A stretch of 64,000 bases of DNA, taken from Marsupella aquatica (lineage: Eukaryota; Plantae; Marchantiophyta). How positions within the stretch are numbered: the stretch's first letter is position 1; each line of letters starts with the position of its first letter. The notes under the pieces are model-generated. The model was given only the letters and a program-made list of their open reading frames with translations. It did no database searches and was not told the DNA's origin. The stretch is from positions 11,468,771-11,532,770 of the forward strand of contig OZ316891.1 of the NCBI GenBank assembly GCA_973895155.1, in the 5' to 3' direction. The translations under genes and the position numbers were made by a program. Below are positions 1-64,000 of this stretch, piece by piece.

Positions 1-749
1 TATTTTCACCTTGGCCTACGATTGTCATTCCTGTCGAATTGGATTCCTCGATTTCAATGTTTTTGGTCGTTGTTTCACAGGAGGCTCCTTTTTCTGCGGT
101 GGAGTGAACTCGTCGTGCTATATCAACCTTGCGACAGTGCATGTTGAAGAAATCTGTTTGTAGAAATGGATGCACAGTGTGGACCTTCTTGTGTTTCTGC
201 TACTTTCCAGCAATACCCTCTGCAGCTACCATTCTAAGTGCCACACAACGATGCCTATGCCTATTTCAACGTTTGTTGTTCTGGATGTTGAGTTCCTGCA
301 CCGACTAAAACGCCATCTCTCGATGTAGTTAGTTTTGCAAAGAGTGCCCAGTTTTCACCTATCCTGAGTTTGATCTGGAGAAGTTAGTCGTATTCTAGAG
401 TGTTAATTTGGTAGATTTTGGATGCTGCTGAGTTCTCAGCTTTGGCCACAGGTCCAGCGCAATTGCAGCACCTGACCGGAGGCTTATCCCTATGGCTGAC
501 ATACTTAAGAAGTCTGGATTCACTCGGAGTAGCCAATTAGTGAAGCCTGAGTCTCCAACATCTATCGACTTCATCTTGATGTATAGGATGTAAACGATTA
601 AGGGTATGTTATCCCCTTTATGAGATATAGGGCAACTGCATTGCAACCCCCCTATGTGGGGAGACATATGGGAGACCATAAGAGGGAGACATATGGGAGA
701 ACAGCAAAAGCTATAATACGAGGTTGCCTCTTTTTATAGTGTGGTATGT

Positions 750-1102
750 CCCTTTTTATAGCATGGTTGTCATTCAAATTTGCATTGTCCAAAAAATGGA
801 AAATATGAAGAATTTAACCAAAGAGAAAGAATAAAACAAAAAGCAAAATTAATATAGTATGAATGGAAATCCAAGCAGAAAGAGATCTGTTAGGACAAAG
901 TAAAATGGGGAGGGCCTGTAGCAATGCACTAGTACCAAGGAGACCCTTCCTTTTTATACCATGGTTGTCATTCAACTTTGCACTGCCCAAAAAATGAAAA
1001 ATATGAAGAATCTAACCAAAGAGAAAGAATAAAACAACAAGCAAAATTAATATAGTGTGAAATGGGGAGGGCCTGTAGCAGTGCACTAGTACCAAGGAGA
1101 CC
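750..1102. repeat. Imperfect tandem duplication of a ~160-200 bp block
   Basis: catggttgtcattcaa...aaaattaatatagt occurs at ~761 and ~960. aaatggggagggcctgtagca..gcactagtaccaaggagacc occurs at ~904 and ~1060. Confidence 0.85.
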
Positions 1103-1569
1103 TCCCTTTACAATAACCTGGATCCCATACTTTTACAAACTAAAAAAAGTGAGAATCAATTTTGACCATTCACAAAAACCTTATTTTTTCCAAACAGTCA
1201 GATCTATCCATGCACCCCTTCTAAAATAAGTTCTTATCCAAACTGCCCTTTAGCCTGCATATACCTAACACAATGAAAAACTTAATTAAATTTCTTTACA
1301 TAAAAATGATTGTAAACAAATGGAAAATTTTGAAATAATTTTGAATATCAATAAAATACAGAAAATGTTTCTTCCTTTAAAAACTAAAAATTTAAAAAAA
1401 CACATGTTTTCCTGTCACTCAATTATGCTTGGACTCTATGGTGCTGTTATCCCAAATCTCCAATTTCTATATGCAACGCACGGGCTAAATAACACGACAA
1501 CAACTATTGTATGGTCGGGATCACACATAACATTCCTCAACAACTACATCACAAAGTTTATTATTTTTT

Positions 1570-2010
1570 GCCTCGCCTTGACATCTTTTCTCACCTTCAC
1601 ATATATTTCTAATCTTTAAATATATATATATATATATATATATTCCTCAACATTTTTCCTTGCTTTGATATAGTTTTCTCATTTCGCCATCTTTTTCCCA
1701 TGTTGACATCTTTACTTCACTGTGACATATTTTCTCACCTCAAGGTCTTTTCTTACCTCAACTTATGTCTTATCTTTTTCTCACCTTGCCATTTGTATAT
1801 CACCATGATCTTTCCCTCACCCTCGACATCTTTCCGTTCCTTGACAACTTTTCCTCATGTTCACATCTTTTTCTCACCTTGCCATATTTTCTTTCCCAAC
1901 ATCTTTTTCTCACCCTTGACTTCTTTTTCTCACCTCAACATCTTTTACTCTCATCGACATCTTTTTTCACCTTGACTCTACATCTTTCTTCACCTCGACA
2001 TCTTTTCTCA
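1570..2010. repeat. Degenerate ~20-bp pyrimidine-rich minisatellite (ttttctcacct(t/c)gacatc-like) plus (TA)n microsatellite at ~1620-1642
   Basis: Many recurring ttctcacct units are visible. The overlapping ORFs are low-complexity F/S/H/L artefacts. Confidence 0.8.
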
Positions 2011-3446
2011 TATCAAAATCGTTGTGCAACGCACCACCATCGGGCTAGTATACCATAAAGGGGACCATATGTGGGGAGACATATGGGAGACCATAGAGAC
2101 ATATGGGAGACCATAAGGGGGAGTGTAACTATGAAGGGGACTCTATGCCTTTGGTCTTACTTTCAGGTTGTGTGTTTGTTGTTATTGGACCACATTGACC
2201 CTATTGATAATTCTCTTATGTGAACTACTTGGCACCGAGTCAGTATAAGTTACAAGGAGAAATTAAAAACTACATGTGGACTGAAGCAACTGGGCAAGTA
2301 CCATAAAACTGAGTGAACGCTGGACCTTAAAGGTTACACCAATGTGGAGGAGTCTCTAGACTCCCACCTGCCTTTTACTATCTTTTGTTGGCTAGCACCA
2401 CCATCGTGGAACCCCAGGCTTTTGGTATCTATTCTTTTCAAATTTATACATTCTTTTGTTAGGTAGCTCCATACTCGTGGACCCCAGGCTTCTGGGATCT
2501 ATTCATTTCACTTCAAGGTGGGAGGGACCAATGAGAACCTCTCCTTTGATTAAAGCAGTCATTAAATATTAGTTTGACTATGTAAGGGGTTGATGGCTCT
2601 ATTATCCTTTGGTGATTGGGTGCCGATAGATCCTGGTTGTCATCTCCTTCACTAACTTGTCCATGGATGATTAGGAGTAATAACATGCAAAATCTCCAAA
2701 GCTAGACTGGTTCCAACCTCCCCTGTCATTAGTACCCAGATATTTCCAAATATTTTGCAGACAGCCAGAACATTTTAATTGAAAAATGAAAGGCCCACAG
2801 CACAAACTCGGAGACCAAAGTTGAGTTCATTCCAACCATTGGATGCAAGAACTTTGGGCAATTTCTCCATAGATTGTGGTGGGGGGACGTTTCTCCAAAC
2901 ATGGCCAAACATGGAAGTAATCTGGGCTGTTGAGATAAAATCCAGTTCCAGACTCAAATACTTCTTTTGGACTGTGACACTGGCCACTGACCTACTGCAG
3001 ATGAAAATGGTCACCTTGCCAATCTTTCATACATCACATGTAATTTTTGCATGCAGCTATTGAATTATTGAGACTGCTGTCACACTACGTTAGTCGTCAA
3101 GCTATCAACAATTGGTGACAATTGCCATCCTAACAGAGTCGCAAGGGCTAACAGGTATCTTAAGGTATGGAAACCTTAAGTAGCACAATTGGCTTGGGGG
3201 AAAATCCTTAGATTTCAAAAAATTAAAAGCCCTATGCGCATGCACTACACAAATAGCAAGGGTGGGGCACAGAAAGCAAGGGAGAGGCAGGGGGCACGGG
3301 GTCACGGGGAGATAATTTAGGTGACCAGAAAATAGCCAGCCAGGGTTTCTTCCCACCGAATTGCCGTCTGGAATACAGGTGTGTAACCATTTTTGGAATT
3401 ACTTGCTATTTCCATAATCTTTTGCCCAGAAACTCATGGTCAGTCA

Positions 3447-3648
3447 CCTTTTTCTGGACAACAATCACATAATTATAAAGGAGGTCAATCACATAATATA
3501 AAGGAGGTCTGGGTAGGGGTTCTAGCCTGAACCTTGCTCCCATAGTGCTCAAAAAAGCCTTTCTCCAGACAACAATTACATAATATAAAGGAGGTCTGGG
3601 TAGGGAGGGGTTCTAGCCTGAACCTTGCTCCCATAGTGCTCAAAGAAG
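3447..3648. repeat. Tandem duplication (~110 bp)
   Basis: acataatataaaggaggtctgggtaggg...ttctagcctgaaccttgctcccatagtgctcaaa occurs twice. Confidence 0.85.
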
Positions 3649-3749
3649 CTTCCAGGCTGCCGCCAATCTACTTTTACTCACATTCTGGTCAGAGGGGCTA
3701 CAAGCTAGTACGAGCAGTCTTGTGTACTTAAAACTGATGGTGAGCCTCT

Positions 3750-5630
3750 TCTAATGGGTGGGATTGGGAAATTAGAGTGTTTGATTAGGAGGTTGATAAA
3801 CCTGTAGTGTTTGCTGTTATGCACTTTGGTGGGTCACTACAACTTGCTGACTCCAATCATGGAAGGAAGGATGGAATTCATGGAGGAGGATGCGCGGTGT
3901 GCCTTCCTCCTCCACTGCACCGTACACCAGAGGAGCACTTTTTCTTGTGAGATGGATTTCGAAACACGCGTGATTGAGAGATGGTCTGTCTAGGGGATTC
4001 CTCGGATTGGTGTCGTGGATCATCATCAATGTGGCAGCCACCCCAATCTCTGCTGCGATCCGTTCCCCGTGAGGTGGATGTGACGACGTCCACCAGCTCG
4101 ACTGATTGGTGGGTGAGGGGGAACCCCAGATTTCTTCTCCAGCGCTGACCAGAGTTTTCCCATGTCTGTCCGTCCTGCTCTGAAGGAGCGCTGATTGACA
4201 GTTCCTAGAGCTCTCTCTCTCCCTCTTAGAGTACATGAAAGCTGAATCAGCTTCCACTGCTGCTCTAGAGCTCTGATGGTTTTACATCTGCAAGTGAGGG
4301 TGACAGAGAGACCGACAGACAGTCAAAGATCTGGATGGTACTGTATCTCAATGGATTCTTAATCTCACGTCCTTTGAGTGCTTCCTGTGCATCCTCAATG
4401 TCAAAGACAGACTCGCTTTACAGACTTTTCAGCTCTTCTTCAGCAAGGAAGCTGTGTTGACTTTGGTGGACCAGATTTTTCCTCAATTTCTCCTCATTCG
4501 AGTGTTTCCTGTCCAATTCTTCCATTGTAGAGAAGGAACTCGATTGAGCTGCTACTTTTCAGGTCCCAACTTTGGAGATCATGCTTTTGAGCTCATCCGA
4601 GTCTGAATACACTTTGAGCTCATGTTTTTGAGTCCATAGTTTTTGCTATACTCGGAACGAAGGAGAGGGACAGGGCATTGGTGCAAGACGGGGGTGGGGA
4701 AGATTTCCGATTAGTTCGTTTGAGAAACGGACTCAATGCAATGCTTCTGGACGGTGGGCTCCAAGGTTGGCTCTCCTTGATTTGGAGTCCTTTCCATGCG
4801 GGGGTTGGAGAAGTGAAGGGATGAGACCTTTGTTTAACGGCCGAGGGGTTGCAATTTGATTGAGTGACTGCAACTGGTCCATTGCCTGTTTTGTGATGTT
4901 GGGAGAATCACTTTTACTAGTCCTTCAGAGCACTGGGTCATGCTCTTTATGATCTGATAGACTTCCTTCTCGCGTCTTGCATTCACAAGACCTGAGAGCA
5001 ATTTAGAGTTAGAAGCCGTAGCTCCTTTGAAGGCTGGAATCAGGGCTCGTCCTCATCGTGAAGTCCAATAAGCGCAACATTGATCTACCTTGACCCTAGC
5101 ATACGAGTGGTACTTCAATGATCTTCGTCAACGGAAGACGCCAATCTTTGGATGTTGGTCTCTCTCCTTACTAAGCTCGCTCGTATCTGAATTTTAAGAG
5201 AATGACACTGAAATGATTGCATTGCACAGCGGAGAGCTGATGAGGTCGTTCAATTTGTGAGTGGGAGATTGGAAGAGTGATATACATAACAGTCCTTTTG
5301 GATTGTCGCTGCAGCAACTTTTTCTCCTGTTATGTCGTGGTTTCGGACCTCGGTCGACAGGGTTCATCCGGAAGTTCCGCATCTTCCCTTTTCGCTTTTG
5401 GAGCGCCATGTCAAATTGTATGGGTGTCAATTCATCCTCGTTGTCATCAATTTCCGATTCTGACCATCGTTTTCCACCAGCACTTGCAGTTGGGAGAATA
5501 ATCTCATCGATAGTTTTTCGTAATGGCTGCCAGAGGTCTTTCACCTTTGTACTGACTGGCCTCCTCGGGATTCGAGGAGAAAGCCCCTTTAAAACCGATG
5601 TGATGGAGTCATTTCTTCTTCTTTTTTAAT
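3750..5630 (-). mobile_element. Decayed ORF, probably non-LTR retrotransposon ORF1-like remnant
   Basis: Minus-strand protein-like fragments (MKDLWQPLRKTIDEIILP..., MEADSAFMYSKRERESS...) are separated by stops and frameshifts, without clear intron structure. The family assignment is inference. Confidence 0.4.
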
Positions 5631-6178
5631 TTATGTATTCACCTCGCCCAGGACTTCATACGAGTCAGGTGAAAGATGGCATGGAGTGCAGACCTTCATT
5701 CCCATACGGAGTTGGAGTTCCAGATAATTTCGTAAAAAGTACATTAAAACCGTCATTCCCATGTAGGATCTGAGTGTCTAGAGAATGTCATCGAAAGTGA
5801 TCGAGCTTTCTTGGTATCCTTGAACGTAGCTGCCGGGAAGAAATTAGCTAAAATCTATAAGCCCAAAACATGTTCAGTGAACTCTTCGACTCTTGATACT
5901 TCGAGTTTGTGCTCTGAAGAGCACTGTGGTTAGAGTCTGCGGGACAGCGGTGGTACTTGTTGCGTTAGGCGGACTTTAAACGATGTTAAAAGTACTCGTG
6001 TGTTCATTGGCGATGAGAATTCGGAATGGTCTTGGCAGGTTCAATTTACTGCAAGTCTGACCAGAGAATGAATGTTGTTTCAGGAGGAGGAAAGAGGAAG
6101 ATGATGGCTATGACAATTCTGTGACTTACTTCTGGCGACAATTACCTGCTCGCTCCGATCATTTCCTGGGAGCTGAGG

Positions 6179-8806
6179 ATGTCAGATCTGCTAGGTACTA
6201 TGGAAAAGGGAGCAGAACCAGTATCTGGTACCGAACTCACGAATCTATCTGAGGATGCTGTGATTGGTATCATTCTTAAACTCGACCTTCAGAGCATGGT
6301 CATGCTCACGAGAGCTACAAAGATATTTAAGCAGGTGATCGAAGATGACTTGGTGTGGATGGAACTTTGCCAGCCATGGGAGAACTTGGTGAATTTGAAG
6401 TCCTGGCGTGTTCACATGAATTCGGGGAAAGCACTTTATATGCTCCTACACTCTCTGAACAAGTTAGTAGGTCTTTGGAGCCACCGAGGTAACAATCCTT
6501 GTGGCGAGCTACTTTATGTGACTTGGGTATGTCATCGCTTGATATTCTTTCCTTCATTTATTTTTCTCTATAATTGATAATAATGGGCAAGGTTGCTAGA
6601 AGTTCATTAGTCGCGCTCTCTTCTCTGAATTTTGACGCTAGAGTTTTACTCATGTTCAATCGTAGCTCTCAATTTCTGAAGGAATAAAGCAGCTCGCAAC
6701 CGCTTTGAGCTTTACTTGCGTAACTACCGTTGGTCATCGTGGTTCCAAGAATGTTTGATGCATTTATCATTGCCCCTAACATGCAAGATAAAGGTTGAGC
6801 AAGGGATGGAGGATTCGGGCCAAAGATAAAACTACCAGCTAGAGTAATCGCTTTCGAATTCCCAAAATTGTGCTCATGATGCAGGGTTTTCTGTGACTGA
6901 CCTCGAAGTTCACTGACTGCAGGGACTCAGTGGATTAGAAGGCTGGCAAGTTATTCCTGGAATTCGAGGTGCGCGGTTCCTTTCTATTGCAACGGCTTGT
7001 GTTTGTCTTTCTCTTACTTTCCCTGTTCTTGCTAAGTTATTGCTCCATTGAGCTCTGAGATTGGAACTGAAAGTACAGTTTTAAAGCCGTTGTCATGAAC
7101 CCTAGAACCATGTTTATGATCACTCTTAACTCAGACATCAAACTTTGCCCTCCATGATGTTGTGATGCTGATGAAAGAGATGTGCACTGCAACTGCCAGC
7201 CTTTATCCGTAAGAATTGGGCAAGTGCTCACCTGACATCTCGCAATTTGCAGATGCTGACGAGGAGGTCAGATTCGTAAAAGCTTTTGATGTGAGTGGGA
7301 AGCCAGATGGCTCATACAAGGTGGACTTAGTTGACGGAGTCTTCACAATCGAGGAATTACGTACTAATGCTGAGTTGTCAACACATTTAGTCCTCCCATC
7401 GTTGGAATCGCCAAATCAATTTGTGCTGGAGCGACACCACCGCTCAGGCGCTGAGCCGGCAAAGAATGGCAGTAAGGTGGAGTCCATTGCCTCCCCCGTA
7501 GAAGCCTTTCAGGTTGCACTTGCCATAGCTGATGGTGACCCTTGTAGAATTATTCACTGTGTTATTTGACCATCATGGTAGTCGATGTTATAGTGTTTCA
7601 AATGCTTGTATCACAGATTGTCAATGTTGTACTTAGTATGAGTCTTAAAGTCAACTAACTGATAAGTTTTGTATGCTTTATGCAGATTCGGCTGGGGATT
7701 GCACATAGATTTTTCTCTAGATCAGGTAAAGCTTCGCTGTTCTGGGGAGGTTGAAAAACTGGTTGAATTTTCAGGTTAGCTTTGGCTGGTTACGTGTTTG
7801 TGAGCCGGAGTGTGGAATGGTATCTTGTGTTTTATGATAAACATTTTGTCGAAGTGGGATGCAAATGCAGTTCACCGAGCCCGGAAGCTACGGATGATCT
7901 ACGAATTTTTTCCGTGCTACTTTTGAAAGAGAAAAACAAATCTTGTACAACAACTTTCTGAAGGTATAGGTAACCCATTCCTGATGCCTGGAATGATATG
8001 ATTGGCAATGCAGCTAAAGAAACGCAGGTTTGGCACAAAAAGTACCAGAGACTTTTGATTGGAGAATCTTCACCAGGGCAGGAATTGACGGGCCTCTGGA
8101 CTGGACTTTATGGTACCCATGGTTGGGAGATCTTAACCATTGCCTACACCGATGATCAATTCATTGTGGCCACAAAGGTGATAGGTGATCCAAATGTTCC
8201 CTCAGGGGAAATCACTTTTAAAGGCAATATGGGCCAGGTGAAATTTGGTTTTCCAAATCTTCTGCGCATACCTTCCAGTCGTGACCAATCCCGACGGTTG
8301 ATCAAAAGGTAATTTCCATGATACAATGTCGATCATGCAATCTGCAACGGAACTTCAGTTCTTTCTATGGATCTTTTCAATAATCCTTTAGAAAGTGTGA
8401 GAGCATTGGCTGGTAAAACGTTGGGTAAATCTGGTTATCTTCGAATACTGCATTTCATGCATATTTCTAAATTGGCTTAGATTAAAAAAATTCTTTAAAT
8501 CTTCGCATCAAATATTTTAGTGCATGGACATTTCTAATTGAGCATAGATTAAACTACAGAAGTAAGTCATACTTGTCATTCTCAAGGCCTGGAAGCTGAG
8601 TTCTCTAAAATGAATATTGCAGGTATAGAGGACAAGGTCGAGTTGCCCTGGAGAACTTCTTGAATCCAGAATGGGTTCAAGGGCTCTTGCTGGTAGAACA
8701 GAGTGGGAACTTCTATTTTGTATGGGCAGATATTAACTACATGATTCGTTTTCACCGCCTCGACTTGGATGCATCATTTAGGAAGAGGGCTACAGTGAGC
8801 AGGTGA
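6179..8806 (+). CDS. F-box protein with C-terminal Cyclin-D1-binding (DUF3506)-like domain, At5g39450/FBXO31-like; multi-exon, possibly pseudogenised
   Basis: Exon 6179-6526 has an F-box motif (LTNLSEDAVIGIILKLDLQSMVML..TKIFKQVIEDDLVW) and LVGLW..GELLYVTW|gt. Further exons lie at 6923-6968, 7253-~7512 and ~7871-8308 (LTGLWTGLYGTHGWEIL..VATKVIGDPNVPSGEITF). Exon 8623-8806 reads YRGQGRVALENFLNPEWVQG...FHRLDL...TGA. Confidence 0.8.
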
Positions 8807-10309
8807 TGTCAGCCAGAGTAAAGGCTCAATGGTCGACAGCCAAATGTTGAATGAAGAGCTAGTCTGGCATTGCTTCCTCATAGGCATATGTTGTCACTGC
8901 GGTTTTTCCTTGTGGTCTGCAGAGACCTGAATGTGGAAATTCCTGCATGCCTTCTGGAGTTAGATAGCATTGCGGTTAAATTGAAGGCAACTTAGGTTGA
9001 TGGAACCCCAATTTACATCTCCAAAATCAGAGCACAAAGGCTTTGATTAACTGTACAAACTGGGAAAATACTTCTCTAATGAAGCAACTATCAGACTGGA
9101 GGTTACTAGAAAAGTGAGGATATTTATTTAGCCTTGGGAGACTTGAAATTCTTCACTTTTATTTGTACAGCCTGGTTGCCATAAAGTCAACACTTAGCTT
9201 CTAGAGAAGCACGGTGGCATGTATATAAGTCAATAATATTACTTACAAGAGAAATAACTTCAAGCCTCATCGAAAGTTGCGATTTTTGTGGGAAAACCAC
9301 TTGGCTGTTCAGTTGTCATACGCGTTAGTGTTTGGAGTTCCGTTGATAATCTTGCCAATGCTGTATGCCCATGGAAACGGTCCCACTTTAGGCAAATCTT
9401 ATGTCCTGGCAAAGCTATATTGCAAGAGGACTTCTGAAAGGTGAGAATTGTTACACAAGCCTTCTTGGTAATGATGACTAAATGGACAGGTCATCGAGAG
9501 AAGTCAGGCTGAGTGCTGGAAGGTGGATTGACTCAAGTCAGACATCAGGTTGGAAACCCCATGTGAGCCGTTAATTCATCATGCCTGTTCTGCTGTTCAA
9601 GTGAGGATCAGATTATAACGCAGTGATCTCGAGGATGCAATTTTGCGTGTCCAATAATGATCCAATCATTTTTTTCTGGATGTCATAATGAAATCTGGGT
9701 TTGGAGTCAACATCATGCGGTAAGTTTAGTGAACTTGATTCGTGGAATTTGCAAATTCTTTGTCGACCAAACTTAGCTGTTATTAACCATATAGGTTAGT
9801 AATTCGCAAGAGCAGTTGTTTTGAACTGGTGTTGTCCTCGCCTTCAACAAACAGCCTTCTTCGGTTAGTTTTAGTGTCAATTTATTATATAATTGCAGAT
9901 CTGAAGGTGTGAGTGGAAGTCTCTAGAAACCTACTAAATTTCAAGCGCAATTTGAAATGTCTCACATTTTTTTTCTATTTAATTGAAGTAGCGATGTAAC
10001 CAGATGCTACACGTTGTGGCACTATGTGGAATGGTTTAAATCGCCTCCAGATTACAGCAAATGTGATTTCAAATTGCTACATAATCACGTCTTAGAGCCT
10101 CGAAGAGATGGAAGTACCTTTTTGTGTGAACAACTTTGGTTGAGTTGTAGGCATTAGTGGGACAAGTGTCTTGATTGTGATGATGGTAAGTTTCCTACCT
10201 GCATTAAGGCCCATCAGCCTTTGTGAATGGGGCATCATCCCCAAAGTGAGCACAATCCAATCTTCTAAGTAGATACTTGCACACCCCACCCTAAGACCCC
10301 TGAAGTTTG

Positions 10310-10410
10310 CTTTGATTCAAGGTCAATCAACCGTCTGGATTGGTCTAGATCACTCAGGGGTCCTATCAAGTAAAACTTTTCATATTGGGGTCCCATCAAG
10401 CAAATACCTC
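10310..10410. repeat. Dispersed repeat, second copy at ~18808-18897
   Basis: ttgattcaaggtcaatcaac..cactcaggggtcctatcaagt.aaacttttcatattggggtcccatcaagcaaatacctc is present at both loci. Confidence 0.85.
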
Positions 10411-11279
10411 CCCCATTCATGCAAGGAAGACATGTGAACCTGTTAGGGGAAGACATCTGCTGGCCACAAAATGTGAGGGCAGAATTTGTAAACTTAAAGA
10501 AAAACTTTATTGGGGTAAATACCAAGCTGACAATATAGTTGTGCCCTTAGTAGTTGGTCCAAACTCCTGCCTGGGAACTGACAAGTCTGGGGTTATGCAA
10601 GAATTAATGTTAGTACAAAATTAGTGTTACTAACATTAATTTTGGTAAAACTGATTTTGAGTCCAAGTAACACTAATTTTTGTTGGTTTTCAAAACAGAT
10701 TTTTTTCACTTTAGTTTAAATTTCTTGTAAAAAATGGATAGTATTTAGTCCAAAGTTACACTAATTGTTGTGTATTTTTCAAAATAGTGTTTTTCTTTCT
10801 ATTTTGCCACTTTTAAGACCATAGTAACACTAATTCACAAATAGACCCTGAAAATGGACGCTCTCAAATTAGTGTTAGTCACACTAATTACGGTGAACAG
10901 TGTAGGTTCTTGCTAACAGTTTCAGGAATGCCAAAGTCTGGCCACGAGAGCAATCTGTTTGTGGCACTAGGTTCACACCCTCTGCCCACACCTAGAAGGT
11001 CTGCAATCCTAGTCCACCCCAAAAAAACATGCCCCTTCCACACAGCTATTAAGTTGTTGCAAGCACATCCTGAGCATTACTGTAGGGTTGTTCTAGTTTG
11101 TGCAATGATGTACACAGAAGTAAATATTCTTCCTTTCAAATCATGGTAACTATTTTCAGGAATGTTAGAAGCACTTCAGTTTAGCAATAACTATCAGAAA
11201 TTTCCATTGGGAATTCAAAAATTTCAATATTTGTTTATTTTTGGTGCAAACCTGATGTCCTTGGTAGTGGTGGTTGTAG

Positions 11280-11800
11280 GAGATAGCATCCAAAGATAAC
11301 CATTCACCATTACCAAATTTACCAGATATTAATCGGGTCTCTAGACAAATTCCCTTTGTTTACCTTCACATGCAGTTTTACCCTGAGCTTTACCAGGCTT
11401 TTCAATAGAAGTTAGCATCCAATACAACCATTGAGCATTTCCTTACCAAATTTACCAGACCTTACTAACGCTTCTAGACAAATTCCTCTTTGTGAGCTTC
11501 TTGTCAAGTTTACCCCAGAGCTTCATCAGACTTTTCAGTAGAAGTTAACACCCAAGATAAGCACTGAAAATTTTCTTACCAAATCTGCCAGACCTTAACA
11601 GACAATTTGCTCTTGGTGGCCTTCCTATGCTACCCTCCTTTTGTGGTAAAACCTGGGGCTTTACCAGGCTTTGCAGTAGAAGTTAGCATGCAAGATAACC
11701 ATTGAACATTTCCTTACCAAACCTGCTTGACCTGAATAGGGGCTCTGGACAAATTCCTCTTGGTGCCGTTCGTATTAGGTGTACTCTGGAGCTTTACCAG
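11280..11800. repeat. Diverged tandem repeat, ~130-bp unit, ~4 copies
   Basis: agaagttagcat.caagataaccattga.catttccttaccaaa..ccagacc...acaaattcctc recurs at ~11283, 11408, 11539 and 11678. Confidence 0.8.
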
Positions 11801-14800
11801 AGACTTCTCCACCTACAGCTCAATAGGGCTTTATCTCCTTTGCCTGGCTTTTTGGCCCTTTGAATGTACTCAATGTAGTATCCTGGGCATCTGGCGGCTC
11901 CTACATGCAACGACTTTAATGTTTGCCTAAAAAACAACTTTATAGTGTGATGTTTGGTGTATGCCTAATATTCGTTTCAGCCAACTTTCTCATTTCTTTT
12001 CAACCTTTTCGATTGGACCCGCTGCCACGTCACCTGTGATGGAGCGCGTGTTGGCTTGACTGCAAAAGAATAATGGATGGAAACACTTTATGATACCCTA
12101 GTGGCATACTATAGGTTACTTGCACACGTTAAGCCTTGCTTGTCGTCCACGTGGGTGAGCTCTCAAATAAAGGTTTGAAAGCTTCGATAGATGGGGTTGT
12201 TTTATAAGTTTTAACTGAGATTCTGAATCTTACTCGTAGCCACGTGGATGAGCTGAAGCTGTTGTCTCCTATCCAACGAAAAACACTTTCCAGTGAGTAG
12301 GAGTAAAGTGACTGGGGGTTGTTTTCTCCTGGCTAGGTGGAAGTGAAATGTTCTGGGATACTCTACGTGCGTTTGTACTCGTTGAGGGTATGTTAATAAA
12401 ATACTTACATTTTCCATGCAAAACAAAGCAAATTTTGGGATCCACTCGGGTGGGAGAAAGGAGGTGTGGCCCCCCTTTGTGGAAAGTCCTTGTGTGGCCC
12501 ACACTTCTCAAAGTTAAGTAACTTCGTAGACATCCTGAGGTGGTCCAACCATGCATCAGGGCCTACCTCGACCACAAGGCTTCTCGTTGTCCTGCATGTA
12601 CTTCGTAGGTGAAAAACAAAACTGTCCAACCCTGCATTTTTCTAATATAGTGCATGGTGAAACCACACAGTTGATAACTGTGCCCAAAGTGAGGTAGCAT
12701 GTGGCACATTGGACGATTCAGTAGCTCCAAGAAATGAGTTAGAGTGATATGTTTCTGAATGTTTTTGCTCGACTCTATGATTCTTCTGTGCTTTCTTTGC
12801 AGGGAAAACACCCTGAGTTTCACACAAATGTATCCGGTTTTGTGAAGAGATTGCGCTTTCCTTCCTATGCTAAATCTAGAATAGCGCCAAAATTAGTGTT
12901 CACTAAGCAAGGAGAGAGAGGGGAAGTGCTCTTGGGATGAGGCCCACCAAATAACTTTGAAGTGTTTGGGGTCACACCAAGACTTTGTTTTGCTAGGGCA
13001 TCTCAAATGTTAAAAGATGTGGGCTTTTAGTTGGGCCGAGACTTTGTAGTGTGGGACGCAGACTAAAATGTGTGGTACACCGAGTTGACAACCACAGGAT
13101 TTTGCCCGGGATTTTTTGCAAATGGCAGATCAACTCGCTACAAACCCTCTCAAAGTTCAACCCCCCCCCCCCCCTGGTTACGCATACCCAAAAACCACAT
13201 CCAAGCTATAGTTTTGGCCACAATTTTTTTGCAGTCAGTAGCCCAGACTGCAAACGAGAAATACAAAGATTGTGACACTCTAGTATGGGTGTCAATTGGA
13301 ACACGCACAACAATGACTTTTTTTAAGACTTATGAAAGCTTAACAACCTAAGTAAACACTTGGCAGATGACACCCTATACTCATGATCAATTGTGCAATG
13401 ATGCCTTTAGAGAACAAACAATGCCTCAAAGTTCAGTGACTCCAAGAGATTGAATCCATGCCTTTACATTTAGCGAAGAAGCTCTTGAGCAACATTGAAC
13501 ACAACTCTTCTGAACACAATAAAAATTTGTGGGATAGAATGGTAAACTTACTGCCACACCAACCACGGGAGGTTGACAATAGCAGCAATACAAGCTCCTG
13601 CCTGACCATGCAAATCTTGGCTCAACAGGGCATCTCAATCCTCAAGCAATACTGCATGTGAAGGTAGGTGTTCTTGTTTGCCATATGCTCAAGGATTGGG
13701 ACGCCCTAAGGGGCCAAGATGTCAGTCAAGAATAGTTACTGTCACATGTCAAGGGAAATATTATTATTATTTGTTTTTTTGGCATAGTGCATTTGGGAAG
13801 TGTGGGCCCACCAAGTAACTTTGTGTCCCTGGGTCCCACAAAGTGTTTATCCCTTTGCTGTTTGATCTTGGACTAAACTACTAAAGTACTAAACGTACTT
13901 CTTCCTTGGGTGAGACTGAGTACCGCTAGTCTCCATTAGTCTCGGGTTGTGCAATTAATAAATAATTACTAAAGGTTTGGGCTTTAAAACAATCTTACCA
14001 CTTAGGGTCATTGTGAAACTTAGAAAGAATTTTGTCATGTAAATTATTAAGATTGTTTTAAACATCCTCGTGTAAACAGAGTTTGACATTGTTTTTAAAA
14101 ATTAAAAGTAAGAAAAGGAGAATTATATTTTGGCATTGCATGGTTCACTAAACCAGAAAATAATCAATGAGACATGTGCGGAACCAAGCTGGCACTATGA
14201 TACAAAGAAACCACAGTAAATCCAGATTTATGGTCAGGGACTGGTAGTCCTTGCACCATGTGCTATGATGTCCCTAAATAATAGGACATCTCAAAACTAG
14301 ACCATAGCACTCATACCAGGATAATGTGTTCCAGTCTCAATAGTTATGGGAACTCTCATAAAAGTGGGGAGAATTCATCTTATTCGGGAGCTAGCTCAGT
14401 ACTTAACCTTCTGGTAACTCTGGCGCCATGCACAGATCTGCAAAATTGCAAATGGTGGGCCTTCACTAAGAGATCCACTTGTAAATTGTGGGGCTCACCA
14501 TCAGGTTTTCCTTTTTATATCTTCGGCAGATGGCGTGCTGAGAATGGGCAAAAGTTTGTATCGTTACAGTATGGTCGTCGTATCTATGTATAGTCAAATG
14601 TGGACTATTGATATTGGTAATTGATCTTTAAAATAAAATTTAAGCTGACTGTATCTTTTTCAAGCCACTTCACCTCGTAGCCAGTGGACAAAATTTTGAA
14701 CATAAATGAAACATTCCTCACTATATATTACTTTGTGTCCTATGCCCCACCAAGTCTATCTTTAGGATAGTTTCATGAATTCCAGGTCAGCCCAATTTTC

Positions 14801-16976
14801 ATGTGTGGATTAACCCTCACTATTTGTTGTAGGGGCTGAAGCTGTTGGTTTCAGGGTCTCACAACAAAATTTCTTTTGGTGAGCATCCTGTAGGAATTGC
14901 CGAGTTACCAGGCATTTCAATTTTCTGTCTAATAGGCTTTAGTTTAGTTTGTTACTTTCTTCGGTTTACTGTCCAGTGGGGTTTCAGCTTAGTCTCTTAC
15001 TTTGTGAGGTTTTGGTTTCGTTTTGCTGTTGCGGGACTATAGTTTTTTCTTTTTTGCTGTTGTCAGGTTTTTCTCGTCTTTCCCTGAGTCGTTGTCTAAA
15101 TTCATATTTCTTTACAAGAGATATTTGTTTGACGGGACTCCAAAATGAAAAGTGTTATTTTATAACACCTCTAGGTTCTGGGTATGTGTATTCAATGTCT
15201 ATCATGTTAATCCACGGTATTATCAAATCACTTTTTCTCATTTTGGGTCCCATCAAGGCTCAAGCTCTCTTGCATGATCCCCGTCATTACAATAGCCTAT
15301 TAATTAATCATTATACACCAGAATATAATCCCAATGAAAGGCAGGTCAAGGCATACTTCGTCCAGGCACGTCCTTCGAGAAGCACCAATAACTAAAAGGG
15401 TAAAAAGGCACCTGGGCATTCATGGTCTGTCTGGTCTGTCTAACATTGAAACTGGGGAAGAATAAACATAAACAACTTATTAACAACCCCAACAAGTCTG
15501 CTCCCTTCAAGAATCCCTGGGAAGAGCCCCTAAACCCCGGCCCTAAACGGACAGATTTTAGCTCACAGCCCATGCATTCATTTCTATAGAGATCGATTGA
15601 CGGCAACAGCCCTTCTGTCCCAAGTCTTAAGCCCATCGTCACCATTGGTCCTCTCCTTCCCATAAATGACCTACACAATATGTCTTTTGTACTTGAAAGG
15701 TTCTTCCACTTAATTGCAAACTACTGTATATGTGTGTCGTGCAAGTCGTCTTCTCTCACGCATTACAACACGTAATGGCATGAGTTCAATACCAACGTTA
15801 AAGAGCTTCCTTTCATGGGAATGATATCAGTTTTACCATTGATTTCTACCCATGTTAGATCAAAGATGGGAGTAAAGTAATGGGACAAATTGAAAACTTG
15901 AAAACTGGAGCATCATGTGTGAATACCGTAGCATAATTCGAGACAATATTTATTGTCGTTCGTCCTTTCGAAATCCTTTGAATGAGATCCTCTCAACTTG
16001 TTGACATGACTGGGCACATGGCCCAAATTTGGCAAGGCCTGAATTAATGTCGGCTTGGACTATCCTAATGGTAATTTGAGATAGTGACAAGTTATTTTAA
16101 TTTCCCTCTATAAATCACTGGACCTACATTAAATGATGTTGTGTTGTGCCTGCTCCATTAGTCGGTGCTGTCCGTAGACGGTAGTTGCAAGTTCGATGCC
16201 CGCAAAATGAAACTAAATTTTTACAAAAAAACTGTCATGGACCACTGGTAGGACACAAGAGTGGGGTGACTCAGGGGCCGGGTTCAAAGCACAGTAAATA
16301 CCTATAAAAAAAACTCTCATGGACCTGCAGTCCATGGGTTACTGGTAGGATGCAAGAGTGGGGTGACTCAAGTGCCGGGTTCAAAGCTCACTGTGAGCTT
16401 TTAAACACACATCCCCCCCCCCCCCCCCCCCCCCCAAAGCAGGATTCAGATGCCTCTACTTACACTCAGAACTTTTTTTTGATTCCAGCAGAGTTTACAC
16501 ATATAATCCCCCAAAAGCGGAGTTCAGCAGCCTCTGGTGAGTGCACTCAGAACTTTTTTTGATTCCAAGATGGGGAACCGGCTGCAGCTATTTCCTGTCA
16601 ATAATCACTAAAATCCAAAAGAGCTACAGAACACTATTAAATGGTGAGCACCCTACTAGTAGAAGTGAGTTTATTTTAACTTGCGGATAGCCAAAACATT
16701 TTGGAGGGGCATTTTGCCTCATGTGAAGATTTGTAGGTTCTAATATATGGAATTTAATTTCCTCTTTCCCAAATTATTTTACTACAGGAGTTGTAGTGTC
16801 TGGAATTCGGTTTCCCCTCCATTCCCTAAATTGTCACATCATATTTTCGGCCCATTGGTTAAGGAACGTCACTTATATATTTTTGCATCAACCTAATTAT
16901 CACTTCAATTGCTATCTGCGTTCAGCTGTGGATCACTCGAAAACAAATTAAAAAATTATGAGCACTTTCCATTTTA

Positions 16977-17469
16977 CAGCATTGTACTAAACTACCCCCC
17001 AAACTGGTAGTTATTAAGATACTGCCCCCAAAACTAAAATATTTAGTATACTGCCCCCAAACCGGATCCCGTCACTTTTAACCCGAGTACTTGACCACTG
17101 TTGCATTCCAATTGGCTGAAAAGTAACCATAGTCGATAACCTAAGGTCCATCTTACTGCAGTATCGTGTTCGATCAGTGTGTATGGAGACGGAAGTGCCG
17201 CGCTCGCGTTGGGGATTGGGGCCTGAAGTGGTTCCGACCCCATACACACTGAACATGGTTGCACCTTGGGCCCGGGTGAAGACGATACTGTGGTAAGGTT
17301 GACCTTAGGTCAATTGACTATGGCTACTTTTTGGCCAATCGAAACAGTGGTCAAATACTTGGGTTAAAAGTGACAGGATATGGTTTGGGGGGCAGTGTAC
17401 TAAATATTTTAGTTTTGGGGGCAGTATCTTAAGAACTACCGGTTTGGGGGGTAGTTTAGTAAAAATCTG
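16977..17469. mobile_element. Non-autonomous Mutator-like foldback element (MITE)
   Basis: ~200-bp imperfect terminal inverted repeats (cagcattgtactaaactacccccc... / ...ggggggtagtttagtaaaaatctg). 10-bp TSD ttccatttta at 16967-16976 and 17470-17479. Confidence 0.9.
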
Positions 17470-18364
17470 TTCCATTTTATGTCTGTTTTGTTGTCTTTGA
17501 GCTGGAACCTGATCTAGGAGGCCAGAATAACAGCGTAGGTCATTCTCCTGCTGCCTCCAAATGGCAACAGGATATCCACTCGAATGGTCATTTTGAATGT
17601 TTCCAGGTGCGCTGATACGGTCCTGCCTTTTCCAATCGGGTTGGCAACAACTCTCAGGAAAGCATAATAATGAGTGAAAAAATTGTGCCAGAGTTATCCA
17701 TTGTCCGTGGGCCCATTTGAGTGTTTCAACGTAGGGCAATAGAGCCATTTATTTCCGTTCAGGTTGGCAATAATTTTCTACGAAGTGTGACCTGGCCCGT
17801 TATAGGTCCCCTGTAATTATATTGAACGTCGGACTATCCCTAGGTGGCTTACTATGGCCCATTCTTGGCCCAAGGTTATGTCTTAATTGTAATAAGGTAG
17901 TTTCTTTCTGAGTTCCTCTGGTTTTGTGTATACATTGTGGTGCACTGACACCTTCGTTCTCACTTGAACAAAACAAATTTCAAAACAGCATGTGAGTGAT
18001 CCATTGTCCACAAGTGACTCCTATCAATCCTCATGGGCTTGTCCAAGGGCCCAGGACATGCCTCTTGAAGCTCGTGACTTTGAGACATCTATGCTATACT
18101 CTATCTCATAAGAGCGATGTGATTACCTGACTCTGTATTTGCTTATATCATAATGGACTGGACTCACTGGAATTGTCCCTAGGGAAGAGAAAACCATGTT
18201 ACCAATTCCTAAGAGCATACTCACCCATGGTAGAGAATGCCCAGCTTGAGGACTAGTGTAGTGTTCAGCTCTTGTGACTCTCATTTTCTAATCCCCACTG
18301 GCCAGCACCAAATGTAAACCCTGGCTCCTAGCCTGTCAGAAACTGTTTCTTGCACGCCAGAACT

Positions 18365-18640
18365 GGCGTGTTTGGGGGTGCACTAACATTGCGCACCCAC
18401 TCTTGTCAAACTCCTGGACGGCAGCAATAGTCCACCTGAATGGACATGACAACAAAGAAACTAGAAGATGGACCTGCAGGGAGTACTGATTTGGGTGGGG
18501 CTCGTGTTTGGGGGTGCACTAACATCACGCACCCACTCTTGCCAAACTCTTGGATGGCAGCAATAGTCCACCTGAATGGACATGACAACAAAGCAACTAG
18601 AAAATGGACCTGGAGGGGGTACTGATTTGGGTGGGGCTCC
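18365..18640. repeat. Tandem duplication, ~135-140-bp unit x2
   Basis: cgtgtttgggggtgcactaacat..gcacccactcttg.caaactc...gtactgatttgggtggggctc occurs twice. Confidence 0.9.
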
Positions 18641-20559
18641 ATTCTGGCCACACTCTGCCAACAACAAATGGGGACAACACCTTGTGATTGAGGTCAACAC
18701 CGGGTCATCATAGTGTGATCTATGGGAGTTTTCTAACAATTCTCATGTGCACCCTGCCTTCTCCAGCCCCCCAAGATTCAGCTAGGACCCCTGAATTTTT
18801 AGATGCGTTGATTCAAGGTCAATCAACGGTCCGGATCACTCAGGGGTCCTATCAAGTGAAACTTTTCATATTGGGGTCCCATCAAGCAAATACCTCTAGA
18901 ATTACTTAACATATGATCATGTCCATAAATGAGCTGCATTGTTGGGGTTACTTACGGTTTGAGATGCATTATCATTGTCCATGGTAGAGTTAGGTTACAT
19001 GGTTTGCTAAATTTTATTATTCATGGTCCATTATCAAGCAATCTTGAAACAGCTGCTATGTGAGGTTATGTAATTGAAGCCCAGATGGACCTTCATGTTT
19101 GTCAAAAGACTCCAATCATGGATTTTTTGCCATTGAGACTGATTGCAGCAAAGCCCTATTTTTCTCATGTGTTATTTGGCAGGAAAACTATACCATAATT
19201 TCTGAAATTTTGTAGGTCTTTTAATTCTCAATGAAATTTGACTATATCCTCCTCATTGGAAAGATCTTTCCAAGCAGTCTATAATAAATCAAGAAAAGTA
19301 TACTCCATTGGATATCCAGGGAGGTACTGCATGTCACACTTAGCTACTAACAAACTTTTGGAAGTGTAAAGTGTGGTCATGAGTGATGACCTATTCTTTA
19401 GAAATATGTTGTAAAAGGTGTCACAATACAGGGGGTTTGCACGGTTCACTGGCTGAAAAGAGTTGCATTGTGGGTGTTAACCATAGTTTGATAAAGTTGA
19501 TCATTGTCCATAATTGAGCAATCAGGAAATAGCTGCAACGTGCAGGTTACCCATGGTTTGATAAAATTCATTGCTGTCCATATTAATTGAATCAACTTGA
19601 AAGAGCTACATTGTGGGGATTATCCACGGTTTGATAATATTCATAGTTCATAATCTTTGAAAGGGGCTGTTTGATGGTTGGGTAAGGGAACAGGGAGAGG
19701 TCTAAAGTGCCACCGAGAGTGTAACTATTTATTATTATTATTGTTGTTGTTGTTTTGAAGGTGATGGTAAGTGTTCTTTGCATATATGACTTCTTCTGTT
19801 TTTGGTTTTTAGGTGGGGGGTGGGGGGTGGGTGGGGGGTGGGTGGGGGGGGGGGGGGCATACATTACTACAACCCTAAAATCCAATTTTTCCAAGGGTGG
19901 GTGACAATGTACCTCAAAACTTCTAATTTGCATGTTTTATTGAGTTGTGAAAATATCATGTAAAGAATTTTTGTCCGTAGAACAACAAATTTATTTTTCC
20001 AATAAGGATGGATCTAGACAGTTGAGCCACTTGGATGTAGCACAACTAGAAACTATCATGAGAGAACATAATTATATGGATGAGTTTCTATCTCTTCAAC
20101 ACGTCTTCACATTGTATGCAACAAAGCCATATGAACCCTGTTTTTCACTGAGTTACTACATAGGCAAAATGGTGTAAGTTTAATCTTATAAGCAGTAGCC
20201 AAGGTACGAGAACAAAAATAATGGCAGACAAGAACTTTAAAGCATAAAGCAGAGGTAGTTGTTTGAAGACCAGCTAGTTTAGCAGCAAACATCTTATACC
20301 TCAACGCAATCTCCTTGATTTGCATGGTAAAGTTGTGTACAGTGCTCACAGCATTAAGTGAACTCACACTAATTCTGGCGAAGCAAAATTTGGGCTACTC
20401 ATAAATTAGTGTTGCCTAAAAGAAACCTTTACATGCATTTTAAACCAAAAAATAGAAGAGTCAAAAGAAGGTGGGTGTCTCAGGTTTTGCTTAAAAATCC
20501 TTAGCTCTAGCATGCATGAGTGAGTGTGGATATTCTCTACCCCCCCCCCCCTCTTATTG

Positions 20560-23500
20560 TTAGTAACACTTAATTTCCACTCAGAGTAATTAGATGCTAC
20601 CATGGATATCCATGAAGGGTGTATATTGTTAGAAAATGACTGACTGAGAATATGGCTTCGAAATTCACACTTTGCACACGGACTGTACAGACTTCATTGT
20701 AGGCTAGTGCAATATTAATCCGGCTGGAACAATAATTGGCATAAGTAGGGGGACTCAAAATTAGGACCGTGTGTGCCGAACCTACCTGGGATGGCCGGGA
20801 AGTAAGCCCCAGCCAATATTTGAGTCCCCAAAGTGATGCAAGAAGTGATGGGCAAAGATTGAAAGTCCCAAGGTAAGGTAGAGTAAATGATCTTGGGAGT
20901 GGCTCTACTGTAGTCTAAACATATGAATTCAATGAAAAGCCCAACTGCTTCTGCATCGCTGTACCCAAATTTATAAACTCAGCCCTTCCTTTCCGGTTTC
21001 AAATAGAAGATCATTCTGTTTCCAAAATCATTCCACAGAAATGAACACTGTCTCACATTGAAATGCCAAAAACAGTCACAATAACATACATAGACTTGTT
21101 TTCCCATCGAATTGTCCTACTTCCTGCAAAAACAATACAAAGCTATAATCATAAATTTTACATTTGGTGTGTGAATCACAGGATTTATATACATTGAAGA
21201 TTGAAGAGGTTTTACAGAGCAACTGGAAAACACAGACCTAACGTATTATAATTAGGCATAAGAGCCAATTCAAGATTTTCTCATAGTGTGCAACAGTAAT
21301 TGTCACGGCATTATGCAAAAAGTTGAGGTTTTATCATTGTCCTACAATGATAAGTTCCCTTTCAAAACCTTATTGGTAAAGGTTTAAGCAATGAACAAGG
21401 ACAATAACTTCTTCCCAGCAAAATAATGTGACTTCAAAATCATGTTCATTTGACTGCTGTTAAATACGCAGGTAATAGAGTCGTTAATGGCTTCAAGTGT
21501 TCGAAAGTAAACGGGCTACCTATTTACAACCTGAAAACCAAAATATTTTAACTTTATAAGGCTTGAAATATTCTGATTGTCAGTTACATGTCAGCATATG
21601 GTTGGTCTACAAATATAATAATTGGATTTAGAAGATTTTTAGGCATTTCTTAGCAGGTCCTCCTTGCATGCAGATGACACCTTTGTGGAGGTTAAGTCAT
21701 CCTATAAAGGGCAATTCCAATGACTATTCTTGCGTCCCCCCTCTACTGTAGGTTGTCCTTTTCACTACCACCAAGACTGAAATCAAATTAAAATCGAAGG
21801 CTGTCAAAAATTCAGCAGGGCCAAAATTTAAAGCAAGATGGAAAGTTGTTCACAAGCTTGAATGAATTGGAATTAAACGCAATTAGAATAATAGTCCATA
21901 CAAAATTCAGCTGAATTGAATTGAAAGATAACCAGAAATTAGACGCAATCTAGCTATCCAAAGACATTCATTCATTTTACAAATCTCACATAAAAAATGG
22001 ACTCAATTCTGAAACAGTCCCGTCAATTGCTCAGAAAAACCCTAAACTACCCCCCCCCCCCCCCCAACCAAAAATAAAAACAAATCTGTTGTCTATACTA
22101 GCTTATGGAACCACCTATAAGGCATATATCTACCCTTAATCAAGACGTCTTGTTCTCTCTTTGAGAAATTTGGATGCCTTTTTTGACCCATTGTGTGTTA
22201 CTAAATCTGTTCTATTGCTTTACTTGGATTGGTTGAGTTTTTCTTGTATTCCCCCTTGACCCAGGATGCACAAAAGCCTTCCTTCCCACCTTTAATTTTC
22301 TCCCCAACTACCAAAAACAAATAGGAATATAAGTCATCACTTATTGAAAGGGCCATCTCAAATCTCATTTTGCTTAAATGTCCATTTTAACATTCGGCTA
22401 AAATAGTGTAAACTTGCTAAGATAGCAAACTACCCAGTATCTTTCACAAATAGCAATGATAGTTGACCATAGTGACAATCCAGCAAAATATGGAGTTGTT
22501 TGTGACAACGCATCCTCAACTGTTATAGAAGATATGAGTCTCTCTAGAAGTTTGGAAGCTAAAGTATGTACCATCAGTGTCTCTATCCCAATAACAAGAA
22601 GTGGCTGTAATCATTCCTGCTCCGTTCTTTTGCATAATTATGCATGTCACTGGAAATGAATGTGATGTATTTCCGTCGATCATACATCATACAACAGAAA
22701 ACATCTCTCAGAAATATTCCAATCCAGATGTTCGTCATGAGCCTTAATTTGTCCATTACAATCTTTTAAGTGAATAGAAGCCATGAGTTTGACTGAAAGC
22801 TTGGAATAGTTTGAATAGGGCCTCCAATGATGAGTAAGTGGAAATGGGCAAGGCTAGGTAGGATGTTTCAATCATTCACTCTACAAGTTGGTTTGCAAAC
22901 CCAACTAGGGAGAGAGCTCTAACCAATGTATTTGAATGGCTTCACTAAGCCTGCCAACCGTTTCATACACACTTCAGCAACTCCGTTTGTCCAATGTGAG
23001 ACCTGTGCCAATCTTGCAAGCCTTATAAGTTTAAATGGGTGTAATGCCTATAGTCTCTTGGACAAACACACTCTTTCCTTTAGTTTGACATCCATAACTT
23101 CCATGAGAATAGCAAACTGATACGAGTTCATAGTGAATGATGGAATCAATAAATAGACTGAGACACTTGCAAGCCAATATTTGTCAGTCCTGCAAGCACT
23201 ATGAGTTGAAGTGGGTAGTAACTTCTATCTCAAGTCTCTGTGATAAGCATACTCTTTCCTTTAGTTTGACATCCAGAACTTCCATGAGAAGGGCAACCAG
23301 ATATCAGTTCATAGTCCATGGTGGAATTGATGAATACAAGGAGACACTTGCAAGTGAATATTTTTTGATCTTCCAAGCACTACGAGTTGAAGTTGGTAGT
23401 AACTTCTATTTTTTTTTCTGTCACAAGCATAACGTTTCCTTTATCTTGGCATACACCACCTCCACTTGAGAAGGGCAAATGGAAGTCAGGTGTATTCCAT

Positions 23501-23935
23501 GCTGGAAAGTTTTCTTAGTTTGCTTGCAAGCTGCACTTTAGTTTGATAGATGTTGAAGCCACAAACATATCTTACCTTGTCATGATTGAATTGGGCGCTC
23601 AAGATGGCTTCATCAATGGAATCTTTAATGATGCCATTTATTTCATCCGCCAGGAACACCCCCTACGGATGATGACTATTGAGATTAACAACCAAATCGA
23701 GCTCAACTAGAAAGGACCCCTGATCCGTCCACAGCATACGGGAAATCACACTCTCTAAAGACTATCTGGTGTACAAACACAATGACTTAAGCAGTGAATC
23801 AAGTTTGGACATGAACATACCTCTTCCAGTTTTCCAGCCATTTTACAGTTGGTCACAAAATGGGGAAAGGTGCTCCTTGTCCTTGTTGTAGAGAAAAAGG
23901 ATTTAATTGTCCGGAGAACAAGGGGACTGTTTAAT
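20560..23935 (-). pseudogene. Decayed multi-exon coding sequence of unknown family (possibly transposon-derived) with internal ~60-aa repeats
   Basis: Minus-strand segments read as protein with scattered stops and are bounded by ag/gt sites (e.g. ...KMAGKLEE|gtatgt, ...DEAILSAQFNHDK|gtaag). A ~180-bp repeat occurs at 23071, 23252 and 23432. Confidence 0.5.
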
Positions 23936-24861
23936 TAGACATTGGGAAAAAATACACTGATAATCAATTGAAGGTAGTTTCGCCATTTTTTAGTAACACG
24001 TTGCAGATTTTCTGTTGGCATATCTCAGCTACTTCGAGTTGTAGAAGACGAAAGTGAAAAAGAAGCCCAGATGGCATTCAAGGGTGTCCAAATGCCCCAA
24101 TGCACTTTGATAGCCTAGATGGAATCTCAGTAAATGTTTAAATGTCCTTAACATTATCTATTACTGTCTGGGCTAAGCGTAATTTCTCTATACATTTATC
24201 CAATCCAGCCTCTCTGCCGTAGGGTTTAGGGTGTTTAGGGTTATAATTAAGATAACTGAAGCTAAATTACCTAAGAAAAAAATGTTTTAAGGTAAGTAAA
24301 GCTACATTACCTAACTAACAAACACAGAAGATGATAACACAATAATAAACGAAAAATTATGGCAAACTACAGTACCTGTTTGGAGAAAGTGACAAGATAG
24401 TGAATCTCACTTTTCAGGGAAGCCTATACATCTATTTAATATATTTTTTCGCTCTATTTAGGTGTGGGTTGATGAGTGAGATCTCACTTTCCAGTCTGGC
24501 TATTAGATCTTGAGATCTTAGATTAAAAGTGACAGAGAAAACAAACAAAGTTGGAACTCTTAGCTTGGGCTTTGGTGGGCCCATTATAAATGTTTCTACT
24601 TGGCTCATCATAGTTAAATCTCAGTTGGCGACAACAATAGCTCAAAAGTATTTACTTATAAAATGTACTTAAATTGATGGATTTCTGACTTAATGACTGC
24701 CATAAAATCTTCCAAGGGCTGGCTAATGGAGTTGCAATTGAAGGCAGATTCTGGAGTATTTGCTTCATTTCTGTCAGGCTTTCCTTACTATTTTTACCAA
24801 GATTATGGAGGAGGTATGTATGGGCTGAGTTTCAGACCATGGCTGCTACTTACAGTGAACC

Positions 24862-25744
24862 ATGGCTTCTTTACCAATGGTAGGGGAAGCCACTGGAAGG
24901 TTAGTGACGGGATTTGCGCACGGTGTAAATCCTGCTTTGAACACACTGAGCATATATTTTTCTCTTGCAGCAAGGTGAAGGCCAGATGGGGGCAGGTCCA
25001 ACAGATCCTCAGGGGTTTCCCGGCTCTCACGTCGTCGGGCAGCACCCTATTTGAGATTATCAACAATGCCATTCACTTTCAAAAAAGGAGACCTGGTCCC
25101 TTGCTCATTGTGATGGAACTCTGCAATAGCATTTGGAACGAGCAGAATGCAGCAACTTACTCACAATTCCTGGGCCAACTCCCAGGATGGGTGATCCTCC
25201 GCTACACCAAGAGGCACCTTCACTCCATGAAATCCATTTGTTGTTCCCCCAAGAAAGCCAAACAGATTGACATTGCTCTTAATCAACTGCAAATTGTGCT
25301 CCATCCTTGGGAACAAATTGAAAACCCTATTCCCCTCAATGACAATGTTGATGGTGAAAGAGCAGATTAAGACTGAGGATATCAGGGACACTGCCCTTAC
25401 CTACCAGTGGACTATTGGTTCCCCTCAGATTTCTGACTCAAGTTTAAACCGGAACAGGCAAATGACTGTTAGGAACACTGCTCTGAATTACCCCGAGCAG
25501 TCACAGGATCAAAATAGAAAGACCAATCGACTAAAGGCCAAGTGGCTAGTAAGGGCAAAAGTAGTGATGATAGAGATCAGGGGCCTATGAAGCTCTGCAC
25601 CAATTGGTGGACCTGCGGTGATAGGTGGCCTGATTAGGTTGTTTTTGGTTGGTGTTTGCCATTGACCGCGGCTGGCCCGCCGGGTGGCTTTTGTCCCCGG
25701 GGGCTGGGGGTTTCCCCCCCTTTTTTTCTTCCCGCAAAAAAAAA
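24862..25744 (+). mobile_element. 5'-truncated LINE (L1-clade-like) insertion: ORF2 C-terminal zf-RVT region, 3' UTR and poly-A
   Basis: HGFFTNGRGSHWKVSDGICARCKSCFEHTEHIFFSC is a CCHC zf-RVT motif, with stop at 25370. A-tail at 25736-25744. 12-bp TSD ttacagtgaacc at 24850-24861 and 25745-25756. Confidence 0.92.
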
Positions 25745-28700
25745 TTACAGTGAACCTTGAAAGGGTTTTGTCATACTTGGTATTTACTCCTTACAATACC
25801 ACATTGATAACTAGGTTTGTGCAAAAAACAATAAAATAATAATCAAATTTGGCACCCAGCGCAAAAATGTGATGTTCCAAAATGGTGGGCTGGAACATAC
25901 AAGGGCAATTTTAGGAAATGGGAAGGATTATTTTTTTAAGACAAAACAGCTTAGAAAACTTGACTAGGGGCAATATGCCCCATAAACTATTTTGGCTATA
26001 TACTTAATATCTGGGTTTTTTTAATAGCCACTCACAAAAGTTCAAAATCAAGTAAATATCCTTTTGCAATTGAGAGCAGCGAAAACATTATCACTAGCTA
26101 ACCAAGCCCTGGCAATGGGTTGTTAGGTATAAGCGAGATACTGGGAAAAATATATTGAGAAACAAATTTAGTTGGGAAAATTGTGAAATTATGAAAGCCA
26201 GTTAAAATAACTTTTTGCAACTGAGAGTCCTCAAACCAAGTGACCACTACCAGCATTCTTCTAAGTGGCAAAAATTAGCTACCTTCCACCTCTCCGAAAA
26301 GTCTATGTCACTTTGTGCAAAAACTTACTACCCTAGGTTTATTTTGTCTTCCATTAACCAGGTTCTGGTCGCAAATCCCATTGGCTGGAATCTGATGAAT
26401 ATCTATGAATCCAGGAGATCCGACAATCCGAGATTAGTGTAGGAAAACTATGTAAACAACATTCTTAGCATCTTCTTCTCCGCATATAGTGACCAAAAAG
26501 GAGTATTGCAACTCATCAATTATTACCTGCTCGTATTCGGTTTCAGTCATTCCCATCAGTCATTTGCCATGTAAAACTTTCCTACTCAGTGAGGTAACCA
26601 AGATGACTCGATGGGGCTGCCAAGTTGACAACTGACTCAGCAGAGTCAGCCCACTGGAAATTTTCAACTTCAGCCTGACCACTAAGAGAAAAAAATAAAA
26701 CTCCCAAACTGACATTCCATTTTGGTGAGGCCGTCAAACTCACACAAACATGATTGATAGATACAGTAGATAATTGATAGGGTCAACAGTCTAGAAATAA
26801 AGGAAAAACTTTTAAAATTGCACTTGCCAGTGGCCACTAAGGTAACCACGGTATGCAAACCATACCCCGGAAGCTTTATTATTATTAATTAATCAATCAC
26901 AGCCACACAGGCGGCTGAGGAAAGGAAAGGCACCGAACAACAAGGGTCGTATGCAACGACGGCCATCAGTCTATGCCCGAGCCTGTTCGTGAGCATGGGC
27001 CACGGTGCTCTACTGCTCTTCCGCTGTATGTCTGCGGTCCTCATTTATTACCAGAGCTTCTCGGGCCACATTCCATGGCCCCGCTTCGTGCCCCACTGTC
27101 GATGCCCCACTGTCGATGCCCAGGAGCTGCCTCGCTAGAACTGCGGAAGGAAGCCGTGGCTGCTGTGAATGCCGCTGTCTGATGTACTCTCAGGGTGGCT
27201 TTACAAGAGGTTGGGGGCAGTTTTCACATTTTTTTTGTGTCCAAAATCTGATCAAGGTCATCCATTTGAGAGAAATTGCTACTGTTCACTTTACAAAATC
27301 TTGGAGACACTTTTAACCCAACCTGTTACCAATTCTACATGGAACCCAGTGGGACCCAATTTTTGCTGATGTGGAGCACTCTTTTGTCCTAGATTTTAGA
27401 CCACTTCTCTTGGTGGTGGTCTCTTCTTCTGGCCGCTTGGTCCATTTCTATTTTAAGTCATTTGTAATAAAAAGTACCCACAACTCCTTCATAAGATATT
27501 CTCTTCTCACATTTACAAAGACTTTAGCCAAAGATTACGTGACATTCAGGTGGAATAGGTCTTCAATCTGTCTTTTAATCAATTAATTTGGCACCATTAA
27601 TCTGGCACCATTGGCTGCACTTGGCTTTACAAGACCTTGGGGGCAATAAAAGGACTCAAAAAATACTTTTAGCTCCTGGACACTATATATATTTAGTATG
27701 TGCAATGGTACTCCAGTTTGCTTTGGTAAAAGAAACTCCCAAGTGCCCCCTACGTCTTGTAAAGTGCTCCTCAATGATTCGAGAAATGCGGAAAACTTTT
27801 TTTGTTTTGTTTTTAAGTTTGGATGCGCACTCGCTGACGTCCTCGAAGTGAAGGGGGAGGAAACTCGGAAAGCGCAATGAAATCCCAGAGCGGAAGAAAT
27901 AGAAATTCTAGAGCAAGAAGACAAACGAAGAGTGCTGTGCTTCCTGCGCTTCCTGCGCGGCGTTGGAATAAGTGCATTTATTTGATGTCTTCTTGTTGTG
28001 ATGGATGCAACGGCATTGACTTCGGAGTTCGGACGGAAGGTAGGAAGGAAGGAAGGAAGGAAGGAGAAGTTTACGTTGCCTGGGCGAGCAATTATTTGAT
28101 GTTCTGCTAGTCCGGTGCTGCTTGGTTGCAGGGTAGGAAAGGTTGCTGCGGAAATGCTGTTGGACGGGCTCACAATCGTGAAGACGTCAACCATCGTTTG
28201 CCTCTGCCAGTTATAGAATTCTGTTTTCTCTGTCACATTCCCATCATTCATGATTCCTTTCTTCGCTCTCGCTGAGGCCTGCGCGGACCCATCCGTCCGG
28301 CGTGGCGTTTGACTGTTGATGAGCACAAGGAGGGGGTAGTTGCTGACTCTTTGGAGAGTGAATAATTGGAGCAGTCTTGCATCATCCATCCTTCATTCCC
28401 GCAGTGGTGGTATGTCATCATCTTCCGGACCGGGACCAGCCTGAGGCAGAGGCAGGTGTTTCAGGCTTCGCTGTGTCACAAGTGTCCCTTTGGCCCTCCT
28501 CCGTACCTCGCTTTTCTGTGCTGAGGATGAGACCCTAAACTACTTCCACCAGACAGGCAGTGGCACGGGAGGAGTGAGATAGATTACTGCTCGCTTCGGT
28601 TCGCTTCCCAGATTGGCTTGCTTCTGAGTCGTTTAATCTGCCCTCGTGGACGGACTTTGCACCGGGGGAGTGGGTGTGGCTGAGCTCTGAGAGCCAACAA

Positions 28701-29515
28701 ACGTGCGAGGGATAGAAGAAGCGTATCAAATTAAGCAGTTTCTCTCACTCTCCGCAGTACTGGTGGAGCAGCGAGGCGGGTCGGGTGAGTAGTTTGTTCG
28801 CCCGCCGCCTCCTCCAGCATCATGATTGTCTGTTCTGATCAACTCACGATCATGGGGGACACATGTACAATGTTATATCTGTACGAGCATGTAGACAAGA
28901 CACAGTTCCTCATCTGTCGCTTCCTCTGTACACTCTGAAAGTAATGCCTGCTGGAATTGCGGACAACGTCACGGAGAGTGGTGTTTTATTTTCCTTGTTA
29001 TCGTTGCTGCCGTGCTGAAGTTTTAGAACTAATTGTAGATTAGACGACAACGTCAGGTACAACCCATTGGCATAGTGAACTCCTTCTACTCTCTCAGGAG
29101 GCGCACCGGATTTGATTTTTTGCTTGAGCAGGTGGTTCACCTCTCCTACAGTGGACGAAGAGGAGAAGAGATGCGGAGAAAGAAGCTAAGGGAATAGATG
29201 TGAATCTAGACGATTTCTTGGCATCAGCATGAGTTCCCTGAAGGAAAAATCCGTTTACTGCTCCTTGAATACATATTTGCGTCGCCCTGCAAGCACCGGT
29301 CGAATTGTTCGGGGAGACTCTTAAGTTCTAGTTAGTGATCATCCCAATCTATGATGAGGTACTATGCTGTCGTAGTGGGAGTTCTACCATTCTTGATTTT
29401 GCCCGGGAACAAGATTTCGGATTCGGAATGGTATTCACCTGGTTCCTTTTAAGAAGTGAGGCTGGTGGCGCATACGATAATAGGGAGTGTGGGTTGGAGT
29501 ACTCGTTTCGCAAAC

Positions 29516-30487
29516 ATGACAGGAGGCAAGTCGTCGTACGTGACCCCCGGGTTCATAGCAGCCATGGCTGTTTTAGGAGCTTCGGGGGTCGTCATCGTCG
29601 CACTGGCGGCAGTCTTCGTGTCCTGGTGTTTCGTGAGGTATTACCGGTACTTGAGACAACCGTCCTCAACAATGGTCCAGTTGAGGAATAGGATGCGCGA
29701 GGCAGATGGCATTCGGTCAATGGAAAGCGGGATGAATCACTACCATGTTGGCCGTGGTGGAATCGTTCACAGGGGGGCCATCGGTGTCCCTCCAGGGTTC
29801 ATACATTCGCTACCCTTGCTTAGATATAGCAAATCAGGAGCTCACCTAGCCTCTACTGATTTGAAAGGCCATATGAGTGAGTGCCCCGTGTGTCTTACGG
29901 AGTACAAGGAAGCAGAGCGAATCCGGCTGTTGCCAAATTGTAAGCACATATTCCACCCAACCTGTATCAACACTTGGCTCGAATCGCATACCACCTGCCC
30001 TCTTTGCAGAACCGACGTCCAATCTACTAAGCACTCGAGGAGTCAGTCATCTCTGGAAAGGATTCTGGCTTTGATTCGGAGGAGTGGGGCCAACCAGGTC
30101 GTCGATTCCTCTGCCCGCGATCGCTACTCTGGTCGACAGCGTGTGACAGTCGTGACCCCGCCTCCTCAGCAAAGTACTAGCACCGTAATCGGTCCTCCTG
30201 TGACAATCAACCCTCGGAGCAGCCGCCCCATCAGCCGCGAGCTACAGGAGCTACCGGAGTCCGATCCTCCAGCTCCTCCAATCCCGAGCAACAGTACTGT
30301 AGAGGCCGGGATGTTTTTCTCGTCTGTCTGGGGATCCTATGTTGATGTCCGCTCGGCTGGGCCTTCCTCGTCGTCATCTTCAGGATTCACACAGGTTTCT
30401 GTCACCATAACAGGTTCGGAGGAAGGCTGCAGTTCAGCTACGGATTTTGTTGCTATTTCCCTCGATTCCGACCACCCGGAGAGATGA
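29516..30487 (+). CDS. ATL: ATL-family RING-H2 E3 ubiquitin ligase, intronless
   Basis: N-terminal hydrophobic TM segment (FIAAMAVLGASGVVIVALAAVFVSWCFV), basic stretch, GLD-like region (GVPPGFIHSLP), and RING-H2 CPVC...RLLPNCKHIFHPTCINTWLESHTTCPLCR. The first ATG is at 29516. Confidence 0.95.
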   Translation: MTGGKSSYVTPGFIAAMAVLGASGVVIVALAAVFVSWCFVRYYRYLRQPSSTMVQLRNRMREADGIRSMESGMNHYHVGRGGIVHRGAIGVPPGFIHSLPLLRYSKSGAHLASTDLKGHMSECPVCLTEYKEAERIRLLPNCKHIFHPTCINTWLESHTTCPLCRTDVQSTKHSRSQSSLERILALIRRSGANQVVDSSARDRYSGRQRVTVVTPPPQQSTSTVIGPPVTINPRSSRPISRELQELPESDPPAPPIPSNSTVEAGMFFSSVWGSYVDVRSAGPSSSSSSGFTQVSVTITGSEEGCSSATDFVAISLDSDHPER

Positions 30488-31061
30488 CACGAGTAAGGAT
30501 TACGGACCACTACCGCCTGGGCATTCTACAAGCAGAATTATTGAATGCACCAGCTAAAATGGCAACTCCGAATTCATCGGCCACATAGCAGTGCTGCGCG
30601 AAATCAGCATGCTCGGGAATCGTATTTTAGTTATCTGGCGACTAGCGTCGATTGATTTTTTTTTCTTCGATTGTTTTGTCCAGGGAAAATCCTTCAGGAT
30701 ATGTCATTTAAACGTCAGCAGAGCTGCAGAAGTCTATTACCATAGCAGGTACCGGGCATAAATTCGCCATCCTGCAGGACGCAGAACTTCGAGTTCAAAG
30801 CTGTGTGATAGAATAGGGAAGACTCCGGAGCCATTACTGGGGTCTGGACATCATCGCTTTGGTCTGGAAGTCCTTCGCCCTCGACGTATTGGCTGCCATC
30901 GAACGTCGCCTTAGCTTTCTTTCTTTCAGATTCTTGACACGGAATGGTCTCTTAGCTGGAATCTTCCTCCAGTTACATTTGTCAGTTCTTATACAACTAT
31001 TCATTGTATGATATCATAAAGACTCCTCTCTTCCAGCGCGACAATTTTACAGCATACATTC

Positions 31062-31183
31062 TTTTGTAGCATCCATCCTGTGTACGCAGTCTGATATTCA
31101 CAAGACCTTCGAGGCATTTACATTTTGTAGCATCCATCCTGTGTACGCAGTCCGATATTCACAAGACCTTCGAGGCATTTACA
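31062..31183. repeat. Near-perfect ~61-bp tandem duplication between the convergent 3' ends of the ATL and EVE genes
   Basis: ttttgtagcatccatcctgtgtacgcagtc.gatattcacaagaccttcgaggcatttaca occurs twice. Confidence 0.9.
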
Positions 31184-31705
31184 CATCAAAGTTGGATGAG
31201 AATTCCAAACGATTTCAAAATTCAAGAGCAACATTGCATGTCTCAGTTTCGGCTGAGTGATAATTTTCAAAGTTTACACCGAGTCTAGTCTATTAAAACT
31301 AGTCGCTCCGGTGGTATAACCTGACCTGCACAACGCAGCTACCTTGTCGCTATTTCTTGTCCCATATCTGCAAGTCGCGTGTAGTGAAGGTTGGCTCGCT
31401 CCAGGGGATAGGTGGTGAAGGTGACACTATTATATCTACCCCCACCTTGCGAAATACGAGAGGAATCGAAAAATAGATACTTTGGATCTTGCTCCATGAG
31501 TCTCTGAGGTTTCTAGGCACGAGATGATCAAAATTGGAGAGGAACAAATGTGGGAGAATTTATGTAGTAGGTGCCGTAGGATTTGATTCAGGGAAGCCAG
31601 GGTGATCTGTTGGGATCAGTAGTCGACCACTTCATTTGCTCACGGCGTGACTCGGATCATGACACATTTGCATAAACTAGCGTGCATGTGATCTGTTACA
31701 CCTCG

Positions 31706-32743
31706 TCACGAGGGTTTCTTCGTCCTTGTCTTAGGAGTGCGTGAACCGGCTGGTGCCGCTCCCAGCTCGGACCTGTTGTTGTGCGATGTCTTTGTGTTGC
31801 TCTTAGGCGCTTCGTTGAGTTCTTTCGCTCCTCTCTTCATCGCTCCTCCGCCCTTCGCTTGCTTTATTTCAGCACTGCCCTTATCAGTTGTCTCGGTTGT
31901 GAATTCTTTGCTCGTCCGATTGGATGCTTTCCCGCCATTCTCGGGGAGGCCTTTCTCTTTTCTTCCGACTCCCACTTTCTTCTGCGTGTTCACTGAGCCT
32001 CTTCCACTCTTTCCATTCTCTTTGACTCCCAGGCATTTTCCACTCTCCAATCCCCCCAATTCGCACACTCGCTCCCAGATGCTTTCGTCTACAGGGACCA
32101 CAGAGAGCCTGGGCTGCCGGAGCATCAAGAATCCCTTAAAGTGGTCGTCATCCTTCATCTGCGCCAGAGTGACGGGTTGCTTCAGTGCCTCCACCTCCTG
32201 CACATTAACCGCTCCCCACTTCCCCGTCTCATCTGTCGGATCCGGGTAGAACGTTTTCAGCACTCGCACGACCCCCACCACCTCCTTCAACTTCCCAGTA
32301 TGGTAGAACAGGCAGAGGTCATCCACACTCATGCTCTTCATATGCTTCTGAGCTTGTGCATTCCGCACGCCATCCCACACTGACAGCCCCGAGTTCTCCT
32401 TCTGATTCTGCCACGACCATTCGTTCGGCTCCGTCTTCAGCAGCCAGTACTGGGGTTGTTGCTGCTGCAACTTCTCGTCGCCCATTTTGTTCGCTGTTGC
32501 TACTGCCGCTCCTCCAACTGCTCCCAGTCCGAATCTACTAGTTCTAGCTCTGTGCCTCTTCGAAACAGCTGATGCGACAACAGAGCAGACAGTTCTGCGC
32601 AGCCAAAGTACCACCGGCATTCGAGTTGTCAGTCCACCTCCATGGCGTATACCCACTGCGCGCATCCCACCTGAATCTCGTGCACTCACGAACGAAACCC
32701 AGCTGGACCCAAAGAACGAAAATGGTTTGGCGGACTCACGCAT
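31706..32743 (-). CDS. EVE-domain protein (thymocyte nuclear protein 1-like), intronless, K/E-rich C-terminal tail
   Basis: YWLLKTEPNEWSW...WDGVRNAQAQKHMKSMSVDDLCLFYHTG...YPDPT...RQPRLSVVPVDESIWERVCELG is the EVE signature. The start may be 32743, an intermediate ATG, or 32485. Confidence 0.93.
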   Translation of the reverse strand: MRESAKPFSFFGSSWVSFVSARDSGGMRAVGIRHGGGLTTRMPVVLWLRRTVCSVVASAVSKRHRARTSRFGLGAVGGAAVATANKMGDEKLQQQQPQYWLLKTEPNEWSWQNQKENSGLSVWDGVRNAQAQKHMKSMSVDDLCLFYHTGKLKEVVGVVRVLKTFYPDPTDETGKWGAVNVQEVEALKQPVTLAQMKDDDHFKGFLMLRQPRLSVVPVDESIWERVCELGGLESGKCLGVKENGKSGRGSVNTQKKVGVGRKEKGLPENGGKASNRTSKEFTTETTDKGSAEIKQAKGGGAMKRGAKELNEAPKSNTKTSHNNRSELGAAPAGSRTPKTRTKKPS

Positions 32744-32989
32744 ATGTCTATCTCGAGTTTCCGATACTTCAGTCAGCCAGCAGATACATTCGGCAAGACT
32801 CTGTATTCCAATCCTGACTTGGCCGAGTAGATGGTCACATTTCAGGCCTACGCTCTCTGATCATTCCATAACTACTACCCCTTCCGTCATTTTGATAGTG
32901 GTTCGAGACAACCATTATCTGTCATGAAGTCGAGTATATCGACAAAGCTACCATAGCCAGGTCTGCCATGAAGATGAGGTCATACTGAA

Positions 32990-35800
32990 ATCATGGGAGA
33001 AATGCGCCCAATGCAGGTAACAGAACATCTGTTCTCACTTCATGTGGGAATTGTTTCTCTGTGTTTCTAGAGTCTTGGGAAATGAGATGAGACTGGTGAA
33101 TCTCCAGTGCGTCTTCAAGCGAGGACTCTGGCCTTCCAGAACTAGCTTCCACACTTTCTTGTGGAGCACGACTATCCCTGACCATATGACAATCACCAGA
33201 AGAAACATTTCCTCTTGCACGAAAGACGAATTAAACCTTCATACAGTCAGGACTTGAGACGTACCGGAAGCTCGTGGGAAGTGAAGAACGTTTTGATGTG
33301 TCACACTTCACTTGCTTTCTCTGTTAATAAGAGGTATCCAAAAGTGTATAAGTAACAAAATTCTGACAAGAAGACTGTTGCTCTTCCCTCAAATCTTAAC
33401 ACTCCAGCTAGTGAGCAAGAGAGCAAAGGGCATTCGAAACATGAGAAAAAAATCAAGAACAATGTGAGTGCGAAAGACATGTAGTGACATGACAGCCTTT
33501 GCACTCCTGAAAGTCGTTTATGAGATGCTTCAATCTATACAGGATCACGAGTCAGATGGTGTTCTCGAATTGGGTGACACGTACCTTTTCATTGCACTAA
33601 TCAGGAATTAAGTTGAGTTTTTTTGTGAGAAAGAGCAAGATTGCTGGATAGACGGCTCAAAATGTGAGCAAGAAGAAAATTCATGGGGTTGCTAGCTGCA
33701 TCAACAAGCAGTGCAGTTCACTTCGAAGACGGATTCGTCTCATGAACCCAGGAAGGACAGACCACTCATGACCTGCCTGTTGAAGAGAGACGAGCTCAGG
33801 TGGAACTGATCCAGATAGCTGATTGTCATTAAAATGGCTGCAAGACACATACGAACAGGTCAGAACACTGGTCAAACTAGACAGCAGAATTAGAGCATTA
33901 GTATTGAAATGATCTCCGCTATTGAAAGTAGGGTGCCAGGAGAAATTCTTCGATTTTCCAAGATTAATCAGTCATCATTACTACAATTGTTTCACTAAAA
34001 CTAAGATGAGTTTCTCTTTAAACTCACAAAGAAAAATTCGAGAGAGAGTTTGTTTCAACCTATAACTATCTATTTAATCTTGCACATCTTAACTAAACTG
34101 GAGACTGGGAACAATAGTTTGTGGTTCTCGTCAGAGAGCCAATAGACCTCACCAAAAAGAACAGTCTACAGACTCCTTTGCATGCCTTCTGGACCAGCTA
34201 GACTTTGTTTCCTTACTGCTGCCGTGCACAACAATTCTATAAACAAGGATTCAGATTCTCGAAAATCAGTCAAACGGCCTGAAGCAACTGTCCAGCCTAC
34301 TTTAGTTAGGAATACAGCATTTAGTTGCATTTAGTTGCACTGCAGCTTGATTGGGCCAACCCCTGGTGAACTGGGCATGAAGCAGCTCACTTTCTTGTGA
34401 GTGTCACTTGATCTTAAACATTCCAATTGCCCACTTTGCGTCCCTTTGAGTGCAAACTCGTCGCAGAAGAGAATTTCCCCTAACATTGATCGCTAGCTAC
34501 TGCTGTGGCAGGGTTCTCGAATTGGACGGAATTTTCACTGTACTGATCAGGAATGGAGTTGAATTTTTTTCTGAGAAAGAGCAGGATTGCTGGACAGACG
34601 GCTCAAAATATCAGGAAGCAGGTTATTTATGGGGTTGCTACCTGCATCAACTAGCAATACAGTTCACGTGGGAGACACATTCTTCTCAGGAACCCAGGGG
34701 GACAGACCTGCCTCCTGACGGGGAAACACAGGCCAAGTCATGACTATTACTCGGAAAGGTTGGCAAAATTACAAAGTTGGAACAAACCACCTTTTAGATA
34801 GCTCGTGGAAAAATAGCTGCACTGAATCTAAGTTTCGAGAGTCTTCAGCCTCTAGGGGCATTGTCATCTCACTGATAGATGGTCTTCAAGTCGTCACGGA
34901 GAAGAAGGAGGGATTGGGTACACTCTGTCCTTACCTGTTGCGTCAGTATAGAATTTGAACAAGCGTGGAAAACCATCGGAGCGATTGCACCTACCAGAAA
35001 CGTTTGCGTCATGTCAGCACTTAATTCCGTCTTCTGCTAAGTCATCAAGCTTTGCATCCGCCGATGCGGCTAAGCCCAATTCTGCAGCGAACTTTTCATC
35101 CTGATCAAAGCAAACAGTCAAACGTAGTTGTGAAGATCAAAGACATACATCAATGTCAACCAGTGGAGCCATCGCCTAACACATTTCCACACACAACTAT
35201 ACGAGAAGGGGAATGAGAGATATCTAAATGTGAATGGCATTGACGGGTTCTATACCTTGGAAGCAGCAACAACAACATCGGCGAGTGACTCCTCAGCTGC
35301 ACCATTGGCAATGATCTTATCTTTGTCATTACGCTGTTTGCGAGCTAATTTCAGACATGACTCTATGTACACAGGATGCTTGAGAGCAACATGGGCTATA
35401 GCAAAGAGAAACCGACTGGCAGGAACCGCCGAAGCAGAGGAGAAGTAATGACGTTGTTGCCATCTCCGTCTTTGAAACCCAGGCCAGGGGGGCAGACTTC
35501 TGCGAACTTGGGAAAACAGATTGAGCAAGCTTCACTAAAAGCCCGAACGAAAAGCAGCGCTAGGAGCAGGGTGCAATGCATAGTTGCATTAATAGCTTGT
35601 TGTGGGCAGAATACCAGCAAGCTTCTGAGGGTCCAGGACAGACAATCAGATTCCACAAGATTCTGAACCTCTTGTGGGTGCCTGTCTCTAACCTGCTGGA
35701 TTATTTACGGGAGGAGCAATACGATCTCTCGTTGCCAAAAGCATATCTTCTTCGGCCCAGTTGCCAAACCCAATGCCCAGAATATTCTATCAGTCGGGAC
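32990..35800 (-). pseudogene. Fragmented gene remnants including one plant LRR exon
   Basis: ag|C HFNDNQLSGSVPPELVSLQQA G|gt at ~33773-33837 matches the plant extracellular LRR consensus. Other exon-like pieces lie at ~35020-35100 and ~35256-35656. A diverged duplicate spans ~33585-33765 and ~34532-34710. Confidence 0.45.
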
Positions 35801-38800
35801 TCATGTTACACTAGGCAGTGACTGAAAAGTGCACCCTCTTTTGTTCTTTGAACTAGCCCAATGTCTCGTTGGAGACTTTGTCTATACTAGTAATTATCAT
35901 TATCATTGCATAAGTGTTGTAAAGGAGCATAAGTGAGATTGTTTGTCACCTGGTTATCAAACCATTAACATAGAAAATACATTTTTTCTTGTACTACTAA
36001 TTGTTTGTATCGTATGACGGGGACGTGGAGTGACGCTATCTGGATTAATTTCATACTAAAGATGAGTAGATTCGTTTATGCACCCAAAAATGTATTTTTT
36101 GATCAAATCTACCGACCACACCTGTATTCTATGTTTTTGATCAAGTTCCCTGGAATGTCCATGTTCATGCTCCTACTTGCCTCTGGCAGAGTGTTGTCAC
36201 CACTCACACTCACAGGGTCTACCAAACCATGGAGTTTTTCTAAACAACCATTGGGGAAGAACAAAATCAAAGGAAAAGAGAGATAACATCACAACAAAAA
36301 ATGGTGAGAATCAACCAAATCCATATTTTTTGGTAAACACATTGCATGGGCAACCCAACCTCATATTGCCTACTCAACTTTGCCTCACAGGACAATGAGC
36401 ACCTCTCCATCTCACTACTCCAGATTGATTCTCTATTTTCACTGAATGTCAATCTCAAAACAAACACTCGACTAAGTTCCCCCCCCCCCTTGATCCTACC
36501 AGGGGCTGCCATTTAAATACCCAAAAACAACCAACACGTGAGTGCACAAGCCGTAGGGGTGTGGCGGCGGCCACTACCTTGGCTGGCTACCATCCTCTAG
36601 CGGTGCTACTAACCTAAATAAATTCTAACACATGCACTGCTAACCCTATTGCAACGTGTAGGCAGCCAACGGTGCCTTCATCGTCCACCCCTCCAACTAA
36701 GTGAAACCTAGACTAAGTCCTATCTATTCCATGGCCTGCCTTCCTACTACGTGGTTGCCTCTGTCTGTCACTACCTTGGCCACGAGAATTGTCAAAAGCA
36801 GAAATGCTCATAATCTAGTCTTGAGAAATTTTCTAGATAGCCACTGCCGTCCTTATCCCAACCCCCAAACTGGCTCCCAAAACGGAATTCAAACGGCCGA
36901 GATATGGCTTACCAAGGTTCAAGTTCTACCTCAGCCCCCATCACCCATATTTTGTCCGTACGACCACGGCCACCCCTAAAGAAATTATAGGAGAGACCCC
37001 TGGCCATGGCCTCATGCCAAGTTTTGGTCGGGGTCACTCACCTGGCTATTGTACAGATGTCAGTACGGTGCCAAGCCTCAACTTTTCACCCACAATGTTA
37101 TGCCTTGTATCTCATTCATTTTAACTCCTTCTGGGGTGTGTCTTACCTTGTTCGATTCAGCTTGGAGAGTTCTTTCCAACAAGCCTATAAACTCCTGATT
37201 CTGAGATTGTCAACAAAATTGACCTAAGTATGGCCAACGTTTGTACGGATGGCCTGCGCTGCTGGCCTGCCCACCAATAGTCATCTCCTCCCTCCATGAT
37301 GGCCACCTCCTTTCTCCTGCTATGATGGCCCCCATCCTTGCCCATTGCACAACTTAGGAATGGCCAACCTTGAGCTTTGGTATGGCCTCCCAAGAAAGGT
37401 ATACATTCACTAAAAGCTAGGGACTTTGGTGGCCATATCCACAACACAATTGCTAGGCCACCTAAATTTGCCATGTTATGGGCGTTGAAAGTTCTCAGGA
37501 GTATGATGGTTTGTATGCAATCTACATTGACCAATGGACTTTGGTTTTGCATGGGGCTCATCAAGGGCTTCAAAATGAATCCAAACATGGCCATGTTTGG
37601 AATAGTACGTACTAGCGCAGAAACATATGTTTTAAGTTTCAATGTTTTCTACATTTTGGTCTTCCCATTTTGCTCCTTATGTGGAGCCTCCGGCCAGCCC
37701 CCACCCGTCCAAGATGCCCACACCTTGGGCTCCATTGCCATTCTTGGACCAAATTCCATCACCGCTAGACACCCCTCTCAACTCCGGCCCCCGGTCGTTG
37801 CACCTATTTATTAGAACTAACCCAAAAAAATTGAAAATCCAAACACTTTTGCTACACCTAGTTGTCTTTCTATTTATATAGTTACACAATTATAACTCAT
37901 CACTAAGATATTACCTGGTTTGGGCCCTCTCACATTGTTATTCTCTTTGGAGATTCTTATCTTATTTAATGATTATCTGTGGTAATTAATGTTGAGCAAG
38001 GTGAGCTGGCTAGATAGTAGGGCTAGATAGTGGGATGCTTTGTTGGTAGCAAGTGACATCGAGCATAATTGTTGTCAAGCATAAGTGGGATTACCAGAGA
38101 GTTGGACATGTTCTTGACAGTAAGTGACATCAAGTGGAAGAGGCATCCAACATAAGTAAGACAACGCGCAAAGCAGTCGGATGCTAATTGGACTTGGCGA
38201 ATCAGCCTAACAACTGGATTTCAATGCGTGTGCAAGCTAGCAAGAGAGTGACGGGTTGTGCATAGAAAGGGGTTAGGTCCATCTCTATGTTACAAAAACA
38301 TATCACTATAATGAAATGGCTAGGGAGGCTTAATGACATTGTGCATGCAGACCATGAGAAAGAAAGATTGGAATTTCATATTGTAGCGTTTAGACTAGCC
38401 CAGTGCAACTAGCCCAACACCATGTGTTATGCAAACTTGTTGATTAGTAAGTGTTGTTGACCATAAGGGAGATGGCCAGTCTGTCAGACAGAGAAGGGAG
38501 CCAACGGGTTGGCCTAGCAACTGGATTTCAAGGAGTGTCAACTATGAGGAGAGTGATGAGTTGGGCTCAGAAAGGTGCACAATCATGGCACCTTGAAGCC
38601 CATCTCACGATTAGACAATGAGTCACCATAATCCAACCTCTTCTCCAAATGACATTAATTTTCTCAAACAAACCATGAGATAGAAACAGCAGGATTGCAT
38701 ATTATAGTGTCTAAAAATGATATAATTTGGGAGTGGAACTTTGCAGCCATGCATAACATTGTCAATTAGATATTCAAGTAAGTCTTCAAAGATGGTTGAC

Positions 38801-39510
38801 TTTAGATATTTTTACTCTATTATACTTCACCCTCTGCCTCTTTTTTCCCCCTTTTTTTCTTTTTTTTTACCCTCTGCCTCTCTTGACATGATATTTACCA
38901 CAACATATTTCATTCACAACATTCAGGCATCTGGGTCTGGTAAGTACTGCAATTAAGAAAGCATTTCCTTTGGAGCTCAGATGTGGGTTACCTGGTAGAA
39001 TCTTCCAAGAGGGTTTTACTTTGTTTTTTCCCAAAGAGATAATAAAGACTAACACTAAGTTTCACCCATTGGAGTAGTTCAATTGAGTTACTAGGTAGAT
39101 TCTTCCACCTACTGAGTGGGTTGTAGTATTTATTCTACTTGTTCTTGCCTCAAAAACCTAGTGGAGATGAAGATTCACACACATTGCAGGAGCTCAGGTG
39201 AGCTAGTGGGTAGATTCCAAGAAAGGATTGCATCTTTCACTTTCTCTTCATTTTGTCTCAACAAATTAAGAGAAAGTGACCAATTTACTATCTTAAATGG
39301 GCCACACAAGTACAATGAAGTAACATCAAATTTAAGAGGTATGGAGAGGATAAACACTAAACCTCAAGGGTCATTTTACTACAAAACCCAATGGGACCAG
39401 AGGTGATCCAAAAATGGTATATCCTCTGTTTCATATCTCTTATTAAGTAAAATATGTGATTTAACACTTCCACTGTAATATTGTGATTTGCTAATGGTCC
39501 ACATCCAGTG

Positions 39511-39950
39511 TGTTAGGTATCTACTCAAGGTCTAGGGTTATGACATGTAACCATAGTTAGGCTAACCATAGTCGGAGATGTGGTTAGGTTAACTGGGATT
39601 CACACTATATGCCCAGCGGTGTTTGCTTGGATAAGTGGAACTTAGGCTCATTGTTATGGGGCCACTTGAGAGATTATGAGAGCTTACACTGTGGAGACTT
39701 GGTATGGCCGACGGACTTAGAGTTCAGTAAAGCTCTCTTGTGTGTTCCCGTGGACGTAGCCTCGAGGAGGTGAACCACGTATCTCTTGTGTGGATTACTT
39801 GCGCATTGGATGTGTCATGTGCTTACCATTGCGATTTCATTTCCTTAGTTTGGAATTTGCGTTTGCCATCTTCTTTTGTGTTCATCTTGTCCTCTCTAGA
39901 GTATAACTCTTTTGCTTTTACTCTATTGTACTTCCTTGACCCTTATACAT
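39511..39950 (+). mobile_element. Probable solo LTR (Copia-like); diverged related copy at ~43290-43640
   Basis: Starts TGTTAG and contains the ccgtggacgtagcc...ggtgaaccacgt motif typical of plant Copia LTRs. taaccatagtc, tggaactta and ggagacttggt are shared with the 43.3-kb copy. Confidence 0.6.
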
Positions 39951-41911
39951 AAATTGGTCCTCTTTCACTCCATAAAGAGAAGCTAATGAACATGAACAGT
40001 CTTCTCTTCCAAAGGCTTAGTACTACTAGTCTGATCAATTGTTCTGATTCTCAATTTATTGGGGAGAAATGTCTATTTCTTGAAAAATTCATCAGAATTG
40101 GACTTACATGTAGACTGGTGCACCCCTTATGCCAAATCCCTAGCTGACTAACATTGAGGTAATGCAAAATAATGTACCCAATTTCCCATCTCCCAGAGTT
40201 TTTAAATGCCACATAGTGACTGTAACCTTGCATGCATGTAGCTTTGCAAACCATGACCAGATTGTGCAGTCCTATCATTCTTGCTTGCATTTGAGTAAAT
40301 ATCAAAATTAAAACAATATGAATATGTTCTATATCAAAAGTCATCGCAAGACTTTTTGAGCTTGTTTGATGATGAAGAAGACTGTGATTTTCATGAATCT
40401 TCATCCTAAATAAAAACTTCACACGTGCTTGATGGATTCTTTCTCATTAACCTAGACTTAGAGACTATGATTGCTATTTAAAAAATACTAGCCTCAACTA
40501 CCCCGTTTTTTTAACCTAAATAGGGGGGAGGACAATATATTTCACCAAAATATACTTTTTATTTGCATTTTTAGAAGGTAAATGAAATGTAAAAAAAAAC
40601 TATCATGAATGTCATGATTTTAATAATCATACATAACATATCATACTATTTTCTATGCACATTTTTAATATAAATAGAATTCATAACAAAAAATATGCAT
40701 AATTATCATTTGACATACATCATATGAATTTTCTCATCCACATGATTGGCCCTGGAGTTATTCTCTAGAGTTTTCACTCTAGAAGCCTAGGCCTATAGCT
40801 TGTAGTTGGCGCTTTATTTTGATAATGTCTAGCTTCATGGTCAAACAAGATCACTGGTATCACATCCCCAAACAGTCTACAAAAGGACTCTTATGTTAGA
40901 TTGTGAAAAATTAAGAAGCTAGTAAGTGATGTAAACACTATAATATGCAATCAAGTTCTTTATTTCGGGTTGTCGGTTTGCAAAATGTCATTTGGGCAGG
41001 AAACCTCCTTGGCTGTTTGATTATGGTGACTTTTTTCCTAACCATAAGAAGAGCCTAGACTATGAACCTTTTCCATGCCCAAGCCAGTACTCTTCCTGCA
41101 GTTGGCACACTCCTTGAAATCTACATTAGTGACCAGGCAGACTCCCAGCAGCATCCTTCTGCCTGGCCATCTCACATGACAGCATTTCAGTCCAACATCA
41201 CTTAGTAGCAACAGTACTATGCAACAACTCAAAGGCCTTGGGTACGTGGAACTAAGACAGTACAGGAAGAACATGGCAGAACTACAGTAGTCATATGAAT
41301 ACTACTCATTTTGATCCTCGTTCCACATTTTATGTTATTGATGTTGCTAGGTTTCACTAGCCAACTTAGCAGTGCTCTCCAGACTTCTATTTGTTTAGCT
41401 TTATCTAGAGGTAAACCAAGGGAAACCAAGCGAAACCAAGCCTTAGTGGCCAGGCCGCACAACTGGACCTACTACATTCTCCTCAATAGCTCTAATCCTC
41501 ATGTTGACTCATCTATCAGTGTACCCATTCCTGTTACCTTGTATGATCATGCACAAGGAATAGTTTTGTACGGGTTTGAAGTGAAAATGAAAACTTTGTG
41601 CTTTGCACCTTAAAATAAAAGACTGGAAACGACCAAAAAGCTGGAGGGATGACCCAGCTGTATTGACTACTGTTTTGATTTTTTGACTGCTATATTCGCT
41701 TGTTTACAGACGGACCCAAAGCATCCTTTTTTTCAGTTTTATGCTTTATTTATCACAAACTTAATGTGTTGTATTTTATTGAAATATTTAAAAGAGATAA
41801 TTTCTTAAGATGGCTATGATTAGGGTGGACAAGAAGTGGCTGGAGGCTACAACGGGGAGGTAGCTGAGCCAATTATAGGAGACATCGGGCAGGGGAGTTT
41901 ATTTGATTGCC

Positions 41912-41947
<36 letters not shown>

Positions 41948-42090
41948 TTTCTTGTTCACAAAGAAATCAAATAAGTTTAGTTTGTGCCCACATATGCTTT
42001 ACTGCTTGTAAGGAGCTTCATGCTTTTCAAACAGGCAACATCTGCTGATTTAAAAAAAAACAAAAAAACAAAAAACAAAAAACAAAAACA
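41912..42090. repeat. (GA)n and (AAAAAAC)n microsatellites
   Basis: Seen directly. Confidence 0.9.
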
Positions 42091-45000
42091 TCTGCTGATT
42101 TCATTCACAACGTGAAGGGACTAAGAATTAAACTTTGGAATAGTTTGCACTATAATGATTTAAGTACAAATATTGTATTTTTAAATGCAGCTAGATTAAT
42201 GGCATCTAAATGTGACTCAAGAACTCTACCAGAGGGGTAACTCCAATATATATATACAAAGTCGATGGTGATCAAAAGTATATGCTATCATGGTCAGGTC
42301 AACTTGGGACAAGCTTGTTCTTGGCAAGAGCAGGTGGGTCAATTATGATGAGCATCTGTTGTTGCTGAATATTGGCTTCCATGGACACATATTATTAACC
42401 TTGTTGATAAAAATAGGCATCTGGAAATTGGTCCAACCAGTATGACATTACTAGCTGAAATATATCCTACTACTTTGCACTACAAGTATTAATGACACAG
42501 TTACTCATCCCGTTGTCACAATGTTGTGTGTGAATTCCAAGTTTGTAGCTACCGAAGAAAAATTGAGCTTTCCAACAAAACAGTGTTCATGGTACCATGG
42601 ACCGCCAGCACACTCACTTTGAGTGGGTTGAATTCGAAAGGGCGTGAAATCAGACCAGGGTATCATTGATTCCGTCTTTCATACAATAATGTTACTAGCT
42701 CAATAGGTGTGCATCGCACAAGTGCAAAAGATGTAAGCTCTTGCATGAAAGATGTCATTGCAGAGAAGATGACATTTGAGTAAAAGATGTTACTGGGGAA
42801 GTATATCATTGTGCAAAAATTGTCATTGCATAAATGTAAAGAATGATGGCATGTTGCACAAAAGATGTTGCTGCATAAAAGATAACATTGCCGAAAACAT
42901 ATAATTGCAAAGAAAAGCACAAGTTGCAAGATGGGTGATGACAATCTTGGGATGTGGGATCAGTTGGCAGCAACACGGTCTTATTATCGCTTGAGCATAT
43001 TTTCTGACTAGAGGATGGACCATGGATATTGCAAAACAAGCTAAGCATACCTTGTGTCAGAACCAAACCTCATCATTTCTGATAATGATACTTTCCCTGT
43101 CCTGCTCTTTCCACAAATGACGAACCATATGTTTGAGTAATTAAATTGACAACATTAGGCTATGTTTTCTCACTTTGAGATGTACCCTTTTTTTGTACAT
43201 CTCAAAATATGATAGTGATACACCTTTTTTGGTGATGAAAGGAAGGAGTGAGGTGGGACACAAAAGGTCTTTGTACCTTGTTATAATGTATGTTGGCCAT
43301 TTACTCCTGGTCTAGAGTTACCATGTAATCATTGTTAGTCTAACCATAGTCATATTGATTAAGGTTAGATGTGCCAGTGAGTACTACACTCACAAACAGA
43401 ACTTAGCATGTGAATGGAACTTAAGTTCATTTTTAAGGAATTATCCAAGAAATAAATATGGAGAGCTTAGCTTCTGGAGACTTGGTTTGGTCAACAGTTT
43501 TAGAGTCAAATACATTTTATTTTTTGTTATTGTGTACATAGCCTTTGGTGAAGTGAACAGGCATATCTTGTGTTGACTATTTGTTTATTCTTTGCATGTT
43601 GCACATATTGCATGCTATCTTTGAGTAATGGTCATTTACTCAACATAGACAAACACAACCAGGTTAAGTAAATTAAATACAATTTCAAAAACTTATTTCT
43701 ACAAGTAGCGTTTGTTTACCCCTCCCGCCGCCGCACCCCCCCCCCCCCCACACACACTCGCCCCCACAGTCTTTGTTGCTTTGGATTTTACTTTCCAATT
43801 TCCAATTATTTTACCATTCCTGGGTGAAACCAATTTTGCTGGCGTCACGGCAAACACAAATGGGTTTGTGATTTGCCACAAACATAAACAATTTTGTTTG
43901 CTGCAGAAACCATTGATGTGGTGGCACATTGTGCTAAGAATTTTTCAAATGACTTGTCAGGGGGGTCCATAAATTCAAGGGATTAATAATCAACCGAGGA
44001 AAAATTTCAAAAAAAAAGAGGCTGAGTAATTGAAAAAGGTCCATACAAACAAACAAACCACCCTTGTAAATGAAATCAAATGGCAAAAAATCATCATTCT
44101 ATGCAGGTTAGGGGTTTTCTGTGTTAGTGACGACATAAACAATAATTAGAGTCACTTTGGGGGCAAATCCTAAAATAAGGGTGAAACAAAACCTCAATGT
44201 CTTATTAGTTATTTGGACGGAGTTTACACGCACAAGCAGATTTTGCAAAAAATATCTTACACTTGAGACAAAGGAAAGGGGAGGAGAATATTGAAATACC
44301 ATGATGGGAGAGGGGACACCATGATAAGTTTACAAAAGGAAGGCTGTACACTAAGGAATGATATGAATTTATGAAACATCCGCCAACTTTTTGGACAATA
44401 TCTACATCTATAGGAGCGACTCCAACATTCCTGGCTATGGTTATTGTAGCTAGCTGTTGACTTGTAGACCAAACCCAATAACGCAAACACAAAGTCAGGT
44501 GGAACCCATTTACTCTAACACTATCTGACTTTCAGGGACTGGGTTTTGGTTGCTAGATTTGTATACTAAATATAATATACACTAGCTGACTTTCTGCTGG
44601 GTTCGTTGCTTGGTTTTCATGATTTCAATCTCAATCACCAGTTGCTGATTTCCATTTGTAGGAAAACTATCAGTTGAGGGTTGGGGCTTACTTTCAGTTG
44701 GCTATGATAGTTACTTACCATACACTAATATACGTACGTTGCATGTACTCCTTGCCGAAACAAAAACTCAATAGAATTGGAGATACTCTAACCAGGGATC
44801 TAGCCAAACACGCTTCCCCTGGTTGCCTAACAAACTTGGCAGGATAAAACTTAGACTATCGTCCATAATTTCAAGGTTGTGTTTCACTGTTGGGATAGAT
44901 AGGACCAGATTAAATGGGGTCAAAGGGCTGATAATGTGATAATGTGAGGGGAGAGGTAATATTGTATTTTATTCTAGCTATTGCGTATGCTATATGTATG

Positions 45001-46735
45001 GAGGTGGTACATGATGATAAGTCAATAATTATGTCTGAAGTACTCAAGTACTTAGAGATATGATGGTAATCAGTTACTGATGGTGGGCCTGTACCTGAAG
45101 GTACCTTACTCTGGTACAGGAGTGGTGCTAAGGGGATTGTGTGGGCCTAAGCCAGTTTTTTGTCCTTTTTTTTTGAACAACTTCTTACTAATAACCTGTC
45201 CCCCACATTACCTGAATTTACTAAGGTATCCCCCAAACTAATTTGTTACTTACCTCATCTCCATTTCATATGTAGGTTAGCAATGCCCCAGTAGACATAA
45301 CTCAACCTCTGTCCTCATTAGTGTATGTATGTCATTGCCATGTGGCAAGGCACCACTGGATGTGGGCTTGACCCGCCCATCTTGCCCATTCCTGTGCTCC
45401 GGTCAAAAGTTCGAGGCCAACAGCCAAAGGCTGGGACTTGGTGATCTTGAGGACCCTTGGGTGGTTCTTGGTGTTGCAATGCTCAATGATGTGTGCTTTG
45501 GCTATTTGGATCTGTTTATCTCTCTCTGTGCCCGTTCTTTGTCGTGACAGTCATTGCAATACATTGGGCACAGTGTTGTGTTTGAAAAAAGACAATTTTT
45601 CTTGGGTGTTTGAGGGGGGGGGGAGAAAGGCAACCCAAGTGTGGGTGAACAGGCCACTCATCCAGACCTACCACTTTGAAGGAAAACCTTAAAATTATAG
45701 AAAACCAAGCCCAAAACCAATGTGTTGCAACAGAGAATGAGAATTTGATGCCCCATGGATCACAAGGTTGATATTTGAAACTCCCATTGGGGAGATGTTA
45801 GGAGTAGATAAGCTACACTTGCATCAAATTGGCAGTAAATTTTGGCCATTTTGTTTGAGTTTTACACCATAAAATGCAGAGGGTTCAATTTCATTAGATT
45901 AATTTTATTGTTTTAATATGAAATATTTGGGTGTGTGTTTCTATGTCTCCTCCTTCTCCAGTTGCTTTGCAGGTGCAAACTAAAACTTATTTTATGACTC
46001 ATAGTCATCAAGTTATCGACCACCCAAAACATGGTCCATGGGAGTACTGTGTCCAACATGGTGGTCCATCCTGGTTTCAGTTTTGACAAAGTGAAGAAAG
46101 CAGCACAAAAGAAAAGGTTGGCATGAAAACTGCTTTAGCGACCAAATCAATGTTAAAAAGGTTTCCAAAGTCTCAAAAGCAATCATAACTAAGTGATGAG
46201 TTCAGTACGGGTATGTTGTCTTCATGCAGTTTGTTGCAAAGGCTCAATGGCTATGTAAAATATGCAAAGATTGAAAAGCGAGTGCGATGAGGGGTCCAGT
46301 AGTAAAGCGAGAAGAGTAGGGATGGGAAGGGAGGCCCATTCCAAAGAACAAGGACCATGGTGACACCAGCAGATTTGTAACAATTCTAGGACGGTACAGA
46401 ACTTGAAGTTTGGACAATAACATGTGACAGAACTATACTACTGCTCAGGAATCGTACACAACTTTCACCTTTGATCCAGGCGGGCTCAACATTTTTGGGT
46501 GATTTATCCACTCACAACTACCAAAAGGACTGCACTTCCCCTACAAAGGAAAAGTGCATTTTTGGAGCCCTACTTGCCTGTCTACTTGCCAAAAACTGAC
46601 TGATGGCCTAAATCTATTTACCTAATGAACCATCATGTTTATTTACTGCATTGCCACCCAAAGCCTAGAGTAAAGTGAAGCAATCACCAAGGTGCTTCTC
46701 CTGTAGTGCCCCCATTTGCCAGCATTTTGGTCAAT

Positions 46736-47455
46736 CAGCTTTTTACTAACCTGTCCCCAAAACTGAGCTAAATTACTAACCTACCCCCAAAATTATTTTA
46801 ACTGCTAGGTCGCCCTCCATATTGTATACATGGGTTACATTAACAGTTTTAGTTAACCCAGGGTGATTTCTCATTGGTGGACTTACATATTGGCTCCGCC
46901 TTACCCTGGCCAAGTTTATCCTCACTGGGCTATTCTTTCCCATTTGTTGAATGAGCCCTTCACCAAACAGGACTGGCCGTCCCCCTCTCGAGCTCTAAAT
47001 CACAATGACCCAGCTTGAATCAGGTGGTAGGCCCAAATGTGGGTTTGTTTAATACACATGGAAATATGTATACTGTTGGGGCCTCTTTCCTTCAGAAAAG
47101 TGGGAGTAGGGTGGATCATCAGGACCCAAGGAGCATCAGGCCCCTATGGAGTGTGGGACCCCATTTTTGAAGGGAAATTGCAGCACCCAGCCAAGGGGGT
47201 GGGGCCGCCCTGGTTGGTGCAATGCTTGTTCAAAAAATGGGAAAGAGCTAGCAGGGTGAGGGTAAGCTTGGCCAGGGTAAGGTGGAGCCAATAGCGCCTT
47301 GCCACATGTTAGTCCACCAATGAGAAATCACCCTGGGTTAACAAAAATGGTTAATGTAACATATACAATATGGGGGGCAAGCTAGCAATTAAAATAATTT
47401 TTGGGGGTAGGTTAGTAATTTAGCTCAGTTTGGGGGACAGGATAGTAAAAAGCTG
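46736..47455. mobile_element. Non-autonomous Mutator-like foldback element (MITE)
   Basis: ~200-bp TIRs (cagctttttactaacctgtcccc... / ...ggggacaggatagtaaaaagctg). 10-bp TSD tttggtcaat at 46726-46735 and 47456-47465. Confidence 0.92.
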
Positions 47456-49744
47456 TTTGGTCAATAAGCTGTCTTCCGAAGGTTGAGATATTGCTTATTT
47501 GTAACTAATCACTCTTATGAGATTGGGCAGCAAGTGCATCCTTTGCAAACTGTGTTGATGGCCTAAGGGAACCATTTTCTCCAACCTTGGATTTTGTGAA
47601 TGAACATTATTTATTCCTGTCAGGTCTTCCAAGTTGCCACATCACCTCAATTAAGGGCTGACTTGTTTCAAAATTCCCCACCACTTTCTCTATGGAGGGT
47701 GCCAATTATCCTCCTATTATGGTATTGTGGGTCGTCATTTGGCAATCGTGACATATCTGCAAAAAACCATTTCTTCAAGGGATTACTGTAGGGAAGATCA
47801 GGTATGCAGAAAAGTCAATATTATCTTCTTTCAAATTATAGCTCACTGCCATAAATAAGTTTTCTCAATTTAGTGTTTTACTAAAAATAATGTACACACT
47901 GATAAACCGTGTGAATTGTGTGAAATGTGGCCACATTGAGGTGAGTCTATTGTTATCTAGGCAAGGATCCAGGGTGATTTGAGTGTAGTCTAAGTTGAAC
48001 TACTCAGGATTCAAAGAGTGGCTGAAGCTATGCAAGAGGGTTGGGATGTGCTGTGCTCTACCTTACCTGCAGTTCTGCTGGAGCAAAATGAGAGAACCAG
48101 AACAACACAATTTGAGTTCACACCACTACCCCACAAACTCAACCAGAGTTTCATGAGTCAATTTGTCTCACTGCCAAGTTTATGGTTACTCATTTGGCAA
48201 GCTTAACAGCAGTGATCATGTTTCATTTCACCTCGCGTGGTTCTTTAAAGTATAACTCTATGGACTGAGATTTAATATTTATTCATTGCCCTAATCAGAT
48301 GGTTCCTGTGCCATAGTGCCATCTCTGCTTGTGCAATAAATATAACTATTAGAAATTTTGGGCTCAAATAACCAAGCGAAGATCAAAACATAATGGTTGT
48401 CCTTATGAAAGTTGGAAAGAATTTGTCACAAAAAGTTCAAGAATATTTGAAGCATCCAGGTGAAGCTACTTGTCAGTGTATACATTTTTAAAACTAAAGA
48501 AAGGAGAACTGACAGGAGAAATATATTAGGAAAGTTAGTAATGCTTGGATGGATCACTCCCACTAACTCTACCACCCGGATGACCAAATTACTCTTGATC
48601 ATAAAAGTATGATATTTCACAAAAGAAATCTGCTATCTGAGTGCATACACAAGAGGTTTTTTTGGCAGTCAATTTGGGTTCTGCTAGTCCATTTGGCATT
48701 TTCCCAGACATTTAGGTCACTTGGGGCTTCAGTTTCAATATTTCCTCAGTGTGCTGGGAAGTTTTGGGGTGAGGCAAGTCCTAGCACAGCTAAGGCATTC
48801 AATCTAGTAACTAATACTTTGCAAGACTGACATGCTTTCAGGTGAGGCAAAAGGTGGGGAAGGCAACTGTGAGCCTTGCAAAGCTTGGGAATTCAGGTTG
48901 GTAGTTTATATCTCACAAAGGTCATGAGCAAATCATTGTAAACCTTAAGGTTTTTCTTTTTTGCAGGTATGGTAAAGGTCACCTTGTGTGAATGAGGAGA
49001 TGGTGGGAATATTAGTTATCTAATCTTACTAGATTACTTTCTCACCAACAGATCTCCCTAGTTTTGACCCCACTGACCTAGTTGATGGACCGAAACAAAA
49101 AACCTAGCCAATTGCAGTCAAAAGTTGAGAAGATTTTGTAACGAGGTGGGTTCCCCGGTGGGTCTAGTGAAGTTTTGCCACTACATGAACTTTTGCATGA
49201 ACCACAACAATGGTAGTGTAGATTGAGCTGCCTGTGAACCTGTATGGACTGCAACACTACCGGAACACTACCTTTTCTGAATCTGCCATGTAGAAATCTT
49301 ACTTTGCAAAGAAATACATTTTTTCTGGTCAACAACAACCTTGTCCATCCGGGTTACAAGGTTTGTGGGAATGGTCCATCCAAGCATTAGTATCATGTTT
49401 CTGGCCTTACCTCATTCCCTAAGATGTTTTTTTTTAAATGGCATTACTGTGGGGATCCATGGGGCTGAAATGGATTTTGTCATGTAAAGACTAAGAAACA
49501 TGACTCACATGGCATAGGGCCAATGTGAAATCATTATTCTGCAAAGAAAGGAAACACTGGACTGGACTGCATTGAGTAGAAATGGTCACTCAACTGTAAC
49601 CTTTCTTCCGTACAAAAGTGACTGTGGTAGTAGGGAGTCTCAAACCTGACAGGCCACAAAACATTCCCCAGCCGGAAAGTATCAGGTTTGCAAGGCGGTT
49701 GAGTGGTAAACCAAATATTTGCAAGTTTGCCACTTTCCAGAAAA

Positions 49745-50471
49745 AAACATGCTTGACCAGGAGCACCACCAAAACGCAGTGGTTTGAGATGTCCCATAGG
49801 AGAGACCATTTGAGTTCCAGGTAAACCTGCTTGACCATGACCACCACCAAAACCAAGAGGTTTGAGATGCACCATAGGAGAGGCCATTTGAGTTCGGGGA
49901 AAACCTGCTTGACCATGACCTCCACCAAAGCCCAGAGATGTCCTATAGGAGAGGCCACTTTAGTTTCAGGAAACCTGTTTGACCATGACCTCCACCAAAG
50001 CCCAGAGATGTCCTATAGGAGAGGCCACTTTAGTTTCAGGAAACCTGTTTGACCATCACCTCCACCACAACCCAGAGGTTTGAGATTCCCCATAGGACAG
50101 GCCACTTTAGTTTTGGGAAAACCTGCTTGACCATGACCTCCACCAAAATCAAGAGGTTTAGATGACCCATAGGAGAGGCCACTTTAGTTCCGGGAAAACC
50201 ACCCGAGAGGTTTGAGATGCCGGGAAAGAAGGGCGTCTCAAACCTTGGAGTTGCGGGAAAAAAATGATGCCCGAAACTATCAGTTTTGGTCACAATTCAG
50301 GGGTGTGTAGACACGGATTTGCGTGTCACGGGAAAAAAACGATGCCCTATCAGTTTTGGTCACAGTTCAGGGGTGTGCAGACACAGATTTGCGTGTCCGC
50401 CACTTTTTTCCTGGGAATCCATCAGTGACTCCGACTGGAGGCAGCAAAGAGAAGTTTGAGACGCCTTATAA
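49745..50471. repeat. Minisatellite of 70-78-bp units (continues at 55350-55450 after the Harbinger) plus a separate 70-bp duplication at 50279-50397
   Basis: aaacctgcttgaccatgacc.ccaccaaa...gaggtttgagatg.cc.ataggagaggccactttagtt starts at ~49745, 49823, 49901, 49971, 50041, 50119 and 55377. Confidence 0.92.
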
Positions 50472-51119
50472 GAGCATCTCCAACGCTGACGGGGTGTCTT
50501 TACGCTATACCTTTAATACAGCGCAATGGCCCAGCTATTATTGGGATGCGCTATATGCTTAACGGGGTTTGTCAGAATGCAACCCCGCTGGTTACGGGAT
50601 AGTTTCCCTGCGCTATATGACATGGACACGCGTTACTTTATTGGCGAGGCACGTGGTCATCTGTGGTGCTTTCGCTCCCAAAAATTCAGGGTGTCTACTC
50701 TCTGAAGGCAATGCGCAAGCTTGCACCAGCTTGCGCGTTGGACATACTTCCGTTGACCTCTTGCTGCCATGAATTCTCACATCCAATTTCACAAATTTGC
50801 GCTCCTCTGTGCCCTGGCCTTGGCCTTTTGCTCTTGAACGCGCAAGTCTGTGCAATTGAATCCGTCCATCTCTCGAGAGTTTCGGCTGATATTGCTCCAT
50901 GAAATCAATGGCACACTTTTTTAAAGTCGTGGGTGGGTTGATACATTGGCACGAAATCGTAGTGGATTTCAACAATGTGCAATTGTTGATCGGAAAATGT
51001 GTATATGATAGGCCTCGCCTGCAAATGGAAATTGACACCCTCGCTACATCATCCTTTTCTATATGGTCGAACACAAATTCTCATTTTTTTCATCCTTCTG
51101 GACATTCTCTGTGTTCCAT

Positions 51120-52439
51120 ATGGAACGTGCTCAATTTGAACAATGGACAGCTGATCGGGCATTGTCTGATGATGACATTGAAGATGTCCTTGCTGATCAC
51201 ATCACCCAACTGCTTGAAGAAAGTGACATGCTGGAAGAGATGTCCGATGTCTTGAATCGAACACACGGAGGTTCGACAATTGGCCGCTCCCCAAACATAT
51301 TTTGTGATCATGTTGTAGGCCACGATCGAATTTGGGGAGATTACTTCTCACAGTTTGCAGCATTTCCACCTCACTTGTTCAGGAGGCGGTTTCGGATGAG
51401 AAGGCAACTCTTTATCCGCATTCACAATAAGATTCTCCCTGAAGATCATTACTTTGTGCAGAGGCCCGATGCTGTTGGGAAACCAGGCCTCAGCAGCATC
51501 CAAAAAATGACAGCAGCTTTGCGGATGATGTGCTATGGTTCAGCAGGGGATGCAGTGGATGAATATGTCAGGATTGGAGAGTCTACCGCCATATCTGCCT
51601 TTAAGCACTTTGTGGAAGCTATTGTGAATTGCTTTGGAGACGAATACCTTCGGCATCCTATAGAGGAGGATGTACGAAGGCACATGGAGATCAATCGAAA
51701 GTGAGGCTTCCCAGGAATGTTTGGGTCCCTAGATTGCACTCACTGGACATGGAAGAATTGCCCAGTGGGAGAGCAAGGCCAATTTCGAGACAAGGATGGT
51801 TTAAATTCAATTGTCCTTGAAGCAATTGCAACCTCAGACCTCTGGATATGGCATGCCTTTGCTGGTATTCCTGGATCTAATAATGACATCAATGTCATTG
51901 ATAGATCTCCACTCTTGGTAAACTTGTTGAATGGGGTAGCTCCAAATGTTACGTTTTCTGTGAACGGCCATGAGTACAAAATGTTCTATCTCTTGGCCGA
52001 TGGCATCTACCCTGACTACACCATCTTTATGAAAACCATACCCGATCCTCAAGGGGCGAAGAGGAAATGGTATGCCAAGCGACAAGAGTCAGTGCGGAAA
52101 GATGTGGAGCGATGTTTTGGTGTGCTTCAAGCCCGGTTTGCAATGGTGAAGAACCTTGCACGATGGTGGAGTTGAGATCAGATGCAATTGATATGGAAAG
52201 CAACAGTGATTTTACACAACATGATCATTGAGGACGAGGTAGACGAACTTGAGTTGACACAAGATTATTTGTTTGAGAGGAATGAGGCTCAGTGGCAGCA
52301 CAGGCCACGACCTCCACTGACATTTGCAGGGCTGACACACAATGTGGAATTGATTGCCAACGCTGAAAGAGCTCATCAACTGAGGGAGGATCTGGTAGAA
52401 CATTTGTGGCAAATCAGAAGTGAAGAAGACGAGGAGTGA
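51120..52439 (+). pseudogene. PIF/Harbinger DDE transposase (ALP1/HARBI1-like) with two in-frame TGA stops
   Basis: One frame throughout: FRRRFRM, GLSSIQKMTAALRMMCYG, *GFPGMFGSLDCTHW, SNNDINV, LADGIYP, RKDVERCFGVLQARF, ILHNMIIEDE, HQLREDLVEHLW. Stops at 51702-51704 and 52173-52175. Confidence 0.95.
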
Positions 52440-52959
52440 TTTAGTGATTAGCAGCTGATAGAGTTCAGCCTGGTACGAGTCCTTGGATAGGATACCATTT
52501 TATTTTCTCAGAAAGCTCTGTTTGAGCAATGTACCCTAAATTGTGGAACTGAATTCAAAGCCCCGGTTCGATCAATGCGTATGGAATTAAGGTTGGAATC
52601 TTCCCCTTCTCTTTCCCTATCACATGTGGTGGCCATTGGACTCGCACAAGCGATGCTGAAAGGTAACCACACAATTAATTGCAATTCGTGTGTGTACAAC
52701 GTCTAGTACCCACACAATACATTCAACGGTACACAGCTTTGGTATTCACGTCTTCACACAGTCTCACACAGTCTTGTGAGGCAGATTCTTAAGCCTTTGA
52801 CAACGCACCTCTGTATTCCTGAATCCCAATGCGGGTTCCCGTCTCCCTGAGGGTCCACCCACAGCGCTCGTCCATCACCATCTCCTTTGATTCTCTGAGT
52901 TCAACATCTCCATTTCCTTGAGGCAAGCTATTTGGCCTATATCCTCAATTTTCTGCACT

Positions 52960-53439
52960 ATGGCAAGGCCAAAGGTTGTGATTAAAAGACATGGCAAGCA
53001 TGTCTCCAGCTCGAGTGGTGCAAACGTGATTATGTTGTCATCAAGCGATTCCGAAGACGTTGCTCCTGCTACCACACCATCTTCACAACATGTGGAGGAG
53101 GGCAGCTCATCCCAGGCTCGGTCGAGCCTTCCCATAGTGGCACCCGTTGTTGGCGAGGGCAGGGCTGTGCGAGCAAGAGCTGTGACTCCGGCCCCGGTAG
53201 TGGCACCACAGGTACCAGCAAATGTAGCCCCACCATTGCAAGAGGAGTACTACGTTCCAATTGTCCCAAGACCGAAGTTCAAGGCTCAAAGGAAGGCACG
53301 AGCTATTGTTCGATTTGAGCTCGAGAAAGAGGAGGAGAGAGAGAAGGATTGGAGGGACAATCCTTCCAACTTGTCTTCTGACTCGGAGGATGGCGAACTC
53401 GATTCCAGTGGCTATAGATGGGAGTGGCCATCTCCCTGA
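52960..53439 (+). CDS. Uncharacterised third ORF inside the Harbinger element (159 aa, mostly disordered-looking)
   Basis: Intact ATG ORF in actATGGC context with protein-like organisation: basic N-terminus, S/acidic patch, P/V/A-rich linker, charged helix and acidic-aromatic tail. Confidence 0.65.
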   Translation: MARPKVVIKRHGKHVSSSSGANVIMLSSSDSEDVAPATTPSSQHVEEGSSSQARSSLPIVAPVVGEGRAVRARAVTPAPVVAPQVPANVAPPLQEEYYVPIVPRPKFKAQRKARAIVRFELEKEEEREKDWRDNPSNLSSDSEDGELDSSGYRWEWPSP

Positions 53440-53754
53440 GGATTCATACTCTGCAGATGATGTGCAAGGAGTTGGCCATGTTTTTTAGTACCGTAGGGAT
53501 CGATAGAGCTCGGCAGTGTTTGGCCCATAAGCTCCATTGCACACAAAATTATGATGCGACAATCATGGTTGCAAACACTTAGCAATTTGTAGACACAGTG
53601 TGGTTCTTCAAAATAGGAGGAAATGTGGATACATTTGCAATGCAATATAAAAATGGCAGTCTGTATTCTTGAATTCAATCATGTACATTGCCCCAGGCAT
53701 GAGTCACTCTATTCAATGCCCTGACATTGCTTGCTATTTGATTGTCTGGTAGAA

Positions 53755-54915
53755 CTACATGAAGCTGTATAAATTGGTAACGTCTTGGTACTGGATGGAG
53801 GTCTGCGGATAGGCCTCCATCCATGGCTGACTTTCATTGTGCATGGGCGTTTCGCTTTCGCCACCAACTGAATTGTGGGTGTCCTCTCCAACCGGAGGCG
53901 AGTCTTCCAGGTCTTCAACATCTTCACCATCTTCTTCCCCGTCCTCCCCTTCATCGCCATGGAATTGATTGGTACTGCCCTCTCTATGTGTTCGAAATGG
54001 TGGCACATTCTCTTGGTCTTGCATTGTCCTGGTGAGGGACACAGATCCCTTCCTCAAGGGTTCCACTGATTTGAGTTGCTTCATGAGCTGCAGCTCTGCC
54101 ACCTCCCTCTTCTTTCTCAAAAAATTTTGTGCCTGCTCATCGAGGTTTCCCATGTTCACTGAAAACAATTGGATTTCATACACATCCTCCATGGCTCGAG
54201 CTCTCCGATTTAATGCAGCTGCAATTGCAGACGTCGATTCTGCCAATGAGCTCTTGTTCTTCAATGCCTTTCTCTCCAATGCAGCCAACTCTTTAGCTTT
54301 TTTGTTACCAATCGGGCGATCGGTAACCATCTCAGGTGTAGCACTCTCTTTCGTGGGGCTATCATCATCGGCCAAATCGATTGCTTCGCTTTCTGCATCT
54401 CGGGAATTTTTGGCCTTCTTCCGCTTGGAGGCTCGCTCGAGATGCTTGTCGTTCAATCGTGCTGCAACCTGCCACTTTGGAGAATCCTTCAGGATTTTCC
54501 AGGCGCCATCCATAGTAAACTCTAGGCCCTTCTTGTGAGTTTGCTGGTAAAGTGCCTTCGCCTTCTCCATTTGCTCCTCTTCGTTTGTGCCAGACTCATT
54601 CAGCTCAATGATTGTTGACATGGCTCCGGTAAACTTTGCACAATCATGGTTGATCTCGCTCCATTTCGATCCCAATGAGCGAATCGACCTTGGGACGTTC
54701 TTCACGACACCTGGGAACTTCCTCCTGAATTCAGACATGGCTTTCGTGAAATGGGCCTCAATCTTGGTCCAGTACACATCAGACTTCTGTTGGGCTCCCA
54801 CAGCTGAGCAATTGCTGCATGCAAGCCACGATCGCGCAATTTGCTCAATCTCAATGTTTGAGAAATTGGCCTGTTTCTTGCCCTTGCCCTTGGCAGACAC
54901 ATCCACTGGAGCCAT
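53755..54915 (-). CDS. Harbinger Myb/SANT-like DNA-binding protein with NAM-associated domain, 386 aa, intact
   Basis: NFSNIEIEQIARSW...VGAQQKSDVYW...RSIRSLGSKWSEINHDCAKF, ESGTNEEE..AKALY, FTMDGAWKILKDSPKW and RPIGNKKAK are typical of PIF ORF1. ATG at 54915 in aacATGGC context. Confidence 0.93.
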   Translation of the reverse strand: MAPVDVSAKGKGKKQANFSNIEIEQIARSWLACSNCSAVGAQQKSDVYWTKIEAHFTKAMSEFRRKFPGVVKNVPRSIRSLGSKWSEINHDCAKFTGAMSTIIELNESGTNEEEQMEKAKALYQQTHKKGLEFTMDGAWKILKDSPKWQVAARLNDKHLERASKRKKAKNSRDAESEAIDLADDDSPTKESATPEMVTDRPIGNKKAKELAALERKALKNKSSLAESTSAIAAALNRRARAMEDVYEIQLFSVNMGNLDEQAQNFLRKKREVAELQLMKQLKSVEPLRKGSVSLTRTMQDQENVPPFRTHREGSTNQFHGDEGEDGEEDGEDVEDLEDSPPVGEDTHNSVGGESETPMHNESQPWMEAYPQTSIQYQDVTNLYSFM

Positions 54916-55679
54916 GTTGGGAGATGCCTGCAAAATTGCCAGAGGGAGCACAGGAAACCTACCCAATCAACACTTGAAGTTTCAGAACGCACGCTTGGAA
55001 AACGTGTATTTGCCATCCCCAATTGTTGTAGAGTGGAATCTCGAGTCGAAGCGGGAAACGCTTCAGTTTGCATTTCGGGAGTTTCGCGCGGATGACCTCC
55101 TTCCCACACGGAGCACAGCCTTTCCACAACCGTCAGATCGTGATCTGGATAAACCCCGTCGAGGGCCAAATTATACAGTCAATGCGCTATGCGAGGCAAA
55201 CTTTAGCGTTTGCGTAAGCTGAAACCCCGTATGCGGGATGTGCGATAGCGTTAGCGGCAATCCGTTGGGCTTGGTTTTTTCCCTCTGTCTTACGGGGTTT
55301 GGTTAAGATAGCGTTAGCGTAGCGGACCCAGCAACCGTTGGAGATGCTCTAAGAGTGGCCACTTTAGTTCCGGGAAAACCTGCTTGACCGAGACCACCAC
55401 CAAAAACGAAGAGGTTTGAGATGCCCTAGATAGGGGAGAGGCGACTTGAGGTGGACCGGGGTCATTCAGCACGAGGGAACAAAAAGAAGCACGAGGGAAC
55501 AAAAGAAGCACGACGGCACACAGGTACACAGCTCACGCAGCTTGTCCTTCTGCTCCGACTTCAACAGCTCAAAGCCTCAAAGTGAACGTTCCTCCAGAGC
55601 TGTTGGGTATGGTAGGATGAGGCTGTCGCACTGAAAATTCTGGCTGGCGGTCAAGTCCGTCAGGCAGCTGGTCAAATTC

Positions 55680-57678
55680 GTAAGCTTCCCTGCGGCCGCC
55701 GGTCAATTGGCCTCGAAGCTTCGTGGTCGGAGACCCTCGAATGCTCGAGTGTAAGCAACTCGGAAGCTACAGCTGAAGCCACCCAACAAACGCAACGCAA
55801 CGCAACGCAACGCAGCAAGCACTGTTGCTGGCTGAGTGCGCCTTCCTCTCTCCATCCTCTCCACCGTTTCTTCTTCGAGGCTTCGCTCTCCCCAACCTCC
55901 GCGTTTCGGGCTTGCGGCAGCTTTTCTCGCCAATCTGCTATGCTGCTCTGTCTCGTTTCGTCACTTCCCACCAATCTGCTCTGCTCCGTTGCTCTGTCTC
56001 TTTTTCGTCCCTTCTCACCAATCTGCTGCCGCTGCTGGCTCTGCCTTTCTGTCCGCCTCGTCGTCTGTTGGTTCTCCTTTCTAAATAAGTCAGTGAGAAG
56101 GTGAGGCCGAGAGCCGAAGGCAGCGGAGCGAATCGGGTCTGTCTTTGCTGGTGCCGCAGCTGCTCTTGCTCATTATCATCATTGTTAATATCATCCACTG
56201 CAGGGAAGGAAGGAGGGAAGAGAGGACGGACGGACGGACGGACGGGCGGGAGGGCTAGAGTGGAGCAGTGTGGTTGCTATTGATTGAATGACCTGCCGGT
56301 GTTCTTCTCTGCTGGAGTGCAAGTGTGGGGAGAAGTAAAGGGAACGAACTGGACTGGAGGAGTTGAGTTTGGAGGAGGGGCGACAGATAGGCAAAAGGGC
56401 AGGTACTGTAGTTCTATTAATCAGGAAGTTGTCGAGTGGGGGTTGTGGATGAATGAATCAGTTGACCGATGTACACGGTGCAAACGGTGCTGCTTCCACG
56501 TTTGGGTTTGGCTCCTGCGTATTTCCTCGAGGAACAGCGAAGCTTTGGATTTAGAGGACGACGATGGACTCGCATCTCTGACTACTTTTCACAGTCGTCA
56601 CCCTTGGCCTGCCGGGCGGCTGCTTCTACTACTGCCAATCCTCTCTCCTTCGTTGATTTGAGGTCTGTCTTATCTATCAACACCCCCCCCCGCATCTCTT
56701 CCTTTCTCTGTGCCCCTTTTCTCTCTGTGTCCTGTGCGTGTGTGCGTGTGTACGTGTGTCTGGGCTGCAGCGGTGGTTTCTGAGTCTCGTTGCGTTCCCA
56801 CTTCAATGTCGCTGGGTGGTTAGATTTTGGCCTTCTCGTAGTCCCTGCCTGCCTTCACTCGATTGATGTTACTTCGAAGGTTTTTGTGAGGCCAGTTTTG
56901 CTCTTGCCGCTGGGGACTAGTTTCGAGACCTCCCCCTCCACGCGAAAGCTCCCAACTTCGGTCAACTTATACTCTTGCCTTCCTCTTTCGAGCTCTTATT
57001 TTCCATTCGCAACAATTCGAAAATATCGCTTCCATTAGGCTATTGTGATGACGGAGCCGTCATCTGCTGGAGAACCCAGGTTGGTATATAAGGAGGACTC
57101 CAGGAGGGCCCCTTGGAGCGTTTGGCCAATTTGACCCATACGGATTGGAGGTGTTTGGTCTGAGTCGAGCTTAGAACGCTGGTTGGTGGGTTGGACTTGA
57201 CACAACCAGGTTGAGGCTTCTGGGTTGAAGCTTCTGGTGACCTGAGCCTTTGGAAACGGGCCTGGAAATTGCTGATATGTGAAACTGAGACTTAAAGTGG
57301 GAGTCTACAATTTTATTGTACTTAGCTCGCCCTTAACTCCCCGGAACACCGAGAGGGAGGAGGCGAGCAAAATTGTGGGCAAAGGTACTCATTTTACGGG
57401 TTTCTGCACAGAGCAAAATTCGGGCTCCTCCTTCTCCAGAGACTTACACCTCTTCTCCAATTTTTCAGAGGACTTCAATTGACTCAGAGTGGGATTAAGG
57501 GGCCGTTCAAGAGTATCTGTATCGAGCTGGGCGTTCTCCGTGCTGTTGCTGCCGGTGCTTCACTTTCGTAGCTGAAGTCTGGTTGTACGGAGGAGAAGAA
57601 AATTGAACGTCAAGTTTTTAGCTCGTTTCTGGGAGGTGAAAGAGCTGCCTTGTGCATGTGTACTGTTCCGTGGCAGCC
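55680..57678 (+). promoter_or_regulatory. Putative CAMTA promoter and long 5' leader
   Basis: CpG-rich with CT-rich tracts, (CAACG)n and (GGAC)n microsatellites, and CCGCGT at ~55899. It lies directly upstream of the CAMTA ATG. The TSS was not determined. Confidence 0.5.
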
Positions 57679-60600
57679 ATGACTGCCGGCAGTCGACGTG
57701 GTAATATGGCGCCGCAGCCCGGTATGAATACTGTCCACTTTTTAATGTCAGCGTGCCACATGCTCAACGAATTTTATGACACCGCTTCGACCAATTGGGG
57801 GCCAGAGATTTTTGCTCAGTCGGTTTTGGTGGATGAAAGAGGGTTCATATATTAGTCAGGTGTCATCGAAGGTTATGTCTGACTTAATGATCACAAGAGC
57901 TGGGCTTGTTGGCTTTCGAGGTTGTCACTTCTGTGCAGTGTACGGTTTCTGTGGCCTGTTGCCGCGTGTCTCTTGTCCATCTTGGCGTTTGCAGTGGATT
58001 GACTTTACACATTTGATGTGTCTTCAGAGGTCGACATACGTCAAATTATTCAAGACGCTCAGAATAGGTGGCTCCGGCCTGCGGAAGTATGTGAGATTTT
58101 GCGTAACTACAAGCTGCACAATTTTAAGCTGAATCCAGTGCCACCCACAACTCCTCAAAGTAAGTAATTAAGTCAAAGTCTTGGGTTCTTTTTCTGGGAG
58201 AGAAATGGAGATAATCCTTCTTGAGAACAACTTTCAAGACAATCCAGTAGGGTGGATGATGTTGTAACCTCAAGGGCTTTTCGTTGTTAGCATTCTCATG
58301 TGTCTGGCACTAGTATCAGATTTAGCACTGTGTGTACTTTGTTCGCAGTAGTTAAGTTGATGAGCTACTTTTATTCGCGATTACCTTTCGAAGAGGTTCT
58401 GAGAAGACGCTGTTGTACTTTTTGGTTCTATTCAGGTGGCTCTCTGTTTCTTTTTGACCGAAAAACTCTCCGATATTTTCGGAAAGATGGCCACAACTGG
58501 CGCAAGAAAAAAGACGGGAAAACTGTCAGAGAGGCTCATGAACGCTTAAAGGTAGAAGTCCCTGTCCCCCATATGGACTGCTTCAAAATAACAGATTCTT
58601 CTCTTTTCCTAGCTTGTTATGGTGAGTGTTGGATTTCGCTGTAGACGCTTGATGGAACCATTTGATAGGACGATTATCCAAGTCAATGTGGAAATTCCTG
58701 CTACTTCGTAATACAGGATATTCTGTTCTCCGAATTTTATGACCAGGGCTTCTAACTTCAAGATGCTTTGGTGTACAGGCAGGGAGCATCGATGTGCTTC
58801 ATTGCTATTATGCACATGGAGAGGACAATCCAAATTTTCAAAGGCGAGCATACTGGATGCTTGATCCGTAAGTATCCAAGTACGTGAACCTCCGCTAATT
58901 GGACTTTCAGGGTCGTCCAGATGGTGAGGAGTGGGAAGTAGAGGAAGTAGTCTGGAATCATAGCTCAAAGAAGAAGTAGATGGAAATCAGCAGTGTGTCA
59001 GGGTACAAATGAAGATATTGATCTTTGGATCGGTCAAGTTTTCCATTATTTTTGTTCTCGGCGAGGGCTTTTAATTCAGCGAGTGTCAAGTCTGATTTAC
59101 AATCAGCGTTCAATCCTAGCACGGAATTGTGGGAAGGTAAACATTCGCTTGAAATATGAGTTCAGTCTTGAGTTTCTTTAGGGATGTGATGAGAGCTTAA
59201 GTTGTGAACAACTAATCAATTTTTCCCCTGGTTTAGATGTTGAAACTTTTTGTCAGGACGGTTTTTGAAGTTTCCAACAAATTTATCTCGGACTCCATTT
59301 GATAGTCTTTGTATGTGTTTTTTTGGTGCAGTGCATATGAGCACATTGTCCTCGTTCATTACAGAGAAGTAACTGAGGTAGGTGTGCTTCCTTCTTTCTA
59401 GGCATGCCAGGGCCATTTATAATACACATCTTTCGTCAGTTCTTCTTCGAAGTGCGTTCTTGACGGTGTGGAGCTTTTCCAGGGGCATCGACTGTGTATA
59501 CGCAACGTGCATGGTTACGGTACGACTGAGACAACGTCAAATGCTGGGAGTCTTCACCCATTGCCTACTCAGCTACCTCCGTTTGGACCCAGCAGTGTGA
59601 ATTCTCTGAGTGGTCCAACTTCCATCCCTAGTCCAGATACAGTAGAGATGCCAGGAAGTTCCCATTCACCAGAGTTAGAAGATGTGGACTCAGCAGAACC
59701 AGAGGAATTGGAAGAGGCAGTTGCGGAAATTGCTGGCGATCCTACTAGTTTGCAACCATCACTGTTGGAGCAGCTGACAGACCGTCAACACGTAGCACCT
59801 ATTCAGTCTTGGCAATCAGGGGGTTTAAGGAACACTAATAGCCTCGGGGGTATTGATGGGCCGGTGAACCCACATTTGTTTCCACCTCAGAAAGACTTTA
59901 AGCCACAATTTACTGATTTACAGAACCTTTCACAGCGAGCGCCTCCGATATCGAGTCGGTATCGAACTGGAGATGTGAATACTTTAAGTCGCTTTGCAGA
60001 TATACTCGACAGTCCAGGTGGGGCATTGAGCCTGTTTCTTTGTCATCGCTGCTTTTGGCATAGCACGTAAAATCTAGAACTTTGCATATCATTCTGTGCA
60101 TTTCTTGTGATCATGATGTGTAGAAATTTTCACTGGTTTTGTAATTTTTCATAATCTTCCGCCACGGACGTTCAGACGGTGATTGGTCAAATGTGCATTT
60201 CCTCGTTCCAGAGAAGTACATTGATGATTACTGACATCTATACGTTGTCTATACAGGAACTTCTTACAATCTTCCACAGTCTTCTTCATCAAATTTGGAT
60301 CTGTCAGGGTGGACTAATCTTCTGGAAAATGGCCGAGGGAGTGGGGGACTGGGAAATGGCGGCGGAAATTTTGTGAAGTCTGAGTTGAACAGTCCCTCCG
60401 GTCCCTCTCCTTGGGAAGCAATGTTAGTCCAGGTCACTACTCCTAACTCTAGGAGGAATCTTCTTCAAGGAGCAGGATTGAATCCTGGGCTTGGCCAGTC
60501 CCCTCTTGGAAAAGATCAATCTCACACAATGGGCGCAGATCTTTCACCCAAAGGAAAGGGAATTGTAGATGCATTGTCACCCAGAAATTTAGGTCGGGAG

Positions 60601-63468
60601 CCTCAGTCTGCCCTTGAAGCCGATTTGCGCGATGTTTCAGAGAAAATCGTACTGAAGGAAGCCGAAGAAAAGGCTAACCAGGTGAATATCGGTCACATTT
60701 GTCAGCAGGCCGCAAATTCGTAGTCTGTAACTGACATATGGTGCCACTGACCGTTATTGTATCTAAACACAGCCTTTGACTTCGTTTGGTTTTGATATTA
60801 TCTACTGTGCTGATCGGTCATTACCAACTGCAGGCAGCGCGAAATCGTTGGCAGACATTCTCAGATTCTCCCATACTAAATGATGCTAATCAACGCATAC
60901 AAGCCCAGGTATGACGTGGGGCAGTCCTTGTTGATTTTTAGTTGACCTTATAGCGGGTCATTTGAACGACATTCTTTCCTCAGATTATGAAAACAGTAAA
61001 TATTGTCCCCGAAGTTGGATCAAGTGGAATTAGCTTGCTCATATTTCGCTAAATTTGCTGCAGTCTGGTGCCCAGCAAATTCAGGCGATGCCTTTTGGGG
61101 AGCCAGACACACTGGGTGCTCTCGTAAGAAGTGGTCAATCACAGCAAGATTCGAACTCTGTGAAACAAGAGAGACCATGGGCACCACAGCAGCAATCTCA
61201 GGGTGTCAAGAATCTTATTAATCAATATGAGCAAGGCCAGCAAAACTTACCACAACAGCAAGATCAAAAGCTGCAAGTGTCAGTGACTGCTCCTCAGCCG
61301 AACAACTTTGCGTTCTTGGACAACAATTTGTTCTCTCCCACGATTGAAAGTTTACTGAAGGATGTTCAGAGTGATGATTCTACCAACCTTGGGATCATGG
61401 AGAGCTACAAGAAGTTCGGTAGCTTTGGGAAACTAGATAGTTTTGGGCGATGGATGAATACAGCTGATGACATTACAGATATCCCGCCTATGTCTGGCAC
61501 CTCCGGAAGCTTGTGGGATTCAGGGTATCAGGACGATACCATGTCAGGTGTTCCACAGCACATGGATGAAGGCAATAGCCCCTCACCTTCACTTTCGGAA
61601 CAATTATTTAACATCATAGACATTTCGCCTGAGTGGGGTTCTTCGACCGAAGACACAAAGGTACTGCACTTTTCCAGGATGTGCCATTTATTTACGTCTG
61701 TTAACTTCATTCCTGGTATTCTTTTCGAAGAGAGTAGTGGCTTCGGTAAATCACCTTCCGGTGGACTAGTGCGGAGCCTTTCGCTTTTGAGGGCAATTAG
61801 TTTTTAAGTTTCTTGGAGAGAGAAGTGCACCGCAGTCTCAGAAATTTTATTTGCAAACGGTATTTTTCTTCATCTTATGGATAGGTTTGCCAATATTCTG
61901 TTGTTGATTGTGAGATGGGGAGCGTCCCTGGGCTACATGACTGCAAGGGCAGGGCAGAAATTCCTTAGCACCCGGCGAGAATTCTGAATGACAAAACCTT
62001 TCATGTGCAGGTGATCATCTGTGGGTCCTTTATGCCAATGACGAACTATACAGATCACACCTGGTGTTGTATGTTTGGTGAGACAGAGGTCCCTGTCGAG
62101 ATACTTGGAGAAGGTGTACTCCGTTGTAAAGCTCCTCCTCATAATCCGGGCGAATTGCCGCTTTACATCACTCGCAATGATAGACAAGCGTGTAGCCAAG
62201 TGCGTTCCTTCACGTATCGCTCACCCGAAAGTTCTTCTAAGGAGGTGATGCTATATGCTTCTGATGGTCAATCGGAAGGAGAAACCAAGGAGGAGTTACT
62301 GCTGAAAATTAGGTTGTCACGCATACTTCTAGGGCATACAAATCCAGTAACTAATAGTAGGATAGGGAACAGGATAGAGACATTTGAACCAAGGGACAAT
62401 GAGGAATGGGTATCCCTTGAAGAGATGGTCAGGTATTGTCCCCTAGTAGAGGTGAAAGAGCAGTTGCTTCAGACTATCTTGAACCACAAGTTGAAAGAAT
62501 GGCTGCAGGCCAAATCGAAATTGGATGATGGACGAGGGCCTAGGGTTCTTGACGATGGTGGTCAGGGAGTTCCCCATTTCTTGGCTGCATTAGGATATGA
62601 TTGGTCCGTTGCACCACTTTTTGTTGGTCAGGAGGATCCTGATAAGGGTATTCCAATCAATTTCCGGGACAATGCCGGGTGGACGGCGTTGCACTGGGCA
62701 GCCAAATATGGAAGGTCAGTTAACAGTCATCGCAATAGTGACTTCATCTTATTCTTTTTCTCTTCCAAATCTTCAGCAGGATATTACCTTGCCTTTGTCC
62801 AACTATCCTTATTTTAGAATATTTTCTGTGGCAGGGAGAAAACGGTGGTGGCCCTCCTCGATGCTGGTGCAACTCCCGTTCTGGGCTCGGATCCTACTCG
62901 TGCATGCCCAAGAGGTCTAACAGCAGCTGACTTGGCATACGCTGGTGGCCATGGAGGAATAGCCGGGTTTTTGGCTGAGAAGTCGTTGACAGATCGATTG
63001 TCAGGCCTCACGTTGGGTGAGAGAGGGACACTTATAAATGATCTAGACAAGATGTCAGCTGATATGGAGGGTGAGAAGGCAGTCGCCCAACTCTCTAGAA
63101 GAACTAGCATTGTGCGCAGTGTCCAGGTAGCAGAGGATCAGGTGAGATTGCGGACATCATTGGAAGCAGTGAGGAGCTCAACACATGCCGCGGCACTAAT
63201 ACAGTCAGCTTTCCGGCAACATTCCTTCCGCAGAAAAGCACAATTTGATCCTCTCGGTGATCAGGGAGGCTTTGATGAGTATGGCCTGACACCTGCGGAA
63301 ATGCAGAATTTTGTGGCGGCTAGAAAGATTCAGCTGGCTTTCCGTGGTCATCATCAAAAGAATAAGATCAAGCAACATTTGGCTGCAATACGTATTCAGC
63401 AAAAGTTCCGGGGTTGGAAGGGACGAAAGGAGTTCATCAACATTCGACAGAGGATTATAAAACTCCAG
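57679..63468 (+). CDS. CAMTA: Calmodulin-binding transcription activator (CG-1, TIG, ankyrin, IQ); multi-exon, 3' end beyond window
   Basis: CG-1 exons: 57679-57721, 58028-58159 (AQNRWLRPAEVCEIL), 58436-58551 (GSLFLFDRKTLRYFRKDGHNWRKKKDGKTVREAHERLK), 58779-58867 (VLHCYYAHGEDNPNFQRRAYW) and 59332-59377 (HIVLVHYRE). TIG at 61.6-62.2 kb (IIDISPEWG, CMFGETEVP..GVLRCKAPPH). Ankyrin GWTALHWAA. IQ motifs IQSAFR, IQQKFRGWKGRKEF. Confidence 0.97.
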
Positions 63469-64000
63469 GTTTCTGAATATTTCCTTCTCATCATCTTTGT
63501 TCAGTACTTTTCATGATAAGAAGCCCTGTATGCAGAGGAATGGCATCCAGGCATCTTATTTTCTCCGGCTCCAGAACGTATTCGAGGCGTTGCTGAATTA
63601 GAAAAGGAACGAATCACGATTGGTCACTGACTTTGCACATCTGAAAGAAGGTTATTTTGCGTATTTTTATTTTTAATCAGAGATAACCTAAAATCAAACA
63701 TGGAGTGGTAGGGAAGGAGGCTAAGTACGAAGTCCTAGGACTTCAAGCGACTTTTACGGTTGCCTTAGGACGTTAACTATCTAAGTCTTCGTTGAGCGGA
63801 GAATCTACCGGGCATATTTCATTTTCGGGGAATGCTCCATTTTCTCTCTCCTGGTCCAAACATTGTCTGTTCTTATCAGCGTTGACTGCTGCTTATGATA
63901 GCGTTATTCTCTCGCCCAGGATTTAGTTCTTTAGGAGCTTACCCCTACTGACATTAAAAACTGAAATCAAACTGCACGGAATGATTATGACTTTGGCGTT

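What the first reader, a model, noticed from the sequence alone, without database searches (positions are those of the whole stretch)
52960..53439. Extra intact ORF in a PIF/Harbinger element with an H3-tail-like N-terminus and SIM-like motif: candidate transposon-encoded chromatin or anti-silencing factor
Established: canonical PIF/Harbinger elements carry two genes (DDE transposase and Myb/SANT). Seen: a third intact 159-aa ORF lies between them, in strong ATGGC context. After Met removal it begins A-R-P-K-V-V-I-K-R, compared with histone H3 A-R-T-K-Q-T-A-R-K, so A1/R2/K4 match and positions 8-9 are basic. It also has VIMLSSSDSED (hydrophobic core plus phosphorylatable acidic tract, a SIM-like pattern), a basic patch (PRPKFKAQRKAR) and an acidic/aromatic tail (SSDSEDGELDSSGYRWEWPSP). 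Inference: it could be a histone-mimic or SUMO-binding accessory protein that modulates silencing or targeting of the element, analogous in role to VANC proteins of VANDAL Mutators. The motifs are short, so this is speculative.
Basis: partly seen in the sequence, partly recalled or inferred. Interest (0 to 1): 0.78.

Follow-up and report, generated by a model that had tools for sequence, protein, structure and literature searches.

The report
Third gene in liverwort Harbinger transposon
A jumping-gene family, likely from a leafy liverwort, carries between its two standard genes a third reading frame with no known relatives, which likely encodes a small, floppy nuclear protein whose histone-like start and SUMO-binding-like patch would help the element deal with host chromatin.

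Summary
The ORF is real (52960-53439, 159 aa). It lies in a 4,878-bp PIF/Harbinger element with a TAA duplication and TIRs, between a broken transposase and an intact partner gene; best partner hits are Calypogeia fissa.

For a gene: codon periodicity (p 0.001). Sister copies under 90% alike carry it, three keep a stop at the same codon, similarity falls to about 50% right after the stop, and the one widely shared indel is in frame.

Against: 11 of 40 listed sister substitutions are synonymous, the neutral rate. Five single copies are frameshifted, no homologue was found, and expression could not be tested.

M-A-R-P-K meets the published H3 N-terminal mimic motif (48 of 20,996 human proteins). 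The SIM-like core looks conserved (P 0.03, post hoc). The protein is predicted to be disordered with one helix, unlike VANC.

Verdict: likely a third, fast-evolving accessory gene; the chromatin role is untested. Harbingers with extra chromatin genes are known (HarbingerS, PHISTA). The scan noted third genes in vertebrate Harbingers, but found no look-alike of this DNA.

The parts
50469..50471 (+). Left target-site duplication TAA
   Evidence: The flanks rejoin as one unit of a 78-bp repeat (family D1).
50472..50495 (+). Left terminal inverted repeat (first 14 bp perfect)
   Evidence: (I10, 84% over 25 nt)
51063..52439 (+). DDE transposase (PF04827 Plant_tran / PF13359), broken by two in-frame TGA codons at 51702 and 52173
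   Evidence: E 6.8e-67
52440..52959 (+). Spacer: inferred promoter and leader of the third gene
   Evidence: No codon periodicity (p 0.63); role inferred from position
52663..52922 (+). Possible leader intron (inferred, weak): AG|GT donor at 52663, pyrimidine tract, AG at 52921-52922
   Evidence: 70% pyrimidine over 52876-52922 and donor list. Three sister loose-end rows covering the site have YAG where the window has GAG (table 7, read by eye; row 52920). No RNA data.
52960..53439 (+). Third ORF, 159 aa, orphan, predicted mostly disordered
52960..52974 (+). N-terminal M-A-R-P-K, matching the iM-Z-R-x-K H3 N-terminal mimic motif
   Evidence: definition in PMC8166343; conservation in sisters not readable
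53026..53058 (+). SIM-like motif VIMLSSSDSED (aa 23-33)
   Evidence: A pattern built on this motif occurs in 1.3% of 20,000 residue shuffles, a loose pattern in 16%. No listed substitution in VIML; one Ser is deleted in frame and D30 is N in some sisters.
53266..53358 (+). Basic patch (aa 103-114, NLS-like) running into the only predicted helix (aa 107-133)
   Evidence: pLDDT 89 over aa 111-130. Q110 is R in most sisters. A patch this basic occurs in 7.9% of shuffles.
53374..53436 (+). Acidic/aromatic tail (aa 139-159)
   Evidence: sister similarity ends at the stop codon (table 7)
53755..54915 (-). Intact partner gene (386 aa, PF14303; the Myb/SANT-like ORF1 position of Pong/PIF elements), tail-to-tail with the transposase
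   Evidence: (E 1.7e-15). A Myb fold was not confirmed.
55326..55349 (-). Right terminal inverted repeat
55350..55352 (+). Right target-site duplication TAA

Best explanation
The middle ORF is likely a third gene of this Harbinger family, encoding a small, predicted disordered nuclear adaptor that would contact host chromatin factors through short motifs and so likely ease silencing of the element or steer it. Shown: the frame, its place between the two standard genes inside the TIRs, its codon periodicity, and its presence in diverged sister copies, three of which keep the same stop position. Inferred: it has its own promoter in the 520-bp spacer, possibly with a leader intron. After Met removal the free A-R-P-K end would dock in H3K4-type reader pockets (PHD, Tudor, CW). 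The VIML-plus-serine/acid block would bind SUMO once phosphorylated. The basic patch would act as a nuclear localisation signal, and the charged helix as a dimerisation or partner surface. Having no folded DNA-binding domain, it would need the element's own ORF1 protein or sumoylated chromatin to reach the element. The linkers between motifs would evolve almost freely.
For: Coding signal: base composition differs by codon position (chi2 22.0, p 0.0012; p 0.005 against 5,000 stop-free random frames). The four non-coding stretches give p 0.34-0.63. The codon score in its own frame is 0.168, against at most 0.078 in the 29 other frames scored. No Cys and 22 Asp/Glu (P 0.009 and 0.007). Family-borne: 75 and 61 contigs lay on it in runs X2 and X4, of which 22 and 23 are under 90% alike. 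Boundary at the stop: 6 of the 7 'behind' loose-end rows shown break off at 53435-53440 (4 distinct sequences; 14 of 32 rows shown). Three of the four keep a stop at codon 160, one as TAG instead of TGA. Ungapped identity over the next 30 nt is 13, 15 and 17 of 30 (read by eye), against 81% before the stop in the TAG record (P 5e-6 to 2e-3). The only indel shared by several contigs is an in-frame 3-nt deletion (about half of local depth in three of four runs). SIM block: 1 of 12 listed changes in 37% of the length (P 0.03). MARPK meets the iM-Z-R-x-K definition, held by 48 of 20,996 human proteins and enriched for chromatin binders (PMC8166343, passages). VIMLS resembles the MOM1 SIM VVCLS shown to bind SUMO in two-hybrid tests (PMC6084981, passages). 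Harbinger lineages with extra chromatin genes exist (PMC12730594, passages).
Against: No amino-acid-level selection in the readable data: 11 of 40 listed substitutions are synonymous against 25.6% expected (P 0.45); ratios are 0.92, 0.81 and 0.78 (40 of 123 rows seen). Five frameshifting events and one nonsense change occur, each in a single contig; only 3 of 8 indel events keep frame (P 0.11-0.53). K9 and I8 change in 7-8 contigs, and D30 is N in 4. No homologue among 5.8 billion proteins or 1.84 billion representatives, although Calypogeia fissa ORF1 relatives at 50-54% are in the collection. The motifs were picked after the fact; Ala2 partly follows from the ATGGC start context; a loose SIM pattern occurs in 16% of shuffles. 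PMC8166343 found no in vivo K4 methylation of its mimics, and PMC6084981 found the MOM1 and PIAL2 SIMs dispensable for silencing. A possible splice acceptor before the ATG leaves open that the true N-terminus lies upstream.
Confidence: 0.4

Rival explanations
1. It is a real accessory gene but acts on the transposition complex, not on chromatin marks. It would bind the transposase or ORF1 through its helix and aid import, assembly or integration, as MURB does for MURA. The N-terminal and central basic stretches are only localisation signals.
For: The same coding and boundary evidence. One confident helix. Transposase-accessory protein interactions are documented for MULE, CACTA and PIF/Harbinger (PMC12973397, passages). 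The H3 likeness beyond K4 is not kept.
Against: Three distant tail-to-tail relatives (L001, L002, L015) have only about 245, 40 and 110 nt between the two genes, so this element type exists without a third gene. The apparent conservation of the SIM core is not explained.
Confidence: 0.25
2. It is a once-coding fragment, captured from a host gene or another transposon long ago and now carried neutrally. Periodicity is inherited, and the motifs are those of the donor or of S/D/E-rich low-complexity sequence.
For: Synonymous share equals the neutral rate. Single-copy frameshifts. The middle third diverges beyond the 80% threshold in one bridging contig (table 5). CpG depletion (0.59) resembles the neighbouring genes (0.51, 0.61), which fits long passive residence as well as function.
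Against: A neutral passenger should not stay open for 159 codons across lineages up to 19% apart, nor lose similarity exactly at the stop codon while keeping the stop. No donor was found. It has a complete start context and stop.
Confidence: 0.22
3. The ORF is the last exon of a longer spliced gene whose coding start lies upstream in the spacer, so the protein does not begin with A-R-P-K and the histone likeness is accidental.
For: Pyrimidine tract and AG at 52921-52922, YAG in three sister rows. The frame is open 23 codons upstream of the ATG. Of 11 donor candidates, 2 extend the frame (172 and 211 aa).
Against: Both extending donors are weak. The best donor (52663) leaves the 159-aa frame unchanged. 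Of 12 listed changes at 52841-52947, most fall on codon position 2 of the ORF frame (read by hand). The upstream spacer has no periodicity.
Confidence: 0.08
4. It is a chance open frame in a G+C-richer spacer.
For: 1-3% of shuffles give such an ORF, and a genome holds many such spacers. No homologue.
Against: Periodicity and residue bias exceed stop-free random frames (P 0.005-0.011). The stop is kept in sisters.
Confidence: 0.05

Closest known systems
Canonical two-gene PIF/Harbinger (Pong-like) elements (PMC4482050, passages read)
   Same: TWA target duplication, short TIRs starting with G, DDE transposase plus a second gene, about 5 kb.
   Different: A 1,315-bp spacer holding a third coding frame; three distant tail-to-tail relatives have 40-245 nt there.
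HarbingerS (SET methyltransferase, Phytophthora) and PHISTA (TET/JBP, rust fungi) (PMC12730594, passages read)
   Same: Harbinger-superfamily elements carrying an extra gene linked to chromatin marks.
   Different: Their cargo is a folded enzyme. Here it is a 159-aa orphan with no domain, in a land plant, beside both standard genes with a 3-bp TAA duplication.
VANC of VANDAL Mutators (PMC5735166, abstract and passages read)
   Same: Fast-evolving, element-encoded accessory protein; proposed role in countering silencing.
   Different: VANC has conserved domains (DUF1985, DUF287) and binds DNA motifs that often form tandem repeats in the element. This ORF has no Pfam hit and is predicted disordered. 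The element holds only 16-26-nt micro-repeats.
H3 N-terminal mimicry proteins such as VRK1, BCL11B, PCLAF (PMC8166343, abstract and passages read)
   Same: iM-Z-R-x-K start on a disordered N-terminus.
   Different: Those are human host proteins with binding shown in vitro. This one is transposon-encoded, in a plant, with nothing tested.
HDP1/HDP2, domesticated Harbinger proteins in the Arabidopsis IDM anti-silencing complex (PMC5339849, abstract read)
   Same: Harbinger-derived proteins acting against silencing in plants.
   Different: They derive from the two standard genes and are host genes, not a third gene of a mobile family.

Membership tests
PIF/Harbinger | 3-bp TWA target-site duplication | tested here: met
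   TAA at 50469-71 and 55350-52
PIF/Harbinger | Short terminal inverted repeats beginning with A or G | tested here: met
   14 bp perfect, 84% over 25 nt
PIF/Harbinger | DDE transposase of the family | tested here: met
   PF04827 E 6.8e-67 and PF13359 E 3.3e-9; broken by two stops in this copy
PIF/Harbinger | Second gene with a Myb/SANT domain | tested here: inconclusive
   Intact PF14303 gene whose relatives sit beside transposases in 6 of 17 loci. No Myb Pfam hit, a low-confidence model with three N-terminal helices, no fold match.
H3 N-terminal mimic (H3TM) | iM-Z1-R2-X3-K4 at the very N-terminus | tested here: met
   M-A-R-P-K against the definition in PMC8166343, provided ATG 52960 is the true start
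H3 N-terminal mimic (H3TM) | Motif conserved across the family | tested here: inconclusive
   No listed substitution in codons 1-7, but these lie within about 30 nt of the ends of most aligned pieces, where changes appear not to be listed. One contig has a 1-nt deletion in codon 5. Codons 8-9 change in 7-8 contigs.
H3 N-terminal mimic (H3TM) | Binds H3K4 readers or is methylated at K4 | not testable with these tools
   Needs peptide pull-downs
SUMO-interacting motif (phospho-SIM type) | Hydrophobic core flanked by serines and acidic residues in a disordered region (consensus recalled; MOM1 VVCLS from PMC6084981) | tested here: met
   VIMLSSSDSED, coil in the model; core without listed change
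SUMO-interacting motif (phospho-SIM type) | Binds SUMO | not testable with these tools
   No SUMO sequence was available to the complex tool; needs two-hybrid or pull-down
VANC anti-silencing proteins | DUF1985/DUF287 conserved domains | tested here: not met
   0 Pfam families at E up to 1; disordered model
VANC anti-silencing proteins | Sequence-specific loss of methylation over own element | not testable with these tools
   Needs transgenic assay
Functional transposon accessory gene | Purifying selection across sister copies | tested here: inconclusive
   11 of 40 listed changes synonymous, ratios 0.78-0.92, against a kept stop, an in-frame shared indel and periodicity
Functional transposon accessory gene | All copies lie inside Harbinger TIRs | not testable with these tools
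   No genome held; no listed contig spans the element
Functional transposon accessory gene | Transcribed | not testable with these tools
   No RNA holder listed; this says nothing either way

The most novel reading that the evidence does not exclude
A plant DNA transposon encodes a true histone H3 tail mimic joined to a SUMO-binding motif. This small decoy or adaptor would take H3K4 readers and sumoylated silencing factors away from, or onto, the element. It would be an anti-silencing device built only from short linear motifs, a strategy known from animal viruses and not reported for a transposon in the papers my searches reached.
Probability: 0.15. Interest if true: 0.85.

Novelty: new variant of a known kind. 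Interest (0 to 1): 0.5.

Why it matters
Proven anti-silencing proteins of plant transposons are few; PMC12973397 calls the evidence confined to context-specific cases. Plant Harbingers are described as two-gene elements. A third, motif-only gene in a liverwort family would add a new kind of accessory factor and gives two cheap, sharp tests: N-terminal peptide binding to H3K4 readers, and VIML binding to SUMO. If the motifs fail, what remains is a three-gene Harbinger variant of modest interest.

Tried and rejected
No genome is held for this window, so full-length sister elements could not be aligned, and the window has no second copy.

Homologue searches for the ORF gave nothing:
- 0 of 213 and 0 of 2,672 candidates.
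- 2 hits among 1.84 billion representatives, both PD40 beta-propeller repeats matching aa 14-48 and rejected as chance.
- ESM Atlas, whole protein and aa 92-159: no usable hit.
- PDB sequences: best E 0.27.
- Metagenome contigs: 0 of 591 stretches confirmed.
- No tblastn hit at E up to 1 in the 17 loci found with the partner gene.
- Exact sequence not in the collection.

Sequencing runs: no RNA holder listed. Complex prediction of aa 92-159 with the partner protein: no answer, score 0.00, no evidence either way. The partner-protein model was low confidence and gave no fold match. Rfam: 0 matches over the element.

Contig depth was not used to rank parts or count copies. Other reading frames, including the antisense ORFs 52875-53249 and 53107-53484, were considered: no frame has a clear synonymous excess (7-14 of 40) and none has a comparable codon score. 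The ORF is not needed to complete either neighbour: the partner gene ends like its Calypogeia relative, and the transposase frame has its own stop at 52439.

Papers PMC7998251 and PMC4423477 (passages) were not relevant. Literature searches for a third ORF in plant Harbinger/Pong elements, or for transposon SIM or histone mimics, listed none like this. Most hits were seen as listings only. Repbase Reports and subscription journals are not in the library, and no supplements were read; Repbase entries or supplements could hold a three-ORF plant Harbinger.

Full report
Observation. It lies in a 4,878-bp element (50472-55349) with TAA on both sides and TIRs whose first 14 bp are perfect. The element sits inside a 78-bp repeat whose unit continues across the insertion. 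The left gene is a PF04827 transposase (E 6.8e-67) broken by two TGA codons. The right gene, on the - strand, is an intact 386-aa PF14303 protein. Its best relatives are two Calypogeia fissa proteins at 54% and 50% identity, so the host is likely a leafy liverwort (inferred). I could not confirm a Myb fold for it.

Is the ORF more than chance? An ORF this long arises in 1.15% of 2,000 shuffles of the spacer, or 2.95% with local composition kept, which is suggestive only. The frame has codon periodicity (p 0.0012; p 0.005 against 5,000 stop-free random frames), while the four non-coding stretches give p 0.34-0.63. As controls, same-length windows of the partner gene give p of 2e-4 or lower, but transposase windows only 0.11-0.22, so the test is not sensitive for every gene. 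A codon score trained on the element's two other genes is 0.168 in the ORF frame and at most 0.078 in 29 other frames.

Sister copies. No genome is held, so I laid contigs of four public runs from two studies; one of them may be the window's own source. On 52940-53460, 10, 75, 5 and 61 contigs were laid, of which 3, 22, 0 and 23 are under 90% alike. The segment is therefore a family feature and not a capture unique to this copy. No listed contig links the ORF to a TIR.

The 3' boundary is informative. Of 7 'behind' loose-end rows shown (14 of 32 rows in all), 6 break off at 53435-53440, representing four distinct sequences. Three keep a stop at codon 160, one as TAG; the fourth would run 7 codons further and has a net 4-nt loss in its middle. 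Ungapped identity over the next 30 nt is 13, 15 and 17 of 30 (read by eye), against 81% before the stop in the TAG record. The aligner picks clip points where identity falls, and only 21 nt beyond the stop were laid, so these P values overstate the case.

Indels: all 11 rows were shown. They reduce to three in-frame events (3, 3 and 12 nt) and four frameshifts, five with the joint above. The only event shared by several contigs is in frame (about half of local depth in three runs), and each frameshift is in one contig per run. Dead copies are expected to decay like this, as this copy's transposase has. But 3 of 8 is not a significant excess.

Substitutions give no support for selection. Of 40 rows shown (of 123), 11 are synonymous, 28 change the residue and 1 makes a stop, against 25.6% synonymous expected. 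The ratios are 0.92 for all rows, 0.81 for the 26 rows in 3 or more contigs, and 0.78 for 22 rows after dropping four that are private to the window lineage. None differs from 1. Rows were scored one base at a time and include mutations after insertion.

Motifs. M-A-R-P-K meets the published H3 N-terminal mimic definition iM-Z-R-x-K, found in 48 of 20,996 human proteins. Seven of seven tested peptides bound H3K4me3 readers when methylated, but in vivo methylation was not found (PMC8166343, abstract and passages). Codons 1-6 cannot be judged, because most pieces begin at 52948-52955 and changes within about 30 nt of a piece end appear not to be listed (inferred from the from_end columns). The SIM-like block has 1 of 12 listed changes in 37% of the stretch (P 0.03, post hoc; VIML alone P 0.18). 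Sisters mostly have D before the core, and some lose one Ser or have N for D30. The core resembles the MOM1 SIM VVCLS, which binds SUMO in two-hybrid tests but is dispensable for silencing (PMC6084981, passages). The general SIM consensus is recalled. AlphaFold2 on the single sequence gives coil except for helix 107-133 and a short 135-138 turn (mean pLDDT 62, pTM 0.23).

A caution on the start. A 70% pyrimidine tract ends in AG at 52921-52922, and the three sister loose-end rows that cover it show YAG (read by eye). The best donor (52663) would make a leader intron and leave the protein unchanged. Two weak donors of 11 would add upstream codons and remove the free N-terminus.

Homologues and comparison. 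None was found. Of 17 metagenome loci found with the partner gene, 6 hold a transposase and none matches the ORF. The three tail-to-tail ones leave only about 245, 40 and 110 nt between the genes. Canonical elements have two ORFs (PMC4482050, passages). Extra chromatin genes are known in HarbingerS (SET) and PHISTA (TET/JBP) (PMC12730594, passages). VANC has folded conserved domains (PMC5735166, abstract and passages) that this protein lacks, so it is not a VANC family member, though it could work toward the same end. Nine paper searches listed no three-gene plant Harbinger and no transposon histone mimic, within the library's limits. Earlier scan notes report third genes in vertebrate Harbingers (unchecked), and no look-alike of this DNA.

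Mechanism and verdict. I put about 0.7 on a functional third gene (the first, second and fourth-ranked readings together). The best reading (0.4) is a disordered nuclear adaptor that meets host chromatin factors through its H3-like end and SIM-like block. Every step of that is inferred. Rivals are a transpososome helper (0.25), a neutrally carried old capture (0.22), a last exon of a longer gene (0.08) and chance (0.05). A working H3 mimic with anti-silencing effect gets 0.15. It is a new variant of a known kind; interest 0.5.

Noticed in passing
window 49744-50200 and 55350-55424: A 78-bp tandem repeat (6 copies, 84% matches) interrupted by the element; one more unit continues right after the right TAA. 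Contigs of runs X2 and X3 match the left junction with 0 differences.
   Followed up: partly
window 58291-58644 and onward (gene apparently starting near 58000): A CG-1 domain exon (PF03859, E 1.2e-18), likely a CAMTA gene, lies about 3 kb to the right of the element; its leader may begin near 55800.
   Followed up: partly
window 46720-47471: A 750-bp element that is almost one long hairpin (nested inverted arms of 45-80 nt, 75-93% complementary), likely a MITE or foldback element.
   Followed up: no
window 48536-49392: Inverted arms of 52 nt (79%) 753 nt apart, likely another MITE.
   Followed up: no
window 51637 to 54053: All four runs hold a contig that joins these places, an internally deleted derivative lacking the third ORF and half of the transposase (table 5, short side 27 nt).
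   Followed up: no
window 54361-54384 (- strand; partner protein aa 178-185): The partner protein has its own loose SIM-like stretch (AIDLADDD), so such motifs are not special to the third ORF.
   Followed up: partly
L002 289-2635: A compact tail-to-tail element with both genes intact (302 and 465 aa, PF14303 and PF04827) and a 40-nt gap; a possible two-gene control.
   Followed up: partly
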